Part shown: positions 1 to 14,301 of the stretch, piece by piece | Numbering within the stretch: the first letter of the stretch is position 1 | Layout of the letters: each line of letters begins with the position of its first letter | Source of the DNA: Escherichia coli | GTDB lineage: Bacteria > Pseudomonadota > Gammaproteobacteria > Enterobacterales > Enterobacteriaceae | Assembly: GCF_003334405.1 (NCBI RefSeq) | Contig: NZ_QOWM01000030.1 | Direction: 5' to 3' (one strand) | Length of the DNA stretch: 14,301 bases | Translations under genes and position numbers: made by a program | Notes under the pieces: model-generated | Seen by the model: the letters and a program-made list of their open reading frames with translations, nothing else | Databases searched by the model: none | What the model was told of the DNA's origin: nothing

Positions 1-1146
1 GCGCCAACCTGTGGCCTGTGCTGTAGCAATTTGAAGCTCACCAGATCCTACCTTTCTCCAGGTACCGGATTGGCACGAAAGTATTGCCCCTGTATTATCG
101 CGGCCTACAAGGCCGTTAGGCGAACATGATGCGCCAGCAACGGCAGTTCTTTCCAGTTGTAAGTATTCACCAGTATAAAGGCGACCATCAGCCCGAACAG
201 TACCGCCTTTCACCTGACCGCCGGTATAGATGCCCTTGTTGTTTACACTTCGAACCCATGATCCATCGGACATATAAAATCCGCCACCGTGAGTTTCATT
301 GAGCCAGCCTTTACTGTTACGAGTAATTAACCAACCATTATTACTTCTGATATCACCGCCAGCGGTGACATTTACGTCAAAGTTTCCGCTATTGCCTTTT
401 ACCTGACCGCTGAAAGTGCCATTTACACCATTCACATTGCCGCTGAAATTACCTGTCTGGGCATTTACTGCCCCAACGTTATTCAGGTTATTTGATCCCA
501 TATCAATGGCCGTGTGCATTTTGTTTAAGTCAGGGCGACCATTGACCTGGAATCTGTAAAGACGATCAGTGTCCTCAGCTGCACCACTAAGTTCATCTGT
601 CGATAACAATACGGCAATATGCCCGTTACCGCTTTTGGCACCATAATTACTTAAAGCTACTGACCAGGAACGTAATGCACCTGTGGCTGTTTTGCCGTCC
701 TGGATATATCCACCAAGACCAGTGGTAATATCCTTAGCCATCTGGATAAGTGCTTTCACTGGATAAGGGGTGCCACCACTGGATACAACCATTGCCTGTA
801 GTAATTCCGGGTTTTGGGCGTTTCGAACCACATATGCCTGTAACCGCTGCCCCTCACTGTTTGTCTCAGTAAACCCGCCGGACAAAAAGCCGGTATTTTT
901 CAGCATGGTTGTCGTGATGACGGCAGGGGTTGTTGTGGTACTACTGGTCTGGAGAGTCGTGTAGTTTTTCCCTATATAAGAGCGGGCCGCACTGGTCCAG
1001 TTGCTGACAAGACGTGCTTCAGTTTGCCACCCTTTGGTTTGAATATAGTCCTGCCATATGCCCGCTCCCCAGGCAATCAGGAGCATAACAATCAATAAAG
1101 CCGCGCCAGTTTCCAGCGATGCCCAGCCTCGGTCATATTTTTTCAT
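1..1146 (-). CDS. pilV: Type IV prepilin-like minor pilin/adhesin PilV, N-terminal constant region; 3' end lies beyond the window edge
   Basis: I translated the minus strand in this frame by hand at both ends (1146 to about 300, and 300 to 1) with no stop; the track omits it because it has no stop in-window. N-terminus MKKYDRG|[19 protein letters not shown] is a short-leader type IV prepilin signature (Gly at -1, Glu at +5, then a hydrophobic helix). The ATG at 1146-1144 overlaps the pilU stop (ATGA). Two Cys near the visible C-terminus (ASCSPNG...AILSCQSG). Last gene of a pilL-V array. Confidence 0.8.
58..76 (-). other. Candidate shufflon sfx 19-bp site-specific recombination site (minus strand GTGCCAATCCGGTACCTGG) inside the 3' part of pilV
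   Basis: The exact 19-mer is read directly and encodes S-C-Q-S-G-T-W at about PilV residues 357-363. It matches my recollection of the conserved 19-bp repeat bounding invertible shufflon segments in IncI plasmids (Rci recombinase target). Only one copy is visible because the window ends 57 bp further on. Confidence 0.5.
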
Positions 1147-1802
1147 CAGATTACCCATAGTGGTTGATAAAGATTATCCAGCAGCAAAAGGACATGGCCA
1201 AAACATAGCCATGGACCCAGAGGGCCTTCTTTATGCCCTTTTATGCACCATGTTGAATGCCATAAGACAAATCCTCCTGTACCCAGCAACACACACCATA
1301 TGGCGTTATATAACCCTGACCATGCGGTAATACCTGCAATAAGCCACAGGTCTCCAGTGCCAATATTAAGACGATGGCGGTTAACTAATTTATGAAGGCA
1401 GAATAAGACAATTGCAGCAGTGGCAAATTCTGTTGTACGGAACCACCATATATCAGTCGTGATTTGTGATAGCATTCCTGCAATTAAAAAACGCCGGGTG
1501 AATGTTCCTGGTAATAAACCTGTCAGTGCATCCGTTACCGCCATTTGCAGTATGAACGAAAGAATAAGGACAGCATGAATACGGTAGAGCAGTGGTGATG
1601 ATGATAAAATAATTAACGCCACAGCTATACTGTATAGCCATATTCCTGACAGAACAGCAGGGTGTGTCTTATACCAGAGATGTCCCGTATCAGATAAAAA
1701 ATAACGAACTCTGAATAGCAGAGTTCGTCCAATAATGGAAAATGTGAACATCAATGGCAGTATATAAACAGGGGATAGACTTATGCCTACGATTGTCTGC
1801 AT
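1146..1802 (-). CDS. pilU: Prepilin peptidase (A24-type, type IV prepilin leader peptidase)
   Basis: Polytopic membrane protein with two Asp-containing motifs (AVTDALTG and IGTGDLWL) like the catalytic Asp pair of prepilin peptidases. I prefer the ATG at 1802 (218 aa), which has AGGGAGG 6 nt upstream, over the track start at 1829, which lacks a usable RBS. Either start overlaps the pilT 3' end. Confidence 0.8.
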
Positions 1803-2347
1803 TGCCTGCCTCCCTGTCCGGGAAGACATATCCCTTTCATGTCACGATAAATTCTCCATATTTTATTGGCATATTGCTCTCTTGTTTCATGTCTGTCCTT
1901 ACGGAATCCGGCATTGTATGACCCAAGGCAATTCCAGCTGACGCCACATATCTGAAAATGTCTTGCCAGTATCCAGCTTCCTATATGGATATTAAGGCAT
2001 GGTTTGGTGATTAAATCCTCAGACTTTTTTATTACGCCCATGTTTATCAGCTTTGGAATATGGGTTGAGTTTATTTGCATCAACCCATAATCCGTGCTAC
2101 TGGCTTTACCTGTTTTTTTGTCCTTATTTATATTAATTGCGCCCGGCCTCAACGAAGATTCCCCGGCAGAAATAGCCTTCAATAATAATGGTTCAATTTG
2201 ATAGCGCGCGCCGGCAGCGGCAAAGCAATTGTCCCACTTGTTGGTCCAGATCTGTTTGGGGGCTACGTATGAAGCTCGGGCGGGTGGAATAAGAGAAAAA
2301 AGCAGGATTAACAAAATAAGTCTGAGGGGTACTGTACCCCCTGACAT
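1787..2347 (-). CDS. pilT: Secreted lytic transglycosylase (SLT domain)
   Basis: N-terminal signal peptide (MSGGTVPLRLILLILLFSLIPPARA), catalytic-type AGESS motif and DYGLMQIN motif characteristic of SLT lytic transglycosylases. AGGAG RBS 6 nt upstream of the ATG at 2347. Confidence 0.8.
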   Translation of the reverse strand: MSGGTVPLRLILLILLFSLIPPARASYVAPKQIWTNKWDNCFAAAGARYQIEPLLLKAISAGESSLRPGAININKDKKTGKASSTDYGLMQINSTHIPKLINMGVIKKSEDLITKPCLNIHIGSWILARHFQICGVSWNCLGSYNAGFRKDRHETREQYANKIWRIYRDMKGICLPGQGGRQCRQS

Positions 2348-2356
2348 TAAAACTCC

Positions 2357-2971
2357 TTAACCATTGATGGTGAAGATAAGTTTGTTTGTACCAGTGCTGC
2401 CATTATCTGCCTTGCATTGCGTACTGGCTTCTTCAGTAGTGACTTTTCCATCACTGTGAGCAGTACTGTTCAGGGTAATGCCGTTAGTTAAACCAGTTTT
2501 ACTGATCCGTGTGGCAATCTGGATACAGGCATCCTGTGGGACTTTATCATAGGTAACGGTAAAACCGTTGTTGAACCCTGATGTTGAAGCCGGGGCAACA
2601 GTTACAGCACCGCCCCATGCGTTATAGAGCGTTGCTGTACCAGATGTTTTGTCGCCCTGTACTGTCATCCCAGAGGGAACGGCCCCCATCTGAATGAGGG
2701 CACCTGTCATTTTGGCACTGCTGGTAAATGTATATCCATCGCTACCTTTTAGCAGGCTCTGGGCACTTGTGATAATTGTTTGTATATTTGCGGTTTCAGT
2801 TGCCACATTGGTTCTTGTACGTAACGCATACAAACTACCCAGAACAACGACTATAACAAAAAGAACAACGAGCGCTATTGTTCCCTGCTCCAAAATTCCC
2901 CATCCTTTATCATGAGGCTCATTCTTCTTATTATTTCCAGTTAAAGTGGCATTAATATTTTCTACTAACAT
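2357..2971 (-). CDS. pilS: Type IVb major prepilin with long leader peptide
   Basis: 23-aa hydrophilic leader ending DKG, then W-G-I-L-E (Glu at +5) and a hydrophobic helix TIALVVLFVIVVVLGSLYAL; two C-terminal Cys (QDACIQ...STQCKADNG) typical of a pilin disulfide loop. GAGGA RBS 5 nt upstream. Confidence 0.8.
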   Translation of the reverse strand: MLVENINATLTGNNKKNEPHDKGWGILEQGTIALVVLFVIVVVLGSLYALRTRTNVATETANIQTIITSAQSLLKGSDGYTFTSSAKMTGALIQMGAVPSGMTVQGDKTSGTATLYNAWGGAVTVAPASTSGFNNGFTVTYDKVPQDACIQIATRISKTGLTNGITLNSTAHSDGKVTTEEASTQCKADNGSTGTNKLIFTING

Positions 2972-2988
2972 AAATATCCTCGTTTTGT

Positions 2989-4086
2989 TTAAAAGTTACC
3001 CATGCTGTTGTCACTAATAGACTGAATATCCATAATGGCAAAAACCAGTAACATGAGAGACATGACAAGAAATATCAGCATAATTAAACGAATCACGTTT
3101 GCCCGTTTCTTTACACGTTGAAGTGTTTGACTAAGCCATCGTTGACCATAATTGCTGATTAGCTCTGTTGCGCCATCTCCCTGTAATAAAGACAGGAAGT
3201 TGGCTGCTTCCCTGGATGGGAACTGATAACCGCACTGACGCAAAGCCAGTCCAAGATGATCCCCCTGGCGGACGCGGTAAATAATGCTGTCAAGACGCGT
3301 GCTTAACCATGGTGATGCAAACTCCTGAAGAATGTTTAGTGAGTTGAGCGTCGTCATTTTGGCTTTCAGAAGTGCAGCCATATTCAGGAGAAATGTTGCT
3401 CCCTGTATATCCTGATAAATACTCCATGGCATTATCTTGTCGGCAAAAGTACGAACACTGTCAGGGCTTTTCCAGTTTGGCAGAGACCATGATATTAAAC
3501 CTGTGATCACTGCAAAAAGAACGGCACATATAGCGCCGTAATTATCGACAAAAACAGATAATCCATAAAGAAAACCAAGAGCACCACTCCATGAATCGGG
3601 GGAACTTATTTTGCTCAGTTCAGGTATTAGCTCTGTATTCAGAACATATAATGTCCCCGTCATCATGATTAACAATCCCACCGGATAAATAGCCATTTGC
3701 CATATAGCCTGATGGATTTGTTCTTTTGCATCTGTAAGAGTGGTGGCGAATTGCAGTGCATCCACAATTGAACCACTTCTTATCCCGGCGCTGATTACTG
3801 CGGCCTCTTCCTGAGGAACCCATAAACTAAGAGTATATTCCAGAGAGTTTTCGCCACTGTTTTCACGAAGAGACTCAATGCAGTCTGTGGCCAGTTCAGC
3901 AAAGGGATGCCATTTTCGTCCAAAGTCTGTCCAGGCATCCCGCATCTGTTCCAGTGCGGTCTTTAATGGCTGTTTATTTTCCAGCAGAAAACGCAGGGCT
4001 TCGTAAAACTGCACCCTGTAGGGGGCGCTGAACGTTTTTCTGACAATGAAACGCCTCAGCCGTTGACTGAAATTCATTTCACGCAT
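2989..4086 (-). CDS. pilR: Inner-membrane platform protein of type IV pilus/T2SS (GspF/PilC family)
   Basis: 365-aa polytopic membrane protein located directly downstream of the GspE-like ATPase, as in type IV pilus operons. Family assignment rests on position, size and hydropathy rather than a sharp motif. Confidence 0.75.
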   Translation of the reverse strand: MREMNFSQRLRRFIVRKTFSAPYRVQFYEALRFLLENKQPLKTALEQMRDAWTDFGRKWHPFAELATDCIESLRENSGENSLEYTLSLWVPQEEAAVISAGIRSGSIVDALQFATTLTDAKEQIHQAIWQMAIYPVGLLIMMTGTLYVLNTELIPELSKISSPDSWSGALGFLYGLSVFVDNYGAICAVLFAVITGLISWSLPNWKSPDSVRTFADKIMPWSIYQDIQGATFLLNMAALLKAKMTTLNSLNILQEFASPWLSTRLDSIIYRVRQGDHLGLALRQCGYQFPSREAANFLSLLQGDGATELISNYGQRWLSQTLQRVKKRANVIRLIMLIFLVMSLMLLVFAIMDIQSISDNSMGNF

Positions 4087-4098
4087 GTTGTTCTCCTG

Positions 4099-5652
4099 TT
4101 AGACATCATCGATGCTGAGGCGCTCGTCTTCGTCCAGAGGGATGATTCTGTCGGCTTCAAGAGGGTCTACCAGACCTTCATTGATACGGCGAAGAAGATG
4201 CTCTACACGACTGATGCCTTTCATGTTTTCCAGCCAGTATTTACGTGCTGCAACTTTGCCGCGTGTTTTCAGAATCTGAAATAAGCGGTTATCAGGTTCT
4301 ATCACCTCAGCAATTACAGTCCTGCCGGTGAGGCCTTTACCTATTTCACCGCGCTTTCTGCCGTTAATGATTACGTCGTGATTACATTCAGAGCATCCGT
4401 GAGGATTTCGGAACCAGATATTATCTGTACTGCAGAGTGAATCTTTATTGCAGTGCCGCTCAAGGTAATCACGCTCGTCGTCGCTAAGTTCAGGTGCTCG
4501 CGTTTCCCATGGAATACGGCAGGAGGGACACAGAGTTGGTACAAGGCGCTGGCTGATCATCCCAATCAGTAATTGCGCATCGCAAATAAGATCGGCATTC
4601 ATACCCATCGTAATCATCCGCTCCGGTATACCCAGAGCTGAGTTTGTATGTAATGTCGTCAGAACTATGTGCCCGGTCTGTGCCGCGTAGGTGGTTGACA
4701 TCATCGAGATAAGATCGCGCATTTCCCCTTCCATGATGGCATCAGGGTCAAGTCGCATTGCCGATGAAATAGCCCGACTCCATGCCAGTTTGACGGCATC
4801 TTCGTCGGATTTGTCGCAGATAATCGGAGTCTGTGTTGCTCCCAGTATCTGTCCTTCCAGCGGATCTTCGATTGTTAGCAGGTGTCGCCCCTGATTATCG
4901 TCAAGATATACACGGCAGGCGCTGCGTAACGTTGTCGATTTACCGGAACCGGTTGGACCTGACAGGACTATTTTTCCTTCCGGGCGGCGCAGCATTATGT
5001 TCAGCAACCGGATTTGTTCCGGGATAAAGCCCAGTTGTTTAAACGTGGGAACTTTATCTCCGTCATCGGGTATCAGGCGCATAACTGCAATCAGACCGTC
5101 TCCCGTAGGTCTGTGACTGTAGCGTGCACCAAATATTCCTATTTTTCGCATTAATTGTGGGGACAGGCGCGCATCCTGTTCCCTTTGAGGGAAGAAACTG
5201 GTTTCAGTGACATCAGCCATTGACAGAATGGCTGTTGCGCAAAGTGAATAGCCCAGTGCTGGTTGATCTTCATCTACAGTCTGCAGTTCACCGAATATTC
5301 TCATGCGAACTTTGAAAATAGACTCAGAAATTAAAAAATGAATATCTGAAGCACCAAGTTTTCTGGCCGTTTCAAAATAAGATAGAACTTTCTTCTCACT
5401 TTCACTGACATCAGCAAGATCTTTCAGATGAATAATTCGTTCTTTCGGGCCTCTGTTTTTTTCATCCTGACCTGCTTCCTGTAACTCCGACAACGAGACT
5501 ACTTTTGGGTTGATGCCCGGATATAATTTTAGCAGTTCCTGGAGATTACTTTGTACGTCAGGCCTTGTCCGCTGGTTTGTTTCTATAAGAATTTCATGGG
5601 TGTCTCCCCGGGATATAAAAAGGAGAGCATCCTTCAGATTATATTTATCCAT
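4099..5652 (-). CDS. pilQ: Type IV pilus assembly ATPase (GspE/PilB family secretion NTPase)
   Basis: Walker A LSGPTGSGKSTTL, His-box-like TLHTNSALG, and a tetracysteine motif CPSC...CSEC typical of GspE-family ATPases; 517 aa. Confidence 0.85.
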   Translation of the reverse strand: MDKYNLKDALLFISRGDTHEILIETNQRTRPDVQSNLQELLKLYPGINPKVVSLSELQEAGQDEKNRGPKERIIHLKDLADVSESEKKVLSYFETARKLGASDIHFLISESIFKVRMRIFGELQTVDEDQPALGYSLCATAILSMADVTETSFFPQREQDARLSPQLMRKIGIFGARYSHRPTGDGLIAVMRLIPDDGDKVPTFKQLGFIPEQIRLLNIMLRRPEGKIVLSGPTGSGKSTTLRSACRVYLDDNQGRHLLTIEDPLEGQILGATQTPIICDKSDEDAVKLAWSRAISSAMRLDPDAIMEGEMRDLISMMSTTYAAQTGHIVLTTLHTNSALGIPERMITMGMNADLICDAQLLIGMISQRLVPTLCPSCRIPWETRAPELSDDERDYLERHCNKDSLCSTDNIWFRNPHGCSECNHDVIINGRKRGEIGKGLTGRTVIAEVIEPDNRLFQILKTRGKVAARKYWLENMKGISRVEHLLRRINEGLVDPLEADRIIPLDEDERLSIDDV

Positions 5653-5662
5653 ATCACGTTAC

Positions 5663-6115
5663 TCAGAAAGTAAGGGTAGTGCCATCACTTAACGTGACGC
5701 CAGACAATGAGATCGACTTCACCGTGACGGATGTACCTGGAAGCTGGCTGCCAGTGGTGACGCTTGTCTGACGTCCATCAGCCATGCGAAGAACGGCATG
5801 AAGACGTTTATCTTTGCCGTTTATTTCCATAATGATGGGCAATTCTTTTCTGTTTTTCGGTGCCGTTTTCTCTGAAACTGATGGCAAGGGGGCGGTCACA
5901 CCAGAGAAACCTGAAACAGTTTCAGATGATGAAGTAACATCTGATTCTTCAAGTTGTTTCTGTAACTGTGCACCCTGAACTTTTGCCTGTAAAAGAATAT
6001 TCCGGTTTTGTTGTGCTTCAAGTTCTCCTATTGTGACAAGAGGTTGTGTTGTGGCAAATGAAAAACCAGAGAAGAAAAATATGGAAGGAATAATGAGTAA
6101 TTTACTTGGACGCAT
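5663..6115 (-). CDS. pilP: Pilus assembly protein PilP (secreted/periplasmic, function unknown)
   Basis: 150-aa ORF with N-terminal signal peptide (MRPSKLLIIPSIFFFSGFSFA); its start overlaps the pilO 3' end by 14 nt; position in the operon. Confidence 0.65.
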   Translation of the reverse strand: MRPSKLLIIPSIFFFSGFSFATTQPLVTIGELEAQQNRNILLQAKVQGAQLQKQLEESDVTSSSETVSGFSGVTAPLPSVSEKTAPKNRKELPIIMEINGKDKRLHAVLRMADGRQTSVTTGSQLPGTSVTVKSISLSGVTLSDGTTLTF

Positions 6116-7397
6116 ATATATGACCTTCTGAGGAATAACTGAAAGTACCGCCGTTTAATTCAAAATGGATATTGCTCAGACGGACGCCGGTATCCTGAAG
6201 TAAAGGGAAAAATTCATCAGGATTTACAGGAGTTGATAAACTGAACTGATATTCTTTCCATTTCTGAACAGGGGCTGGTTCACCATCGTTGCCTGGTAAT
6301 GGCTCCGGTATGGCTATTTCATTAATGGCCGGTGTTAACTGTTTTTTCTGAAACCACGTGAACACCCGCATCAGTTGTTCTGAGGGGGCCGGGACAGCCT
6401 CGTCCCTGCCGGGCAGGGACGGCAGTGGACGGGTTACAGAAACCTGGCGTGCACCATCTTTAAGGTTAAAGTCAGGAATAACACCAAAGATTTCTTTACT
6501 TCTTGCCAGAAAACCCTCAATGGTTCCTCCAGGCTGTCGTTCGTAAATCAGTGTGAATGTCTCAGGAGTACATGTTCCACCGGTAAGTTTCCAGCCTTCC
6601 AGTGCGACCGGTGACGGTTTTCGAAGGTCCGCGCAGGCTTTCAGAAAATCACTGATTACAGGTTGTGATGCCCATGGATGCGGGAGTTCTGGCGGTGGAT
6701 CGGGCTTTTTAAACTGCAATCTTGCCCGTGCAGCTATCTCCTCGGGCGTCGGTACGACATCCGGCTCTGGCTGAGTCATCCAGAATACAGTGCCTGCGCC
6801 GGCTGCTACTAAAAACAGTACGGCAGGCAGTGTGAATTTGCTGCGATTGCCGACAGTAAGTTTGCAACGGCGGAGATCTGCTGATGATAACCGGGTAATA
6901 ATACTTTCCCAGTTATCAGGATGTTCCAGAGACGATACAACCTGCCATTTTTCGGGGGGCTCTTCGTTCATCGCCAGAAAAAGGCTGACCTTTTGGGCAA
7001 CGTCGGCATCATTTCCTGATAAGTCAGCCATAACGGCAGGCTGGCCATTAATGGAAGCAAGGAATAAGAGCTCCTTATCGCTGTACCGGAAGACACCGTA
7101 TCCATTTCTGACCCATGAGCAGAAAGCCAGTGCCAGGGAAAAATAATGATTGCGTTCTGGCCTGGTCAGTATTCCTGTGCCGGTAAGGCGGCTGATCTTT
7201 CCACGGGAATTTCTGCTGCCTACAGTCACTTTCAGGGAGGTAAGCCGTCTGGGTTTTACATGAGACTTGTGTTTATGATGTGAGGGGACGCGCTGTTTTT
7301 TTACGACAGGAGTCCATTTAAGACAGGCAGCCCACACGCGATGATTTACTTTAGGATCTGCGAGAAGCACTACCGGGTTGATATCTTCATCAGCCAT
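6102..7397 (-). CDS. pilO: Pilus assembly protein PilO (function unknown)
   Basis: 431-aa ORF with AGGAGG RBS 6 nt upstream of the ATG at 7397; start overlaps the pilN stop by 8 nt; one internal hydrophobic segment (LPAVLFLVAAGAGTVFWM). Assignment by operon position and size. Confidence 0.7.
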   Translation of the reverse strand: MADEDINPVVLLADPKVNHRVWAACLKWTPVVKKQRVPSHHKHKSHVKPRRLTSLKVTVGSRNSRGKISRLTGTGILTRPERNHYFSLALAFCSWVRNGYGVFRYSDKELLFLASINGQPAVMADLSGNDADVAQKVSLFLAMNEEPPEKWQVVSSLEHPDNWESIITRLSSADLRRCKLTVGNRSKFTLPAVLFLVAAGAGTVFWMTQPEPDVVPTPEEIAARARLQFKKPDPPPELPHPWASQPVISDFLKACADLRKPSPVALEGWKLTGGTCTPETFTLIYERQPGGTIEGFLARSKEIFGVIPDFNLKDGARQVSVTRPLPSLPGRDEAVPAPSEQLMRVFTWFQKKQLTPAINEIAIPEPLPGNDGEPAPVQKWKEYQFSLSTPVNPDEFFPLLQDTGVRLSNIHFELNGGTFSYSSEGHIYASK

Positions 7398-9072
7398 TAT
7401 TGCCTCCTGACGGGAAAGTCGGGGTAATGATGATCACAAGTGTGCTGCGTTCATTTTTCCCGGTTTGTGAACCACCAAATAATGGATTTGCTGGCGTAAA
7501 CGTACCGGCTTTACTTGTCGTCGTATTGTTCTGATCGAAACCAGTAACGACAAGTGATTGCCCTTCTTTCAGATTGACCTTCTGGCTCAGTGAACGCAGT
7601 TTGGTATATGGCATTTCGATGTAACTGTTTCCGTCTTTTGACGTAAAGCTACGGATAGTTGGGGGATCAGACAGATTAAAGTTCATCTGCAACTGGAGAT
7701 TGCCTGTTTTCTGAATTAAAGGCAGCAGGGTCATATTGAATCCAGTGGTGATCATGCCCGGTGTTAATGTTGTTGTTGCTCCTACATCCGTAGTCGTAGT
7801 TGTTGCTGACTGGGCGACGTAAACTGTCTGATCTGCCATCTGGATAGGTACCGGCGTCAGGTTTGTGACAGTGCTTTCTTGTGAAGTTACAACGCTGACA
7901 TCGCCCTGTTCACTCAGTGCTTTAATCAGAAGGCTGGAACCGCTGAATTTGGCGGCATTCCCTGTTGCCGTATCCAGAATTGATACGCCTGCAGATGTAG
8001 CGCCTGTAAAATCTCCGCTTGCATTGTTCAACGTTGCTCCGGCGGAATGTAGCGATTTGTAAACAAGGTTCCAGTCCAGACCGAACTGCTCGTTTCTGGT
8101 ATTGCTGACGCTCAGAACCTGTACGTTCAGGGCTACCTGGCGGTTCATAATACTGTTTTGTTCGTCCACATATCGTGCGACGGCTTCCTGGACAGCAGGA
8201 GTATCAGTGACTGTCAGCGTTGAGCTCGATGCAGATAACCAGTAACGGCCTTTTTCTGGTGTCAGCATCGCTTCAATAGTTTTCCGGATGTCTTCATACA
8301 GGTCGTATTCCTGACCGACGGTTGTGCTCTGAGAGGACGTAGCATCACCGGATGCTGAGTTATCCTGGCCTCCTGTTGCCCCCATTGTGCTTGTTGAGCC
8401 AGAGCTGACGCTGGAACTGCTGCTGGTTTTGGTGTTCAGCATATGAAGTGGATACGTTCTGGTTTCAGTCAGATAGAATACAATCCGACCATTATCCATG
8501 CGCCAGTACAGACCGCTTCGGCTGGCCATCAGATCCAGAAGACCATTGATATCTCCCTGCCACATGAGGTTATTCAGCGTTAATGGCTGAGTGGAGGTAG
8601 TCATTGTTGTGCTGCCCAGGCTGCTTAACGGCAGACGACCATTTTCATCAGGTGCTGGTAGTGTCCCAGTCATCTGGCGGGTAGCGCCTCCTTCAAGAGT
8701 TGAATTGGCTGCGTCAGGGGTGATGATTACGGGGATGCCGCATACGGCAGTAATACGTTGCCCCAGTTCCTGTAGAGTGATCTCTCCTTTTCTTGCCTGC
8801 GTGATGTAGCAGGCCGGAGCTGTTTGTTTTTTCTCTCTTGATACCTGAGCGACCGGAACGGGGTTTATCCATTGATTATCGAGCCAGGTAAGAGCCTGTG
8901 ATTTGCGGGCAGAAAGGGCTGATACCTTTTCCCGTGCATGTGCTGAGTCTTCCTGTGCTTTTTTCTGCATTTTATTGATTTCGCTGAAAGTACATCCGGA
9001 GATGGAAAGAGCGACGGCGATCATGCAGGGGAGCACCGCCAGCTTCATTGAACGCTGGTGTGATTTTTTCAT
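7390..9072 (-). CDS. pilN: Secretin-family outer-membrane lipoprotein
   Basis: Lipoprotein signal with lipobox (AVALSISGC), C-terminal secretin-like region (...SLVVTGFDQNNTTTSKAGTFTPANPLFGGSQTGKNERSTLVIIITPT) and an internal Ser/Thr-rich linker; 560 aa. Start could alternatively be the internal Met at 9048. Confidence 0.75.
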   Translation of the reverse strand: MKKSHQRSMKLAVLPCMIAVALSISGCTFSEINKMQKKAQEDSAHAREKVSALSARKSQALTWLDNQWINPVPVAQVSREKKQTAPACYITQARKGEITLQELGQRITAVCGIPVIITPDAANSTLEGGATRQMTGTLPAPDENGRLPLSSLGSTTMTTSTQPLTLNNLMWQGDINGLLDLMASRSGLYWRMDNGRIVFYLTETRTYPLHMLNTKTSSSSSVSSGSTSTMGATGGQDNSASGDATSSQSTTVGQEYDLYEDIRKTIEAMLTPEKGRYWLSASSSTLTVTDTPAVQEAVARYVDEQNSIMNRQVALNVQVLSVSNTRNEQFGLDWNLVYKSLHSAGATLNNASGDFTGATSAGVSILDTATGNAAKFSGSSLLIKALSEQGDVSVVTSQESTVTNLTPVPIQMADQTVYVAQSATTTTTDVGATTTLTPGMITTGFNMTLLPLIQKTGNLQLQMNFNLSDPPTIRSFTSKDGNSYIEMPYTKLRSLSQKVNLKEGQSLVVTGFDQNNTTTSKAGTFTPANPLFGGSQTGKNERSTLVIIITPTFPSGGNNG

Positions 9073-9085
9073 GAATATATCCAGA

Positions 9086-9523
9086 TTAGTTAACGTAGAC
9101 GACAGAACCAGCAGTAATGCCTGCCGGGGGTGTCAGACCGGTTGCAGTTCCTGATAGCCAGGTGAGTTGCCCGTTTTGGAAGATCCCTATTAGTGCAGAA
9201 CCACGACTTTTTGAACGCAAAGTTTCAACAAGTCCTGGTTGTTCAGGCATCCATACCCACAGACGTCCCTGTTGTAACTGATGTTTAATTCGGGAGTCCG
9301 GAGTGACAGGGAGAGCCAGTTTATCTGAAGAAATTACTCCGTCCTGCTGGCCTGATACGTATCTGATATCATTGATTCTGTTAGCAATCATTAGTATCTG
9401 ACTTGCCCATACAGACGCACTTGCATATTGCTGGGCGTTCGTGGTTTCAGACATCTGCTGATTCTGGTAGCTTCCAGTGATAATCAGAATGGTCAGGCCG
9501 ACGGCCATGACCAGCCATCCCAT
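9086..9523 (-). CDS. pilM: Pilus assembly protein PilM (small membrane-anchored protein)
   Basis: 145-aa ORF with an N-terminal transmembrane segment (MGWLVMAVGLTILIITG); its start codon overlaps the pilL stop (TAATG at 9521-9525). Confidence 0.65.
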   Translation of the reverse strand: MGWLVMAVGLTILIITGSYQNQQMSETTNAQQYASASVWASQILMIANRINDIRYVSGQQDGVISSDKLALPVTPDSRIKHQLQQGRLWVWMPEQPGLVETLRSKSRGSALIGIFQNGQLTWLSGTATGLTPPAGITAGSVVYVN

Positions 9524-10590
9524 TAGCGACCATCCCTTGTATCAGAAACTGTAATGATGCACTGCATGCGAGAAGCCTGTGCGTATAAAGGTTTTTGCGC
9601 AGTCCGATATAACTCAAATACCTGCTCCATGGCTGATTCAAATGATCCCCGGAACATTAAAGGCGCATCCAGACGGTAATCGGTTACAGAAAGTGGCCAT
9701 ATGACCATCCAGTGCGTTGATGCCATGCTTTCGCATTTTGTTTCTTCTGCCCACTTGATAATGTTCTCTCTTAATGTGGTGCCTGCCGGCGCACGCCACT
9801 CTTTACCCTGAGATACCGGTTTAACAGGCGTTCCGGTCATGAGCGGGATAGACTTGACTGTGGAGCCGGTTGGAGTCGGGGTGGTGGCGGGCGTTGACGA
9901 AGATACGTTGTTTCCCCTGAATGGATTTCGTGGTTTGTTCTGGCTATTTGCTGTCGTTGGAGATTCAGGGGTAGTGGATGTGGTTACCATGGCTGCTGGC
10001 GAGATAGTGGTTGCCGTGTCCTGTGTCGGTGCAGCAGCTGATGTTGTGACGGTCAACGTTTTATTATCCCAGTCCAGATGGCCCCAGAGGTGTTGTTCTT
10101 CCAGCAACCGGTTCAGAGAACGGGTCCACTGATCATTGGCAGACCATGAAACCAGTTTGGTATTCAGCTTGGGCGTGGCTGCATTCTCTTGTCTGAATTT
10201 CCATCCTTCCGGTAGTAATGTTTTTATCCACTGACTGACGGTCCGGTTACGGGCCGTCGGCGATAGTGTTACAGGGGCGCTACCAGGCTTGCCTGTAATG
10301 ATTAACCGGGAGAAATTCTGACTTATTGTTGGTGAAGGTAACGGTCGGGATTCGCTAACAGGCTGTGCTGTTTTTACTGTCTCTGGCACGCTGACTCTCG
10401 GGGGCGGAGTTATTTTAGGTGGAGAAAGACGTTGTTGCGTAAGTGCCAGAACGCCAGCACTCTCACTGATTTGTCCGTCAACAAAAACCAGAGCAGGCGT
10501 ATCTGATGGTGCCACGTTATTACTGCCGGAAATTCCGGCACAGCCGGATAATAATGATGGCAGTATAAGTGTCAGATAGTTTTTTTTCAT
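9523..10590 (-). CDS. pilL: Pilus assembly lipoprotein PilL
   Basis: Lipoprotein signal with lipobox (LPSLLSGCAG); 355 aa; Pro-rich then Ser/Thr/Pro-rich low-complexity segment (residues about 181-258); GGAG RBS 8 nt upstream of the ATG at 10590. Confidence 0.7.
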   Translation of the reverse strand: MKKNYLTLILPSLLSGCAGISGSNNVAPSDTPALVFVDGQISESAGVLALTQQRLSPPKITPPPRVSVPETVKTAQPVSESRPLPSPTISQNFSRLIITGKPGSAPVTLSPTARNRTVSQWIKTLLPEGWKFRQENAATPKLNTKLVSWSANDQWTRSLNRLLEEQHLWGHLDWDNKTLTVTTSAAAPTQDTATTISPAAMVTTSTTPESPTTANSQNKPRNPFRGNNVSSSTPATTPTPTGSTVKSIPLMTGTPVKPVSQGKEWRAPAGTTLRENIIKWAEETKCESMASTHWMVIWPLSVTDYRLDAPLMFRGSFESAMEQVFELYRTAQKPLYAQASRMQCIITVSDTRDGR

Positions 10591-10623
10591 AACGGAGACT
10601 CCGTGTTCGTATATACGTGTTTG

Positions 10624-11214
10624 TTAATTGGTGTGAGGCGGCTGGAGAGGACGAATGACGACTGTCATTCCGTCCGAATGCAAATGCGGGAGAGACCACT
10701 GAAATAAGAGATATACAAAAGGAATTGATAATCTTTCATACAGACTTGTTTTCCGTGGGCATGTAATAACAGAGAAATTCAAACCATAAGATTCCAGTCT
10801 CTTTATAAGTTTATTTATTCTTGCAGGAGTAAAGAGATGTGAATGCATAACAATGGTTTCATCATTATTAATTGCTTTTGATATCAGAGAAAGTAACACA
10901 TCCCAGTGTTTCCTCATTGACTCCGGGCAACGTGTATCGGCATAGGGGCTAAGATGTATGCTTGATTCTTTACTGCCTTTTTTTTTCGTAAAGAATGTGA
11001 AGTTGTATTTAGATACAGACCTTACGATAAGAAGTACGCATCTGAAAAGTAGTGGGGAAAAGCAAATAATAACCACTATACAGAAATATAATATATAAGA
11101 TAGTGATATGTGGTCAGTGTATAGATAACGGAAGTATTGCCACGGGGTAGTGATGTACAGGCAAAAAGTACACCAAAGTAACCATAGATATAATGGTACG
11201 TTATTATTTTTCAT
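10624..11214 (-). CDS. pilK: Hypothetical membrane protein (two N-terminal TM helices plus soluble domain), possibly PilK-like
   Basis: 196-aa ORF immediately upstream of pilL on the same strand; its ATG overlaps the stop of the preceding ORF (ATGA at 11211-11214). Strongly AT-rich compared with the flanking pil genes. The pilK name is inferred only from position and size. Confidence 0.45.
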   Translation of the reverse strand: MKNNNVPLYLWLLWCTFCLYITTPWQYFRYLYTDHISLSYILYFCIVVIICFSPLLFRCVLLIVRSVSKYNFTFFTKKKGSKESSIHLSPYADTRCPESMRKHWDVLLSLISKAINNDETIVMHSHLFTPARINKLIKRLESYGLNFSVITCPRKTSLYERLSIPFVYLLFQWSLPHLHSDGMTVVIRPLQPPHTN

Positions 11215-11507
11215 ATTAGTTGACTTTTAATACTGTTTTCTATCACCACATTTTTATGTGTCTCATTTGGCACTTCGTACTGTTGGAAATATTGTTGGCG
11301 GCGGATGCGTGTCTGTTCACTGCTTTCTATTAACACCGCCATGGCGATTGCAAAGTATATGCAAATCAGGAAAATCCAGAACGCGTTTGGTATCTTCCAA
11401 AAAAGTGTGGACAGTTTGTTATGTGGTGAAACTAAAATCGGAGAAAGGATTCCACAGACAATCACAATAGCGATGGTTAATTTAACTAGAAAGAACATGG
11501 TAAACAT
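11211..11507 (-). CDS. pilJ: Hypothetical small membrane protein (two predicted TM helices), possibly PilJ-like
   Basis: I prefer the ATG at 11507 (98 aa, MFTMFFLVKLTIAIVIVCGI...), which has GGAG 7 nt upstream; the track start at 11564 is a TTG with no RBS. AT-rich. Translationally coupled to the downstream pilK-like ORF. Confidence 0.4.
   Translation of the reverse strand: MFTMFFLVKLTIAIVIVCGILSPILVSPHNKLSTLFWKIPNAFWIFLICIYFAIAMAVLIESSEQTRIRRQQYFQQYEVPNETHKNVVIENSIKSQLI
11453..11500. repeat. 48-bp direct repeat, copy A (inside the 5' coding region of the pilJ-like ORF)
   Basis: cacagacaatcacaatagcgatggttaatttaactagaaagaacatgg matches copy B at 11595-11642 at 44 of 48 positions, offset 142 bp. 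Confidence 0.8.
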
Positions 11508-11594
11508 CGTTAATCTCCATGATAAAAGGGAGAGAGGTAATAAAGAAAATAAAGATGGCAACAAACGGCTAAATTAAAATCGTTAAAAGGTGTA

Positions 11595-11642
11595 CACAGA
11601 CAATCGCAATCGCGATGGTTAATTTAACTAAAAAGAACACGG
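11595..11642. repeat. 48-bp direct repeat, copy B (intergenic, upstream of the pilJ-like ORF)
   Basis: cacagacaatcgcaatcgcgatggttaatttaactaaaaagaacacgg; similarity to copy A extends weakly a further ~12 bp to the left. On the minus strand it would encode a degenerate copy of the pilJ-like N-terminal helix (VFFLVKLTIAIAIVCV) without the ATG. Confidence 0.8.
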
Positions 11643-11682
11643 CCCCCACCCGTTTTGACGAGGTCTTTTGTTTTTGTTGTGT

Positions 11683-11937
11683 TTACGACAGCCAGTCCTG
11701 TAGATGCTGATGGCGGGAGCTGCTGCCCTTGTGCCAGCGGCAGTGGCTGCCGGGAGCACGCTCCAGTCGGAACAGAAATCGGTTGTCGCGTAGTACCACC
11801 ACGATACAGTTATCCGGCGTGCAGAAACGTCGGGCAAGCTCATCGGGGTCTGTCGGTGTTTTCGTTGAAAACAGCCTGCGTTTGCAGTGTGCGTCGACGA
11901 CCAGTATTTGCAGTCGTCCGGGATGTTGCTGTGGCAT
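11683..11937 (-). CDS. Hypothetical small protein (84 aa), Cys/His-containing, GC-rich; possibly PilI-like
   Basis: Internal ATG at 11937 is preceded by GGAAGGAG with a 6-nt spacer, a much better start than the track ATG at 11982. The ORF is GC-rich, unlike the adjacent AT-rich block. No recognisable domain. Confidence 0.4.
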   Translation of the reverse strand: MPQQHPGRLQILVVDAHCKRRLFSTKTPTDPDELARRFCTPDNCIVVVLRDNRFLFRLERAPGSHCRWHKGSSSRHQHLQDWLS

Positions 11938-12108
11938 CAAAGACTCCTTCCGGAACGGGAAAAGAAGCAGCTGTACCGTCATAACTGCACGTACCGGTTG
12001 CGAAAAAACGGCACAAGCGAGTAGTGACAGAAAGAATGTCGGAAACGGCAGGAAGGGCGGTACAGGCTGCGAAGACTGGAAACGGGGTATGCCGGGGATT
12101 ACACATCC

Positions 12109-12792
12109 TCAGTGTAATGTGATAGTCGTCTGTTCCTGTGTTGCACCCCAGACATCTTCTGGCAGGCTGGGCAGCCCGATAAATAGGGTGTGAAAGAGGG
12201 TTTCTCTGCGTTCGATCCCGAATTGATGTTCGTATCCTCTCACCACCTGAAATCCTTCGTCGGAGAATATTAACTCTGCCGTTTCCAGAAGCTGCATAGT
12301 TTTGCGGTGTAGTGGAGTGATCAGCTGCAACGTAACTGGTGCCCTCATATCGCCTGTCGGTAGAAAACACTCTTCGGTGCGACTTAGTTGTAGCAGATGG
12401 CGTTTCCCGGAACAGGCCCGTTCAATGGATTCATTGAACACCCTCTCAGGCCATGGGCAGACATAAGTGCGCCAGCCTGCTTTCTGTAATTTACCCAGCG
12501 CAGCCCGAAAACGAAACAACGGACATTCCCCGACAGTGGCAGAGCTGAGAAAGAGCGTATTCAGCGTTCCGATGATGGGAATATTGCGATCTTTTTCGGT
12601 CAATGCTTTTAACGCCATGATTTCGCCAGGGAGACTACGGAACTCAGGATGTCTGCTGGCACCAGAAAGCCATTCAAGCAGGTAATGCCGTAATCCGGTT
12701 TCACTGGTTATATTGTGGTTTTCCTGTGCCGTTTTCAGGGCATTCAGTGCACACCAGAGCAACTGGCGCACGGGATGTTCTGTCGTGGTCAT
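12109..12792 (-). CDS. Hypothetical protein (227 aa), possibly a transfer-region regulatory protein (TraC-like)
   Basis: ATG at 12792 with AGGA 7 nt upstream; lies directly downstream of the NusG-paralog gene and its terminator. I recognise no motif; the TraC-like suggestion is based only on remembered IncI1 gene order. Confidence 0.5.
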   Translation of the reverse strand: MTTTEHPVRQLLWCALNALKTAQENHNITSETGLRHYLLEWLSGASRHPEFRSLPGEIMALKALTEKDRNIPIIGTLNTLFLSSATVGECPLFRFRAALGKLQKAGWRTYVCPWPERVFNESIERACSGKRHLLQLSRTEECFLPTGDMRAPVTLQLITPLHRKTMQLLETAELIFSDEGFQVVRGYEHQFGIERRETLFHTLFIGLPSLPEDVWGATQEQTTITLH

Positions 12793-13010
12793 GCGAATGT
12801 CCTACTGTGAGATGAAAAGAAGACCGGTATCCGTTCTCTCCGCCACACGTGATGGCACGGGCCGGCCTTTGATAAAACGAATCAATACTCTGGGGTGAAG
12901 CCTTTTATTTCTTTCGCCATTAAGAAATACACAGTTCCATCAAAAGACAGGGGGAGTCCATGGTGGGGATGGCTCCGTGCAGGCTTCACTCCAGAATATT
13001 CTCTTGAATT

Positions 13011-13040
13011 GAAAAAAGCCCGGCCCGAAGGCCGGGAAAT
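13011..13040 (-). terminator. Rho-independent terminator downstream of the NusG-paralog gene
   Basis: Perfect 7-bp GC-rich stem (cccggcc at 13019-13025, ggccggg at 13030-13036) with a 4-nt loop; on the minus strand it is followed by a TTTTTT tract (13012-13017). It sits 6 bp after the stop of the 13046..13600 ORF. Confidence 0.6.
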
Positions 13041-13045
13041 ACTGG

Positions 13046-13600
13046 CTATGGGATGTTTACAAGGCGCTCCATAAAGCCGTGATGTTCGGCATTTGATACC
13101 AGTTCCAGGAGCAGGGATATCCTCGACTCAGGCTGGAGAGTATTTTCCATTCTGAGGAGATACTGATATTGTGCTTTTGTCAGCCATATGCTGGAAGCCG
13201 CATTCAGCTCTTCCCTGGCTCCCGGATTTAGCACAGGGTCCGGGTAAATCTTCATTAATCCATCAACAATATCTTTATTGATGGGTTTTATTTCACCGCC
13301 AAACTTCACGAAATCAATGAAGGCGCTATGTCGACGTAATGCCGATACTGGTTGAATGTCAAAATTAGCCAGAATAAAAAAGTACCCAGGAAAAATAGCG
13401 AATATTCTTTCACGGTAACAGCACCTGGAGTCTGCCCGTCTTATCTTTCTTGTTATTAATGGAGTCCATGGTACGACGTTTTGCTCATTCAGCCATGAGA
13501 ATAAAGATTCTCTGTTTTTGCCGGCTGTATTATATTGCGCAAGATACCAGTTCCGGTTATTCAGGTGTTCTATATTCACGAAGTTCAACGCTCCGCGCAA
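13046..13600 (-). CDS. NusG/RfaH-family transcription antiterminator paralog (TraB/ActX-like)
   Basis: Recognisable similarity to the RfaH N-terminal domain: NWYLAQY (compare RfaH SWYLLYCK), FPGYFFILANFD (compare FPNYLFVEFD), FVKFGGEIKPI (compare FVRFGASPAIVP). The start is uncertain: the track start at 13600 is a TTG, and a GTG at 13579 is an alternative. Confidence 0.75.
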   Translation of the reverse strand: MRGALNFVNIEHLNNRNWYLAQYNTAGKNRESLFSWLNEQNVVPWTPLITRKIRRADSRCCYRERIFAIFPGYFFILANFDIQPVSALRRHSAFIDFVKFGGEIKPINKDIVDGLMKIYPDPVLNPGAREELNAASSIWLTKAQYQYLLRMENTLQPESRISLLLELVSNAEHHGFMERLVNIP

Positions 13601-13994
13601 AACCGATCCATGATGGACGATTTTGCGATGTCAGGCGAATATGCTAAATCATATGTCTGAAGCAGTGTCCAGCCCATATCTGGATAAACTGCAGTTCTGA
13701 CAGGCATATAACCAGCAGACTCTAGTACGTTCTGTATCGGTGATTTGGCGAACTCACAGATAAAGAACGGCTAAGCACTAATATCAGCAATACAGTGGCA
13801 CAGTATTGTGATACGCGAAATAAAACATCAGCACGTCAGTTCAGAGTAAGGTCGCCATATATCGGGCATGAGCCAGATACAAATAACTGGGACACCGTCT
13901 GAAGTGATTTGCTTTATTAAAGTAACTTGTGCTTGGTGTTTATGTTTATCAATTTGGGATCGCCTGTAAAGTGCAAAATGCAATTTCCATGAAA

Positions 13995-14016
13995 GTGTCC
14001 CCTTTAATGGGGACAC
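13995..14016 (-). terminator. Stem-loop (possible terminator) immediately downstream of the LuxR-type regulator gene
   Basis: Perfect 8-bp inverted repeat gtgtcccc / ggggacac with a 6-nt loop, 4 bp after the stop codon at 14021-14023; on the minus strand only a short U-tract follows (TTTCAT), so terminator function is uncertain. Confidence 0.35.
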
Positions 14017-14020
14017 CTGT

Positions 14021-14301
14021 TCACATTTTTTCGTTTTCTTTAGCTGTATTGCTAATCATGAAAACGAAAGTTCGCATCAGCACAGCAGAGCGAAGTGCAT
14101 CATATCCTTCCAGATTTAAATTCTTCAGGCTTCGCTTCAGGTAGGTTCGTACCGTTTCGGGAGAAAGCCGGCAGTTCTGGGCAATGGCGTCGTAAGGAAC
14201 ACCCATTGCGTAAAAAACGCAGACTGAGGTAGCCTGAGTTTAACGGACACTCCTTCCTGAAATAGAATGGCATCAGAAGGAGCTAATAATGAGCAGAAAA
14301 A
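14021..14301 (-). CDS. LuxR/GerE-type helix-turn-helix transcriptional regulator, C-terminal part (N-terminus probably beyond the window edge)
   Basis: YDAIAQNCRLSPETVRTYLKRSLKNLNLEG fits the LuxR-type HTH pattern (compare GerE KEIASELFISEKTVRNHISNAMQKLGV). The frame stays open upstream of the track ATG (14206) to the window edge by my hand translation, so the true start is unresolved. Confidence 0.5.

Follow-up and report, generated by a model that had tools for sequence, protein, structure and literature searches.

Work characterising the R64-type shufflon dates back to 1986-87. An rci gene that adjoins the shufflon and encodes a tyrosine recombinase with a C-terminal extension is one of its defining features. 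In the IncI1 plasmid R64, the system comprises the tyrosine recombinase Rci, seven sfx sites, segments A-D, and the PilV variants A, A', B, B', C, C' and D', and the seven alternative PilV C-termini of the R64-type shufflon have been described as such (PMC5430464). The site used by Rci in R64 is asymmetric and 31 bp long, a 7-bp core separating a left arm of 12 bp, which is not conserved, from a right arm of 12 bp, which is (PMC11852207, PMC9045228); the crossover is located in the core, and three variable base pairs occupy positions 7-9 of the right arm (PMC9045228). Of the variants, PilV B' is reported to bind GlcNAc(alpha1-2)Glc of the recipient LPS (PMC5430464).

From the R64 literature, Rci would be expected to bind with specificity to the conserved right arm and without specificity to the left arm. 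Strands would be exchanged in the core GTGCCAA of any pair of sfx sites in inverted orientation, with the asymmetry of the site limiting the reaction to inversion. Each inversion would flip one or several of the DNA segments downstream of pilV and would fuse a different C-terminus of 73-117 aa to the constant 357 residues of PilV. According to the same body of literature, this change would alter the choice of recipient LPS structure to which the tip of the thin pilus binds during liquid mating.

Work on other plasmids has extended the picture in two ways. First, the sfx consensus is shared between IncI1 and IncI2 shufflons (PMC9045228). Second, heterogeneity of the shufflon within clones is a known assembly problem, and the usual cause of contig breaks at this locus (PMC5430464); the problem was also raised by Brouwer et al. 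(2015), going by the citation in PMC7695270.

Here, we describe a contig from Escherichia coli that ends in such a locus. The window, meaning the whole stretch of DNA that was analysed, is the entire contig QOWM01000030.1 (14,301 bp) of the draft assembly GCA_003334405.1. With high confidence, we assign positions 58-88 of its minus strand to an IncI1-type shufflon, as the sfx site next to pilV, with variant B' joined to pilV and with the contig broken at that point, most likely by the presence of several shufflon arrangements.

Comparison with described shufflons

The contig element is a canonical R64-type IncI1 shufflon that has every defining feature visible on a contig of this extent; the remaining defining features are found in relatives at about 99% identity. 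Like the window, R64 has a pilV-proximal 31-bp site that is identical save for the right-arm triplet, a constant region at 99% identity, a B' start at 100% identity, and a collinear pil operon. The two differ in that the R64 record joins segment A to pilV (giving the 474-aa form), whereas the window joins B'; in that rci and the remaining sfx sites are on the R64 record but off the contig here; and in that R64 traD is missing from the window, while pilJ/pilI are 87-90% identical.

The IncI1/IncI-gamma plasmids of the ESBL era, namely AHB21 plasmid 3, pSL476_91 and pC60-108, are 98.9-99.2% identical to the window over 1-14225 and have the same pil genes, rci and sfx sites. Unlike the window, they show another shufflon arrangement or other segments, with seven, two (segment B only) and at least four sfx sites, respectively; in addition, they have no IS600 in traA and have kept a traD-like gene of about 620 bp. 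The IncI2 shufflons of R721 and TP114 work by the same principle and share the conserved 13-mer GTGCCAATCCGGT, but have other right-arm triplets, a 345-aa constant region and other segment sets (PMC9045228). The window is not a member of the IncI2 group.

The sfx site

The 19-mer GTGCCAATCCGGTACCTGG lies on the minus strand at 58-76, exactly where the original prediction had placed it. It is the sole match in the 14,301-bp window when up to three mismatches are allowed, and its chance expectation is 0, as estimated from 200 dinucleotide-preserving shuffles of the window. No further sfx copy was found in the window at the same tolerance, and the contig ends 57 nt past the single copy. The proposal that the 19-mer is the sfx repeat has held up well, in that three of the seven sites between rci and pilV in R64 carry precisely this 19-mer. 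When the published anatomy of the R64 site (PMC11852207, PMC9045228) is applied to the window, as was done in assigning the arm and core coordinates of Table 1, positions 58-88 display the GTGCCAA core, the conserved right arm TCCGGTNNNTGG and the non-conserved left arm by which an sfx site is defined. The variable triplet at right-arm positions 7-9 is ACC.

Table 1. Coordinates of the features assigned in the window
Feature	Position	Strand	Details
B' variant, first 19 codons unique to this PilV C-terminus	1-57	minus	Cut off by the contig end
sfx, full site	58-88	minus	31 bp; GGCAATACTTTC GTGCCAA TCCGGTACCTGG
sfx right arm, TCCGGTACCTGG	58-69	minus	12 bp; conserved, putative Rci-binding arm; part of the invertible segment
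sfx core/spacer, GTGCCAA	70-76	minus	7 bp; includes the Cys358 codon TGC
sfx left arm, GGCAATACTTTC	77-88	minus	12 bp; non-conserved arm, inside the pilV constant region
pilV constant region	77-1146	minus	Codons 1-356 and the first two bases of codon 357
pilU, prepilin peptidase	1146-1829	minus	ORF list; start annotated in relatives at 1802; Peptidase_A24 on the source contig
pilT, pilS, pilR, pilQ, pilP, pilO, pilN, pilM, pilL, pilK, pilJ, pilI	1787-11843	minus	ORFs, collinearity with R64, annotation of relatives, Pfam

The left arm is identical at the pilV-proximal sfx sites of R64, pSL476_91, pC60-108 and AHB21 plasmid 3 (locus L006), and the core is invariant at every sfx site of R64, of L006 and of the compared loci L001 and L002. 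The right-arm triplet of the pilV-proximal site tracks the joined segment, being ACG in the R64 record and ACC in the window. A fixed left arm combined with a segment-dependent triplet is what a crossover in the core predicts, since the mobile DNA would then begin in the core and the right arm would move together with its segment. The extent of the mobile DNA must be amended on this point: the 57 nt to the left of the 19-mer do open the B' variant as predicted, but the invertible DNA consists of 1-69 plus part of the core, and not of those 57 bp alone.

The pilV reading frame

The pilV ORF runs on the minus strand from an ATG at 1146 to base 1, spanning 382 codons with no stop. It is still open at base 1, confirming that the window ends within pilV, and the partial gene at the contig edge is an assembly break as opposed to a pseudogene. 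Annotation of relatives, Pfam and the leader place the product in the class of type IVb minor prepilins or pilus-tip adhesins, and it is 99% identical to a protein annotated as 'shufflon system plasmid conjugative transfer pilus tip adhesin PilV', a name currently in use at NCBI. Residues 33-361 match the complete model (1-324 of 324; E=3.8e-186) of the Pfam family Shufflon_N (Bacterial shufflon protein, N-terminal constant region). That match stops at residue 361, in good agreement with the expectation that the constant region ends at about residue 360. An NCBIfam HMM scan of the partial PilV and of PilU matched no family.

The N-terminus of PilV has a prepilin-type leader ending in Gly (MKKYDRG, followed by WASLE), with Glu at +5 and then a hydrophobic N-terminal helix. 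With this leader, the Glu at +5, the hydrophobic helix and an adjoining A24 prepilin peptidase, PilV conforms in sequence to a type IVb pilin, and its cleavage is predicted. Two plus-strand ORFs in this region (770-964 and 1058-1330) are antisense to pilV and were set aside as unsupported.

Across the sfx site, the reading frame is CTT TCG TGC CAA TCC GGT ACC TGG AGA, or L S C Q S G T W R. The 19-mer spans the third base of codon 357 to Trp363 and encodes Cys358-Gln-Ser-Gly-Thr-Trp363, such that the ORF reads through sfx in frame at the end of the constant region, as is needed for a swap of the C-terminus. With the core and right arm in frame (CQSGTW), every inversion would provide PilV with a different C-terminus. 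The partial PilV has two cysteines only, Cys341 and Cys358, and the second of these is indeed encoded by the repeat, at bases 2-4 of the 19-mer.

The B' variant and the other PilV C-termini

The variant joined to pilV in the contig can be assigned to B' by its identity to known forms. A full B' variant is 87 aa long when counted from Cys358, and the window holds the first 25 of these residues. All 25 are identical to those of the R64 B' ORF and of the 444-aa PilV of pSL476_91 (P0002), which corresponds to UniRef/Swiss-Prot SHU4_ECOLX, 'Shufflon protein B''. At the nucleotide level, the B' end is 100% identical over 76-77 nt to the end of segment B in R64 (L005 8658-8733), pC60-108 and L006.

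When the window PilV is aligned with four natural forms of 444, 474, 444 and 456 aa, the sequences are nearly invariant up to W363 and cannot be aligned beyond that residue. Moreover, each of the seven R64 sfx sites, when read in the frame of the window, opens an ORF of 73-117 aa starting with CQSG(T/R)W. These seven ORFs bear out the earlier expectation of a Cys common to all C-terminal variants, and Cys358 is common to them because its codon sits in the sfx core itself. B' is just one among several states of pilV.

Shufflons and recombinases in related plasmids

In PLSDB, 1,651 plasmid records match window positions 1-1300. Almost all are conjugative (MOBP/MPF_I) plasmids from Escherichia, Salmonella or Shigella, and the matches consist of an annotated shufflon PilV followed by a prepilin peptidase. 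In R64 (NC_005014.1), the pattern GTGCCAATCCGGTNNNTGG occurs exactly seven times, in both orientations, within 1.9 kb between rci and the pilV constant region, and the triplets found there other than ACC are CGG, ACT and ACG. The closest relative, plasmid 3 of E. coli AHB21 (NZ_OZ547228.1; 98.9% identity), shares all seven sfx sites, ordered and oriented differently, and rci adjoins them. More generally, relatives at 98.9-99.2% identity carry inverted copies of the 19-mer.

All four of the relatives that were read to the far side of the shufflon, namely R64, pSL476_91, AHB21 plasmid 3 and contig JMGS01000015, have a tyrosine recombinase of 384 aa (Pfam Phage_integrase, E=1.2e-23) directly past it. 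No rci was found within the window, which is collinear with the pilV-traA region of R64, a region that holds no recombinase.

Breakpoints of homology also fall at the site. When R64 is compared with the window, 57-1300 aligns to the pilV constant region, whereas 1-76 aligns 1.4 kb away, beside rci. The alignments of pC60-108 and L006 are split in the same way as that of R64, and pSL476_91 is collinear across the site. Against other plasmids, BLAST breakpoints lie at window 56-77, with alignments ending at query 56-58 or at 76-77. In a sample of 60 plasmids evenly spaced among the 1651 that matched, 1-1300 was found in two separated pieces in 18, and the best alignment stopped at query 56-58 in 29. 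Structural heterogeneity with breakpoints at sfx was, in other words, observed across plasmids.

At a greater distance, pilV genes with 77-78% identity on distant plasmids (H123-H132, compared with window 63-207) start aligning at window 63-64, the edge of the 13-mer GTGCCAATCCGGT. By this comparison of sequences, the sfx core and the proximal part of the right arm can be considered conserved past the close IncI1 relatives.

The contig ends and the probable cause of the break

At either end of the contig, the repeat sequence is exactly 77 nt long, belonging to the shufflon at the left end and to IS600 at the right. Positions 1-77 are composed of the B' end, the sfx 19-mer and one additional nucleotide, and are identical to an alternative shufflon context in L006. 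That context, ...ctaC-GTGCCAA, is found in both L006 and pC60-108, again with 77 nt identical. Judging from its 77-nt repeat ends, the sequence fits a complete k=77 de Bruijn contig that was broken at branching nodes; on the left, the assembler would have stopped at a 77-nt node (B' end, sfx and 1 nt) that it met in more than one context. A 77-mer containing 57 nt of unique B' sequence together with sfx branches only if reads reach more than one left arm, and the break is thus an indirect indication of several arrangements in the culture. Most likely, then, the sequenced culture held several shufflon arrangements. What counts against this explanation is that the contig has one sfx site, no rci and no second segment; we infer the presence of rci and of the other segments in the source strain, the activity of the shufflon there, and the applicability of the mechanism, which itself comes from the R64 literature.

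An alternative that we consider unlikely, although it survives better than the others, is that of a frozen or relic shufflon, in which sfx and B' are real and pilV-B' is fixed, rci having been lost or inactivated or one segment only being left. Reduced shufflons of this sort do occur: the single-segment pSL476_91 (B only) has just two sfx sites, and segment-B-only shufflons are present in several pST12/IncI1 plasmids (PMC7695270). Other decay is present in the window as well, in the form of IS600 in traA and the deletion of a traD-like gene. A fixed junction, however, would constitute a 77-mer with a single continuation and would give the assembler no cause to stop one base past sfx, and the break in fact coincides with the alternative ...ctaC-GTGCCAA context of L006 and pC60-108. 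Furthermore, the single-segment plasmids retain rci and two inverted sfx sites and can still flip between B and B'.

Less probable still is a break that arose from two IncI-type plasmids or two strains in the sample, each with its own fixed arrangement and with no ongoing inversion. A de Bruijn graph would contain the same branching node either way. Nevertheless, IncI1 plasmids are incompatible with one another. Moreover, the assembly follows one unbroken path through the remainder of the 14.3-kb contig, and the usual cause reported for such breaks is shufflon heterogeneity within the clone (PMC5430464). Finally, that the 19-mer is a chance resemblance within a pilin gene, with no function in recombination, can be dismissed as vanishingly improbable, since, even with a single copy in the window, none is expected in the shuffles, the left arm and core are identical to those of the pilV-proximal sfx of R64, and the homology breakpoints fall at the site (more than 1000 plasmids matched; 60 of the 1651 sampled).

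With several arrangements in the culture as the preferred reading, the contig resembles many others. In the assembly collection, 139 blocks contain the partial product of 87 aa whose first residue is the sfx Cys; the longest contig is shorter than 2 kb in 136 of these. All ten of the contigs that were fetched begin at C-GTGCCAA or GTGCCAA, and several of them also end at an sfx site. In GCA_000687045.1, three contigs share the same B' sfx start and continue into pilV, into rci, or into the D-segment and rci.

Public databases also hold many 'partial' PilV proteins of 354-397 aa (P0008, P0009, P0010 and P0015 in the PilV cluster), and many short public contigs (loci L009-L018) start or stop exactly at sfx. 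These partial PilV records and sfx-bounded contigs are systematic assembly breaks and a trace of shufflon heterogeneity within samples.

All of this has been described before: the shufflon system, the sfx site, the recombinase, the PilV variants and the assembly artefact as well. Short-read assemblies routinely break at the pilV shufflon, and the finding, while right, is an ordinary one that matters little beyond annotation. In practical terms, comparative and SNP analyses of IncI plasmids should mask the shufflon region.

The remainder of the contig

The whole window is collinear with pilV-pilI, traC, traB and traA of IncI1-type plasmids, the best records being 98.9% identical. Identity to R64 is 98.1-99.2% over most of the window, with the pil genes at 98.1% and collinear up to 11223. 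Immediately upstream of pilV is pilU, the TGA stop of which overlaps the pilV ATG by one base (ATGA, minus strand, 1144-1148); this arrangement suggests that translation of the peptidase and of the minor pilin may be coupled. The genes from pilT to pilI represent the remaining part of the IncI1 thin-pilus (type IVb) operon which, as assigned from homology, builds the pilus that displays PilV.

The right end of the contig, 14225-14301, is the left end of IS600 (IS3 family), an element that starts with TGAGGT, as seen from the terminal inverted repeat TGAGGTAGCC and from the start of orfA (MSRK). The insertion interrupts a small helix-turn-helix gene that is annotated as TraA in IncI1 plasmids. 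Among 5,426 complete E. coli genomes, 3,057 contain IS600. A search of PLSDB for a complete plasmid sharing the IS600/traA junction found none (0 records covering at least 80% of the junction query), and the junction was likewise not found in the complete E. coli genomes, where the best matches end at 14225. Since there is no complete plasmid with this junction, the left-hand continuation of the contig cannot be read from one.

Relative to L006 (16993-17613), approximately 620 bp are absent at window 11994-12086, a stretch that encodes a hypothetical traD-like gene of 183 aa in the closest relatives. In L006, two direct repeats share 67 identical bp; the junction in the window is a hybrid of the two, and the loss looks like a deletion by recombination between them. 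A collapsed repeat in the assembly was considered as another source of the gap and is unlikely, given that the identical repeat of 67 bp is shorter than the inferred k of 77.

Together, the IS600 insertion in traA and the deletion of the traD-like gene may reflect a plasmid that is decaying. It is conceivable, as a tentative suggestion that falls somewhat short of our favour, that the contig represents an IncI1-type lineage that is absent from the complete plasmids of PLSDB and RefSeq E. coli, with IS600 in traA, a deleted traD-like gene and a shufflon that was still rearranging in culture. If so, Rci-driven switching of pilV would persist while insertion sequences erode the leader of the transfer region.

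The region of pilJ and pilI, at 11224-12105, is 87-90% identical to R64 and is missing about 220 bp of the R64 sequence, whereas identity reaches 98-99% in the pil and tra genes on either side. On these identities, 11224-12105 can be read as a mosaic segment in the leader of the pil operon.

Follow-up and report, generated by a model that had tools for sequence, protein, structure and literature searches.

The Gly-Trp...Glu cleavage signature common to the PilS and PilV prepilins of a probable IncI1 thin-pilus operon

The window analysed here, a stretch of 14,301 nucleotides of Escherichia coli DNA, carries on its minus strand the genes pilS, pilT, pilU and pilV, which very probably represent the corresponding block of an operon for the thin pilus (a type IVb pilus) on a conjugative plasmid of the IncI1 (R64) type. 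The genes and the elements of the two cleavage sites are located as follows.

2357..2971, minus strand: pilS, major type IVb prepilin of 204 aa (ORF; Pfam PilS, PF08805)
2903..2971, minus strand: PilS leader peptide MLVENINATLTGNNKKNEPHDKG, 23 codons, the last being Gly(-1) at 2903-2905 (translation)
2888..2902, minus strand: codons 1-5 of mature PilS, W-G-I-L-E, with Trp(+1) at 2900-2902 and Glu(+5) at 2888-2890 (translation)
1787..2347, minus strand: pilT, lytic transglycosylase, between pilS and pilU (Pfam SLT, PF01464, E 6e-24; RefSeq)
1146..1802, minus strand: pilU, prepilin peptidase of 218 aa (RefSeq annotation; Pfam Peptidase_A24)
1..1146, minus strand: pilV, minor pilin and shufflon adhesin, incomplete at the left edge of the window (Pfam Shufflon_N, PF04917)
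1126..1146, minus strand: PilV leader peptide MKKYDRG, 7 codons (translation, RefSeq start)
1111..1125, minus strand: codons 1-5 of mature PilV, W-A-S-L-E, with Trp(+1) at 1123-1125 and Glu(+5) at 1111-1113 (translation)

The window showed 99% identity or more to 779 plasmids of the IncI1 type, and R64, for which NC_005014 was used in place of AP005147, matched it with 98% DNA identity over positions 57-11223. Gene order and RefSeq gene names agreed with the pil operon of R64, the prototype of the conjugative type IVb thin pilus, which was characterised between 1997 and 2005 (Kim and Komano, 1997; also Horiuchi and Komano, 1998; Yoshida et al., 1998; Akahane et al., 2005). Plus-strand ORFs within 1125-2971 were rejected as genes, being short, lying wholly inside annotated minus-strand genes and in no case annotated themselves.

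PilS was identical to R64 PilS at 198 of 204 residues (97%). Its residues 55-203 matched the PilS family (PF08805, E 5e-38), and residues 55-204 matched the solved structure of Salmonella Typhi PilS (1Q5F, E 6.5e-47). The ATG at 2971 is preceded at a distance of 5 nt by the Shine-Dalgarno sequence GAGGA, and no alternative start codon was found inside the leader, whose length of 23 aa recurred in 45 of 79 PilS homologues. The prepilin reads MLVENINATLTGNNKKNEPHDKG↓WGILE, the arrow marking the cleavage site, and has the layout of a class III signal peptide: a hydrophilic leader ending in ...HDKG is followed by about 20 mainly hydrophobic residues with Glu at +5 (WGILEQGTIALVVLFVIVVVLGSLYAL). 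The precursor has a calculated mass of 21.2 kDa, falling to 18.7 kDa once the 23 aa are removed, in agreement with the prepilin of 22 kDa and the pilin of 19 kDa reportedly described in 1998 by Yoshida and co-workers, who are also reported to have found an N-terminal modification of PilS. For R64 PilS, cleavage after Gly(-1) and a need for Asp residues of PilU have been reported (Berry and Pelicic, 2015).

The prepilin encoded by pilV reads MKKYDRG↓WASLE and is built in the same way, with a hydrophilic leader ending in ...YDRG, about 20 mainly hydrophobic residues behind the cleavage site and Glu at +5. Residues 33-361 matched the full-length profile of the shufflon PilV adhesin (PF04917, E 4e-186). 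Only two differences from R64 PilV were present in residues 1-363, and the two proteins diverged from residue 364 onwards. The window contains the constant N-terminal region of pilV followed by the switchable C-terminus; the shufflon junction lies at about 57-76, and positions 1-76 map to a different R64 shufflon segment. Glu5 has been lost from PilV in many relatives. Searching by sequence brought up no solved structure for PilV, nor one for a full-length pilus filament of the R64 type.

The ATG of pilV (1146-1144) overlaps the TGA stop codon of pilU (1148-1146) by one base, and RefSeq assigns the same start, and hence a 7-aa leader, on a 99.6%-identical plasmid. Translation from a second in-frame ATG, at 1158, would lengthen the leader to 11 aa, and the equivalent upstream ATG serves as start in one or more database entries for a close homologue (P0095). 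The pilU/pilV stop/start overlap recurs across related loci and favors the 7-aa version, with 11 aa possible. The translations bear out the leaders of 23 and 7 aa in the original prediction, and both prepilins do carry Gly(-1), Trp(+1) and Glu(+5), as it had claimed. When all six frames of the window were scanned for G-x4-[ED] with a hydrophobic stretch behind it, only the PilS and PilV sites lay near an ORF start and led into a true transmembrane-like helix.

The same prediction had placed the A24-type peptidase gene pilU between pilS and pilV. It does lie there, in the same operon, but so does pilT, which had been omitted; pilT overlaps pilU by 16 nt, and its product showed a single difference from R64 PilT. 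PilU, for which the RefSeq length of 218 aa was taken rather than the mechanical ORF of 227 aa, was 100% identical to R64 PilU. Its sole Pfam match was to Peptidase_A24 (PF01478, E 6.5e-7), and both Asp91 and the GxGD motif G148-x-G150-D151 were invariant in 14 locus-encoded homologues. By its domain and these two conserved, predicted catalytic Asp residues, PilU is classified as an A24 prepilin peptidase; Berry and Pelicic (2015) credit the two Asp residues to Akahane et al. (2005). PilU gave no match to the Cys-rich N-methyltransferase domain of bifunctional PilD-type enzymes (PF06750/IPR010627) and contains no CxxC pairs, and the methylase domain was likewise absent from all 14 aligned homologues. 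On the basis of motif and homology, PilU is predicted to cleave PilV at G7↓W8.

That Trp(+1) is unusual could be confirmed insofar as both sites depart from the G↓F/M-T-L-I-E motif, and neither PilS nor PilV matched the canonical N-methylation site with Phe or Met at +1 (Pfam N_methyl, PF07963), which distant relatives with G↓FTLIE do match. In NCBIfam, no family was matched by PilS, PilU or PilV. Trp(+1) was present in 69 of the 79 close PilS homologues, that is, those with a recognisable cleavage motif. In the wider PilS family, represented by 128 sequences at the 50%-identity level, it was confined to roughly 10, most of which were the nearest relatives, and Phe was commonest. Trp(+1) as a trait of the whole PilS family was thus rejected; it marks the R64-like sub-clade alone. 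It persisted in both PilS and PilV down to about 45-50% identity. Conservation around the site was confined to the final three residues of the leader, (D/H)(K/R)G, the Trp and a small residue at +2.

A genome scan seeded with a narrow PilS alignment yielded 14 loci, all from Enterobacterales, and a word-indexed search with the PilV N-terminus yielded 22 proteins. In 15 of the 19 related loci that were tabulated, PilS and PilV agreed at +1 (W/W in 12, F/F in 3), whereas random pairing gave a mean of 9.8 (P about 0.001 by permutation, with the relatedness of the loci ignored). The remaining four showed V/I, M/F and, in two Salmonella loci, W/F, the M/F pair belonging to a Typhi-like locus; sharing of the +1 residue is therefore not absolute. 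With four further I-complex plasmids (A/V, M/F, I/I and A/V) the residue was the same in 16 of 23 loci. The residues at -3 and -2, too, usually matched between PilS and PilV of one locus. Judged from these comparisons, chance alone does not account for Trp(+1) in both proteins.

The pathway may be pictured as follows, on the basis of what is established for type IV pilins. The major pilin PilS and the minor pilin PilV, whose C-terminus is switched by the shufflon, would enter the inner membrane by means of their class III signal peptides, with the short charged leader remaining in the cytoplasm. The operon's A24 aspartyl peptidase PilU would cleave behind Gly(-1) and expose Trp(+1), after which the hydrophobic helix with Glu(+5) would drive filament assembly and PilV would act as the adhesin recognising the recipient. 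By comparison of the loci, Trp(+1), (D/H)(K/R)G at -3 to -1 and the small residue at +2 make up a clade-specific version of the cleavage site, which the two substrates of one locus would have in common because they evolve in concert with one peptidase and one assembly machinery. The lack of a methyltransferase domain in PilU would fit a non-canonical +1 residue that is probably not N-methylated by the peptidase. For R64 PilS, Gly(-1) was reported to be critical and Glu5 to be needed for assembly but dispensable for processing (Berry and Pelicic, 2015, citing Horiuchi and Komano, 1998).

The original prediction had read the different leader lengths as a sign of differential handling by one peptidase. 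On such a reading, PilU or the assembly platform would treat a substrate with a long leader differently from one with a short leader; cleavage rates or entry order, for example, could differ and let the tip adhesin prime the filament. The PilS leader was indeed longer than that of PilV in 21 of the 23 loci examined, which hints at some constraint outside our main explanation, and the reviews consulted leave the function of the long leaders of type IVb major pilins unexplained. Yet across the 19 tabulated loci the difference ranged from +16 to -10, and the lengths (8-32 aa in PilS, 7-18 aa in PilV) were uncorrelated (Spearman rho -0.25, P 0.31). The two lengths differ by anything from 0 to about 20 residues, a figure inflated by several ambiguous PilS start codons, and the leader sequence is poorly conserved except for its last three residues. 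Moreover, shortening of the R64 PilS leader is reported to do no harm (Berry and Pelicic, 2015, citing Horiuchi and Komano, 1998). Differential handling is thus unsupported and in our view very unlikely; most likely, the lengths differ because the leader is a loosely constrained sequence that carries no signal for separate handling. That Trp(+1) is common to both prepilins by mere coincidence, or that a wrong PilV start voids the leader comparison, is hardly credible. The ATG at 1158 and the homologue entry with the equivalent start speak for a wrong start, but the conserved pilU/pilV overlap argues against it, and even a leader of 11 aa would be only half as long as that of PilS and would leave the cleavage motif unaltered; coincidence is opposed by the retention of Trp(+1) in both proteins at the identities given above.

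An extension of the co-evolution argument would be that (D/H)(K/R)G↓W(G/A) and a PilU devoid of methyltransferase insulate the plasmid pilins from host peptidases and the host pilins from PilU, in which case both substrates would have to keep Trp(+1). Where a locus encodes a short A24 peptidase of its own, the residues at +1 are non-canonical (W, V/I, M/F, A/V, I), two related loci without a peptidase gene at this place have the canonical G↓FTL(I/V)E and match Pfam N_methyl, and the methylase domain is missing in 14 of 14 aligned PilU homologues. This is, however, a mere correlation among few, phylogenetically related loci, of which about 5 kb per side was inspected, so that a peptidase gene could sit elsewhere. 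Many prepilin peptidases are promiscuous (Berry and Pelicic, 2015), and the occurrence of PilV with Phe(+1) alongside PilS with Trp(+1) in the Salmonella loci implies that PilU-type enzymes accept more than Trp. We therefore consider such insulation unlikely. Its combination with a real kinetic role of the longer major-pilin leader, which may for instance hold back the cleavage of PilS and so allow PilV to prime the filament, appears distinctly improbable, and the literature consulted describes neither part for the R64 family.

The preferred reading, a clade-specific cleavage site common to both substrates of one peptidase, is an ordinary one. The Gly-Trp...Glu signature of PilS and PilV is real but already known: a G↓W site had been predicted in one PilS homologue, and Trp is named in the literature among the +1 residues of type IVb pilins, so that neither point is new. 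Cleavage sites, peptidase and the requirement for them are textbook features of R64 to which the window adds nothing. The modest gain is comparative only, namely that the flank from -3 to +1 is usually common to both substrates of a locus, that PilV often lacks Glu5, as expected for a tip subunit, and that leader length varies freely. IncI1 plasmids rank among the main vehicles of ESBL and other resistance genes, and their thin pilus decides mating in liquid and in the gut, which makes the processing of PilS and PilV relevant to conjugation inhibitors.

Compared with known systems, the block has the same genes in the same order, the same cleavage motifs and an identical PilU as the thin pilus of R64 and ColIb-P9 (IncI1). 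It differs from R64 in the residue at +2 of PilS, which is Ala in R64 (WAILE) and Gly here (WGILE), in the shufflon segment joined to pilV, and in the absence of traD and the 3' part of pilJ upstream; these differences leave the signature unaffected. The type IVb pilus of Salmonella Typhi SPI-7 has the same pilS-pilT-pilU-pilV order and a PilS with a homologous globular domain (PDB 1Q5F, 3FHU, 3FHV). In the Typhi-like locus, the PilS site is DRG↓MSADAG, with Met at +1 and no Glu5, and the PilV site is DGG↓FVAMS, so the signature is not universal even among close relatives. The IncI2 pilus (TP114, R721; PMC9045228) follows the same plan, in that its major pilin PilS is made with a long leader and PilV with one of 7 aa, and it possesses a short A24 peptidase of its own as well as a shufflon, but its sites, DKG↓ATLME in PilS and DKG↓VSLLE in PilV, lack Trp. 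The Vibrio cholerae TCP (TcpA/TcpB/TcpJ) and the CFA/III of ETEC (CofA/CofB) also combine a long-leader major pilin with an assembly-initiating minor pilin at the tip and an operon-encoded A24 peptidase, whereas their pilins belong to other families and have other +1 residues. Peptidases of the TcpJ type are bifunctional, in contrast to PilU with its protease domain alone. TadV of the Tad/Flp (type IVc) systems is, like PilU, a prepilin peptidase without a methylase domain, but it acts on very short Flp pilins carrying a G↓xxxxEY motif, and the machinery is unrelated to PilN/O/P/Q/R.

An ORF scan places all long ORFs of the window on the minus strand, in one operon. The features considered here are the following, where a slash within an amino acid sequence marks the predicted cleavage site.

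2357-2971, minus strand: pilS (Pfam PF08805), N-terminus MLVENINATLTGNNKKNEPHDKG/WGILEQGTIALVVLFVIVVVLG
between pilS and pilU, minus strand: pilT (Pfam SLT)
1146-1802, minus strand: pilU (Pfam Peptidase_A24), A24 domain alone, without methyltransferase domain
1146-1144, minus strand: start ATG of pilV (Pfam Shufflon_N, PF04917), N-terminus MKKYDRG/ followed by Trp(+1); one base common to the pilU stop codon
57-11223: pilV-pilU-pilT-pilS-pilR-pilQ-pilP-pilO-pilN-pilM-pilL-pilK, collinear with R64

The translated N-termini of PilS and PilV both contain Gly(-1), Trp(+1) and Glu(+5), as stated in the original prediction, and the ORFs and start codons confirmed its leader lengths of 23 aa (PilS) and 7 aa (PilV). 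It had also placed pilU between the prepilin genes, where it is indeed found, but not alone, as pilT is located there too. The pilS ATG at 2971 is preceded by GAGGA 5 nt upstream, and the leader contains no other start codon. For PilV, the start at 1146-1144 is also used by RefSeq; with the in-frame ATG at 1158 as start the leader would have 11 aa, and at least one database record of a close homologue begins at the corresponding upstream ATG. The 7-aa leader is favoured because the overlap of pilU stop and pilV start is conserved in relatives. PilU comprises 218 aa, the mechanical ORF 227 aa. Scanning the window in six frames revealed no further class III signal that was convincing. The gene block is tightly coupled in translation, with pilT and pilU overlapping by 16 nt (1787-1802) and pilU and pilV by one base at 1146 (TGATG).

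The window encodes the thin pilus of R64 itself rather than a variant of it. Positions 57-11223 are 98.1% identical to and collinear with R64 (NC_005014), and 779 plasmids (from Escherichia, Salmonella, Shigella and Klebsiella; type IncI1/B/O with MPF_I) match the first 4.1 kb at 99% identity or more. PilU is identical to R64 PilU (218/218 residues), PilT has one difference, PilS six over 204 residues, and PilV two within residues 1-363. The globular domain of PilS matches the solved structure 1Q5F (S. Typhi PilS); a sequence search found no solved PilV structure, and an NCBIfam search of PilS, PilV and PilU returned no family. From residue 364 on, PilV no longer follows the R64 reference, which means that this plasmid copy has another C-terminal adhesin segment joined to it. 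The shufflon junction lies at about 57-76: window 1-76 corresponds to 13657-13732 of the R64 locus L026 and 57 onward to L026 15125 onward, the 20-bp overlap of both matches presumably being the sfx recombination site. The pilK-traC interval (11214-12101) is also unlike R64 (identity 87-90% vs 98-99% elsewhere): the 3' part of pilJ (L026 26291-26514) and all of traD (L026 27349-27915) are missing, a 72-nt direct repeat (85% identical) occupies 11429-11500 and 11571-11642, and the pilJ-like ORF (11211-11564) encodes 117 aa compared to 150 aa in R64.

Both Trp as a type IVb +1 residue and the PilS G/W site were already known from the literature. Of 93 PilS homologues, 79 had a recognisable cleavage site, with Trp(+1) in 69, down to about 45% identity. 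Their leaders end in His or Pro, Asp or His, Lys or Arg, and Gly, and +2 is Gly or Ala; upstream of these last residues the leader is barely conserved. Among 128 representatives of the wider family (50% identity), Phe was the commonest +1 residue and Trp occurred in roughly 10, mostly the nearest sequences, which bears out that Trp(+1) is unusual and marks the R64-like sub-clade.

Loci with both genes were collected by a genome scan, from contigs encoding diverse PilS or PilV and from other plasmid groups, and both N-termini were read in each of 23 loci (19 tabulated plus four further plasmids). PilS and PilV shared the +1 residue in 15 of the 19 (Trp in 12, Phe in three); the unmatched PilS-PilV pairs were Val-Ile, Met-Phe and, in two loci, Trp-Phe. 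Random pairing gave a mean of 9.8 matches (permutation P ~0.001, uncorrected for phylogeny), and the common Trp(+1) is more than chance. The further plasmids had Ala-Val (IncI2), Met-Phe, Ile-Ile (IncK2/Z) and Ala-Val. Residues -3 and -2 mostly agree too (HRG with HRG, DRG with DRG, DKG with DNG). Such agreement is expected if both pilins are substrates of a single peptidase encoded between them. Two loci without a peptidase gene in the pilU position have the canonical motif G/FTL(I or V)E. Two Salmonella loci have an extra gene without Pfam match between pilT and pilU (185-192 aa; L023 2590-3168, L024 5194-5751), and a metagenomic locus has one between pilS and pilT (129 aa; L019 5705-6094).

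The original prediction had further taken the different leader lengths as a sign that PilS and PilV are handled differently. Although the longer leader belongs to PilS in 21 of the 23 loci, this is improbable and the inference lacks support, since in the tabulated loci the lengths (PilS 8-32 aa, PilV 7-18 aa) are uncorrelated, the gap between them varies from +16 to -10, and the R64 PilS leader tolerates shortening without adverse effects, according to Berry and Pelicic (PMC4471445, citing Horiuchi & Komano, 1998). In its other points the prediction reads a known system correctly. The same authors describe Gly(-1) as absolutely critical in R64 PilS and Glu5 as needed for assembly and dispensable for cleavage (citing Horiuchi & Komano, 1998). 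Of the 19 tabulated loci, 18 keep Glu or Asp at this position in PilS. PilV Glu(+5) (1111-1113) is kept in the R64 type, and position +5 is Ser, Gly, Asp or without acidic residue in many related loci (compared were L009-L016, L020, L023, L024 and L030). Loss of Glu5 from PilV fits the rule that a tip-capping subunit is without it.

By analogy with type IV pilin biology, the leaders would remain cytoplasmic while the hydrophobic helix crosses the inner membrane, and PilU, as a putative aspartyl protease (Asp91, G-x-G-D151), would cleave after Gly(-1). The PilQ ATPase and PilR platform might then polymerise the mature subunits, which would exit via the PilN secretin, and the shufflon-selected C-terminus of PilV may recognise the recipient. 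PilU and 13 aligned locus-encoded homologues (all about 190-225 aa, A24-only, without methyltransferase domain) share invariant W55, D91, L97, P98, T102, G109, G148, G150, D151, W161 and P197; two peptidase Asp residues are required, as stated in PMC4471445 (citing Akahane, 2005). The Pfam N_methyl profile matched neither PilS nor PilV and PilU is protease-only, therefore N-methylation by the peptidase is not expected. Yoshida et al. (1998) reportedly found that a prepilin of 22 kDa is processed to a pilin of 19 kDa whose N-terminus is modified; for PilS, calculation gives 21.2 kDa (precursor) and 18.7 kDa (processed).

Tad-type peptidases, like PilU, consist of the protease domain only. A Typhi-like Salmonella locus (L016) differs in its PilS (5001-5594; DRG/MSADAGATA), which has Met(+1) and Asp at +4 and is without Glu5; its pilV (about 6730 onward; MMKHKHDGG/FVAMS) lies downstream of pilS. 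The source record has no gene call for this pilV, and the shufflon is the probable cause. In the IncK2/Z plasmid pZ1323HSL0038-3 (L029; 1231-1836, 2980-4428), whose peptidase has only 191 aa, both pilins carry the acidic residue at +2, not +5 (PilS HRG/IEMLS, PilV ARG/IDLIG).

Follow-up and report, generated by a model that had tools for sequence, protein, structure and literature searches.

An 11-residue repeat at the length-variable site of the IncI1 pilus adhesin PilV adjoins a module shared with phage tail fibers

IncI plasmids rank among the major carriers of ESBL and mcr-1 genes. In liquid, PilV decides which recipients these plasmids reach, and research on the protein has centered on its shufflon-encoded tip. 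PilV occupies the tip of the IncI thin type IV pilus and attaches to recipient lipopolysaccharide (LPS) in liquid mating, and inversion of the shufflon provides seven alternative PilV C termini (PMC10516633). An analogy has been drawn between the PilV shufflon and phage Mu (PMC9881135). CofB, a type IVb minor pilin, forms a trimer at the tip of its pilus (PMC10191384, PMC5207764) and has flexible linkers (PMC5207764). For the DNA studied here, a 14,301-nucleotide stretch of an Escherichia coli contig (hereafter, the window), an initial annotation proposed that Gly/Asn-rich pseudo-repeats encoded at 199 to 480 form a repetitive beta-structure in the PilV stalk, comparable to phage tail-fiber-like domains and situated just before the variable tip. 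We examined that interval in PilV and in its homologs.

Translation of the window from 1146 to 1 on the minus strand gives PilV as 382 codons that are open at the window's left end. The protein matches the Pfam family Shufflon_N (PF04917) over residues 33 to 361 (model positions 1 to 324, E = 3.8e-186). Its DNA is 99 to 100% identical to IncI1 plasmids with the annotation "pilus tip adhesin PilV" and 100% identical to ColIb-P9 (NC_002122.1) over window positions 150 to 560. Judged by these sequence matches, the window protein is the R64/ColIb-P9-type PilV of an IncI1 plasmid, belonging to the thin (type IVb) conjugative pilus. At an identical plasmid locus, the genes run in the order ATPase, platform protein, major pilin, lytic transglycosylase, prepilin peptidase, and PilV, and the full PilV allele of an identical plasmid has 444 residues. 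pilV closes this type IVb pil operon and immediately follows the prepilin peptidase gene, and the same open reading frames (ORFs) are present in the window.

At window positions 1143 to 1148, the pilV start codon and the prepilin peptidase stop codon share one base (ATGA), and a 1-nucleotide overlap of the two genes is annotated likewise in plasmid pAZ1114-2 (L001). This arrangement suggests that the prepilin peptidase gene and pilV may be translationally coupled. At the other end of the gene, the minus strand carries an sfx recombination site at 58 to 76 with 0 mismatches to the R64 consensus; this is the one match in the window, where 0.01 would be expected. Because the site marks the constant/variable junction, the window begins only 57 nucleotides into the first shufflon segment. 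The parts of PilV are listed in Table 1.

Table 1. Parts of PilV and their positions in the window
Feature	Window position	Strand	Description	Basis
pilV coding sequence	1..1146	minus	constant region and first 21 codons beyond the shufflon junction	translation, Pfam, plasmid annotation
Type IV pilin domain, residues 1-195	562..1146	minus	N-terminal alpha-1 helix and globular head	
Conserved neck motif, residues 204-224	475..537	minus	immediately upstream of the repeats	homolog alignments
Three clear 11-residue pseudo-repeats	376..474	minus	G-x-V-x-[AG]-x-x-G-x-F-[SD]	lag-11 autocorrelation
Repeat unit 1, residues 225-235	442..474	minus		
Repeat unit 2, residues 236-246	409..441	minus		
Repeat unit 3, residues 247-257	376..408	minus		
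Degenerate fourth unit, residues 258-268	343..375	minus		stacked register, ortholog alignment
Trp/Gly-rich module, residues 271-321	184..336	minus	common to phage tail fibers	tblastn, BLASTP, Pfam, IMG/VR
Post-module segment and Cys341-Cys358 loop, residues 322-361	64..183	minus	end of the constant region	
Shufflon sfx site GTGCCAATCCGGTACCTGG, residues 357-363	58..76	minus		exact consensus match

The interval 199 to 480 encodes PilV residues 223 to 316, which are 22% Gly and 16% Asn. The peptides quoted in the initial annotation are exact (residues 222 to 264 and 305 to 316), and its DNA strings are present at 403 to 420 and 439 to 453. In a BLOSUM62 self-comparison of the protein, the best off-diagonal windows all fell at lag 11 and within residues 225 to 257. 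At this lag, residues 223 to 265 have 12 identities in 32 comparisons versus 4.1 expected (z = 4.4), giving a family-wise p of 0.0015 over lags 2 to 30 when shuffles preserved local composition. The motif G.F[SD] recurs at residues 232, 243, and 254. Thus, the self-comparison that had been proposed as a check found an 11-residue period and not its absence. The pseudo-repeats are borne out for residues 225 to 268 but not for the rest of the interval: across residues 223 to 316 as a whole, no lag was significant (p = 0.27, shuffle test). Residues 269 to 316 are outside the array and belong to a conserved Trp/Gly-rich module, which makes up most of the right half of the interval (199 to 342).

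At the DNA level, Tandem Repeats Finder returned 0 rows for the repeat, and a DNA repeat search returned one 26-nucleotide family at 69 to 73% identity. Any two units agree at 16 to 19 of 33 nucleotides, or 53 of 99 summed over the three units, and resampling of synonymous codons under the gene's codon usage gives an expectation of 53.1 ± 2.9. Because unit identity equals this expectation, the repeated DNA motifs reflect only the peptide repeat and give no evidence of recent duplication. The strings singled out earlier exist, but their similarity is no more than the amino acids predict. Approximately 1,340 records of IncI1-type plasmids are at least 95% identical over most of the query, with a one-piece alignment in all such matches listed. 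A DNA tandem repeat or recent duplication as the source of the pattern was rejected on the basis of the empty Tandem Repeats Finder output, the codon-level identity, and the lack of indels among the IncI1-type matches listed.

The initial annotation had also pointed to a recurring GQVKG. Its second copy is present at residues 310 to 314, and it is the sole repeated 5-mer in the window's PilV, but some repeated 5-mer arises in 11% of whole-protein shuffles and in 3.7% of shuffles of residues 200 to 361. We rejected it as a strong repeat signal because it is only marginally beyond chance. This marginal recurrence and the empty tandem-repeat search are what one would cite if a Gly/Asn-rich region were repetitive by compositional accident or were a contingency locus in which DNA tandem repeats slip. 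Nevertheless, lag 11 is significant against shuffles of local composition, and the same period is found in homologs. Identity between units does not exceed synonymous resampling, and the invariant unit number among the approximately 1,340 IncI1-type plasmids (matches listed) excludes slippage. The chance that accident or slippage explains the repeat is, in our judgment, close to negligible. With unit number fixed in these plasmids, no tuning is visible on short time scales.

Over longer distances, the picture is one of length variation. A search of 1.84 billion representatives yielded 1,614 relatives, and many of the alignments break near residues 230 to 260. When ten orthologs were aligned, 0 to 42 residues were inserted exactly at the repeat site between conserved flanks. 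The left flank is the neck motif, in which P205, N208, M210, T212, and M216 are invariant or nearly so among 110 homologs, and the right flank is the TAGGDIRS of the fourth unit. G-x-F-S units in this alignment number none in two proteins, one in four, and three in the window's PilV. The spacing from N.M.T.IDM to GGG.YM.D is 44 to 146 residues (homologs with a spacing below 200), and the ortholog spacings of 57, 68, and 79 are steps of 11. Taken together, these alignments show that the repeat site takes up all of the length variation among PilV homologs. Toward the end of the constant region, C341, G353, C358, and G361, together with W363, are nearly invariant in the 110 homologs.

More distant relatives fill the same site in other ways. 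In long relatives, the spacing there reaches approximately 330 to 630 residues, and in PilV-like pilins of 725 to 933 residues it is roughly 370 to 600. In the pilins P0090, P0098, P0144, and P0149, long arrays of IPxLDASKITTG(T/V)F repeats separate the pilin domain from the module, and the inserts of P0090, P0144, and P0149, the three scanned, match PHROG tail and tail-fiber families (E = 1e-12 to 1e-16). In P0006, approximately seven GNVTAN-type hexapeptides occupy the site. P0037, P0040, P0058, P0094, P0122, P0137, P0146, and P0147 are without the Trp-rich module; in module-less homologs, Gly/Asn/Val/Thr hexapeptide-like repeats alone link the neck to a GRL..GEYLQL segment. In other relatives, repeats are located after the Trp module.

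We next consider whether the repeat is structured. The PilV of IncI2 has three units in the same 11-residue register (GTLNGNAAALS, GDISARNGTFS, and GAISGNTATTN), and only the downstream module of the two pilV genes can still be aligned as DNA. In 33 hand-registered units from 10 proteins, V, I, or L occupies position 3 in 91% and G, A, or S occupies position 5 in 91%. Of 75 homolog stalks, those with a z of at least 3 had best periods of 11 (11 stalks), 6 (11), 12 (5), and 17 to 18 (4). An AlphaFold2 monomer built with 110 homologs is confident for the pilin domain (residues ~10 to 190, pLDDT 94 to 98) and for residues 280 to 360 (pLDDT ~95, few strands), and the tip is modeled as a beta-sandwich. 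Residues 209 to 280 are extended, with no DSSP element and a pLDDT of 64 to 83 that reaches its minimum (64 to 67) at residues 241 to 260. On the repetitive beta-structure that had been proposed, this prediction is neutral: the monomer has no strands there, and its pLDDT of 64 to 83 neither confirms nor refutes them. A linked-trimer AlphaFold2 model (three copies of residues 200 to 366 joined by (GGGGS)10 linkers), built with 25 triplicated homologs, had a mean pLDDT of 33.9, a value that speaks neither for nor against trimerization.

One way to read these data is that residues 225 to 268 serve as a hinge or linker, rich in Gly, Asn, and Ser, flexible, and for the most part unstructured, whose periodicity is a structurally meaningless relic of old duplications. 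Such a linker would account for the low-complexity composition of residues 223 to 316, for the absence of DSSP structure at the lowest pLDDT of the model, and for a length that varies greatly among homologs, and the flexible linkers of CofB offer a parallel (PMC5207764). A meaningless relic is harder to reconcile with hydrophobic and small residues that are conserved by position in distant homologs (in the hand-registered units), with the register retained in IncI2 PilV, with a pLDDT above the usual level of disorder, or with periods of 6, 11, and 12 that recur across the family. We therefore consider a plain linker unlikely, though it is the chief competitor of a structured spacer.

The periods of 6, 12, and 18 in several homolog stalks, such as the six GNVTAN copies in P0006, and Asn/Gly at turn positions typical of solenoids raise a second alternative, in which each PilV chain forms its own beta-solenoid, a left-handed beta-helix of the hexapeptide type or similar. 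In a Pfam scan at E ≤ 10, however, PilV matched Shufflon_N only, and neither Hexapep nor a pentapeptide family. The pattern is aliphatic-x-small-G/N and does not fit [LIV]-G-x-x-[STAV]-x or the Hexapep profile [LIV]-[GAED]-x-x-[STAV]-x. In addition, AlphaFold2 with 110 sequences shows no solenoid, three to four units (~44 residues) would amount to barely two coils, and some orthologs have none. A monomeric solenoid is thus highly improbable.

The repeats lie between the pilin domain (residues ~10 to 190) and distal PilV, which agrees with the proposed stalk location. They are not just before the variable tip, as had been stated, because approximately 95 conserved residues, comprising the module and the Cys341-Cys358 loop, separate them from the sfx site. 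It is this module that connects PilV to phages. When residues 200 to 361 were compared by tblastn with 50,697 phage records, 23 records matched, mostly annotated as tail fibers. They came from T4-like Aeromonas and Pseudomonas phages, crAss-like phages, Xanthomonas and Stenotrophomonas phages, and Nitratiruptor phage NrS-4, and all aligned at residues ~260 to 330. By BLASTP against residues 271 to 321, the NrS-4 tail fiber was 46% identical over 50 residues (E = 2e-11), and a T4-like Pseudomonas phage tail fiber was 57% identical over 37 residues (E = 2e-10). The only Pfam family in the phage fibers is Shufflon_N, solely at model positions ~205 to 300. On the strength of this similarity in sequence, the module at residues 271 to 321 is homologous to a phage tail-fiber module. 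The repeats themselves had no significant match among phage proteins and only marginal matches in PHROG (E = 0.0016 and 0.009). Hence, the likeness to tail fibers that had been claimed for the repeats belongs to the module that adjoins them and not to the Gly/Asn repeats.

A pattern scan of IMG/VR confirmed 333 module copies, and at 76 of 80 retained loci the motif lies in long ORFs (median of at least 850 residues; 57 ORFs of at least 500 amino acids). The long module-bearing ORFs of the 80 loci kept have no prepilin motif. The module thus occurs in hundreds of phage tail-fiber ORFs (including loci L002 to L004 and L006 to L085), where it has no dedicated Pfam family and is covered only by Shufflon_N. 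In some PilV-like pilins (P0030 and P0076), it is present in two or three tandem copies (in P0030 at residues ~375 to 415, 425 to 465, and 530 to 575), from which it follows that the shaft can contain the module more than once. With these results, the "constant region" covered by the single family Shufflon_N is divided into three parts: the pilin domain, a repeat spacer of variable length, and a module that also occurs in several hundred phage tail fibers.

Structural databases gave less. PDB sequence and profile searches matched no solved structure for the repeats or the module; queries with PilV, its 110-sequence profile, a profile of the module, P0149, and P0090 returned only pilin N termini and chance PDZ matches. 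NCBIfam gave weak prepilin-type matches only. Foldseek with the monomer model found nothing in the PDB at E ≤ 1e-3 (best E ≥ 0.04); the top weak matches were R-type pyocin fibers, tailspikes, the PCSK9 C-terminal domain, and an H-type lectin. Against predicted viral structures, it found eight matches at E ≤ 1e-3, all to fiber-type or uncharacterized phage proteins and with low TM-scores.

Our preferred explanation, to which we assign a probability of roughly 0.55, is that residues 225 to 268 are a structured, probably trimeric, tail-fiber-like shaft spacer and that it determines the reach of the shufflon-encoded tip. The array of 11-residue (6 + 5) units would be the proximal stretch of a fibrous shaft running from the pilin domain to the receptor-binding tip. 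Each half-unit would contribute one short strand, its V or F facing inward, followed by a Gly/Asn turn, and these strands may pair with the same segment of the other chains of a tip-located PilV homotrimer, as in phage fibers, CofB, and TcpB. The number of units would then fix the distance by which the tip encoded by the shufflon extends beyond the end of the pilus toward the recipient lipopolysaccharide. Characterized phage tail fibers are trimers. From that and from the CofB tip trimer (PMC10191384, PMC5207764), we infer that PilV would be a homotrimer.

A bolder version, for which we would offer somewhat less than even odds, makes PilV a chimera in which a type IVb minor pilin is joined to the distal part of a phage tail fiber. 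Such a chimera would assemble as a homotrimer at the tip, the 11-residue units and the Trp module would form a triple-stranded shaft, its reach through O-antigen or capsule would be tuned by unit number (0 to approximately 7 units, or hundreds of residues of tail-fiber repeats in relatives), and the shufflon would be a phage-style host-range switch by descent.

The repeat is a real yet minor feature of a well-known protein, an ordinary short fibrous spacer in a known adhesin, and the tail-fiber homology of the PilV constant region is a more interesting by-product than the repeat. The literature searched on PilV and Shufflon_N held no description of the repeat, of its length polymorphism, or of sequence homology between the constant region and tail fibers; it went no further than the functional analogy with Mu and a single PilV and tail-collar fusion (PMC9881135). 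Should the shaft be trimeric and its length be of consequence, mating specificity would depend on a second determinant, the length of the stalk, and PilV might be engineered like a tail fiber. If the shaft reading is true, a widespread phage tail-fiber module without a solved structure would gain a name and a second biological context.

Among known systems, R64/ColIb-P9 PilV is the same protein: the Shufflon_N match, the position in the pil operon, and an sfx site where the constant region ends are all found here. Hexapep left-handed beta-helix proteins are similar in having repeats in units of approximately 6 residues with fixed aliphatic and small residues and Gly/Asn turns, but the residue order and period of PilV differ (11 = 6 + 5), and its AlphaFold2 model contains no solenoid. 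A hexapeptide or pentapeptide solenoid was rejected as a family assignment on the basis of the Pfam scan and that model. With CofB (ETEC CFA/III) and TcpB (V. cholerae TCP), PilV shares a pilin-fold N-terminal domain with an alpha-1 helix, although neither the PilV sequence nor the 110-sequence profile matched them at E ≤ 1, and the PilV extension differs in carrying the tail-fiber module and a shufflon-variable tip.

Phage tail fibers (the distal subunit of the T4-like long tail fiber, the crAss-like tail fiber, and the Nitratiruptor NrS-4 tail fiber) share with PilV the module of approximately 50 residues, GW..(T/S).G..GW.N.T.GGG.YM.D..W.R..N.K.(I/F)Y, at 46 to 57% identity. In both, short Gly/Asn/Thr-rich repeats stand beside the module, and both are receptor-binding fibers whose tip can be switched through DNA inversion. 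The shufflon uses sfx sites and the tyrosine recombinase Rci and not invertases of the Gin/Cin type. PilV also differs from phage tail fibers in its anchor, which is a pilin domain and not a baseplate-binding N terminus.

Follow-up and report, generated by a model that had tools for sequence, protein, structure and literature searches.

The 14,301-nt stretch of Escherichia coli DNA analysed here (the window) belongs to a conjugative IncI plasmid of the R64 kind and carries its thin-pilus (type IVb pilus) genes, a cluster that is well known. It covers, on its minus strand, the traA-traB-traC/pilI-pilV region of an IncI-complex plasmid. Hundreds of sequenced plasmids are 98–99% identical to the window, the identity being 98.9% for many IncI-gamma/K1 or I1 plasmids and 98.1% over 11.2 kb for the prototype R64. 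The order pilL-M-N-O-P-Q-R-S-T-U-V on a single strand is seen in the ORFs and is matched by the PGAP annotation of the 98–99% identical records and R64, and the genes and the compact same-strand cluster had been recognised correctly in the earlier note. The PilN secretin lipoprotein and PilP score above their NCBIfam cutoffs, and PilQ, PilR and PilT match superfamily models (GspE-superfamily ATPase, GspF-family platform protein and lytic transglycosylase, respectively). PilS and PilU themselves had no match in the NCBIfam search, and the names prepilin and prepilin peptidase come from PGAP in near-identical records. The genes and features are as follows.

1–1146, minus: pilV, minor pilin/tip adhesin, 5' 382 codons with the frame open to the window edge; PGAP calls PilV in ~99% identical records
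58–76, minus: 19-bp shufflon sfx-type repeat GTGCCAATCCGGTACCTGG within pilV, where alignments break
1146–1802, minus: pilU, prepilin peptidase, 218 aa, from ATG 1802 (SD GGGAGG, -11.1 kcal/mol)
1696–1729, minus: HP2, intrinsic-terminator-shaped hairpin with U6 in pilU codons 25–36, ~58 nt past the pilT stop
1787–2347, minus: pilT, lytic transglycosylase (IagB-like, E 1.6e-36; SD AAGGAG)
2320–2345, minus: HP1, weak hairpin from the G of the pilT start codon (dG -12.4)
2357–2971, minus: pilS, major type IVb prepilin, own SD GAGGA, spacers of 17 and 9 nt
2989–4086, minus: pilR, GspF-family platform protein (SD AGGAG), 12 nt past pilQ
4099–5652, minus: pilQ, GspE/PilB-superfamily assembly ATPase, weak SD, 10 nt past pilP
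5663–6115, minus: pilP, lipoprotein (TIGR03021, 115.8 bits; cutoff 34.65)
6102–7397, minus: pilO, PilO2 family, strong SD AGGAGG, overlapping pilN by 8 nt
7390–9072, minus: pilN, secretin lipoprotein (TIGR02520, 482.6 bits; cutoff 287.65), weak SD
9086–9523, minus: pilM, its ATG sharing 1 nt with the pilL TAA
9523–10590, minus: pilL, lipoprotein (SD GGAG), 33 nt past pilK
10624–11214, minus: pilK, 196 aa, AT-rich, no SD, ATGA with the pilJ stop
11211–11507, minus: short pilJ variant, 98 aa, from ATG 11507
11683–11937, minus: pilI, 84 aa, SD GGAAGGAG
12109–12792, minus: traC, transfer regulator, DUF2913-like
12793–13048, minus: traB-traC intergenic region with T1, the long-range helix and T3
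13046–13600, minus: traB, RfaH-like NusG paralog (RfaH model TIGR01955; PGAP NusG family)

The thin-pilus pil operon of R64 and ColIb-P9, running from pilI to pilV, was reportedly described by Kim and Komano in 1997 and by Yoshida and colleagues in 1999. The window has the same genes in the same order as R64, and the pilL-pilV junctions are identical (-1, +13, -8, -14, +10, +12, +17, +9, -16 and -1 nt, overlaps being negative). As for differences, pilJ encodes 98 aa in the window and 150 aa in R64, and is joined to pilK via ATGA, while the two genes are separated by 49 nt in R64; the window pilJ abuts pilK because the C-terminal ~50 aa of R64 PilJ are absent. This short-pilJ arrangement is found in ~470 PLSDB records, and the window retains a 46-nt remnant of the R64-type pilJ 5' end. 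A 117-aa ORF starting from TTG was also considered as pilJ, but it is unlikely and the ATG at 11507 is preferred. The neighbouring pilK is near-identical (~98%) to that of L002, a close relative of R64. Moreover, traD is missing in the window and traA is interrupted by IS600. At the other end, bases 1–57 are a shufflon segment joined otherwise than in the reference plasmids, since L001, L002 and R64 all stop aligning at 57/77, and their alignments continue at another place of the shufflon. The 19-bp repeat at 58–76, which we take to be the R64 shufflon sfx, is within the window, and rci and the other shufflon segments are beyond its edge.

In the twelve-kilobase row from pilL to pilV no junction exceeds 17 nt, with five start/stop overlaps and five gaps of 9–17 nt, and this is identical in R64. 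The earlier note had reported pervasive overlaps, and recomputation from the sequence returned the ATGA between pilJ and pilK (11214–11211, 4 nt), the TAATG between pilL and pilM (9525–9521, 1 nt), the 8-nt pilN/pilO overlap (ATGGCTGA, 7397–7390) and the 14-nt pilO/pilP overlap (6115–6102), in which the ATG of pilP is embedded in the C-terminal codons of PilO. The pilT/pilU overlap also exists, being 43 nt when counted from the longest ORF (ATG 1829) and 16 nt from ATG 1802, the start that PGAP also uses in L001, L002, R64 and L011. At pilU/pilV (1148–1144) an overlap is present as reported, but its sequence is TGATG rather than ATGA, the stop TGA (1148–1146) and the start ATG (1146–1144) sharing 1 nt. 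The gaps fall in the reported range as well, with 13 nt for pilM/pilN, 10 nt for pilP/pilQ, 12 nt for pilQ/pilR, 17 nt for pilR/pilS and 9 nt for pilS/pilT, and the 33-nt pilK/pilL gap is outside the row concerned. The packing is real and non-random, and such density is usual in operons of conjugative plasmids; in R64, the adjacent traH/I/J/K junctions are all -4, and the tra genes of pESBL show the same series of -1/-4 junctions. Since R64 has the same pilL-pilV geometry, nothing new is added here: the exact arrangement could be read from the sequence of R64 as early as the 1990s, and tight packing as such is an ordinary finding.

Translational coupling was judged from start-stop proximity and from the Shine-Dalgarno (SD) energy, for which the 10th percentile of the background is -5.6 kcal/mol. 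The starts and stops are close throughout, with overlaps of 4, 1, 8, 14, 16 and 1 nt and the gaps given above. Good SDs are found at seven of the 12 starts. Among the five gap junctions, which had been said to carry an SD usually, this is the case for pilR, pilS and pilT (-5.9 to -8.7 kcal/mol) but not for pilN (-3.1) and pilQ (-2.2), which follow 10–13-nt gaps. At the overlap junctions, the SD is weak or missing for pilK (-0.4), pilV (-3.7) and pilP (-4.1 kcal/mol). An independent ribosome-binding site is therefore poor in pilK, pilV, pilN and pilQ and marginally in pilP, but not in pilM, pilO, pilR, pilS, pilT and pilU. A background-level SD together with a spacing of 0–13 nt is the arrangement expected for reinitiation. 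In the classical cases of coupling at ATGA/TGATG junctions, such as trpE-trpD and trpB-trpA of E. coli, the stop and start overlap in the same way; pilK and pilV resemble them in the 1- or 4-nt overlap and the weak downstream SD. Judged by these features, coupling is plausible for some pil pairs, above all where the downstream gene has a weak SD (pilK, pilV, pilN and pilQ) and for pilP. Ribosomes would probably move from cistron to cistron, and termination-reinitiation could serve pilK, pilV, pilN, pilQ and partly pilP, which have no SD of their own, while pilL, pilM, pilO, pilR, pilS, pilT and pilU, with good SDs mostly inside the preceding gene, might also initiate independently.

The other R64-type type IVb clusters compared, from IncI2 (pHXH-5/TP114-like), IncK2/Z, pO104_H7/pO113-like, Salmonella IncFIB and Enterobacter plasmids, share the core order pil(L)MNOPQRSTUV, the pilO/pilP overlap and a pilS flanked by spacers. 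They differ in having longer spacers, which vary in length and reach 120 nt, with clear stem-loops right after pilS in four of them, while in the window clade such spacers are squeezed out. The junction geometry of R64 and of the 94.8% identical lineage L003 is the same as that of the window, whereas seven other lineages have the same gene pairs with spacers of 1–120 nt; therefore, most of the overlaps are dispensable for function, and the pervasive overlaps are confined to the R64 clade. The only overlap universal across eight divergent pil lineages is pilO/pilP, which measures 8–17 nt in all ten loci (17 nt in L011, from the homologous start). A GGT-N(7-8)-TATG motif, with its SD-like GGT and its TATG within the C-terminal 'EGxxYA' codons of PilO, is present in nine of these loci, down to ~30–40% PilQ identity. 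The remaining junctions differ between lineages, with extremes of -17 and +120 nt, and pilS has spacers on both sides and is never overlapped in the lineages compared. Deep conservation is limited to the pilO/pilP overlap, and the other compaction is specific to the R64 clade, probably reflecting streamlining rather than requirement. One could go further and regard the compaction as functionless, a product of deletion bias and start/stop drift under plasmid size pressure, with independent ribosome-binding sites and no meaningful coupling. The variation of junction types despite the same gene order (pilN/pilO from -8 to +38, pilT/pilU from -16 to +18 and pilU/pilV from -4 to +98), the origin of the pilJ/pilK ATGA by loss of the C-terminal third of PilJ, and the good SDs at more than half of the starts speak for it. 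However, the pilO/pilP overlap with its motif has been kept in every lineage examined, and five genes with background-level SDs are placed 0–13 nt from the preceding stop, and we consider this explanation unlikely.

The cluster is also named the pil operon in the literature (PMC4288162, PMC3984277), where pilI-pilV is treated as an operon, and the pilI-pilV operon of R64 and ColIb-P9 is referenced in PMC10286972 and PMC3984277. A literature search found no description of transcription start sites or RNA-seq for the pil genes. The gene row most likely forms one long mRNA; its start might lie before pilI, or as far up as traB if there is read-through. The statement that there are no promoter-sized gaps from pilL to pilV is true, and promoter-like consensus matches are not enriched (22 found, 23.5 expected from shuffles). 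The accompanying statement that there are no internal terminators is too strong, as 22 terminator-like sites were found in the scan against 13.0 ± 3.6 in shuffles, and HP2 lies inside pilU (1729–1696). HP2 consists of a 10–11-bp stem and a 5-nt loop, followed by UAUUUUUU, with a dG of -16.3 kcal/mol (z -5.6), and only 17 of 3000 synonymous recodings (0.6%) fold equally well; its significance is marginal once corrected for the ~200 windows scanned. It is identical in R64, and its stem is unchanged in L003. The next-closest lineage, L011, has no HP2, and neither do L004–L008. GC-rich hairpins directly after pilS occur in L004 (with a U-tract), L006, L007 and L008; HP1 is their positional equivalent in the window, is not significant (z -1.9), and is retained in L003 via a U-A to U-G change. 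In addition, surface-transfer TnSeq of the IncI1 plasmid pESBL showed that insertions in pilL-pilP are neutral and those in pilR-pilV deleterious (PMC4288162), a pattern that simple polarity would not produce unless there is read-out from the transposon. Because of the pilU hairpin and this TnSeq pattern, the idea of one polycistronic unit without internal terminators is weakened.

These observations raise the possibility that the cluster is not a uniform unit, with an internal promoter for pilR-pilV, or with HP2 acting as a partial terminator or RNA-stability hairpin that keeps pilU and pilV below pilS, as a hairpin behind the pilin gene does in other operons for type IV pili. The stability and conservation of HP2 in the R64 clade, the post-pilS hairpins of four lineages, the excess of terminator-like sites and the division between pilL-pilP and pilR-pilV in pESBL are in favour of it. 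On the other hand, HP2 is missing from L011 and all distant lineages and is marginal after correction, pilQ and the region upstream of pilR have no sigma-70-like site with at least 9/12 matches on the minus strand, and the pESBL transposon may read out. We regard this as a possible but doubtful alternative. Considering all the evidence, the window holds an R64-like IncI-complex thin-pilus cluster downstream of traB and traC, and we think it probable that this cluster is read as one long mRNA, with hand-over of ribosomes, reinitiation at the weak-SD genes and clade-specific streamlining.

Between traB and traC, we also observed a terminator that is conserved and a long-range helix that covaries, and these are more interesting than the gene packing. 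The intrinsic terminator T1 (13036–13012, minus strand) directly follows traB, and a terminator occurs at this place in eight lineages with differing stem sequences. In the helix, 12996–12981 pairs with 12903–12888 and covaries across lineages, and the helix has no Rfam family. Further terminator-like hairpins are present before traC, where T3 is at 12867–12815, before pilI and within pilU. TraB matches the RfaH model TIGR01955 over its full length (E 1.1e-10, below the family cutoff) and is assigned to the NusG family by PGAP. R64 transfer needs TraB, and the protein is a candidate for processive antitermination of the traC-pil genes that follow it (PMC11880322, PMC6391919). Comparable systems are the processive antitermination by RfaH with its ops element and by the plasmid-borne PrfaH of IncX3; TraB resembles them as a full-length RfaH-like NusG paralog, is encoded just upstream of the transfer/pilus genes and has terminators in its path. 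Unlike in the RfaH system, there is no ops match above chance in the window: GGCGGTAGNNTG with up to two mismatches gave nine matches against 8.7 expected, none of them in a minus-strand leader, and TraB may use a site other than ops. L005, L007 and L011 likewise have a NusG paralog ahead of their pil genes, and none was seen in the remaining lineages within the stretches retrieved. It is conceivable, though rather improbable in our estimation, that an undescribed TraB antitermination cascade runs the transfer/pilus region, in which T1, the helix and the later hairpins would be read through, coupled ribosomes would protect the 12-kb transcript, and the pilU hairpin would lower the dose of the peptidase and the tip adhesin.

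Abutting or overlapping cistrons are the norm for conjugative-plasmid operons, and the packing as first stated matters little. The single deeply conserved overlap, pilO/pilP, points to a possible stoichiometric pairing of PilO and PilP, and the R64 clade no longer has the spacers and hairpins that other lineages have kept after the pilin gene. The main control point is probably upstream, at the NusG paralog TraB and the structured RNA and conserved terminator that go with it, and such control could help to explain how IncI resistance plasmids turn on their transfer genes.

Every long ORF of the window (1 to about 13,600) is encoded on the minus strand. In a megablast search of PLSDB the window matched 2124 plasmids, 1265 of which cover at least 80% of it, and the top matches (98.9% identity) are of the types IncI-gamma/K1, MOBP and MPF_I, while the prototype IncI plasmid R64 (NC_005014.1) aligns with positions 57-11223 at 98.1% identity. 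The PGAP gene order in the best matches is traA, a NusG-family gene (traB), traC, pilI, two small hypotheticals, pilL, pilM, pilN, pilO2, pilP, an ATPase, a GspF-family protein, the major pilin, a lytic transglycosylase, a prepilin peptidase and the shufflon adhesin pilV. Moreover, PilN (TIGR02520) and PilP (TIGR03021) both score above the NCBIfam cutoffs, and PilQ, PilR and PilT fall into the expected superfamilies. The gene order, the R64 alignment and the NCBIfam matches therefore confirm the pil names assigned in the earlier note. At one end of the window, a 19-bp repeat inside pilV (58-76, minus strand; GTGCCAATCCGGTACCTGG) is presumably of the shufflon sfx type, and bases 1-57 are a shufflon segment in an arrangement unlike that of the reference plasmids. 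At the other end, the last ~76 bases (14225-14301) are the end of an IS600 element (IS3 family, typical of Shigella) inserted in traA. Since the traA product is a positive regulator of traB in pESBL, this disruption may alter transfer and pilus expression from the plasmid. In addition, traD, which lies between traC and pilI in R64 and the close reference plasmid L002, is missing at 12101-12106, as it is in pESBL and pA117-CTX-M-8, and a second close reference, L001, has a different 552-bp ORF at this site with a 93-bp repeat on its flanks.

Every junction from pilJ to pilV was recomputed from the sequence by script, and the strength of each SD was scored as the anti-SD duplex energy at positions -20 to -4, against a background with a mean of -2.0 and a 10th percentile of -5.6.

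Junctions of the pil cluster (all minus strand; minus, overlap in nt; plus, gap in nt) and SD energy of the downstream gene (kcal/mol)
pilJ/pilK: ATGA at 11214-11211, -4; pilK SD -0.4
pilK/pilL: +33; pilL SD -6.1
pilL/pilM: TAATG at 9525-9521, -1; pilM SD -8.2
pilM/pilN: +13; pilN SD -3.1
pilN/pilO: -8; pilO SD -10.3
pilO/pilP: -14; pilP SD -4.1
pilP/pilQ: +10; pilQ SD -2.2
pilQ/pilR: +12; pilR SD -7.4
pilR/pilS: +17; pilS SD -5.9
pilS/pilT: +9; pilT SD -8.7
pilT/pilU: -16 from ATG 1802, -43 from the longest ORF; pilU SD -11.1
pilU/pilV: TGATG at 1148-1144, -1; pilV SD -3.7

The overlaps and short gaps described in the earlier note are thus essentially correct, apart from one mislabelled junction: pilU/pilV was placed properly at 1144-1148 and called ATGA, where the sequence reads TGATG. 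For pilU, ATG 1802 is the credible start, having the strongest SD of the cluster (GGGAGG, -11.1 kcal/mol) and giving the 218-aa PilU called by PGAP in all relatives; the resulting 16-nt overlap with pilT is also found in a plasmid lineage whose PilQ identity is only 67%. The longest pilU ORF (227 aa) was dropped in favour of this start, as was a 117-aa TTG ORF for pilJ in favour of ATG 11507 (98 aa, SD GGAG), most likely the start of the pilJ-like gene. The ATGA of pilJ/pilK is lineage-specific: PilJ of R64 has 150 aa and a 49-nt gap to pilK, whereas that of the window lacks the last ~50 residues and adjoins pilK, a short form common to ~470 PLSDB records. The pilI-pilK segment is an AT-rich mosaic (~38% GC) with a 46-nt direct repeat on the minus strand, whose upstream copy (11595-11640) is a remnant of the 5' end of an R64-type pilJ after pilI and whose downstream copy (11453-11498) begins the functional, shortened pilJ (98 aa, compared with 150 aa in R64).

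The junction geometry is the same in R64 and in a lineage of 94.8% identity (L003), and it therefore became public with the R64 sequence itself; packed pil junctions are ordinary and already documented there. The neighbouring tra operon is equally packed, with traH/I/J/K all at -4 in R64 and runs of -1 and -4 in pESBL. Seven further pil lineages were compared through the junctions of their deposited annotation, namely IncI2 (L004), a Salmonella IncFIB plasmid (L005), two IncK2/Z-typed plasmids (L006, L007), pO104_H7 (L008) and two Enterobacter plasmids (L009, L011). The sole junction that overlaps in all ten loci is pilO/pilP (8-17 nt; the 17 nt of L011 counted from the homologous start). In nine of the ten, the pilP ATG lies within TATG, formed by the conserved C-terminal Tyr codon of PilO and the next codon, and an SD-like GGT (Glu/Lys/Thr-Gly codons) stands 7-8 nt upstream of it. 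The spacing ranges from -8 to +38 at pilN/pilO, from -11 to +103 at pilP/pilQ, from -16 to +18 at pilT/pilU and from -4 to +98 at pilU/pilV, and pilS has no overlap on either side in any lineage compared. The closest packing is that of the R64 clade, with a median spacing of 4 nt and a maximum of 17 nt. Thus, to judge from these sequences, only the pilO/pilP overlap looks like conserved functional coupling. Within the window, pilK and pilV, with weak SDs at two of the shortest overlaps, fit termination-reinitiation, as do pilN and pilQ, with weak SDs after two short gaps; pilO and pilU have long overlaps and strong SDs located within the upstream gene. Judged by geometry and SD strength only, the pil cluster is most likely co-transcribed and translationally coupled.

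The cluster is named the pil operon in the literature (PMC4288162, PMC3984277), and a literature search outside the original R64 papers turned up no account of its genes by TSS mapping, Northern blot or RNA-seq. In a TnSeq study of pESBL, insertions in pilR, S, T, U and V, which are required for surface transfer, abolish it, pilQ (the ATPase) is intermediate, and pilL, M, N, O and P, the secretin gene pilN included, are not required (PMC4288162). If one upstream promoter drove the genes and insertions were polar, the upstream genes ought to give the same scores as the downstream ones, and the pattern, odd for both operon polarity and pilus biology and unexplained by the authors (PMC4288162), points to either transposon read-out or internal initiation. 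On internal initiation, a sigma-70 scan gave no candidate promoter upstream of pilR, and promoter-like matches in the cluster are not enriched (22, against 23.5 expected from shuffles). We regard the TnSeq pattern as a caveat to, not a refutation of, one transcription unit.

The earlier view that this unit has no internal terminators is too strong, since terminator-like matches exceed those in shuffles (22 vs 13.0 +/- 3.6, a slight enrichment, most of them poor) and a terminator-shaped hairpin, HP2 (1729-1696, minus strand), lies inside pilU, 58 nt beyond the pilT stop. HP2 has a stem of 10-11 bp and a loop of 5 nt followed by UAUUUUUU (U6), and its folding energy (-16.3 kcal/mol, z -5.6) is close to that of the bona fide post-traB terminator (-15.8). 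It is the same in R64, and L003 differs at one loop base, with 9 substitutions over that 150-nt stretch; there is no covariation to test, since HP2 is invariant within the R64/I-gamma clade, and it is absent from L011 and every more distant lineage compared. Of 3000 synonymous recodings of its peptide, only 17 fold as well, HP2 being more stable than 99.4% of them; yet the cluster has room for about 200 windows of this kind, among which chance would give about one fold of this stability. HP2 remains a candidate only, and we consider a real attenuator or stabiliser role rather doubtful. An apparent coupling hairpin at the pilT start (HP1, 2345-2320) was rejected as not significant (z only -1.9, equalled by 6% of synonymous recodings), and the hairpins at 3539-3521 and 1217-1190 are ordinary under such recoding. 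A hairpin after the pilin gene is a familiar design of type IV pilus operons (tcpA, bfpA), and in four lineages, where the pilS/pilT spacer is roomy, a strong GC-rich one stands directly 3' of pilS (z -2.9 to -3.9).

Hairpins directly 3' of pilS
L004 (IncI2), 12171-12194: the sole one with a full U-tract
L006, 12144-12161
L007, about 12156-12175
L008, about 11978-12001

The R64 clade, in contrast, has only 9 nt after pilS and lacks such a spacer; HP2 and the weak pilT-start hairpin are the sole candidates for a counterpart.

Further upstream, TraB (13046-13600, minus strand) matches the RfaH model over its full length (E 1.1e-10), and it is known as a plasmid NusG/RfaH paralog needed for R64 transfer (PMC11880322, PMC6391919). 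Three elements lie between traB and traC.

13036-13012, minus strand: T1, a canonical intrinsic terminator directly 3' of the traB stop
12996-12981 / 12903-12888, minus strand: a long-range helix downstream of T1
12867-12815: T3, a terminator-like hairpin before traC

Equivalents of T1 are found 3' of the traB homologue in eight divergent lineages, mostly with the stem CCCGGCC/GGCCGGG (TGCCCCT/AGGGGCA in L005, CCCCC/GGGGG in L011, CCCCCG/CGGGGG in L014), and the equivalent of T3 in L012 precedes a run of six T (TTTTTT). The helix has 15 pairs and is kept in seven sequences that represent about four independent lineages, with 95% of cells paired (32-47% with the partner slid 1-3 columns), compensatory double changes at 6 of the 15 pairs (0-1 in slid controls) and G-U pairs confined to this strand. 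An Rfam scan of the whole window gave no match at E<=1, and RfaH-type ops consensus matches in the window are at chance level. In the traC-pilI spacer (11967-12070, minus strand), a long hairpin (z -3.3) and the U-rich run 3' of it stand directly before the pilI SD as another terminator-like barrier ahead of the pil genes. The terminators and the helix are consistent with, but not proof of, processive antitermination by TraB across traC-pil, to which the traB-traC intergenic region (12793-13048, minus strand), a candidate structured regulatory RNA, may be tied. The regulatory region between traB and pilI is the more interesting material of the window.

Follow-up and report, generated by a model that had tools for sequence, protein, structure and literature searches.

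The window, by which is meant the whole 14,301-nt stretch of DNA that was analysed, is, as judged from its sequence, the thin-pilus (type IVb) pil operon of an IncI1-complex conjugative plasmid. The ORF list was compared with annotated plasmids, and the contiguous minus-strand ORFs were found to match the IncI1-complex pil operon in order and sizes, with the regulatory genes traC and traB (NusG-like) lying upstream of the pil ORFs. The 1-kb pilK-pilL region (10300-11300) gave 1353 plasmid matches in PLSDB at 90-99% nucleotide identity, nearly all of them from Escherichia, Salmonella, Shigella and Klebsiella and typed as IncI-gamma/K1 or IncI1/B/O with MPF_I. The window as a whole is mosaic: its best overall PLSDB match, made up of several pieces that together cover 99% of the window, reaches 98.9%, and no PLSDB record is identical to it. 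The pilK-pilL segment is closest to pSTY1-1898 (99.3%).

The pilL CDS (9523-10590, minus strand) encodes a thin-pilus biogenesis lipoprotein of 355 aa with a C-terminal TcpQ domain, identified by translation and by Pfam (PF10671, residues 264-350, E 3.3e-15; the sole Pfam match of PilL), and the product is 97-99% identical to annotated PilL lipoproteins. The domain and this identity support the name pilL that had been given to the gene in the original prediction. The neighbouring pilK-type CDS (10624-11214, minus strand; 196 aa, 36% G+C) was assigned by position and nucleotide identity. PilK matched no family when Pfam and NCBIfam were both scanned, and PilL, PilK and PilJ gave no match to NCBIfam HMMs; PilK is recognised solely by where its gene lies and by nucleotide identity to ORFs that related records label 'hypothetical protein' or 'pili assembly chaperone', or pilK in the case of MF554637.1. 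The ORF at 10624-11214 stands where R64 and ColIb-P9 have pilK, and its earlier description as pilK-like was upheld. The N-terminal ~65 residues of PilK are strongly hydrophobic, with a KKK motif directly after. Both pilK and pilL are taken here to be needed for the R64 thin pilus. A TnSeq table gives values of 1.00 for PilL and 0.50/0.46/0.04 for PilK (PMC4288162).

Position and coding context of the runs

Two long homopolymeric runs lie in these genes, as A on the coding strand and T on the plus strand. The pilL run (A8; plus-strand T8, 10580-10587) starts directly after the ATG start codon (10588-10590, minus strand), which is the annotated pilL start in pSTY1-1898, R64 and others. The run had been reported at 10581-10588; it is real, but its true position is one base to the left, because the pilL ATG appears on the plus strand as CAT at 10588-10590. 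In the context ATG AAA AAA AAC TAT CTG (M-K-K-N-Y-L) the A8 occupies pilL nt 4-11, that is, codons 2-3 as first described and also the first two bases of codon 4 (AAC), which that description had left out. A Shine-Dalgarno sequence, GGAG (10599-10602, minus strand), was located from the sequence 8 nt 5' of the ATG, inside a small palindrome, ACGGAGUCUCCGU (10592-10604). In the predicted RNA fold of the initiation region the Shine-Dalgarno lies in a 5-bp hairpin and the A8 is unpaired, and the region is not unusually structured in comparison with shuffled sequences (z-score 0.22).

The first codons of pilL encode a lipoprotein signal peptide, read from the translation as MKKNYLTLILPSLLSG followed by cysteine (10540-10590, minus strand), with the lipobox L-S-G-C17. 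It has a basic n-region (K2, K3), a hydrophobic core and the lipobox, and K2 and K3 are the only charged residues ahead of the PilL lipobox.

The pilK run (A9; plus-strand T9) was found at exactly the predicted position, 10978-10986 on the minus strand, corresponding to nt 229-237 of the ORF. It forms codons 77-79, AAA AAA AAA, in the context ACG AAA AAA AAA GGC (T-K-K-K-G), and the three lysines that it was said to encode are K77-K79.

Expected number and spelling of the runs

Within the 14.3 kb of the window there are 22 homopolymers of at least six bases, of which the T9 and T8 are the longest, followed by three T7. In sequences simulated with the composition of the window, A/T runs of eight bases or more occurred on average 0.6 times per window at Markov order 0 and 1.1 times at order 1, and two or more of them, including one of at least nine, were present with a probability of 0.07 to 0.18 over the two orders. 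Markov orders 3 and 5 were discarded as uninformative, because both reproduce the runs themselves, and orders 0-1 were used together with codon-usage reasoning. The runs are no more numerous than chance would allow.

Lysine is spelled AAA in 125 of the 156 Lys codons of the eleven pil ORFs, and AAG in the other 31. Elsewhere in the window seven more KK dipeptides are written AAAAAA, and pilN, in the same operon, likewise starts ATG AAA AAA. With pil codon usage, the probability of A8 is ~0.64 for KK followed by Asn (AAY) and that of A9 is ~0.51 for KKK. As AAA makes up 125/156 of the Lys codons, A8 and A9 are the single most probable spellings of K-K-N and K-K-K. The more cautious of the two readings offered earlier, that the runs may just reflect Lys codons in AT-rich sequence, is borne out by this codon bias and by the chance simulations.

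Length of the pilL run in related plasmids

PLSDB was searched with probes of ~80 nt in which T8, T7 or T9 was placed between common flanks of 33 and 39 nt, and identity of at least 99% was scored as an exact match. Exact-flank records numbered 685 for T8, 14 for T7 and 3 for T9, and two further T9 records had one flank SNP. Such counts take identical flanks only, so that alleles one base longer or shorter in SNP-bearing flanks are undercounted; an evenly spread sample, in which 58 of 59 full-length T8-probe matches span exactly 80 nt, suggests that the bias is small. The T8 was also found in all five lineage representatives, and ~98% of the ~1350 related plasmid records have exactly eight A in pilL. 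In none of the IncI1-complex lineages sampled does the A8 vary at a synonymous position, and the flanking 70 nt are equally conserved.

A T7 run in pilO (7296-7302) served as control, with 480 exact T7 and 4 exact T6 records in PLSDB (0.8%). The frequency of T7 at pilL, 2.0%, is nominally higher than the 0.8% of the control (Fisher p=0.15). The comparison of run lengths among related plasmids, which had been proposed as a check, accordingly gives a length polymorphism of ~2% that is not significantly above that of the control run.

Twelve pilL records with runs one base shorter or longer and 7-kb flanks were compared with T8 references over 8-14 kb. Eight of these carried 5-32 other one-base indels, overwhelmingly in homopolymers, which indicates sequencing error; CP120716.1, for instance, has 11 homopolymer deletions in 14 kb, and five more pilL T7 records, outside the 12 compared, belong to the same submission series. 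We infer that most of the deposited one-base variants are sequencing errors. In RCS29_pI (NZ_LT985238.1) the pilL T7 is the sole indel in 11.4 kb, and in pCombat13F7-4 (NZ_CP019249.1) the T9 is the sole indel in 11.5 kb; pN17S1442 (CP052820.1) has T7 and one other indel (T7>T6), and pH2291-112 (NC_025176.1) has T9 and one other indel. These four clean or near-clean records may be real loss-of-function mutants or isolated errors. Among metagenome contigs that have the pilL flanks with a 6-10-nt gap between them, 14 of 16 carry T8. Both exceptions belong to a single sample of low coverage; they are located 101 nt from the ends of their contigs and have one additional base other than T (C+T8 and G+T9). 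At the level of the databases there is essentially no length polymorphism above error, the variants being mostly in error-laden assemblies.

The pilK run and the starts of distant pilL homologues

The pilK segment is of the R64/window type in 403 of ~1350 plasmids. The R64 form, gccaT8cgc on the plus strand, which reads AAA AAA AAT (A-K-K-N-G), is present in 332 records, and the exact T9 of the window in five other PLSDB records. A further ~11 records match the T9 probe with one mismatch; one of them, L027, was verified as AAA AAA AAG, still T-K-K-K-G, and the same spelling is probable in the other ~10. The remaining ~950 of the 1353 plasmids have the ColIb-P9-type sequence AAG AAG AAA AAG (V-K-K-K-K-G). 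Within the run, the A9 of the window differs from R64 in the third codon only (AAA vs AAT), with the length unchanged. Since relatives carry AAA AAA AAG, AAA AAA AAT or AAG AAG AAA AAG, the pilK run varies by substitution and not by length.

For the R64-type pilK A8, one-base variants in PLSDB amount to 4-5 T7 and one T9, vs 332 T8, a rate similar to that of the pilO control (p=0.50), and all of these variants lack an annotated CDS under the match. The plasmids RCS48_pI and RCS49_p differ by one mismatch in 11 kb and by four one-base indels, namely pilK T8 vs T9, pilL G8 vs G9, A6 vs A7 and one G, a pattern typical of homopolymer miscalls.

PilL homologues in other plasmid families were found by tblastn, and five gene starts were read: ATG AAA AAA CTT in pLAP2 of Enterobacter (46% identity to PilL), ATG AAA AAG AAA in p3521 (IncB/O, 40%), TTG AAA ATA in a Serratia plasmid (31%), ATG AAA AAG ATC in an IncI2 plasmid (28%) and ATG AAA ATC in pYR4 of Yersinia ruckeri (27%). 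All five proteins (27-46% identity) have one or two basic residues, a hydrophobic core and the lipobox cysteine, and none of the five gene starts has a run longer than six. To judge from these starts, the conserved feature in PilL is the predicted signal-peptide design, without the homopolymer. Interruption of the runs in functional homologues had been named beforehand as an outcome that would speak against a switch, and the runs were found to be interrupted or shortened in complete, predicted-conjugative plasmids.

Reading frames after a one-base slip

Both shifts were translated for both runs. Loss of one A in pilL (A7) gives MKKTI-stop and gain of one (A9) gives 23 aa; in pilK, A10 gives 81 aa and A8 gives 99 aa, the shifted frames stopping after 2 and 20 further codons. 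No open alternative frame follows either run, so neither hides a second product such as those of dnaX or mxiE. In PGAP annotation, pilL of the T7 records begins at an upstream in-frame ATA (IRTRSLRYEKNYLTL...), with the whole signal peptide kept, and pilL of the T9 records is given a downstream start. These alternative starts are annotation rescues and not evidence of expression.

Slippage sites are usually recognised by a sense-strand run of nine or more A or T, a length that the pilK A9 has and that the pilL A8 does not reach; A9 belongs to the length class discussed for such sites (PMC1088944). A programmed frameshift or slippage product was considered and rejected, as the shifted frames close at once. 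An RNA element was likewise rejected, because an Rfam scan of the window returned no RNA family and the fold of the pilL initiation region is like that of shuffles.

Interpretation

The reading that we prefer, with a probability of about 0.86, is that both runs are incidental by-products of Lys codons. In PilL, K2 and K3 provide the positively charged n-region of the signal peptide, and Asn4 (AAC) supplies the two further A that make the run A8. In PilK, K77-K79 form a basic cluster after the hydrophobic N-terminus, which would fit a juxtamembrane positive patch with a putative role in topology. The basic residues are plausibly needed by the two proteins, in a replicon that spells ~80% of its Lys as AAA. 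Like any A8 or A9, the runs are somewhat more prone than average to one-base indels and thus at most ordinary warm spots for mutation, and the pilK A9 is just long enough for RNA polymerase slippage to become relevant; they would not be kept as a switch and give no alternative product. In E. coli, indels become exponentially more frequent as runs grow longer (PMC8510543), and in many bacterial genomes selection against slippage-prone runs shows from nine A/T onwards (PMC1088944). Non-programmed heterogeneity of transcripts at the pilK A9 allele is plausible.

The runs might instead tune expression, which we consider unlikely: A-rich codons would keep pilL initiation open, and slippage or sliding at the pilK A9 would lower or diversify PilK. 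The A8 is indeed unpaired in the predicted pilL initiation fold, with the Shine-Dalgarno in a weak hairpin, and the start of pilN has the same ATG AAA AAA, but the fold is no different from shuffles, and the benefit of AAA to initiation is generic, involves no discrete element and is compatible with the runs being incidental. For pilK, dnaX and mxiE offer examples of programmed slippage at A9/T9 runs, and selection against slippage-prone runs becomes evident at nine A/T (PMC1088944); against this, neither shifted frame continues into an extended ORF after the run, and the A9 itself is rare, being present in 5 records and the window out of ~1350, one position within the run from R64.

A contingency locus, in which slipped-strand mispairing at the pilL A8 and/or the pilK A9 would reversibly frameshift the thin-pilus genes, is very improbable. 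Piliated and non-piliated cells would then always coexist, for example for escape from I-pilus-specific phage or for cost saving. The runs do lie in thin-pilus assembly genes, that of pilL at the very start of the gene, where many phase-variable genes have their tract, and alleles with one base more or less have been deposited (17 exact-flank and 2 other records for pilL, ~6 for R64-type pilK), at least two of the pilL variants being the sole indel in >11 kb; the exponential dependence of indel rate on run length (PMC8510543) also favours slippage in principle. Yet ~98% of pilL records are at the ON length, with no broad length distribution, most of the variants are in assemblies full of homopolymer errors, and the control pilO T7 behaves alike. 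The pilK run is missing or interrupted in ~99% of relatives, including by the synonymous change AAA>AAG, and distant pilL homologues break theirs. Three features that define a contingency locus were tested: both runs are coding runs in which a one-base change truncates the product (to 5, 23, 99 or 81 aa), but length polymorphism and conservation beyond protein need both fail.

The recognised variation device of the thin pilus is the shufflon, in which Rci acts on pilV, and not these runs. In mismatch-repair-proficient enterobacteria, moreover, the mutation rate of A/T runs of 8-9 lies orders of magnitude below that of recognised phase-variable tracts. The frameshift on/off switching of pilus assembly proposed in the original prediction is thus unsupported, as run length is ~98% fixed, the control run is alike and the run is broken in relatives. 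A narrower version, in which the pilL A8 is a low-frequency contingency tract that turns the thin pilus off, with the -1 allele partly rescued via the ATA start and with RCS29_pI and pCombat13F7-4 as natural OFF variants, is the least probable of these readings.

IncI plasmids rank among the major carriers of ESBL and AmpC resistance genes; were the runs switches, these plasmids would possess, in addition to the shufflon, a second and unrecognised route of variation of the mating pilus. The evidence points to the incidental origin set out above, the runs being the spelling of a Lys-rich signal-peptide start and of a basic patch in an AAA-preferring replicon, and the finding is an ordinary one. 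It has a practical side for long-read assemblies, in which one-base errors at both runs and at the G8 of R64-type pilL are a recurrent source of false pilL and pilK pseudogenes and of odd pilL starts.

Comparison with known systems

Contingency loci of the simple-sequence-repeat kind are known, for example, as poly-G/C tracts in surface-structure genes of Neisseria, Campylobacter and Bordetella. The pil runs resemble them in that a homopolymer lies in the 5' part of an appendage gene and that a one-base change destroys the frame. They differ in being shorter and A/T-based, without a population of alternative lengths, and in not being conserved beyond protein need, the pilK run being a rare allele. 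With the programmed slippage sites of Thermus thermophilus dnaX (A9), Shigella mxiE (T9) and IS elements (A9), pilK shares the nine A in the sense strand, but has neither a shifted-frame ORF nor conservation of the run among homologues.

The closest counterparts are the pil operons of R64 and ColIb-P9, which have the same order pilI-J-K-L-M-N-O-P-Q-R-S-T-U and the same sizes on one strand. PilL of the window shares the MKKN start and the A8 of R64, whereas in pilK the AAA AAA AAA of the window stands against AAA AAA AAT in R64 and AAG AAG AAA AAG in the ColIb-P9 type. Many ColIb-type and pESI-type plasmids also carry a ~295-bp insert between pilK and pilL, unlike the window. Both the division into R64-type and ColIb-P9-type pilK and the insert in some plasmids have already been described (PMC8004404). 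Both genes are familiar from IncI1-complex plasmids as pilK and pilL, and nothing here departs from known biology. Residues 1-17 of PilL (MKKNYLTLILPSLLSGC) fit the general plan of bacterial lipoprotein signal peptides, with basic n-region, hydrophobic core and lipobox L-x-G/A-C, and differ from it in nothing unusual, the A8 being this plasmid family's spelling of the n-region.

Homopolymer tracts in pilL and their annotation

A second homopolymer tract was located about 180 nt into pilL in plasmids of the R64 type: a G8 without interruption, read as C8 on the coding strand, lies at about position 6855 in R64 (L006) and at about 6459 in two further relatives (L025 and L026). The window counterpart of this tract is GGGGGCGG (10400–10409, GGGGGCGGAG). 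Length differences of ±1 were found at the G8 in several records, among them the near-identical plasmids RCS48_pI and RCS49_p, which differ from each other as G8 versus G9. Judged by sequence comparison, the G8 is a second homopolymer hotspot of pilL, in lineages other than that of the window.

At the tract at the start of pilL, records with seven T are annotated by PGAP from an upstream in-frame ATA, giving a protein that begins IRTRSLRYEKNYLTL... (WP_031222642.1), and in those with nine T the start is placed downstream (WP_148116004.1). The annotated pilL extends over 5977–7065 in the length-variant relatives L009, L011 and L014 and over 5977–7029 in L015 and L017. Frameshifted or miscalled pilL therefore enters RefSeq as intact protein with an odd start.

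The 18.6 kb plasmid record NZ_CP027396.1 contains two oppositely oriented copies of the pilL start region (hits H42 and H101), with eight T in one and seven in the other; this arrangement resembles an inverted duplication, or else a misassembly. Two low-coverage contigs of one human-gut metagenome sample (OPZZ01; L029, 7729–7767, and L031, 11582–11621), each ending 101 nt beyond the pilL tract, have an additional base ahead of it (C+T8 and G+T9), which probably arose in assembly of the homopolymer near the contig end.

The pilK ORF and gene junctions

The pilK ORF (10624–11214) has a G+C content of 36%, versus 46% for the window. Its product, the N-terminal third of which is very hydrophobic and rich in aromatic residues, had no family match in Pfam or NCBIfam, and is labelled 'hypothetical protein', 'pili assembly chaperone' or pilK among related records. 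A TnSeq table for pESBL (PMC4288162), with column meanings unchecked, lists 0.50/0.46/0.04 for PilK versus 1.00/0/0 for PilL.

Four nucleotides (ATGA, 11211–11214) belong to both the pilJ stop and the start of pilK, and the pilL stop and pilM start have one base in common (TGATG, 9523); this tight abutting of coding regions suggests that translation may be coupled along the pil operon. The pilK–pilL spacer is 33 nt long (10591–10623) and includes a perfect 6+1+6 palindrome, ACGGAG-A-CTCCGT (10592–10604), spanning the pilL Shine–Dalgarno sequence. By RNA fold prediction its hairpin was weak, and the region folded no better than shuffled sequences.

Relationship to other IncI plasmids

In many ColIb-P9-type and pESI-type plasmids, the pilK–pilL spacer (at about 592–919 or 7045–7372 in L004, L005 and L007) contains an insertion of about 295 bp, which is absent from the window, R64 and pSTY1-1898. 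The PLSDB search returned no record identical to the window, and NZ_KU932030.1 was among the best whole-window matches (98.9%). Across pilK–pilL (10300–11300), identity to NZ_KU932030.1 was only 95.4%, versus 99.3% to pSTY1-1898. By these identities the window is a mosaic, the nearest plasmid of its pilK–pilL segment differing from that of the whole.

Follow-up and report, generated by a model that had tools for sequence, protein, structure and literature searches.

Why should the beginning of a pilus gene occur twice, once in the gene itself and once immediately ahead of it? The question is raised by a 14,301-nt stretch of Escherichia coli DNA (contig NZ_QOWM01000030.1), referred to here as the window. 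The original prediction had noticed a duplicated segment at the boundary between an A+T-rich block and a G+C-rich upstream gene and offered three readings of it: a scar left by duplication or recombination, a cis element present in two copies, or part of a short GTG-initiated leader peptide of about 23 codons. Our analysis points to the first of these. The repeat is very probably the structural scar of a replacement of the pilJ start site in the ColIb-P9 lineage of IncI1-complex plasmids, and its interpretation as a scar at the pilI/pilJ boundary is upheld by a relic at the ancestral position of the start, a foreign patch between the two copies, and the existence of single-copy alleles.

The genes in question lie on the minus strand of the window in the order traC, pilI, pilJ, pilK, pilL, and onward to pilU. 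Open reading frames of 227, 84, 98, 196, 355, 145, 560, 431, 150, 517, 365, 204, 186, and 227 aa fit the arrangement traC-pilI-pilJ-pilK-pilL…pilU, IncI plasmids in which pilI, pilJ, and pilK are annotated share 99% identity with the region, and the structure is like that of ColIb-P9 apart from a 9-nt indel. On the strength of these features we identify the locus as the thin-pilus (type IVb) pil operon of the IncI1 complex, with a pilI-pilJ-pilK allele of the ColIb-P9 type. The G+C-rich upstream gene, as read from the sequence, is pilI (11683-11937, minus strand; 84 aa; TAA stop at 11685-11683), whose counterpart in near-identical plasmids is annotated as encoding a "PilI type IV pilus biogenesis protein" and whose homologs match Pfam PF10623. 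It is followed by pilJ (11211-11507, minus strand), which by its translation and by the annotated pilJ of OR790945 and CP090291 encodes a ColIb-P9-type protein of 98 aa beginning MFTMFFLVKL…; ColIb-P9 itself has the same 297-nt gene. According to the ORF list and annotated relatives, the remainder of the A+T-rich block is pilK (10624-11214, minus strand; 196 aa).

The repeat is genuine and not a product of chance. Two copies had been placed at 11453-11500 and 11595-11642 with 44 of 48 bp shared, and both the match count and the coordinates were reproduced. The duplication was real but its length had been underestimated: in place of 48 bp it is a direct repeat of 72 nt (11429-11500 and 11571-11642), identical at 61 of 72 positions (85%) and with a start-to-start spacing of 142 nt. 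Chance is excluded because 200 shuffles of a 1.1-kb region never gave a best direct match above 31 of 48 (mean 26.7) or 39 of 72, against 44 and 61 observed. No third copy was found in the window on either strand, and no inverted repeat was found within the copies. Copy A (11429-11500, minus strand), identified as the functional copy by repeat comparison and hydropathy, corresponds to codons 3-26 of the present pilJ and to its first hydrophobic helix. This bears out the proposal that it encodes the first transmembrane helix, since copy A forms the hydrophobic N-terminus of the 98-aa PilJ, with 19-residue Kyte-Doolittle means above 2 from residues 1-10 onward. Copy B (11571-11642, minus strand) is intergenic, as had also been stated, and sits between pilI and pilJ.

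Comparison with related plasmids indicates which copy occupies the original place. After pilI, both R64 (NC_005014) and its relative L003 have TAA-N42-GGAGGGGACC-ATG followed by an intact pilJ of 150 aa, which starts exactly at the copy-B position (the sequence continues TAA-N42-…CAGGAGGGGACC-ATG-TCG-TTT-TTA-TTT-AAA-TTA-ACC…). A GGAGGGGACC-AT(G/A) motif stands at the same place in two more diverged single-copy lineages, L013 and L040-42, the latter being the P0036 type, a 109-aa form present in 305 collection blocks. Because the single copies of R64, L003, L013, and L040-42 start there, these alignments place the ancestral pilJ start ~42 nt after pilI, in the form GGAGG-N5-ATG, and it is copy B, not copy A, that lies at the ancestral position. 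The 40 nt between pilI and copy B (11643-11682, minus strand) align with the R64, L013, and P0036-type loci as the ancestral pilI-pilJ spacer; they end in GGGTGGGGGCC and include a degenerate Shine-Dalgarno (SD) sequence, GGTGG, at 11650-11646.

This comparison also answers whether copy B is ever part of an intact ORF, an outcome that the original prediction had listed as a refuting one: its R64-type ortholog starts the 150-aa pilJ. That the ortholog is a true pilJ start argues against both a cis element and a leader peptide. As a cis element, the two copies would be a repeated site ahead of the pil genes, for example for a TraB/TraC-like regulator or a recombinase, and such a role would suit a closely matching pair of direct repeats that lie 142 nt apart, not far from where an operon segment begins. 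The pair, however, consists of the 5' coding end of pilJ and a relic at the ortholog position. R64, which has fully functional thin pili, contains one copy and other plasmids contain none. No promoter-like site was found on the gene strand, either within the repeats or close to them, and they have no internal symmetry of the operator type. With an intact pilJ start as the copy-B ortholog in R64-type plasmids, we consider a repeated cis element extremely improbable.

Copy B, delimited by repeat comparison and by orthology with R64, L003, and L040-42, has lost the features of that start. Relative to the ancestral sequence it carries three substitutions, in the SD core, at the -3 position, and in the start codon (GGAGGGGACCATG to GGTGGGGGCCGTG), and the window here reads GGTGGGGGCC-GTG, with GGTGG where R64 and two other lineages have GGAGG. 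The claim that copy B lacks an ATG and a ribosome binding site (RBS) is correct for the ATG but needs amending for the rest, as copy B has a GTG (11640-11638) after a degenerate SD (GGTGGGGG). In the same way, the GC-rich run ggcccccaccc that was said to follow copy B exists, but it equals this degenerate SD on the opposite strand and hence precedes copy B when the strand is read as it is transcribed. From the GTG at 11640 the frame contains 23 sense codons (VFFLVKLTIAIAIVCVHLLTILI) and then a TAG (11571-11569), which arises exactly at the junction with the spacer that separates the two copies. Copies A and B differ at 11 nt, 6 of which are packed in 15 nt and change amino acids; the copy-B peptide differs from copy A at 6 of 23 residues, a non-synonymous cluster. 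An origin of copy B from another intact pilJ allele was considered and rejected, as the residues that are its own (…AIAIVCVHLLTILI…) were in no intact PilJ among 73 protein clusters. The lost SD and ATG, the TAG at the junction, the non-synonymous cluster, and the intact pilJ start at the ortholog position show copy B to be a truncated, decaying relic of the original pilJ 5' end, and probably a non-functional one.

An open frame of 23 hydrophobic codons, with a GTG and a G-rich SD-like run, could also be taken as a functional upstream ORF or leader peptide that regulates pilJ and pilK. The same GTG signals are the sole pilJ start in the single-copy plasmids L011 and L012, where the gene is still called by annotation pipelines, and copy B is nearly invariant in 19 duplicated-type sequences, all of which are very recent relatives. 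The frame predicted for such a peptide does exist, but its SD-like run pairs to within 1 nt of the GTG, and it has lost the GGAGG and ATG of three other lineages. With its stop 61 nt ahead of the pilJ ATG, the relic ORF is unlikely to be translationally coupled to pilJ. An attenuator structure was looked for in the form of a terminator or an alternative-hairpin architecture, and neither was found; the leader fold is not more stable than shuffled sequence (z=+1.4), the leader has no match to a known RNA family in Rfam, and no promoter-like or terminator-like site on the gene strand of the segment rose above background. A weak UCUCC/GGAGA pairing in IncI2 that could mask the SD falls short of significance (z -1.2 to -1.6), and the window is predicted to fold differently. 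The divergence of the peptide from copy A, a 1-nt deletion inside one metagenome copy, and the absence of the peptide from several pilJ lineages speak against it as well, since the R64-type, P0036-type, and pilJ-less plasmids that do without it all have working pil operons. We therefore found no support in these sequence analyses for a regulatory role of copy B or of the repeats, and a leader peptide appears very unlikely.

The start that pilJ is predicted to use today lies between the copies. The gene is annotated from an ATG in the spacer (11507-11505), which puts three residues (MFT) before the former Met (…ACC-ATG; 11498-11496). A GGAG (11518-11515) precedes this ATG by 6-7 nt, depending on counting convention (GGAG-N7-ATG), and both motifs are inside the spacer. 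The calculated SD:anti-SD pairing energy is -10.8 kcal/mol with good spacing for the R64 start, -8.4 kcal/mol for the relic GTG, with only 1 nt left between the paired run and the codon, and -6.4 kcal/mol for the ATG at 11507, at a distance of 6 nt; the ATG at 11498 has no SD within range. From annotation and from SD energy and spacing, the imported ATG at 11507 is predicted to be the start used by pilJ and is favoured over the relic GTG. The 98-aa PilJ has two strongly hydrophobic segments, of which copy A is the first. The ~55 aa at the C-terminus of R64 PilJ are missing from it, and the pilJ stop overlaps the start of pilK.

When the 70-nt spacer (11503-11572, minus strand; delimited by blastn, tblastn, and alignment against IncI2) was searched against 72,556 plasmids, it turned up in two settings only. 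The first comprises IncI1-complex plasmids like the window, with 298 records at 99% identity or more in addition to a variant without 9 nt. The second is IncI2, where several hundred plasmids, each ~60 kb in size, match the spacer at 87% (61/70). Across 24 metagenome contigs and ~860 plasmid records the spacer again had only two contexts, either IncI2 ORF-X/nfeD or IncI1-type with copy B upstream; the metagenome scan was probed with the SD-ATG core, and its 24 matching contigs were all IncI1 duplicated-type or IncI2. In the plasmid records and the 24 metagenome contigs the spacer was never seen ahead of pilJ without copy B, and a scan of species-representative genomes gave 0 matches.

In IncI2 plasmids the spacer-like segment adjoins the 5' side of a gene annotated as "NfeD family protein" and reaches into its ATG. 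The product of this gene matches Pfam PF01957 (E=1.6e-8), and the gene comes after one encoding an SPFH-domain protein, for example in NZ_AP017614. The interval of ~370 nt between the two holds a membrane ORF of ~99 aa, mostly unannotated, which we call ORF-X. Two IncI2 variants keep it open and, despite many residue differences, share the ending FYHGD*, while a third IncI2 variant is without it; the ORF-X stop overlaps the nfeD SD (GGAGATTAG). The spacer of the window matches the final 21 codons of ORF-X together with the SD and ATG(TT) of nfeD, and it keeps the C-terminal frame of ORF-X (…LAVCCHLYFLYYLSPFYHGD*; stop at 11512-11510) with no start codon. ORF-X matches the window by tblastn with E=5e-6, and blastn gives 84.8% identity over 11578-11503. 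These matches identify the spacer as a foreign nucleotide patch homologous to the IncI2 ORF-X/nfeD junction, carrying the RBS and ATG that pilJ would now use.

What the window has in common with the IncI2 SPFH/ORF-X/NfeD cluster is thus 70 nt at 87% identity, including the ORF-X stop region, the SD GGAG, and the ATG; unlike that cluster, it has no SPFH gene, no complete ORF-X, and no NfeD domain. When the IncI2 SPFH, ORF-X, and NfeD sequences were compared by tblastn and blastn with the window and with ~49-kb portions of R64 and ColIb-P9, they matched only the spacer, and no internal IncI1 donor was found. A common descent of pilJ and IncI2 nfeD, with PilJ as a diverged NfeD homolog, was tried as a candidate and rejected (BLASTP against IncI2 NfeD, E=0.08); the 150-aa PilJ has no significant Pfam or NCBIfam match and no PF01957 domain. 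IncI2 plasmids are described as being without pilI, pilJ, and pilK (PMC9045228). Because PilJ is unrelated to NfeD and IncI2 plasmids are without pilIJK, the spacer is a nucleotide patch and not a sign of shared gene ancestry. Among the plasmids, representative genomes, and metagenomes searched, the identity of candidate donors to the spacer did not exceed 87%; its actual source would be either an unsampled relative of IncI2, or else the patch is older than it looks.

The direction of this exchange could also be read in reverse, with the duplicated form ancestral, the R64-type single copies generated from it by recombination between the repeats, and the spacer taken by IncI2 from IncI1. Deletion mediated by the repeats does yield single-copy forms, as in L011, and at the spacer-pilJ junction a weak similarity to IncI2 nfeD extends past the ATG (TTTAC..TGTT..TTCT). 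At the protein level PilJ and NfeD show no homology. In IncI2 the spacer belongs to a coherent, conserved ORF-X frame that runs upstream, whereas IncI1 has a start-less 21-codon fragment. The duplicated types are almost identical to one another, while the single-copy lineages are ~8-25% diverged and all have an intact SD and ATG at the copy-B position. A reversed polarity is quite unlikely on these grounds.

The duplicated arrangement was counted in ~428 plasmid records, at a threshold of at least 80% coverage of a 321-nt probe, and these include ColIb-P9 (NC_002122). ColIb-P9 carries a 61-nt form of the spacer and the window a 70-nt form. The difference is a 9-nt unit (11547-11555, minus strand; the second CTTTATT unit in the alignment of 19 duplicated-type sequences) that is present in the window and in IncI2 and deleted in ColIb-P9-type plasmids. 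Because the extra 9 nt are also found in IncI2, the spacer form of the window is best read as the older one, and that of ColIb-P9 as a slippage deletion. Besides this indel, the 19 duplicated-type sequences have at most 5 variable sites, one of which is the 1-nt deletion, a frameshift, inside copy B of the metagenome copy L038. As the sampled copies are nearly uniform, the duplicated arrangement appears to be young or to have spread recently; with so few variable sites, the 19 sequences are too alike to be informative about selection on copy B.

A few plasmids with ~95% identity to the window are shorter than it by exactly 142 bp. One of them, L011 (NZ_CP057464), is a clean hybrid of copy B at the 5' side and copy A at the 3' side. 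Its bases are those of copy B as far as a 23-nt stretch common to the two copies and those of copy A beyond it, and the crippled GGTGG/GTG is the only start that remains to its pilJ. Recombination between the repeats would be expected to give just this product, and we infer that the repeats are recombinogenic. L012 (NZ_CP129822) is single-copy with GGTGG/GTG as well, yet at two positions where copy A is derived its bases are ancestral. Plasmids of the L012 type may go back to an earlier form that had the duplication, or they may show the state before it arose. Because they fit either alternative, they do not fix whether the old start decayed first or the new start was captured first. Capture of the new start followed by decay of the old one is slightly favoured by parsimony, given the ACC-ATG kept in copy A.

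It is also conceivable, if doubtful, that the insertion was selected as a rescue or re-tuning of the translation of pilJ and possibly of pilK. A lineage with a decayed GTG and SD would then have captured the nfeD RBS and ATG by template switching between plasmids, and the relic 23-codon ORF, perhaps weakly translated, might modulate ribosome loading on the new start. If true, such a selected rescue would be a natural "start-site capture" between co-resident plasmids.

For the start-site replacement, selected or not, an IncI2-like plasmid resident in the same cell would have served as the donor, and the transfer would have occurred at short microhomologies, through either illegitimate recombination or template switching during replication. 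If this was a single event, replication of the pilJ 5' end would have jumped to the IncI2-like template at TTTAAT, copied ~70 nt from it, and then returned to pilJ beginning at TTTAC/AC. Two successive illegitimate recombinations between plasmids would be an alternative route to the same product. The direct repeats could then recombine and remove 142 bp, which would give rise to the single-copy B/A hybrids. The junctions have microhomologies of ~5-6 nt that may be coincidence, namely TTTAAT, in the copy-B end and in IncI2 ORF-X, and TTTAC/AC at the other junction; BLAST homology to IncI2 reaches 11578 if a 3-nt gap is allowed, and this gives the TTTAAT microhomology with the end of copy B. Because these microhomologies are short, we offer template switching only as a working hypothesis.

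Templated insertions with flanking duplication are seen in both bacterial and eukaryotic genome rearrangements. The pilJ locus resembles those attributed to microhomology-mediated template switching or illegitimate recombination in its combination of a donor-copied stretch and a flanking duplication, to which the candidate junction microhomologies may be added. It differs in that the donor is 87% rather than ~100% identical, and the mechanism in this case is a reconstruction. A transposable element or MITE was considered separately and rejected, as there are no inverted repeats at the spacer ends and the flanking duplication is 72 bp, compared with an expected 2-14 bp.

A comparable architecture is found nearby, in the traC-pilI spacer 300 bp upstream, where the trcD cassette of 714 bp has a ~108-nt sequence on both sides. 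Compared with trcD-carrying plasmids, the window has the one-copy, cassette-less (collapsed) form, and the cassette and repeats differ from those of the pilJ case. Sequence comparisons portray the pilI-pilJ locus as generally plastic. Surveys often report pilI, pilJ, and traD as "missing" from IncI1 plasmids (PMC10682676, PMC8115979). Other forms of the locus that we observed include a pilJ that is almost wholly deleted (L004, L005), a pilI-pilJ fusion (L006), an internally deleted pilJ of 109 aa, and two small genes replacing pilJ. There are also hybrids with one half of R64 type and the other of ColIb type, and a variant that combines the MFT start with a full-length C-terminus. Many pilJ products in the locus survey run into foreign sequence.

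For the plasmid itself, the start replacement probably matters little. In the work of Yoshida et al. from 1999, pilI and pilJ are reportedly the two pil genes not required for the formation of the R64 thin pilus, and the title speaks of twelve pil genes that are required. Because pilJ is reported to be dispensable for thin-pilus formation, the functional consequences of exchanging its start are probably small.

Part of this polymorphism has been described before. The passages of PMC8004404 on this locus, citing Sampei et al. 2010, mention a "60 bp insert" by pilJ in ColIb-P9 that is not in R64, a 9-bp tandem repeat within that insert in some IncI1 plasmids, and differences between R64 and ColIb-P9 in the alleles of pilI, pilJ, and pilK and of traD/trcD. 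This is the same locus and the same insert as in the window, which has the 70-nt form including the 9-bp repeat. Those passages make no mention of the flanking 72-bp duplication, of an origin in the IncI2 ORF-X/nfeD junction, or of the replacement of the RBS and ATG.

The event we describe is of a familiar kind, at a locus already known to be polymorphic, and reveals no new mechanism; its bearing is mainly on plasmid comparative genomics and annotation. It explains the unannotated "intergenic" stretch of 166-175 nt with a pilJ pseudo-start that recurs in IncI1/ColIb-P9-type resistance plasmids. It also traces the "60 bp insert" of the literature to an IncI2-type ORF-X/nfeD junction, and thereby documents that IncI2-like and IncI1 backbones have exchanged a small piece of sequence. 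The 72-bp repeats are the likely cause of the 142-bp length polymorphism, of differences in pilJ annotation between GTG and ATG starts, and of possible mis-assembly. The alleles of the locus (single copy, duplicated with or without the 9-nt unit, and B/A hybrid) could serve as lineage markers for the typing of these plasmids.

One intergenic region upstream of the pilI-pilJ spacer, the trcD site has the same layout, with a cassette lying between long direct repeats. In trcD-carrying plasmids, a 714-bp trcD cassette is bracketed by two copies of an approximately 108-nt sequence (positions 1450-1557 and 2164-2271 of L002, a locus of this kind). The traC-pilI spacer of the window contains a single copy of this sequence (11994-12101, minus strand) and represents the one-copy form of the site, without the trcD cassette.

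The pilJ and pilK genes of the window are A+T-rich (10550-11600, G+C 0.33-0.38), while G+C is approximately 0.50-0.54 on both flanks, in pilI/traC on one side and pilL on the other. This contrast is consistent with a separate origin of pilJ and pilK, distinct from that of the other operon genes. The pilK-pilL gap is 33 nt in the window versus approximately 330 nt in some plasmids (3587-3914 in L005, where pilJ is nearly all deleted, and 3632-3959 in L006, which carries a pilI-pilJ fusion).

In two IncI2 plasmid loci, an ORF encoding a product of approximately 99 aa with three hydrophobic segments, here called ORF-X, is found between the SPFH and nfeD genes (L008, 2262-2561; L009, approximately 2258-2558); it is absent from the third IncI2 locus compared, L010. 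Most RefSeq gene tables do not include ORF-X, although two diverged variants keep the frame open. Its stop codon overlaps the nfeD Shine-Dalgarno sequence, and ORF-X is probably a real gene that would be translationally coupled and belong to the SPFH/NfeD module.

Comparison with an R64-type pilJ (L003, 2170-2412) showed that window-type PilJ lacks approximately 55 C-terminal residues of R64 PilJ (…ISRETTDDESD…KNGKPVEIMVCDVQELHFFVPKN); the window-type pilJ stop overlaps the pilK ATG (ATGA, 11211-11214). Other lineages carry this C-terminal module behind a different, single-helix N-terminus (predicted PilJ proteins of the P0054 type) or, in L006, as a fusion to PilI. Since the C-terminal module is missing in one type and differently joined in the others, PilJ appears to consist of two exchangeable modules.

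Many predicted PilJ proteins in the database begin with normal pilJ sequence and then continue into an unrelated tail, with the same handful of tails recurring (for example …GFAPIFPDICYHLTHY…, …CVFRSIRSRIGIEVRSAIRIH… and …AYSALFDHGLASKSDQRF…). Clusters with such foreign tails include P0003, P0005-P0007, P0010-P0012, P0014, P0018, P0022, P0024, P0032, P0048, P0050 and P0062, among others. This pattern points to frequent insertion of putative mobile elements into pilJ.

Follow-up and report, generated by a model that had tools for sequence, protein, structure and literature searches.

The pilI gene and its conserved leader at the head of a type IVb thin-pilus operon on an Escherichia coli plasmid

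Results

An 84-aa open reading frame (ORF) within the 14,301-nt stretch of Escherichia coli DNA analysed here (the window; contig NZ_QOWM01000030.1) is pilI, with which the type IVb thin-pilus (pil) operon begins on this conjugative plasmid of the IncI1 complex. Comparison with related plasmids shows that it is a genuine protein-coding gene, kept by purifying selection and preceded by a strong ribosome-binding site (RBS) that is itself conserved, and that it moves together with a 164-bp upstream leader as one conserved module (Table 1). pilI is a named and catalogued gene and was already known.

The identification draws on both family membership and gene order. The Pfam model PF10623, "Plasmid conjugative transfer protein PilI", matches the ORF with E = 1.2e-31 and 108.6 bits, spanning PilI residues 8–83 on model positions 2–77 of 77, and window PilI differs from RefSeq WP_001136187.1 by the single change L45I. 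A 701-bp query around the ORF retrieved 1,373 plasmid records, for the most part conjugative, MPF_I-typed plasmids of Escherichia and Salmonella, which label the ORF "PilI type IV pilus biogenesis protein" and the gene upstream "conjugal transfer protein TraC". The annotated order in these relatives is TraA, NusG-family TraB, TraC, PilI, two small hypothetical proteins (pilJ and pilK), PilL, PilM and PilN; on the minus strand of the window it is traB, traC, the leader, pilI, pilJ, pilK, pilL (a 355-aa lipoprotein) and onward.

Table 1. Coordinates of pilI, its leader and the adjoining genes in the window
Feature	Position	Strand	Remarks
traC	12109..12792	minus	Essential positive regulator of transfer genes, immediately upstream of pilI; annotated conjugal transfer protein TraC
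Conserved 164-bp leader	11938..12101	minus	May serve the pil operon as an activator-dependent promoter, a 5′ UTR or both
Inverted-repeat 5′ arm GCAGCCTGTACCGCC	12056..12070	minus	Pairs with 11967–11980 in MFE, centroid and consensus folds
Inverted-repeat 3′ arm GACGGTACAGCTGC	11967..11980	minus	Unique exact match in the window; kept in all leaders including that of locus L005; weakly resembles the RfaH ops element on the non-template strand
Upstream in-frame ATG	11980..11982	minus	Would yield a 99-aa product; not the true start
Shine-Dalgarno GGAAGGAG	11944..11951	minus	6 nt 5′ of the ATG at 11937; read from the sequence
pilI CDS	11683..11937	minus	84 aa plus stop
pilJ-like small membrane-protein gene	11211..11516	minus	Downstream of pilI; AT-rich variable module, GC 0.38

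The elements described in the original prediction, namely the 84-aa ORF, its ATG at 11937 and the strong RBS GGAAGGAG 6 nt upstream, are all present. The full minus-strand ORF extends over 11982..11683 and the 84-aa frame opens at an internal ATG. This internal start is the correct one, because the ATG at 11982 is lost in the R64-type locus L003, where the codon is ACG, and it is separated from the internal ATG by a T-run whose length differs by ±1 nt from relative to relative, breaking the longer frame; the 99-aa start was rejected on these grounds. AGGAG is invariant in eight of eight aligned leaders, even in a locus at only 75% DNA identity, as is the pilI ATG, and remote PilI homologues start at the position equivalent to the 84-aa start. 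Some database records of PilI are N-terminally extended (99–147 aa), and start annotation is inconsistent across the family. The ORF is GC-rich, as had been noted (0.58, with 0.54 in the gap upstream, against 0.38 in pilJ and 0.36 in pilK). Its product has a mass of 9.9 kDa, a pI of 9.9 and a GRAVY of -0.72, and no signal peptide, membrane segment or hydrophobic N-terminus was found in its sequence.

Seven distinct pilI alleles, ranging from 99% to about 66% DNA identity within the CDS, were used to assess coding status. The gene is conserved and its frame kept, with dN/dS of 0.13–0.30 in divergent pairs (about 0.2 overall; Nei-Gojobori), as the conservation and dN/dS check proposed with the original prediction would have it for a real gene. 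By the same method pN/pS is 0.33 in the pilI frame and 1.1–1.8 in four other frames, while the antisense register frame, an expected mimic of the pilI frame that carries a stop, gives 0.36. Two long overlapping ORFs, 11840..12370 and 11729..12193, had been set aside as artefacts lying antisense to this region. Both exist; 11840..12370, however, lies on the same strand as pilI in another frame. As genes they are rejected, since stops or frameshifts break them in loci L003, L005, L006, L008 and L011 and pN/pS in their frames is at least 1, so that their dismissal as artefacts was sound. Several singleton PilI entries in the databases (P0054, P0058 and P0060–P0063) are frameshifted versions of pilI.

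PilI belongs to a small family. A word-indexed search returned 63 homologues, all of them close relatives or fragments and all carrying PF10623 or derived from proteins that do, and an exhaustive profile search of 1.84 billion representatives returned only 33 proteins. Four remote full-length members were retrieved at 24–34% identity, and the three placed on contigs (P0066, P0070 and P0074) lie directly upstream of a TcpQ-domain PilL, PilM, secretin, PilO and T2SSE ATPase. One remote locus is carried by a Klebsiella IncFII-RepA plasmid, where the upstream gene is divergent and a NusG-like gene lies nearby. The position of pilI at the head of pilL-M-N-O-P-Q clusters is therefore conserved down to 24% identity, and type IVb pilus operons of the R64 type have pilI as a conserved opening gene. 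Foldseek against AFDB added further PF10623 proteins from Erwinia, Acidithiobacillus, Paraburkholderia and Shewanella. Ten residues are invariant across the family (M1, C18, D30, N43, V48, E59, R60, P62, G63 and W68), and window PilI has all ten. NCBIfam has no model matching PilI, TraC, PilJ or PilK; neither PADLOC (defence and anti-defence) nor PHROGs (phage) gave a match to PilI, and a PDB sequence search found no solved relative.

The Cys/His content that had drawn attention to the ORF is real. The four Cys (18, 39, 44 and 66) and six His (5, 17, 65, 69, 76 and 78) occupy exactly the positions listed previously, with H5 in addition, and together account for 10 of 84 residues against 3.2% Cys plus His in 14 neighbouring genes (binomial P = 3.5e-4, uncorrected). 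C18, C39, C44, H5, H65 and H76 are invariant in the seven intact I-complex alleles, whereas H17R, C66N/Y, H69R and H78Y vary across these alleles plus P0023, the source of C66Y. The L005 allele, 60% identical, has lost H5, H65, C66, H69 and H78, and its H76 is replaced by Cys. Family-wide, C18 is the only invariant residue among them: C39 is replaced by Q, C44 by W, A or G, C66 by N, Y or S and H65 by A, H65 being absent in remote members, and each of the six His is replaced in at least some members. The sequence contains no CxxC, CxxH or HxxxH motif, the only close pair being C39-x4-C44. An AlphaFold2 model of PilI (pLDDT 80.7, pTM 0.70) comprises a five-stranded sheet and helices (E9-15, E20-25, H31-37, E43-50, E53-60, E68-71 and H79-83), in which C18, C39, C44 and H65 are all predicted to lie at the same sheet end, within loops or turns. 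Foldseek against the PDB gave no match at E ≤ 0.001 for this model and none to a zinc ribbon or other metalloprotein fold; the best small PDB match is Dmd, weakly, with a TM of about 0.65 on the target. The zinc ribbon is consequently rejected, as its motif pairs are absent, its ligands are not conserved across homologues and no such fold was matched. A metal-binding Cys/His cluster as a defining property of this protein is likewise not supported, there being no CxxC knuckle, and the structure prediction suggested as a check yielded a β-sheet plus helix in place of a zinc-ribbon-like fold.

The untranslated gap upstream of pilI is likewise present, although it measures 171 bp from the traC stop codon (12109..12111) to the pilI ATG and not the 170 bp previously given. 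In every relative, homology to the window opens sharply at 12101 and runs on through pilI, whether the gene upstream is traC, traD, trcD or a 194-aa ORF. Jukes-Cantor (JC) divergence of the leader is 0.064–0.084 (0.40 for L005), compared with a pilI dS of 0.28–0.37 (1.75 for L005); the leader thus diverges 3–5 times more slowly than pilI synonymous sites, and its 164 bp are therefore constrained. The sharp boundary and slow divergence tie the leader to the pil genes and uphold the earlier suggestion of a leader for the pilus genes. A sigma-70 consensus (-35/-10 with 16–18 nt spacing) occurs at 0 sites on either strand of 11400–12400, against 0.7 expected in shuffles, and no intrinsic terminator was found on the gene strand within the gap. 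The predicted long-range leader helix of the two arms in Table 1 has z = -2.6 with a covariation term of +1.09; all its pairs are invariant in seven sequences, and for that reason covariation speaks neither for nor against it. Rfam gave no match to the leader at E ≤ 1. A 7-bp AT-rich hairpin (ATTACAC-TGAGGAT-GTGTAAT, window 12100–12120, minus strand) overlaps the traC stop, immediately ahead of where the leader begins. It has no T-run and so is not a typical terminator, and the terminator scan found nothing there.

The gap has a history that the earlier reading missed: it is the site at which related plasmids carry traD or trcD. R64-type plasmids have traD between traC and pilI, and ColIb-P9-type plasmids such as pEK204 have 714 extra bp containing a 183-aa trcD. 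In pEK204 (L002) the first 108 bp of the leader are doubled and flank trcD, with 100 of 108 positions identical between the copies (gene-orientation coordinates 2907–3014 and 3621–3728, corresponding to window 11994–12101), and the copy ahead of trcD runs on into a diverged version of the leader remainder. The window leader matches copy 1 at 106/108 positions and copy 2 at 102/108, and the differences are sorted to opposite ends, the 5′ end being that of copy 1 and the 3′ end that of copy 2. This hybrid structure implies that trcD was lost by recombination between the repeats, a 714-bp deletion. Published examples of the traD-less layout are pESBL, pEC_Bactec and some S. Typhimurium plasmids. 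In the IncK/B/O-like loci L006–L012, a gene for a DUF7446 (PF24233) protein of 79–92 aa and the 194-aa ORF are among those preceding the pilI leader; the 3′ end of the 194-aa ORF resembles the ends of traD and trcD and suggests a family of interchangeable "D" genes at this site.

Base composition around pilI is sharply mosaic when window 10600–11600 is compared with 11600–12800: pilJ and pilK (GC 0.36–0.38) lie between traC and pilI (0.50–0.58) on one side and pilL (about 0.50) on the other. The pilJ-like gene is annotated as hypothetical in L001 and L002, and other genes stand in its place in L006–L012, where different genes of 159–231 aa replace the AT-rich pilJ/pilK segment, which looks like an exchangeable module. 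The spacer between pilI and pilJ contains a second version of the pilJ 5′ end, the two forming a 72-nt direct repeat (window 11429–11500 and 11571–11642; 85% identity, 142-bp spacing). From its upstream copy a truncated, GTG-started PilJ N-terminal hydrophobic segment of 24 codons would be made, and the R64-type loci L003 and L004 have a single copy of the repeat.

TraB (window 13046–13600, minus strand) is an RfaH/NusG paralogue that matches RfaH models at E = 1.1e-10, its 41.7 bits on the RfaH model being far under the 144.5 cut-off. Because TraB is RfaH-like, an ops-like reading of the leader motif GACGGTACAGCTG was tested. The ops consensus GGCGGTAGnnTG does not occur on the non-template strand of the leader, where the best match, GACGGTACAGCT, agrees at 6 of 10 specified positions; a closer match, GGCGGTAC, lies on the template strand. 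In the complete 92-kb plasmid NZ_CP016520.1 neither the leader nor the motif is repeated where the tra, trb or nik operons begin, and the ops-like motif is absent upstream of the remote pilI genes. An ops-like TraB site is therefore unsupported.

Discussion

Yoshida et al. (1999) are said to have found that R64 pilI mutants still make thin pili; the title of that work speaks of "Twelve pil genes are required", where pilI-V number 14, which would fit pilI and pilJ being the dispensable two. In a transposon-insertion sequencing (Tn-seq) study of pESBL, PilI was classed as non-essential for maintenance and transfer (non-essential 0.95, required for transfer 0.05), so that pilI is not needed for surface transfer of this near-identical plasmid; traC was scored as required for transfer (0.88). 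The pil operons of IncI2 TP114 and S. Typhi lack pilI, pilJ and pilK and their pili are still functional. Published work also makes the pil and tra genes dependent on TraB, which is RfaH/NusG-like, and TraC.

The reading that we favour has three parts. PilI may be an accessory protein, small, basic and cytoplasmic, that binds another protein or nucleic acid and in this way modulates pilus production, and would be neither a structural nor a catalytic part of the pilus machine. Its Cys and His residues would at most form a local structural metal or redox site (C18, C39, C44 and H65) particular to this lineage, and not the conserved function of the family. The leader, in turn, would give TraB/TraC-dependent expression of the pil operon and would not be a constitutive sigma-70 promoter. 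We regard these parts as possible, though short of probable. A bolder version, which we regard as decidedly improbable, would have PilI, folded like Dmd and equipped with a lineage-specific Cys3His metal/redox site, act as a small basic regulator or inhibitor in feedback on thin-pilus production, and would make the leader a portable switch operated by TraB with TraC. The second leader copy ahead of trcD would be consistent with a portable module that switches on whatever gene follows.

Other accounts of the protein differ in what they make of the same residues and fold. I-complex PilI might be a small zinc or iron/redox protein whose regulatory or structural role depends on a Cys3His site formed by C18, C39, C44 and H65. 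The invariance of these four in the seven intact I-complex alleles, the retention of the three Cys in the 60%-identical L005 and the 34%-identical P0066, the ligand-type swap of H76 to Cys in L005, the placement of the four at the same sheet end, as the topology of the model suggests, and the Cys plus His enrichment (P = 3.5e-4, uncorrected) all point that way. We nevertheless think it rather unlikely, given that C18 alone is invariant across the family, that CxxC and HxxxH motifs and any metalloprotein fold match are absent, and that AlphaFold2 produces a confident ordinary sheet with no need of a metal. On a different account PilI would be a Dmd/AcrIF9-like small inhibitor whose target is not the pilus but some factor of the host or recipient, for example a toxin or defence protein. 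This is very unlikely: the Foldseek E-values are not significant (≥ 0.66), sequence identity is 6–9%, a simple sheet-plus-helix fold is common to many proteins, PADLOC and PHROGs are silent, and the gene is fixed at the head of the pil operon, outside the leading region in which plasmids gather their anti-defence genes. Least credible of all is the notion that the ORF has no protein function and that the region matters as DNA or RNA alone. The dispensability of pilI in Tn-seq and the rare frameshifted singletons in databases would fit it, but a frame-specific dN/dS of about 0.2, an invariant RBS and start, protein-level homologues at 24–34% identity in the same operon position and a confident predicted fold speak strongly against it.

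The leader, for its part, could be only a 5′ UTR that is read through from traC. It might instead be a loading and anti-termination site at which the RfaH-like TraB engages the non-template ops-like GACGGTACAGCTG, so that RNA polymerase reads through the pil operon. TraB matches RfaH models and has been cited as a PrfaH/RfaH homologue required for R64 transfer; the CGGTA core and its surroundings are kept in every leader including that of L005; trcD, too, has a diverged ATGACGGT block ahead of it, in the second leader copy; and a gap with no sigma-70 consensus is compatible with control by read-through. Against this, agreement with ops stops at 6 of 10 positions and does not extend to its C3:G8 hairpin pair, TraB scores far below the RfaH cut-off, neither leader nor motif is repeated at the other transfer operon heads of the 92-kb plasmid, and remote pilI loci with a nearby NusG-like gene do without the motif. 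We consider TraB loading at an ops-like site unlikely.

Among the plasmids that spread ESBL and other resistance genes the IncI1 group is a major one, and it relies on the thin pilus for transfer in liquid as well as in the gut. Finding pilI again adds nothing new in itself, since the gene is catalogued and dispensable. Modestly useful are the correction of the pilI start to the 84-aa one, where some records, including that of pESBL, use longer starts; the recognition that the Cys/His cluster is no family feature of PF10623; and the view of leader and pilI as one conserved module, with the traD/trcD-less plasmid type having arisen through recombination between duplicated leaders. The leader also offers a defined target for mapping the activation of the pil operon by TraB and TraC.

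PilI of R64 and ColIb-P9 (WP_001136187.1) is the same gene as that in the window, of 84 aa, 99% identical and with the same RBS and position. The surroundings differ in that R64 and ColIb-P9 have traD or trcD between traC and pilI, whereas the window plasmid has neither and pilI follows traC directly. The IncI1 plasmid pESBL-EA11 of E. coli O104:H4 shares this layout, its O3K_25732 "PilI" standing in the same traD-less arrangement of traC, leader and pilI; there the gene is annotated from the 99-aa upstream start (a 300-nt ORF), which is not conserved in the comparison made here. The Neisseria PilI, a minor pilin, and the Pseudomonas aeruginosa PilI, a CheW-like coupling protein, have only the name and the link to type IV pili in common with window PilI, which has no class-III pilin signal, no CheW domain and PF10623 only, and is unrelated to them. 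The phage T4/RB69 antitoxin Dmd and the anti-CRISPR AcrIF9, both small inhibitors that bind proteins, show resemblance only, at 6–9% identity and in another genomic context. The leader has its nearest parallel in the ops elements of RfaH and the ops-like elements of IncX PrfaH, with which it shares a conserved promoter-proximal position before a long conjugation or pilus operon and the presence of an RfaH/NusG paralogue, here TraB, on the plasmid itself. Unlike those elements, the pilI leader misses the ops consensus and does not recur at other operon heads.

Follow-up and report, generated by a model that had tools for sequence, protein, structure and literature searches.

The traABCD region of R64/ColIb-P9-type IncI1 plasmids, found also in pESBL and pESI, goes back to Kim, Funayama & Komano (1993), whose work is quoted here through later papers (PMC4288162; PMC5801416; PMC11880322). 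TraA activates traB (PMC5801416), transfer requires both traB and traC (PMC10286972; PMC4288162), and pESI deleted for traB no longer conjugated and had about 4-fold lower pilV, pilS and pilT transcripts (PMC5013300). In IncX3 plasmids, the RfaH-like paralog PrfaH acts via an ops-like site (PMC11880322).

The window, by which we mean the whole stretch of 14,301 nucleotides analysed here (Escherichia coli, assembly GCF_003334405.1, contig NZ_QOWM01000030.1), carries this same locus. It is the already published traA-traB-traC control region of IncI1/R64-type resistance plasmids, as evidenced by the synteny traA-traB-traC-pil and by near-identity to R64-type plasmids. A DNA search found 1345 plasmids covering at least 80% of the query, with an identity of at least 99% in 1135 records; hundreds of IncI1/I-gamma plasmids share 98-99.6% DNA identity and the order traA-traB-traC-pilI onwards. 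On the minus strand the order is traA, a strong hairpin, traB, a canonical intrinsic terminator, traC and the pil genes. The original prediction had read this arrangement of regulator, NusG paralog, terminator, 227-aa gene and pil genes as a sign of antitermination control; every element that it named sits on the minus strand, its order and gene identities were correct, and the same order was found again in distant plasmid lineages. The window copy differs from the R64-type region in that traD is absent and traA is cut short by an IS600-like insertion. The G+C content of the window is 43-51%, that is, slightly AT-rich. The features are as follows.

1..11937, minus strand: pilI and the downstream thin-pilus (type IVb) genes to pilU, and part of pilV, from the list of open reading frames and the annotation of syntenic plasmids
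11683-11937, minus strand: pilI
12109..12792, minus strand: traC, 227 aa, always the gene right after traB
12836..12844, minus strand: the ops-like candidate of the original prediction, GGCGGAGAG, in the loop of a weak hairpin adjoining traC
12888..12996, minus strand: another conserved long-range helix, formed in the leader of traC by the arms 12980-12996 and 12888-12904, from RNAalifold
13011..13036, minus strand: T2, the intrinsic terminator that separates traB from traC (stem 13019-13036, U6 13013-13018)
13046..13579, minus strand: traB, encoding a 177-aa RfaH-like NusG paralog with a GTG start, from profiles and homologue starts
13579..13730, minus strand: conserved structured leader of about 152 nt, from covariance model R1, covariation and the single-sequence fold
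13587..13609, minus strand: ops-like 3' tail of the leader, GGATCGGTTTTGCGCGGAGCGTT, a single copy in the window, conserved upstream of traB
13599-13624, minus strand: 3' hairpin of the leader, followed by the tail, from the leader fold
13637-13659 and 13701-13723, minus strand: the two arms of helix 1, a long-range 22-bp helix, from the leader fold
13669-13683, minus strand: variable hairpin which, together with helix 2, is enclosed by helix 1, from the leader fold
13967..14020, minus strand: 54-bp segment required for TraA-dependent traB::lacZ expression, from primers oYo454 and oYo461 (PMC5801416) mapped onto the window
14021..14224, minus strand: what is left of traA, a LuxR/sigma-70-region-4-type helix-turn-helix gene of which the 3' two-thirds survive, from profile matches and annotated TraA in relatives
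14225..14301, plus strand: left end of an IS600-like (IS3-family) insertion sequence, from matches to IS600-family elements; IncI1 homology begins at 14225

Positions 14301-14218 matched IS600-family elements of Shigella and E. coli plasmids, and the end of the element displayed a terminal repeat (TGAGGTAGCCTGAGTTTAACGG...) followed by the ribosome-binding site and start ATG of orfA, a frame directed away from traA. The insertion takes away about 27 codons of traA, and the N-terminus is missing in the window copy. An intact homologue of 95 aa gave weak matches to the Pfam families Sigma70_r4_2 (E 1.9e-5) and GerE/LuxR (E 2.3e-4), in keeping with the LuxR-type helix-turn-helix gene that had been predicted at this position, which is traA. 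The stem-loop predicted after this gene is likewise present: it is a 22-bp palindrome, GTGTCCCCATTAAAGGGGACAC, at 13995-14016, folding into the hairpin GTGTCCCC-ATTAAA-GGGGACAC (-17.7 kcal/mol, z -4.1, with 0 of 200 shuffles folding as well) and followed by UUUC only, a poor U-tract. The hairpin lies inside the 54-bp segment that a reporter study found to be needed for TraA-dependent traB::lacZ expression (PMC5801416); hence, it is more likely a part of the traB promoter/operator than a simple terminator. A sigma-70 promoter scan of the tra strand near traB or traH yielded nothing convincing.

The assignment of the next gene to the NusG/RfaH family was upheld by profile matches to Pfam, NCBIfam and PDB chains, and the gene is traB. 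Residues 17-114 of TraB matched the Pfam NusG family (PF02357, E 2.5e-4), which identifies an NGN domain of the NusG/Spt5 superfamily. Against the NCBIfam RfaH model TIGR01955 the protein reached E 1.1e-10 and 41.7 bits versus a cut-off of 144.5, and against NF006534 36.2 bits versus a cut-off of 124; judged from its sequence, TraB is an RfaH-like paralog and not RfaH. A profile of TraB retrieved solved RfaH-like chains from the PDB, namely 9ik0 (157 residues) at E 2.5e-12 and another at 1.4e-5, and its alignment to RfaH was nearly full length, C-terminal domain included. The AlphaFold2 model, built on a 14-sequence alignment, had a pLDDT of 51, too low for fold comparison or for reading an RfaH-like autoinhibited C-terminal domain out of the helices predicted there at a pLDDT below 50. 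The match of the NCBIfam LoaP model to TraB (E 0.0017; 18.5 bits, cut-off 125) amounted to no sequence relationship. We took GTG 13579 as the true start, because all 13 homologues begin with MNIE or MDIE, and a start at TTG 13600 was rejected in its favor. Positive control of the pil genes by this paralog, as had been proposed, fits the lower pil transcripts of the published traB deletion (PMC5013300), and pilI and the downstream pil genes are the presumed targets of TraB.

The clean intrinsic terminator that had been predicted after the paralog was confirmed in the sequence. T2 combines 7 G-C pairs, a UUCG loop and a U6 tract (-15.8 kcal/mol, z -3.3), features of an intrinsic terminator, and was the top-listed terminator-like site in a scan of the whole window. 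The position of a terminator after traB was conserved in 13 of 13 lineages while the stem sequences differ, which argues for function. Further along, CATGGAC..CCCTGTC and TGGCG(G)A..GAA are the conserved blocks enclosed by the traC-leader helix; for this helix RNAalifold over 8 lineages gave 17 pairs, with compensatory changes at 9, and the element was absent from the short intergenic regions of two lineages, L003 and L005. The 227-aa gene that follows is traC, whose product is an essential co-regulator and a probable distant relative of DUF2913. The TraC of the window had no match at all in Pfam, and 2 to 3 of 16 members of the TraC family matched DUF2913 (PF11140) weakly. With the predicted structure of TraC (pLDDT 86), a fold search of AFDB returned TraC and DUF2913 proteins only, while the PDB held no meaningful structural neighbor (best TM about 0.2-0.3) and no sequence relative.

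Between the 54-bp segment and traB, covariance model R1 identified the structured leader with 124 bits (E 5e-38), its sole match in the window. Folding of the single sequence gave the same structure again (-50.1 kcal/mol, z -2.2), and an independent MAFFT and RNAalifold run produced the same helices. Changes on both sides were seen in 22 of 33 pairs, as expected of a structured cis-regulatory RNA; 89.3% of leader cells were paired, versus 34-43% when the partners were slid, and 0 of 500 shuffles attained the observed values. With G-U pairs making up about 14% of the cells, the fold is peculiar to the sense strand. The leader is transcribed; the reporter-defined elements for traB expression (14020-13967) map upstream of it (PMC5801416). 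All examined lineages whose TraB is at least 51% identical had the leader 5' of traB, with matches ending at or next to the traB start; they include three lineages fetched via TraC and kept outside model building (Pectobacterium, Serratia and a Klebsiella-type metagenome contig). A lineage with 42% TraB identity gave a weak upstream match only, and the leader was kept in two lineages devoid of traA (L003 and L151). A scan of metagenomes by pattern returned mostly chance matches among the 80 loci tested; the 31 matches upheld by the covariance model scored like the known IncI1 and IncK copies, with no visible new diversity. Rfam 15 contained no family matching 13579-13730, even at E values up to 1, and its two matches in the rest of the searched region were at chance level. 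In the searchable literature, no mention of the leader or of its three-copy distribution (described below) was found, the sole text match to the motif being a cloning primer. The conserved folded leader before traB looks new.

Just 7 nt separate the traB GTG from the end of the leader's 3' tail, GGATCGGTTTTGCGCGGAGCGTT, which contains the stretch GCGCGGAGCG. Wherever TraB identity was 51% or more, the tail was conserved 5' of traB, with GGAG becoming GAAG in some lineages. Its likeness to ops is evident when GGCGCGGAGCGTT, or TGGCGGAGC in Pectobacterium, is set against GGCGGTAGCGTG. Even with 3 mismatches allowed, the canonical 12-nt ops sequence (GGCGGTAGnnTG) was found in neither the traB nor the traC leader, and ops-like matches in the whole window numbered 11 versus 7.2 +/- 2.6 expected. 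The best candidate for a site of TraB recruitment to RNA polymerase is thus the traB leader with its tail, not the site in the traC leader.

A complete IncI1 plasmid of 99 kb had exactly three copies of the element and its 23-nt tail; all three lie on the tra strand and precede traA, traB and traH. Behind the copies at traA and traH no start codon lies similarly close, the next genes being about 340 and 209 nt away. A relative that has no pil genes, and in which traB-traC adjoins T4SS genes, contained one leader copy. In the IncI1 plasmid the covariance model did not detect the element at nikAB or trbABC, yet the nikB transcript is up in Hft insertion mutants, and part of the regulon must hence be controlled otherwise, perhaps by TraC or TraA. 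The copy upstream of traA sits 5' of the Hft segment, which alone drives traA::lacZ; a role of this copy as a traA leader is therefore tentative. We considered whether the pESBL 'Hft' insertions, or the point mutations X1 and X2 of R64-drd11, fall in this copy, and rejected the idea: in the primer mapping, Hft starts just 3' of the copy, and X1 and X2 fall inside Hft and outside the leader element.

Antitermination by TraB in IncI1 plasmids is a plausible candidate reading of these observations. Transcription of traB would begin upstream of 13967, in the region that requires TraA, and would run through the folded leader and its tail toward the start codon. TraB may then join the elongating RNA polymerase at the leader, where it would contact either the tail as non-template DNA, in the way of RfaH at ops and of IncX3 PrfaH at its ops-like site, or the leader RNA, in the way of LoaP. 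The modified polymerase would pass the terminator after traB into traC and the pil block of about 12 kb, resisting intrinsic terminators and polarity of the Rho/H-NS type en route, with TraC, always encoded beside traB, as the obligatory partner. Since TraB would thereby promote read-through from its own gene, a positive feedback loop is proposed. In complete IncI1 plasmids, the copies 5' of traA and traH could provide the same kind of entry point, the latter for the T4SS operon. On balance we lean toward the core of this scheme, namely that TraB boards the polymerase at the leader and reads through T2 into traC and pil, both the loading and the read-through being inferred. A broader formulation is possible but tentative: the leader may represent an undescribed class of structured NusG-paralog recruitment element, recognised either as RNA or through RNA structure and the non-template DNA tail combined. 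Together with the DUF2913-like TraC, it would render polymerase termination-resistant at up to three entry points and so gate the entire co-oriented conjugation regulon, about 50 kb in size, of IncI-complex plasmids and their Enterobacterales relatives.

The tail overlaps the ribosome-binding region of traB, and its conservation could therefore serve traB translation or RNA stability. Extended to the whole leader, this would mean a cis-regulatory RNA acting on translation initiation or mRNA stability of traB itself, rather than a loading site, with TraB acting elsewhere or without a specific site; as variants, the leader might be the target of an Hfq-dependent sRNA, a substrate of RNase III through its 22-bp helix (long perfect helices are typical targets of this enzyme), or a thermosensor. 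The close spacing of tail and start, by which GGAG/GAGAG could act as a Shine-Dalgarno sequence, is compatible with such a role, as are preliminary hfq data implicating small RNAs in traA and traBC expression (PMC5801416) and the temperature dependence of pESI conjugation (PMC5013300). We nevertheless consider it rather unlikely, given the copies at traA and traH that have no nearby start codon, the tracking of traB by the element over very divergent plasmids and the change of GGAG to GAAG in some lineages. As for the action of TraB once loaded, RfaH works mainly against Rho-dependent polarity and has only a modest effect on intrinsic terminators, so that T2 could be a fixed attenuator that is not controlled by TraB. 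TraB would then resemble chromosomal RfaH in countering Rho/H-NS polarity purely, and T2 would do no more than set the traB:traC ratio constitutively; this agrees with known RfaH biology, with the slight AT-richness of the window and with the pairing of the paralog with H-NS-type silencers on IncX plasmids. The strong terminator directly 3' of the paralog gene, kept in all 13 lineages, makes this unlikely, as does the report that IncX3 PrfaH helps polymerase past a potential termination signal (PMC11880322); paralogs of the LoaP type, too, suppress intrinsic terminators.

That the element works as DNA, either as a TraA/TraC operator or promoter module or, on the transferred strand, as a structure for single-strand initiation or of the ssDNA-promoter type, is an idea to which three co-oriented copies before three transfer gene blocks, the activation of traB expression by TraA, and a transferred strand deduced from gene order to be the tra sense strand all lend themselves. 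Compensatory changes in the 22-bp long-range helix and the many G-U pairs, however, point to a single-stranded sense fold and not a duplex site, and the promoter determinants lie upstream of the element. Moreover, an ssDNA promoter on the transferred strand would yield antisense RNA, the element is kept in the traA-less lineages L003 and L151, and the constant adjacency to the traB start codon would have no explanation for a priming site; a DNA-level function is thus very unlikely. Least credible of all is recruitment of TraB at GGCGGAGAG in the traC leader, the ops-like site of the original prediction. The sequence does exist, at 12836-12844 instead of the 12835-12843 first given, it shares GGCGGAG with the tail consensus (the Pectobacterium tail being TGGCGGAGC), and it is kept in IncI1 and in a 92% K2/Z relative, with CGGAGAG retained in a 64% relative. 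However, more than 3 mismatches set it apart from the 12-nt ops consensus, and it is at chance level: the 7-mer GGCGGAG occurs 3 times in the window versus 1.07 expected, a number reached by 19 of 200 shuffles. Conservation was confined to IncI1/K-type relatives, the site being missing from lineages with about 52-53% TraB identity although their traC leaders are otherwise alignable, and it lies downstream of the very terminator whose suppression would be needed. It was therefore rejected as a recruitment site.

Our preferred reading, loading of TraB at the traB leader and read-through of T2, bears on IncI-complex plasmids, which are major carriers of ESBL/AmpC resistance genes in E. coli and Salmonella. 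The traABC region sets their transfer rate, and 'superspreader' mutants map beside traABC. With a defined element before traB, repeated before traA and traH, the switching of about 50 kb of transfer genes by TraB/TraC becomes directly testable, and the leader element offers a concrete target for the blocking of conjugation.

Among the described systems, E. coli RfaH and TraB have the NGN domain in common, the tail GGCGCGGAGCGTT resembles ops (GGCGGTAGCGTG), and both proteins are associated with long horizontally acquired operons, conjugation genes included. Unlike rfaH, traB is linked to its target, and its candidate site lies inside a covarying RNA-type structure with no canonical ops. The processive-antitermination RNAs put of HK022 and EAR invite comparison with the traB leader. 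LoaP of the Bacillota resembles TraB in that a structured transcribed leader accompanies a NusG paralog with intrinsic terminators downstream in the operon; the two proteins have no sequence relationship, and RNA binding by TraB is hypothetical. In the UpxY/UpxZ systems of Bacteroides, a NusG paralog and a small partner are likewise the first two genes of the operon that they control. UpxZ inhibits non-cognate UpxY, whereas TraC is required positively and probably falls in the DUF2913 superfamily. A similar arrangement is that of PrfaH/ActX in IncX plasmids (PMC11880322; R6K ActX preprint, 10.64898/2026.02.23.707533), where a plasmid RfaH-like paralog again heads the transfer genes and has its site in its own 5' UTR, a short way 5' of the start codon. 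There, as here for TraB, the paralog has been proposed to let polymerase read through a termination signal downstream. The traB tail occupies the corresponding position, and its recognition by TraB is putative. TraB is only about 32% identical to the IncX paralog over the N-terminal domain, and the IncX site is an 18-nt hairpin that has no large upstream structure, as compared with the leader of about 152 nt. Homology of the leader to the experimentally defined IncX3 PrfaH site was rejected, the likeness of the tail being loose and the IncX3 leader being missed by the covariance model. IncI plasmids further differ from IncX in having TraC and, immediately 3' of the paralog gene, a strong terminator. 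If our reading is true, the traB leader would be a structurally distinct addition to the few known specialised NusG-paralog signals, namely ops, the IncX ops-like site and the LoaP hairpin.

The right-end 2.5 kb of the window shares 98–99.6% identity with the traA/NusG-family (traB)/traC/pilI region of more than 1000 IncI1 and IncI-gamma plasmids of E. coli, Salmonella and Shigella. The order of regulator, NusG paralog, terminator, 227-aa gene and pil genes described in the original prediction is real: it matches the annotated traA-traB-traC-pilI of IncI1 plasmids, and the arrangement is that of the traABC regulatory region already known from IncI1. Every transfer gene from traA to trbC (~50 kb) in a complete 99-kb relative lies on one strand, the tra strand, which is the minus strand in the window. 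Some IncI1 relatives have a 0.7-kb traD/hypothetical-gene segment between traC and pilI (2913–3479 in one such plasmid, L002); traD is missing here (window 12109–11938). The features of the region are as follows:

14225–14301, plus strand, end of an IS600-like IS3-family element replacing the first ~27 codons of traA
5′ end cut at junction 14224/14225, minus strand, traA; a 95-aa intact homologue matches Sigma70_r4_2 (E 1.9e-5) and GerE/LuxR (E 2.3e-4)
13995–14016, minus strand, hairpin after traA, -17.7 kcal/mol, z -4.1, with a poor U-tract
13579 (GTG) to 13046, minus strand, traB, 177 aa; start MNIE or MDIE in all homologues
13019–13036, minus strand, stem of the terminator after traB, followed by U6, -15.8 kcal/mol, z -3.3
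12980–12996 and 12888–12904, minus strand, arms of a second long-range helix in the traC leader, 16–17 bp, 9 compensatory pairs, 8 lineages
12836–12844, minus strand, originally predicted ops-like candidate GGCGGAGAG in the traC leader
12109–12792, minus strand, traC, without a match in a Pfam search

The IS600-like insertion cuts traA and traB off from the Hft segment, the native traA promoter and the first copy of the leader described below. Transposon insertions near this place have given rise to IncI1 "superspreader" plasmids.

TraB has a Pfam NusG match (E 2.5e-4) and matches NCBIfam RfaH under the cut-off (E 1.1e-10); among solved RfaH-like chains it matches 9ik0 (E 2.5e-12) and E. coli RfaH (E 1.4e-5, alignment nearly full length). 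Its likeness to NusG has been remarked for pESI, in which deletion of traB lowered pilV, pilS and pilT ~4-fold and abolished conjugation (PMC5013300). Both traB and traC are required for IncI1 and I-complex transfer and have been termed regulators of transfer gene expression (PMC10286972, PMC4288162). For PrfaH from IncX3, mutagenesis and EMSA located an ops-like hairpin between -42 and -25 relative to PrfaH's own start codon, in a study that names IncI TraB as a homologue (PMC11880322); our literature search found no report of a TraB recognition site or an antitermination test in IncI plasmids. A TraC homologue of 219–233 aa follows traB at every locus, so that TraB-TraC constitutes a conserved two-gene module. 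The AlphaFold2 model of TraC is confident (pLDDT 86), with helices in the N-terminal half and an alpha/beta arrangement in the C-terminal one; comparison with the PDB gave no meaningful neighbor, its AFDB neighbors were TraC and DUF2913 proteins only, and 2–3 of 16 family members touched Pfam DUF2913.

Comparison of leaders across related plasmids, which the original prediction had proposed, revealed a conserved ops-like tail in the leader 5′ of traB. In an alignment of five traB loci (TraB identity to the window 52–92%), an invariant block, GGATC..TT..GCGCG(G/A)AGCGTT, was located directly 5′ of traB; since it carries a 1-nt indel in one lineage, this conservation is not coding. The full IncI1 plasmid (L008, NZ_CP012923.1) contains exactly three copies of this 23-nt block:

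copy 1, tra strand, ~340 nt upstream of traA
copy 2, tra strand, immediately 5′ of traB
copy 3, tra strand, ~209 nt 5′ of traH, the first of the Dot/Icm-like T4SS genes

The likeness among the copies continues ~130 nt upstream of the block, with a column identity of 73%. With ten lineages from species-representative genomes added to the structure alignment (Citrobacter, Enterobacter, Erwinia, Pluralibacter, Yersinia and others), RNAalifold gave a 22-bp long-range helix and, inside it, a 4-bp helix enclosing a variable hairpin, followed by a GGAUC-bearing 3′ hairpin and a single-stranded tail; the window copy alone (13579–13730) folds to the same shape (-50.1 kcal/mol, z -2.2). Among 18 distinct leader sequences, aligned by fitting to the covariance model, 89.3% of cells were base-paired vs. 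34–43% with partners slid, and compensatory changes were found in 22 of the 33 pairs, values reached by none of 500 shuffles. An unfitted MAFFT alignment yielded identical helices with 19 compensatory pairs. G-U pairs make up ~14% of cells as counted in the pair table, and this assigns the fold to the sense strand.

The covariance model located the leader 5′ of traB at all loci with 51% identity or more, together with the two extra IncI1 copies, and no other match in 442 kb; in the 42% TraB lineage its match was only weak (18 bits) and lay ~175 nt upstream of traB. Three lineages fetched through TraC (Pectobacterium, Serratia and a Klebsiella-type contig), which had been left out of model building, carried the leader at 98–115 bits, its end coinciding with or adjoining the traB start. 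A search of Rfam returned no matching family, and a leader that covaries strongly, has an ops-like tail and is closely tied to the TraB/TraC module is apparently undescribed. A 40-codon ORF (13585–13707, minus strand) overlaps the leader, its TGA lying inside the tail a few bases 5′ of the traB start; it is probably not coding, since a 1-nt indel in an IncK2/Z relative breaks its frame. Terminator-like hairpins reusing the tail GAGCG directly follow copies 1 and 3 (L008 49638–49660 and 28910–28929, minus strand). Both fold weakly (z -0.7 to -1.0); the one after copy 1 is GGAGCGUUAAGUUUUGACGCUUUUUU, with CGCUUCG/CGGAGCG as another possible pairing. The layout resembles an attenuator.

The hairpin after traA is a perfect 22-bp palindrome, GTGTCCCC-ATTAAA-GGGGACAC. 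Overexpression of TraA increases transfer, and activation of traB::lacZ by TraA needs a 54-bp segment (PMC5801416), which primer mapping placed at window 14020–13967 with the hairpin inside it. Instead of a terminator, the palindrome could be an operator for the LuxR-type TraA. With the elements needed for traB expression lying upstream, the leader is transcribed as part of the traB 5′ region. In a Citrobacter relative the corresponding position is taken by another hairpin, one with a T-run. In L008, a perfect 11-bp inverted repeat, TTGTTACACAA-N8-TTGTGTAACAA (49804–49833), just 5′ of copy 1 and between the replication region and the Hft segment, may also be an operator.

The importance that the original prediction attached to the terminator after traB is supported. 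It heads the list of terminator-like sites in a whole-window scan, and a G+C-rich hairpin with a U-run (weaker in Yersinia ruckeri) lies 3′ of traB in all 13 lineages, from a few to ~65 nt past the stop codon, with stems that vary by lineage (CCCGGCC/GGCCGGG, CCCCC/GGGGG, CCCCGG/CCGGGG, GCCCCTG/CAGGGGC and others). The second helix, present in most lineages and missing from two with short traB-traC intergenic regions, surrounds the conserved blocks CATGGAC..CCCTGTC and TGGCG(G)A..GAA.

The tail overlaps the traB ribosome-binding region, as would suit a leader serving traB translation or stability, a reading that we regard as possible though unlikely. That the terminator is a fixed attenuator, with TraB countering Rho/H-NS polarity only, seems rather doubtful. 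The covariation pattern, promoter determinants that map upstream of the leader and lineages without traA that still keep it all speak against an operator acting at the DNA level or a single-strand element on the transferred strand; we judge this reading improbable. The site at 12836–12844 shares GGCGGAG with the tail consensus; however, it does not match ops within 3 mismatches, occurs at chance level, is poorly conserved and lies downstream of the terminator, and is most improbable as the TraB recruitment site. The antitermination reading of the pil operon seems reasonable and has partial support; that specific site is not supported.

The leader is instead a concrete and testable candidate, drawn from sequence comparison, for the TraB recruitment site, and we lean towards boarding of TraB there, with read-through into traC/pil, as the most likely mechanism. 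Transcription from the TraA-responsive region would run into the leader, where TraB would load onto RNA polymerase; the modified polymerase would pass the terminator that follows traB and continue into traC and pil, resulting in positive feedback, and copy 3 would be the equivalent entry point upstream of traH. Just downstream of copy 1 comes the Hft segment, which is sufficient to drive traA::lacZ (PMC5801416). Since nikAB and trbABC are without a leader, other control is needed for part of the regulon. The weak GAGCG-sharing hairpins after copies 1 and 3 fit this mechanism, as does the single leader copy, highly diverged (24 bits), in CP057041.1 (55 kb, typed IncI1), where pil is missing and only a YadA-like adhesin gene separates traB-traC from the T4SS genes downstream. 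TraB might contact the non-template DNA of the ops-like tail, by analogy with RfaH and PrfaH, or the leader RNA, by analogy with LoaP.
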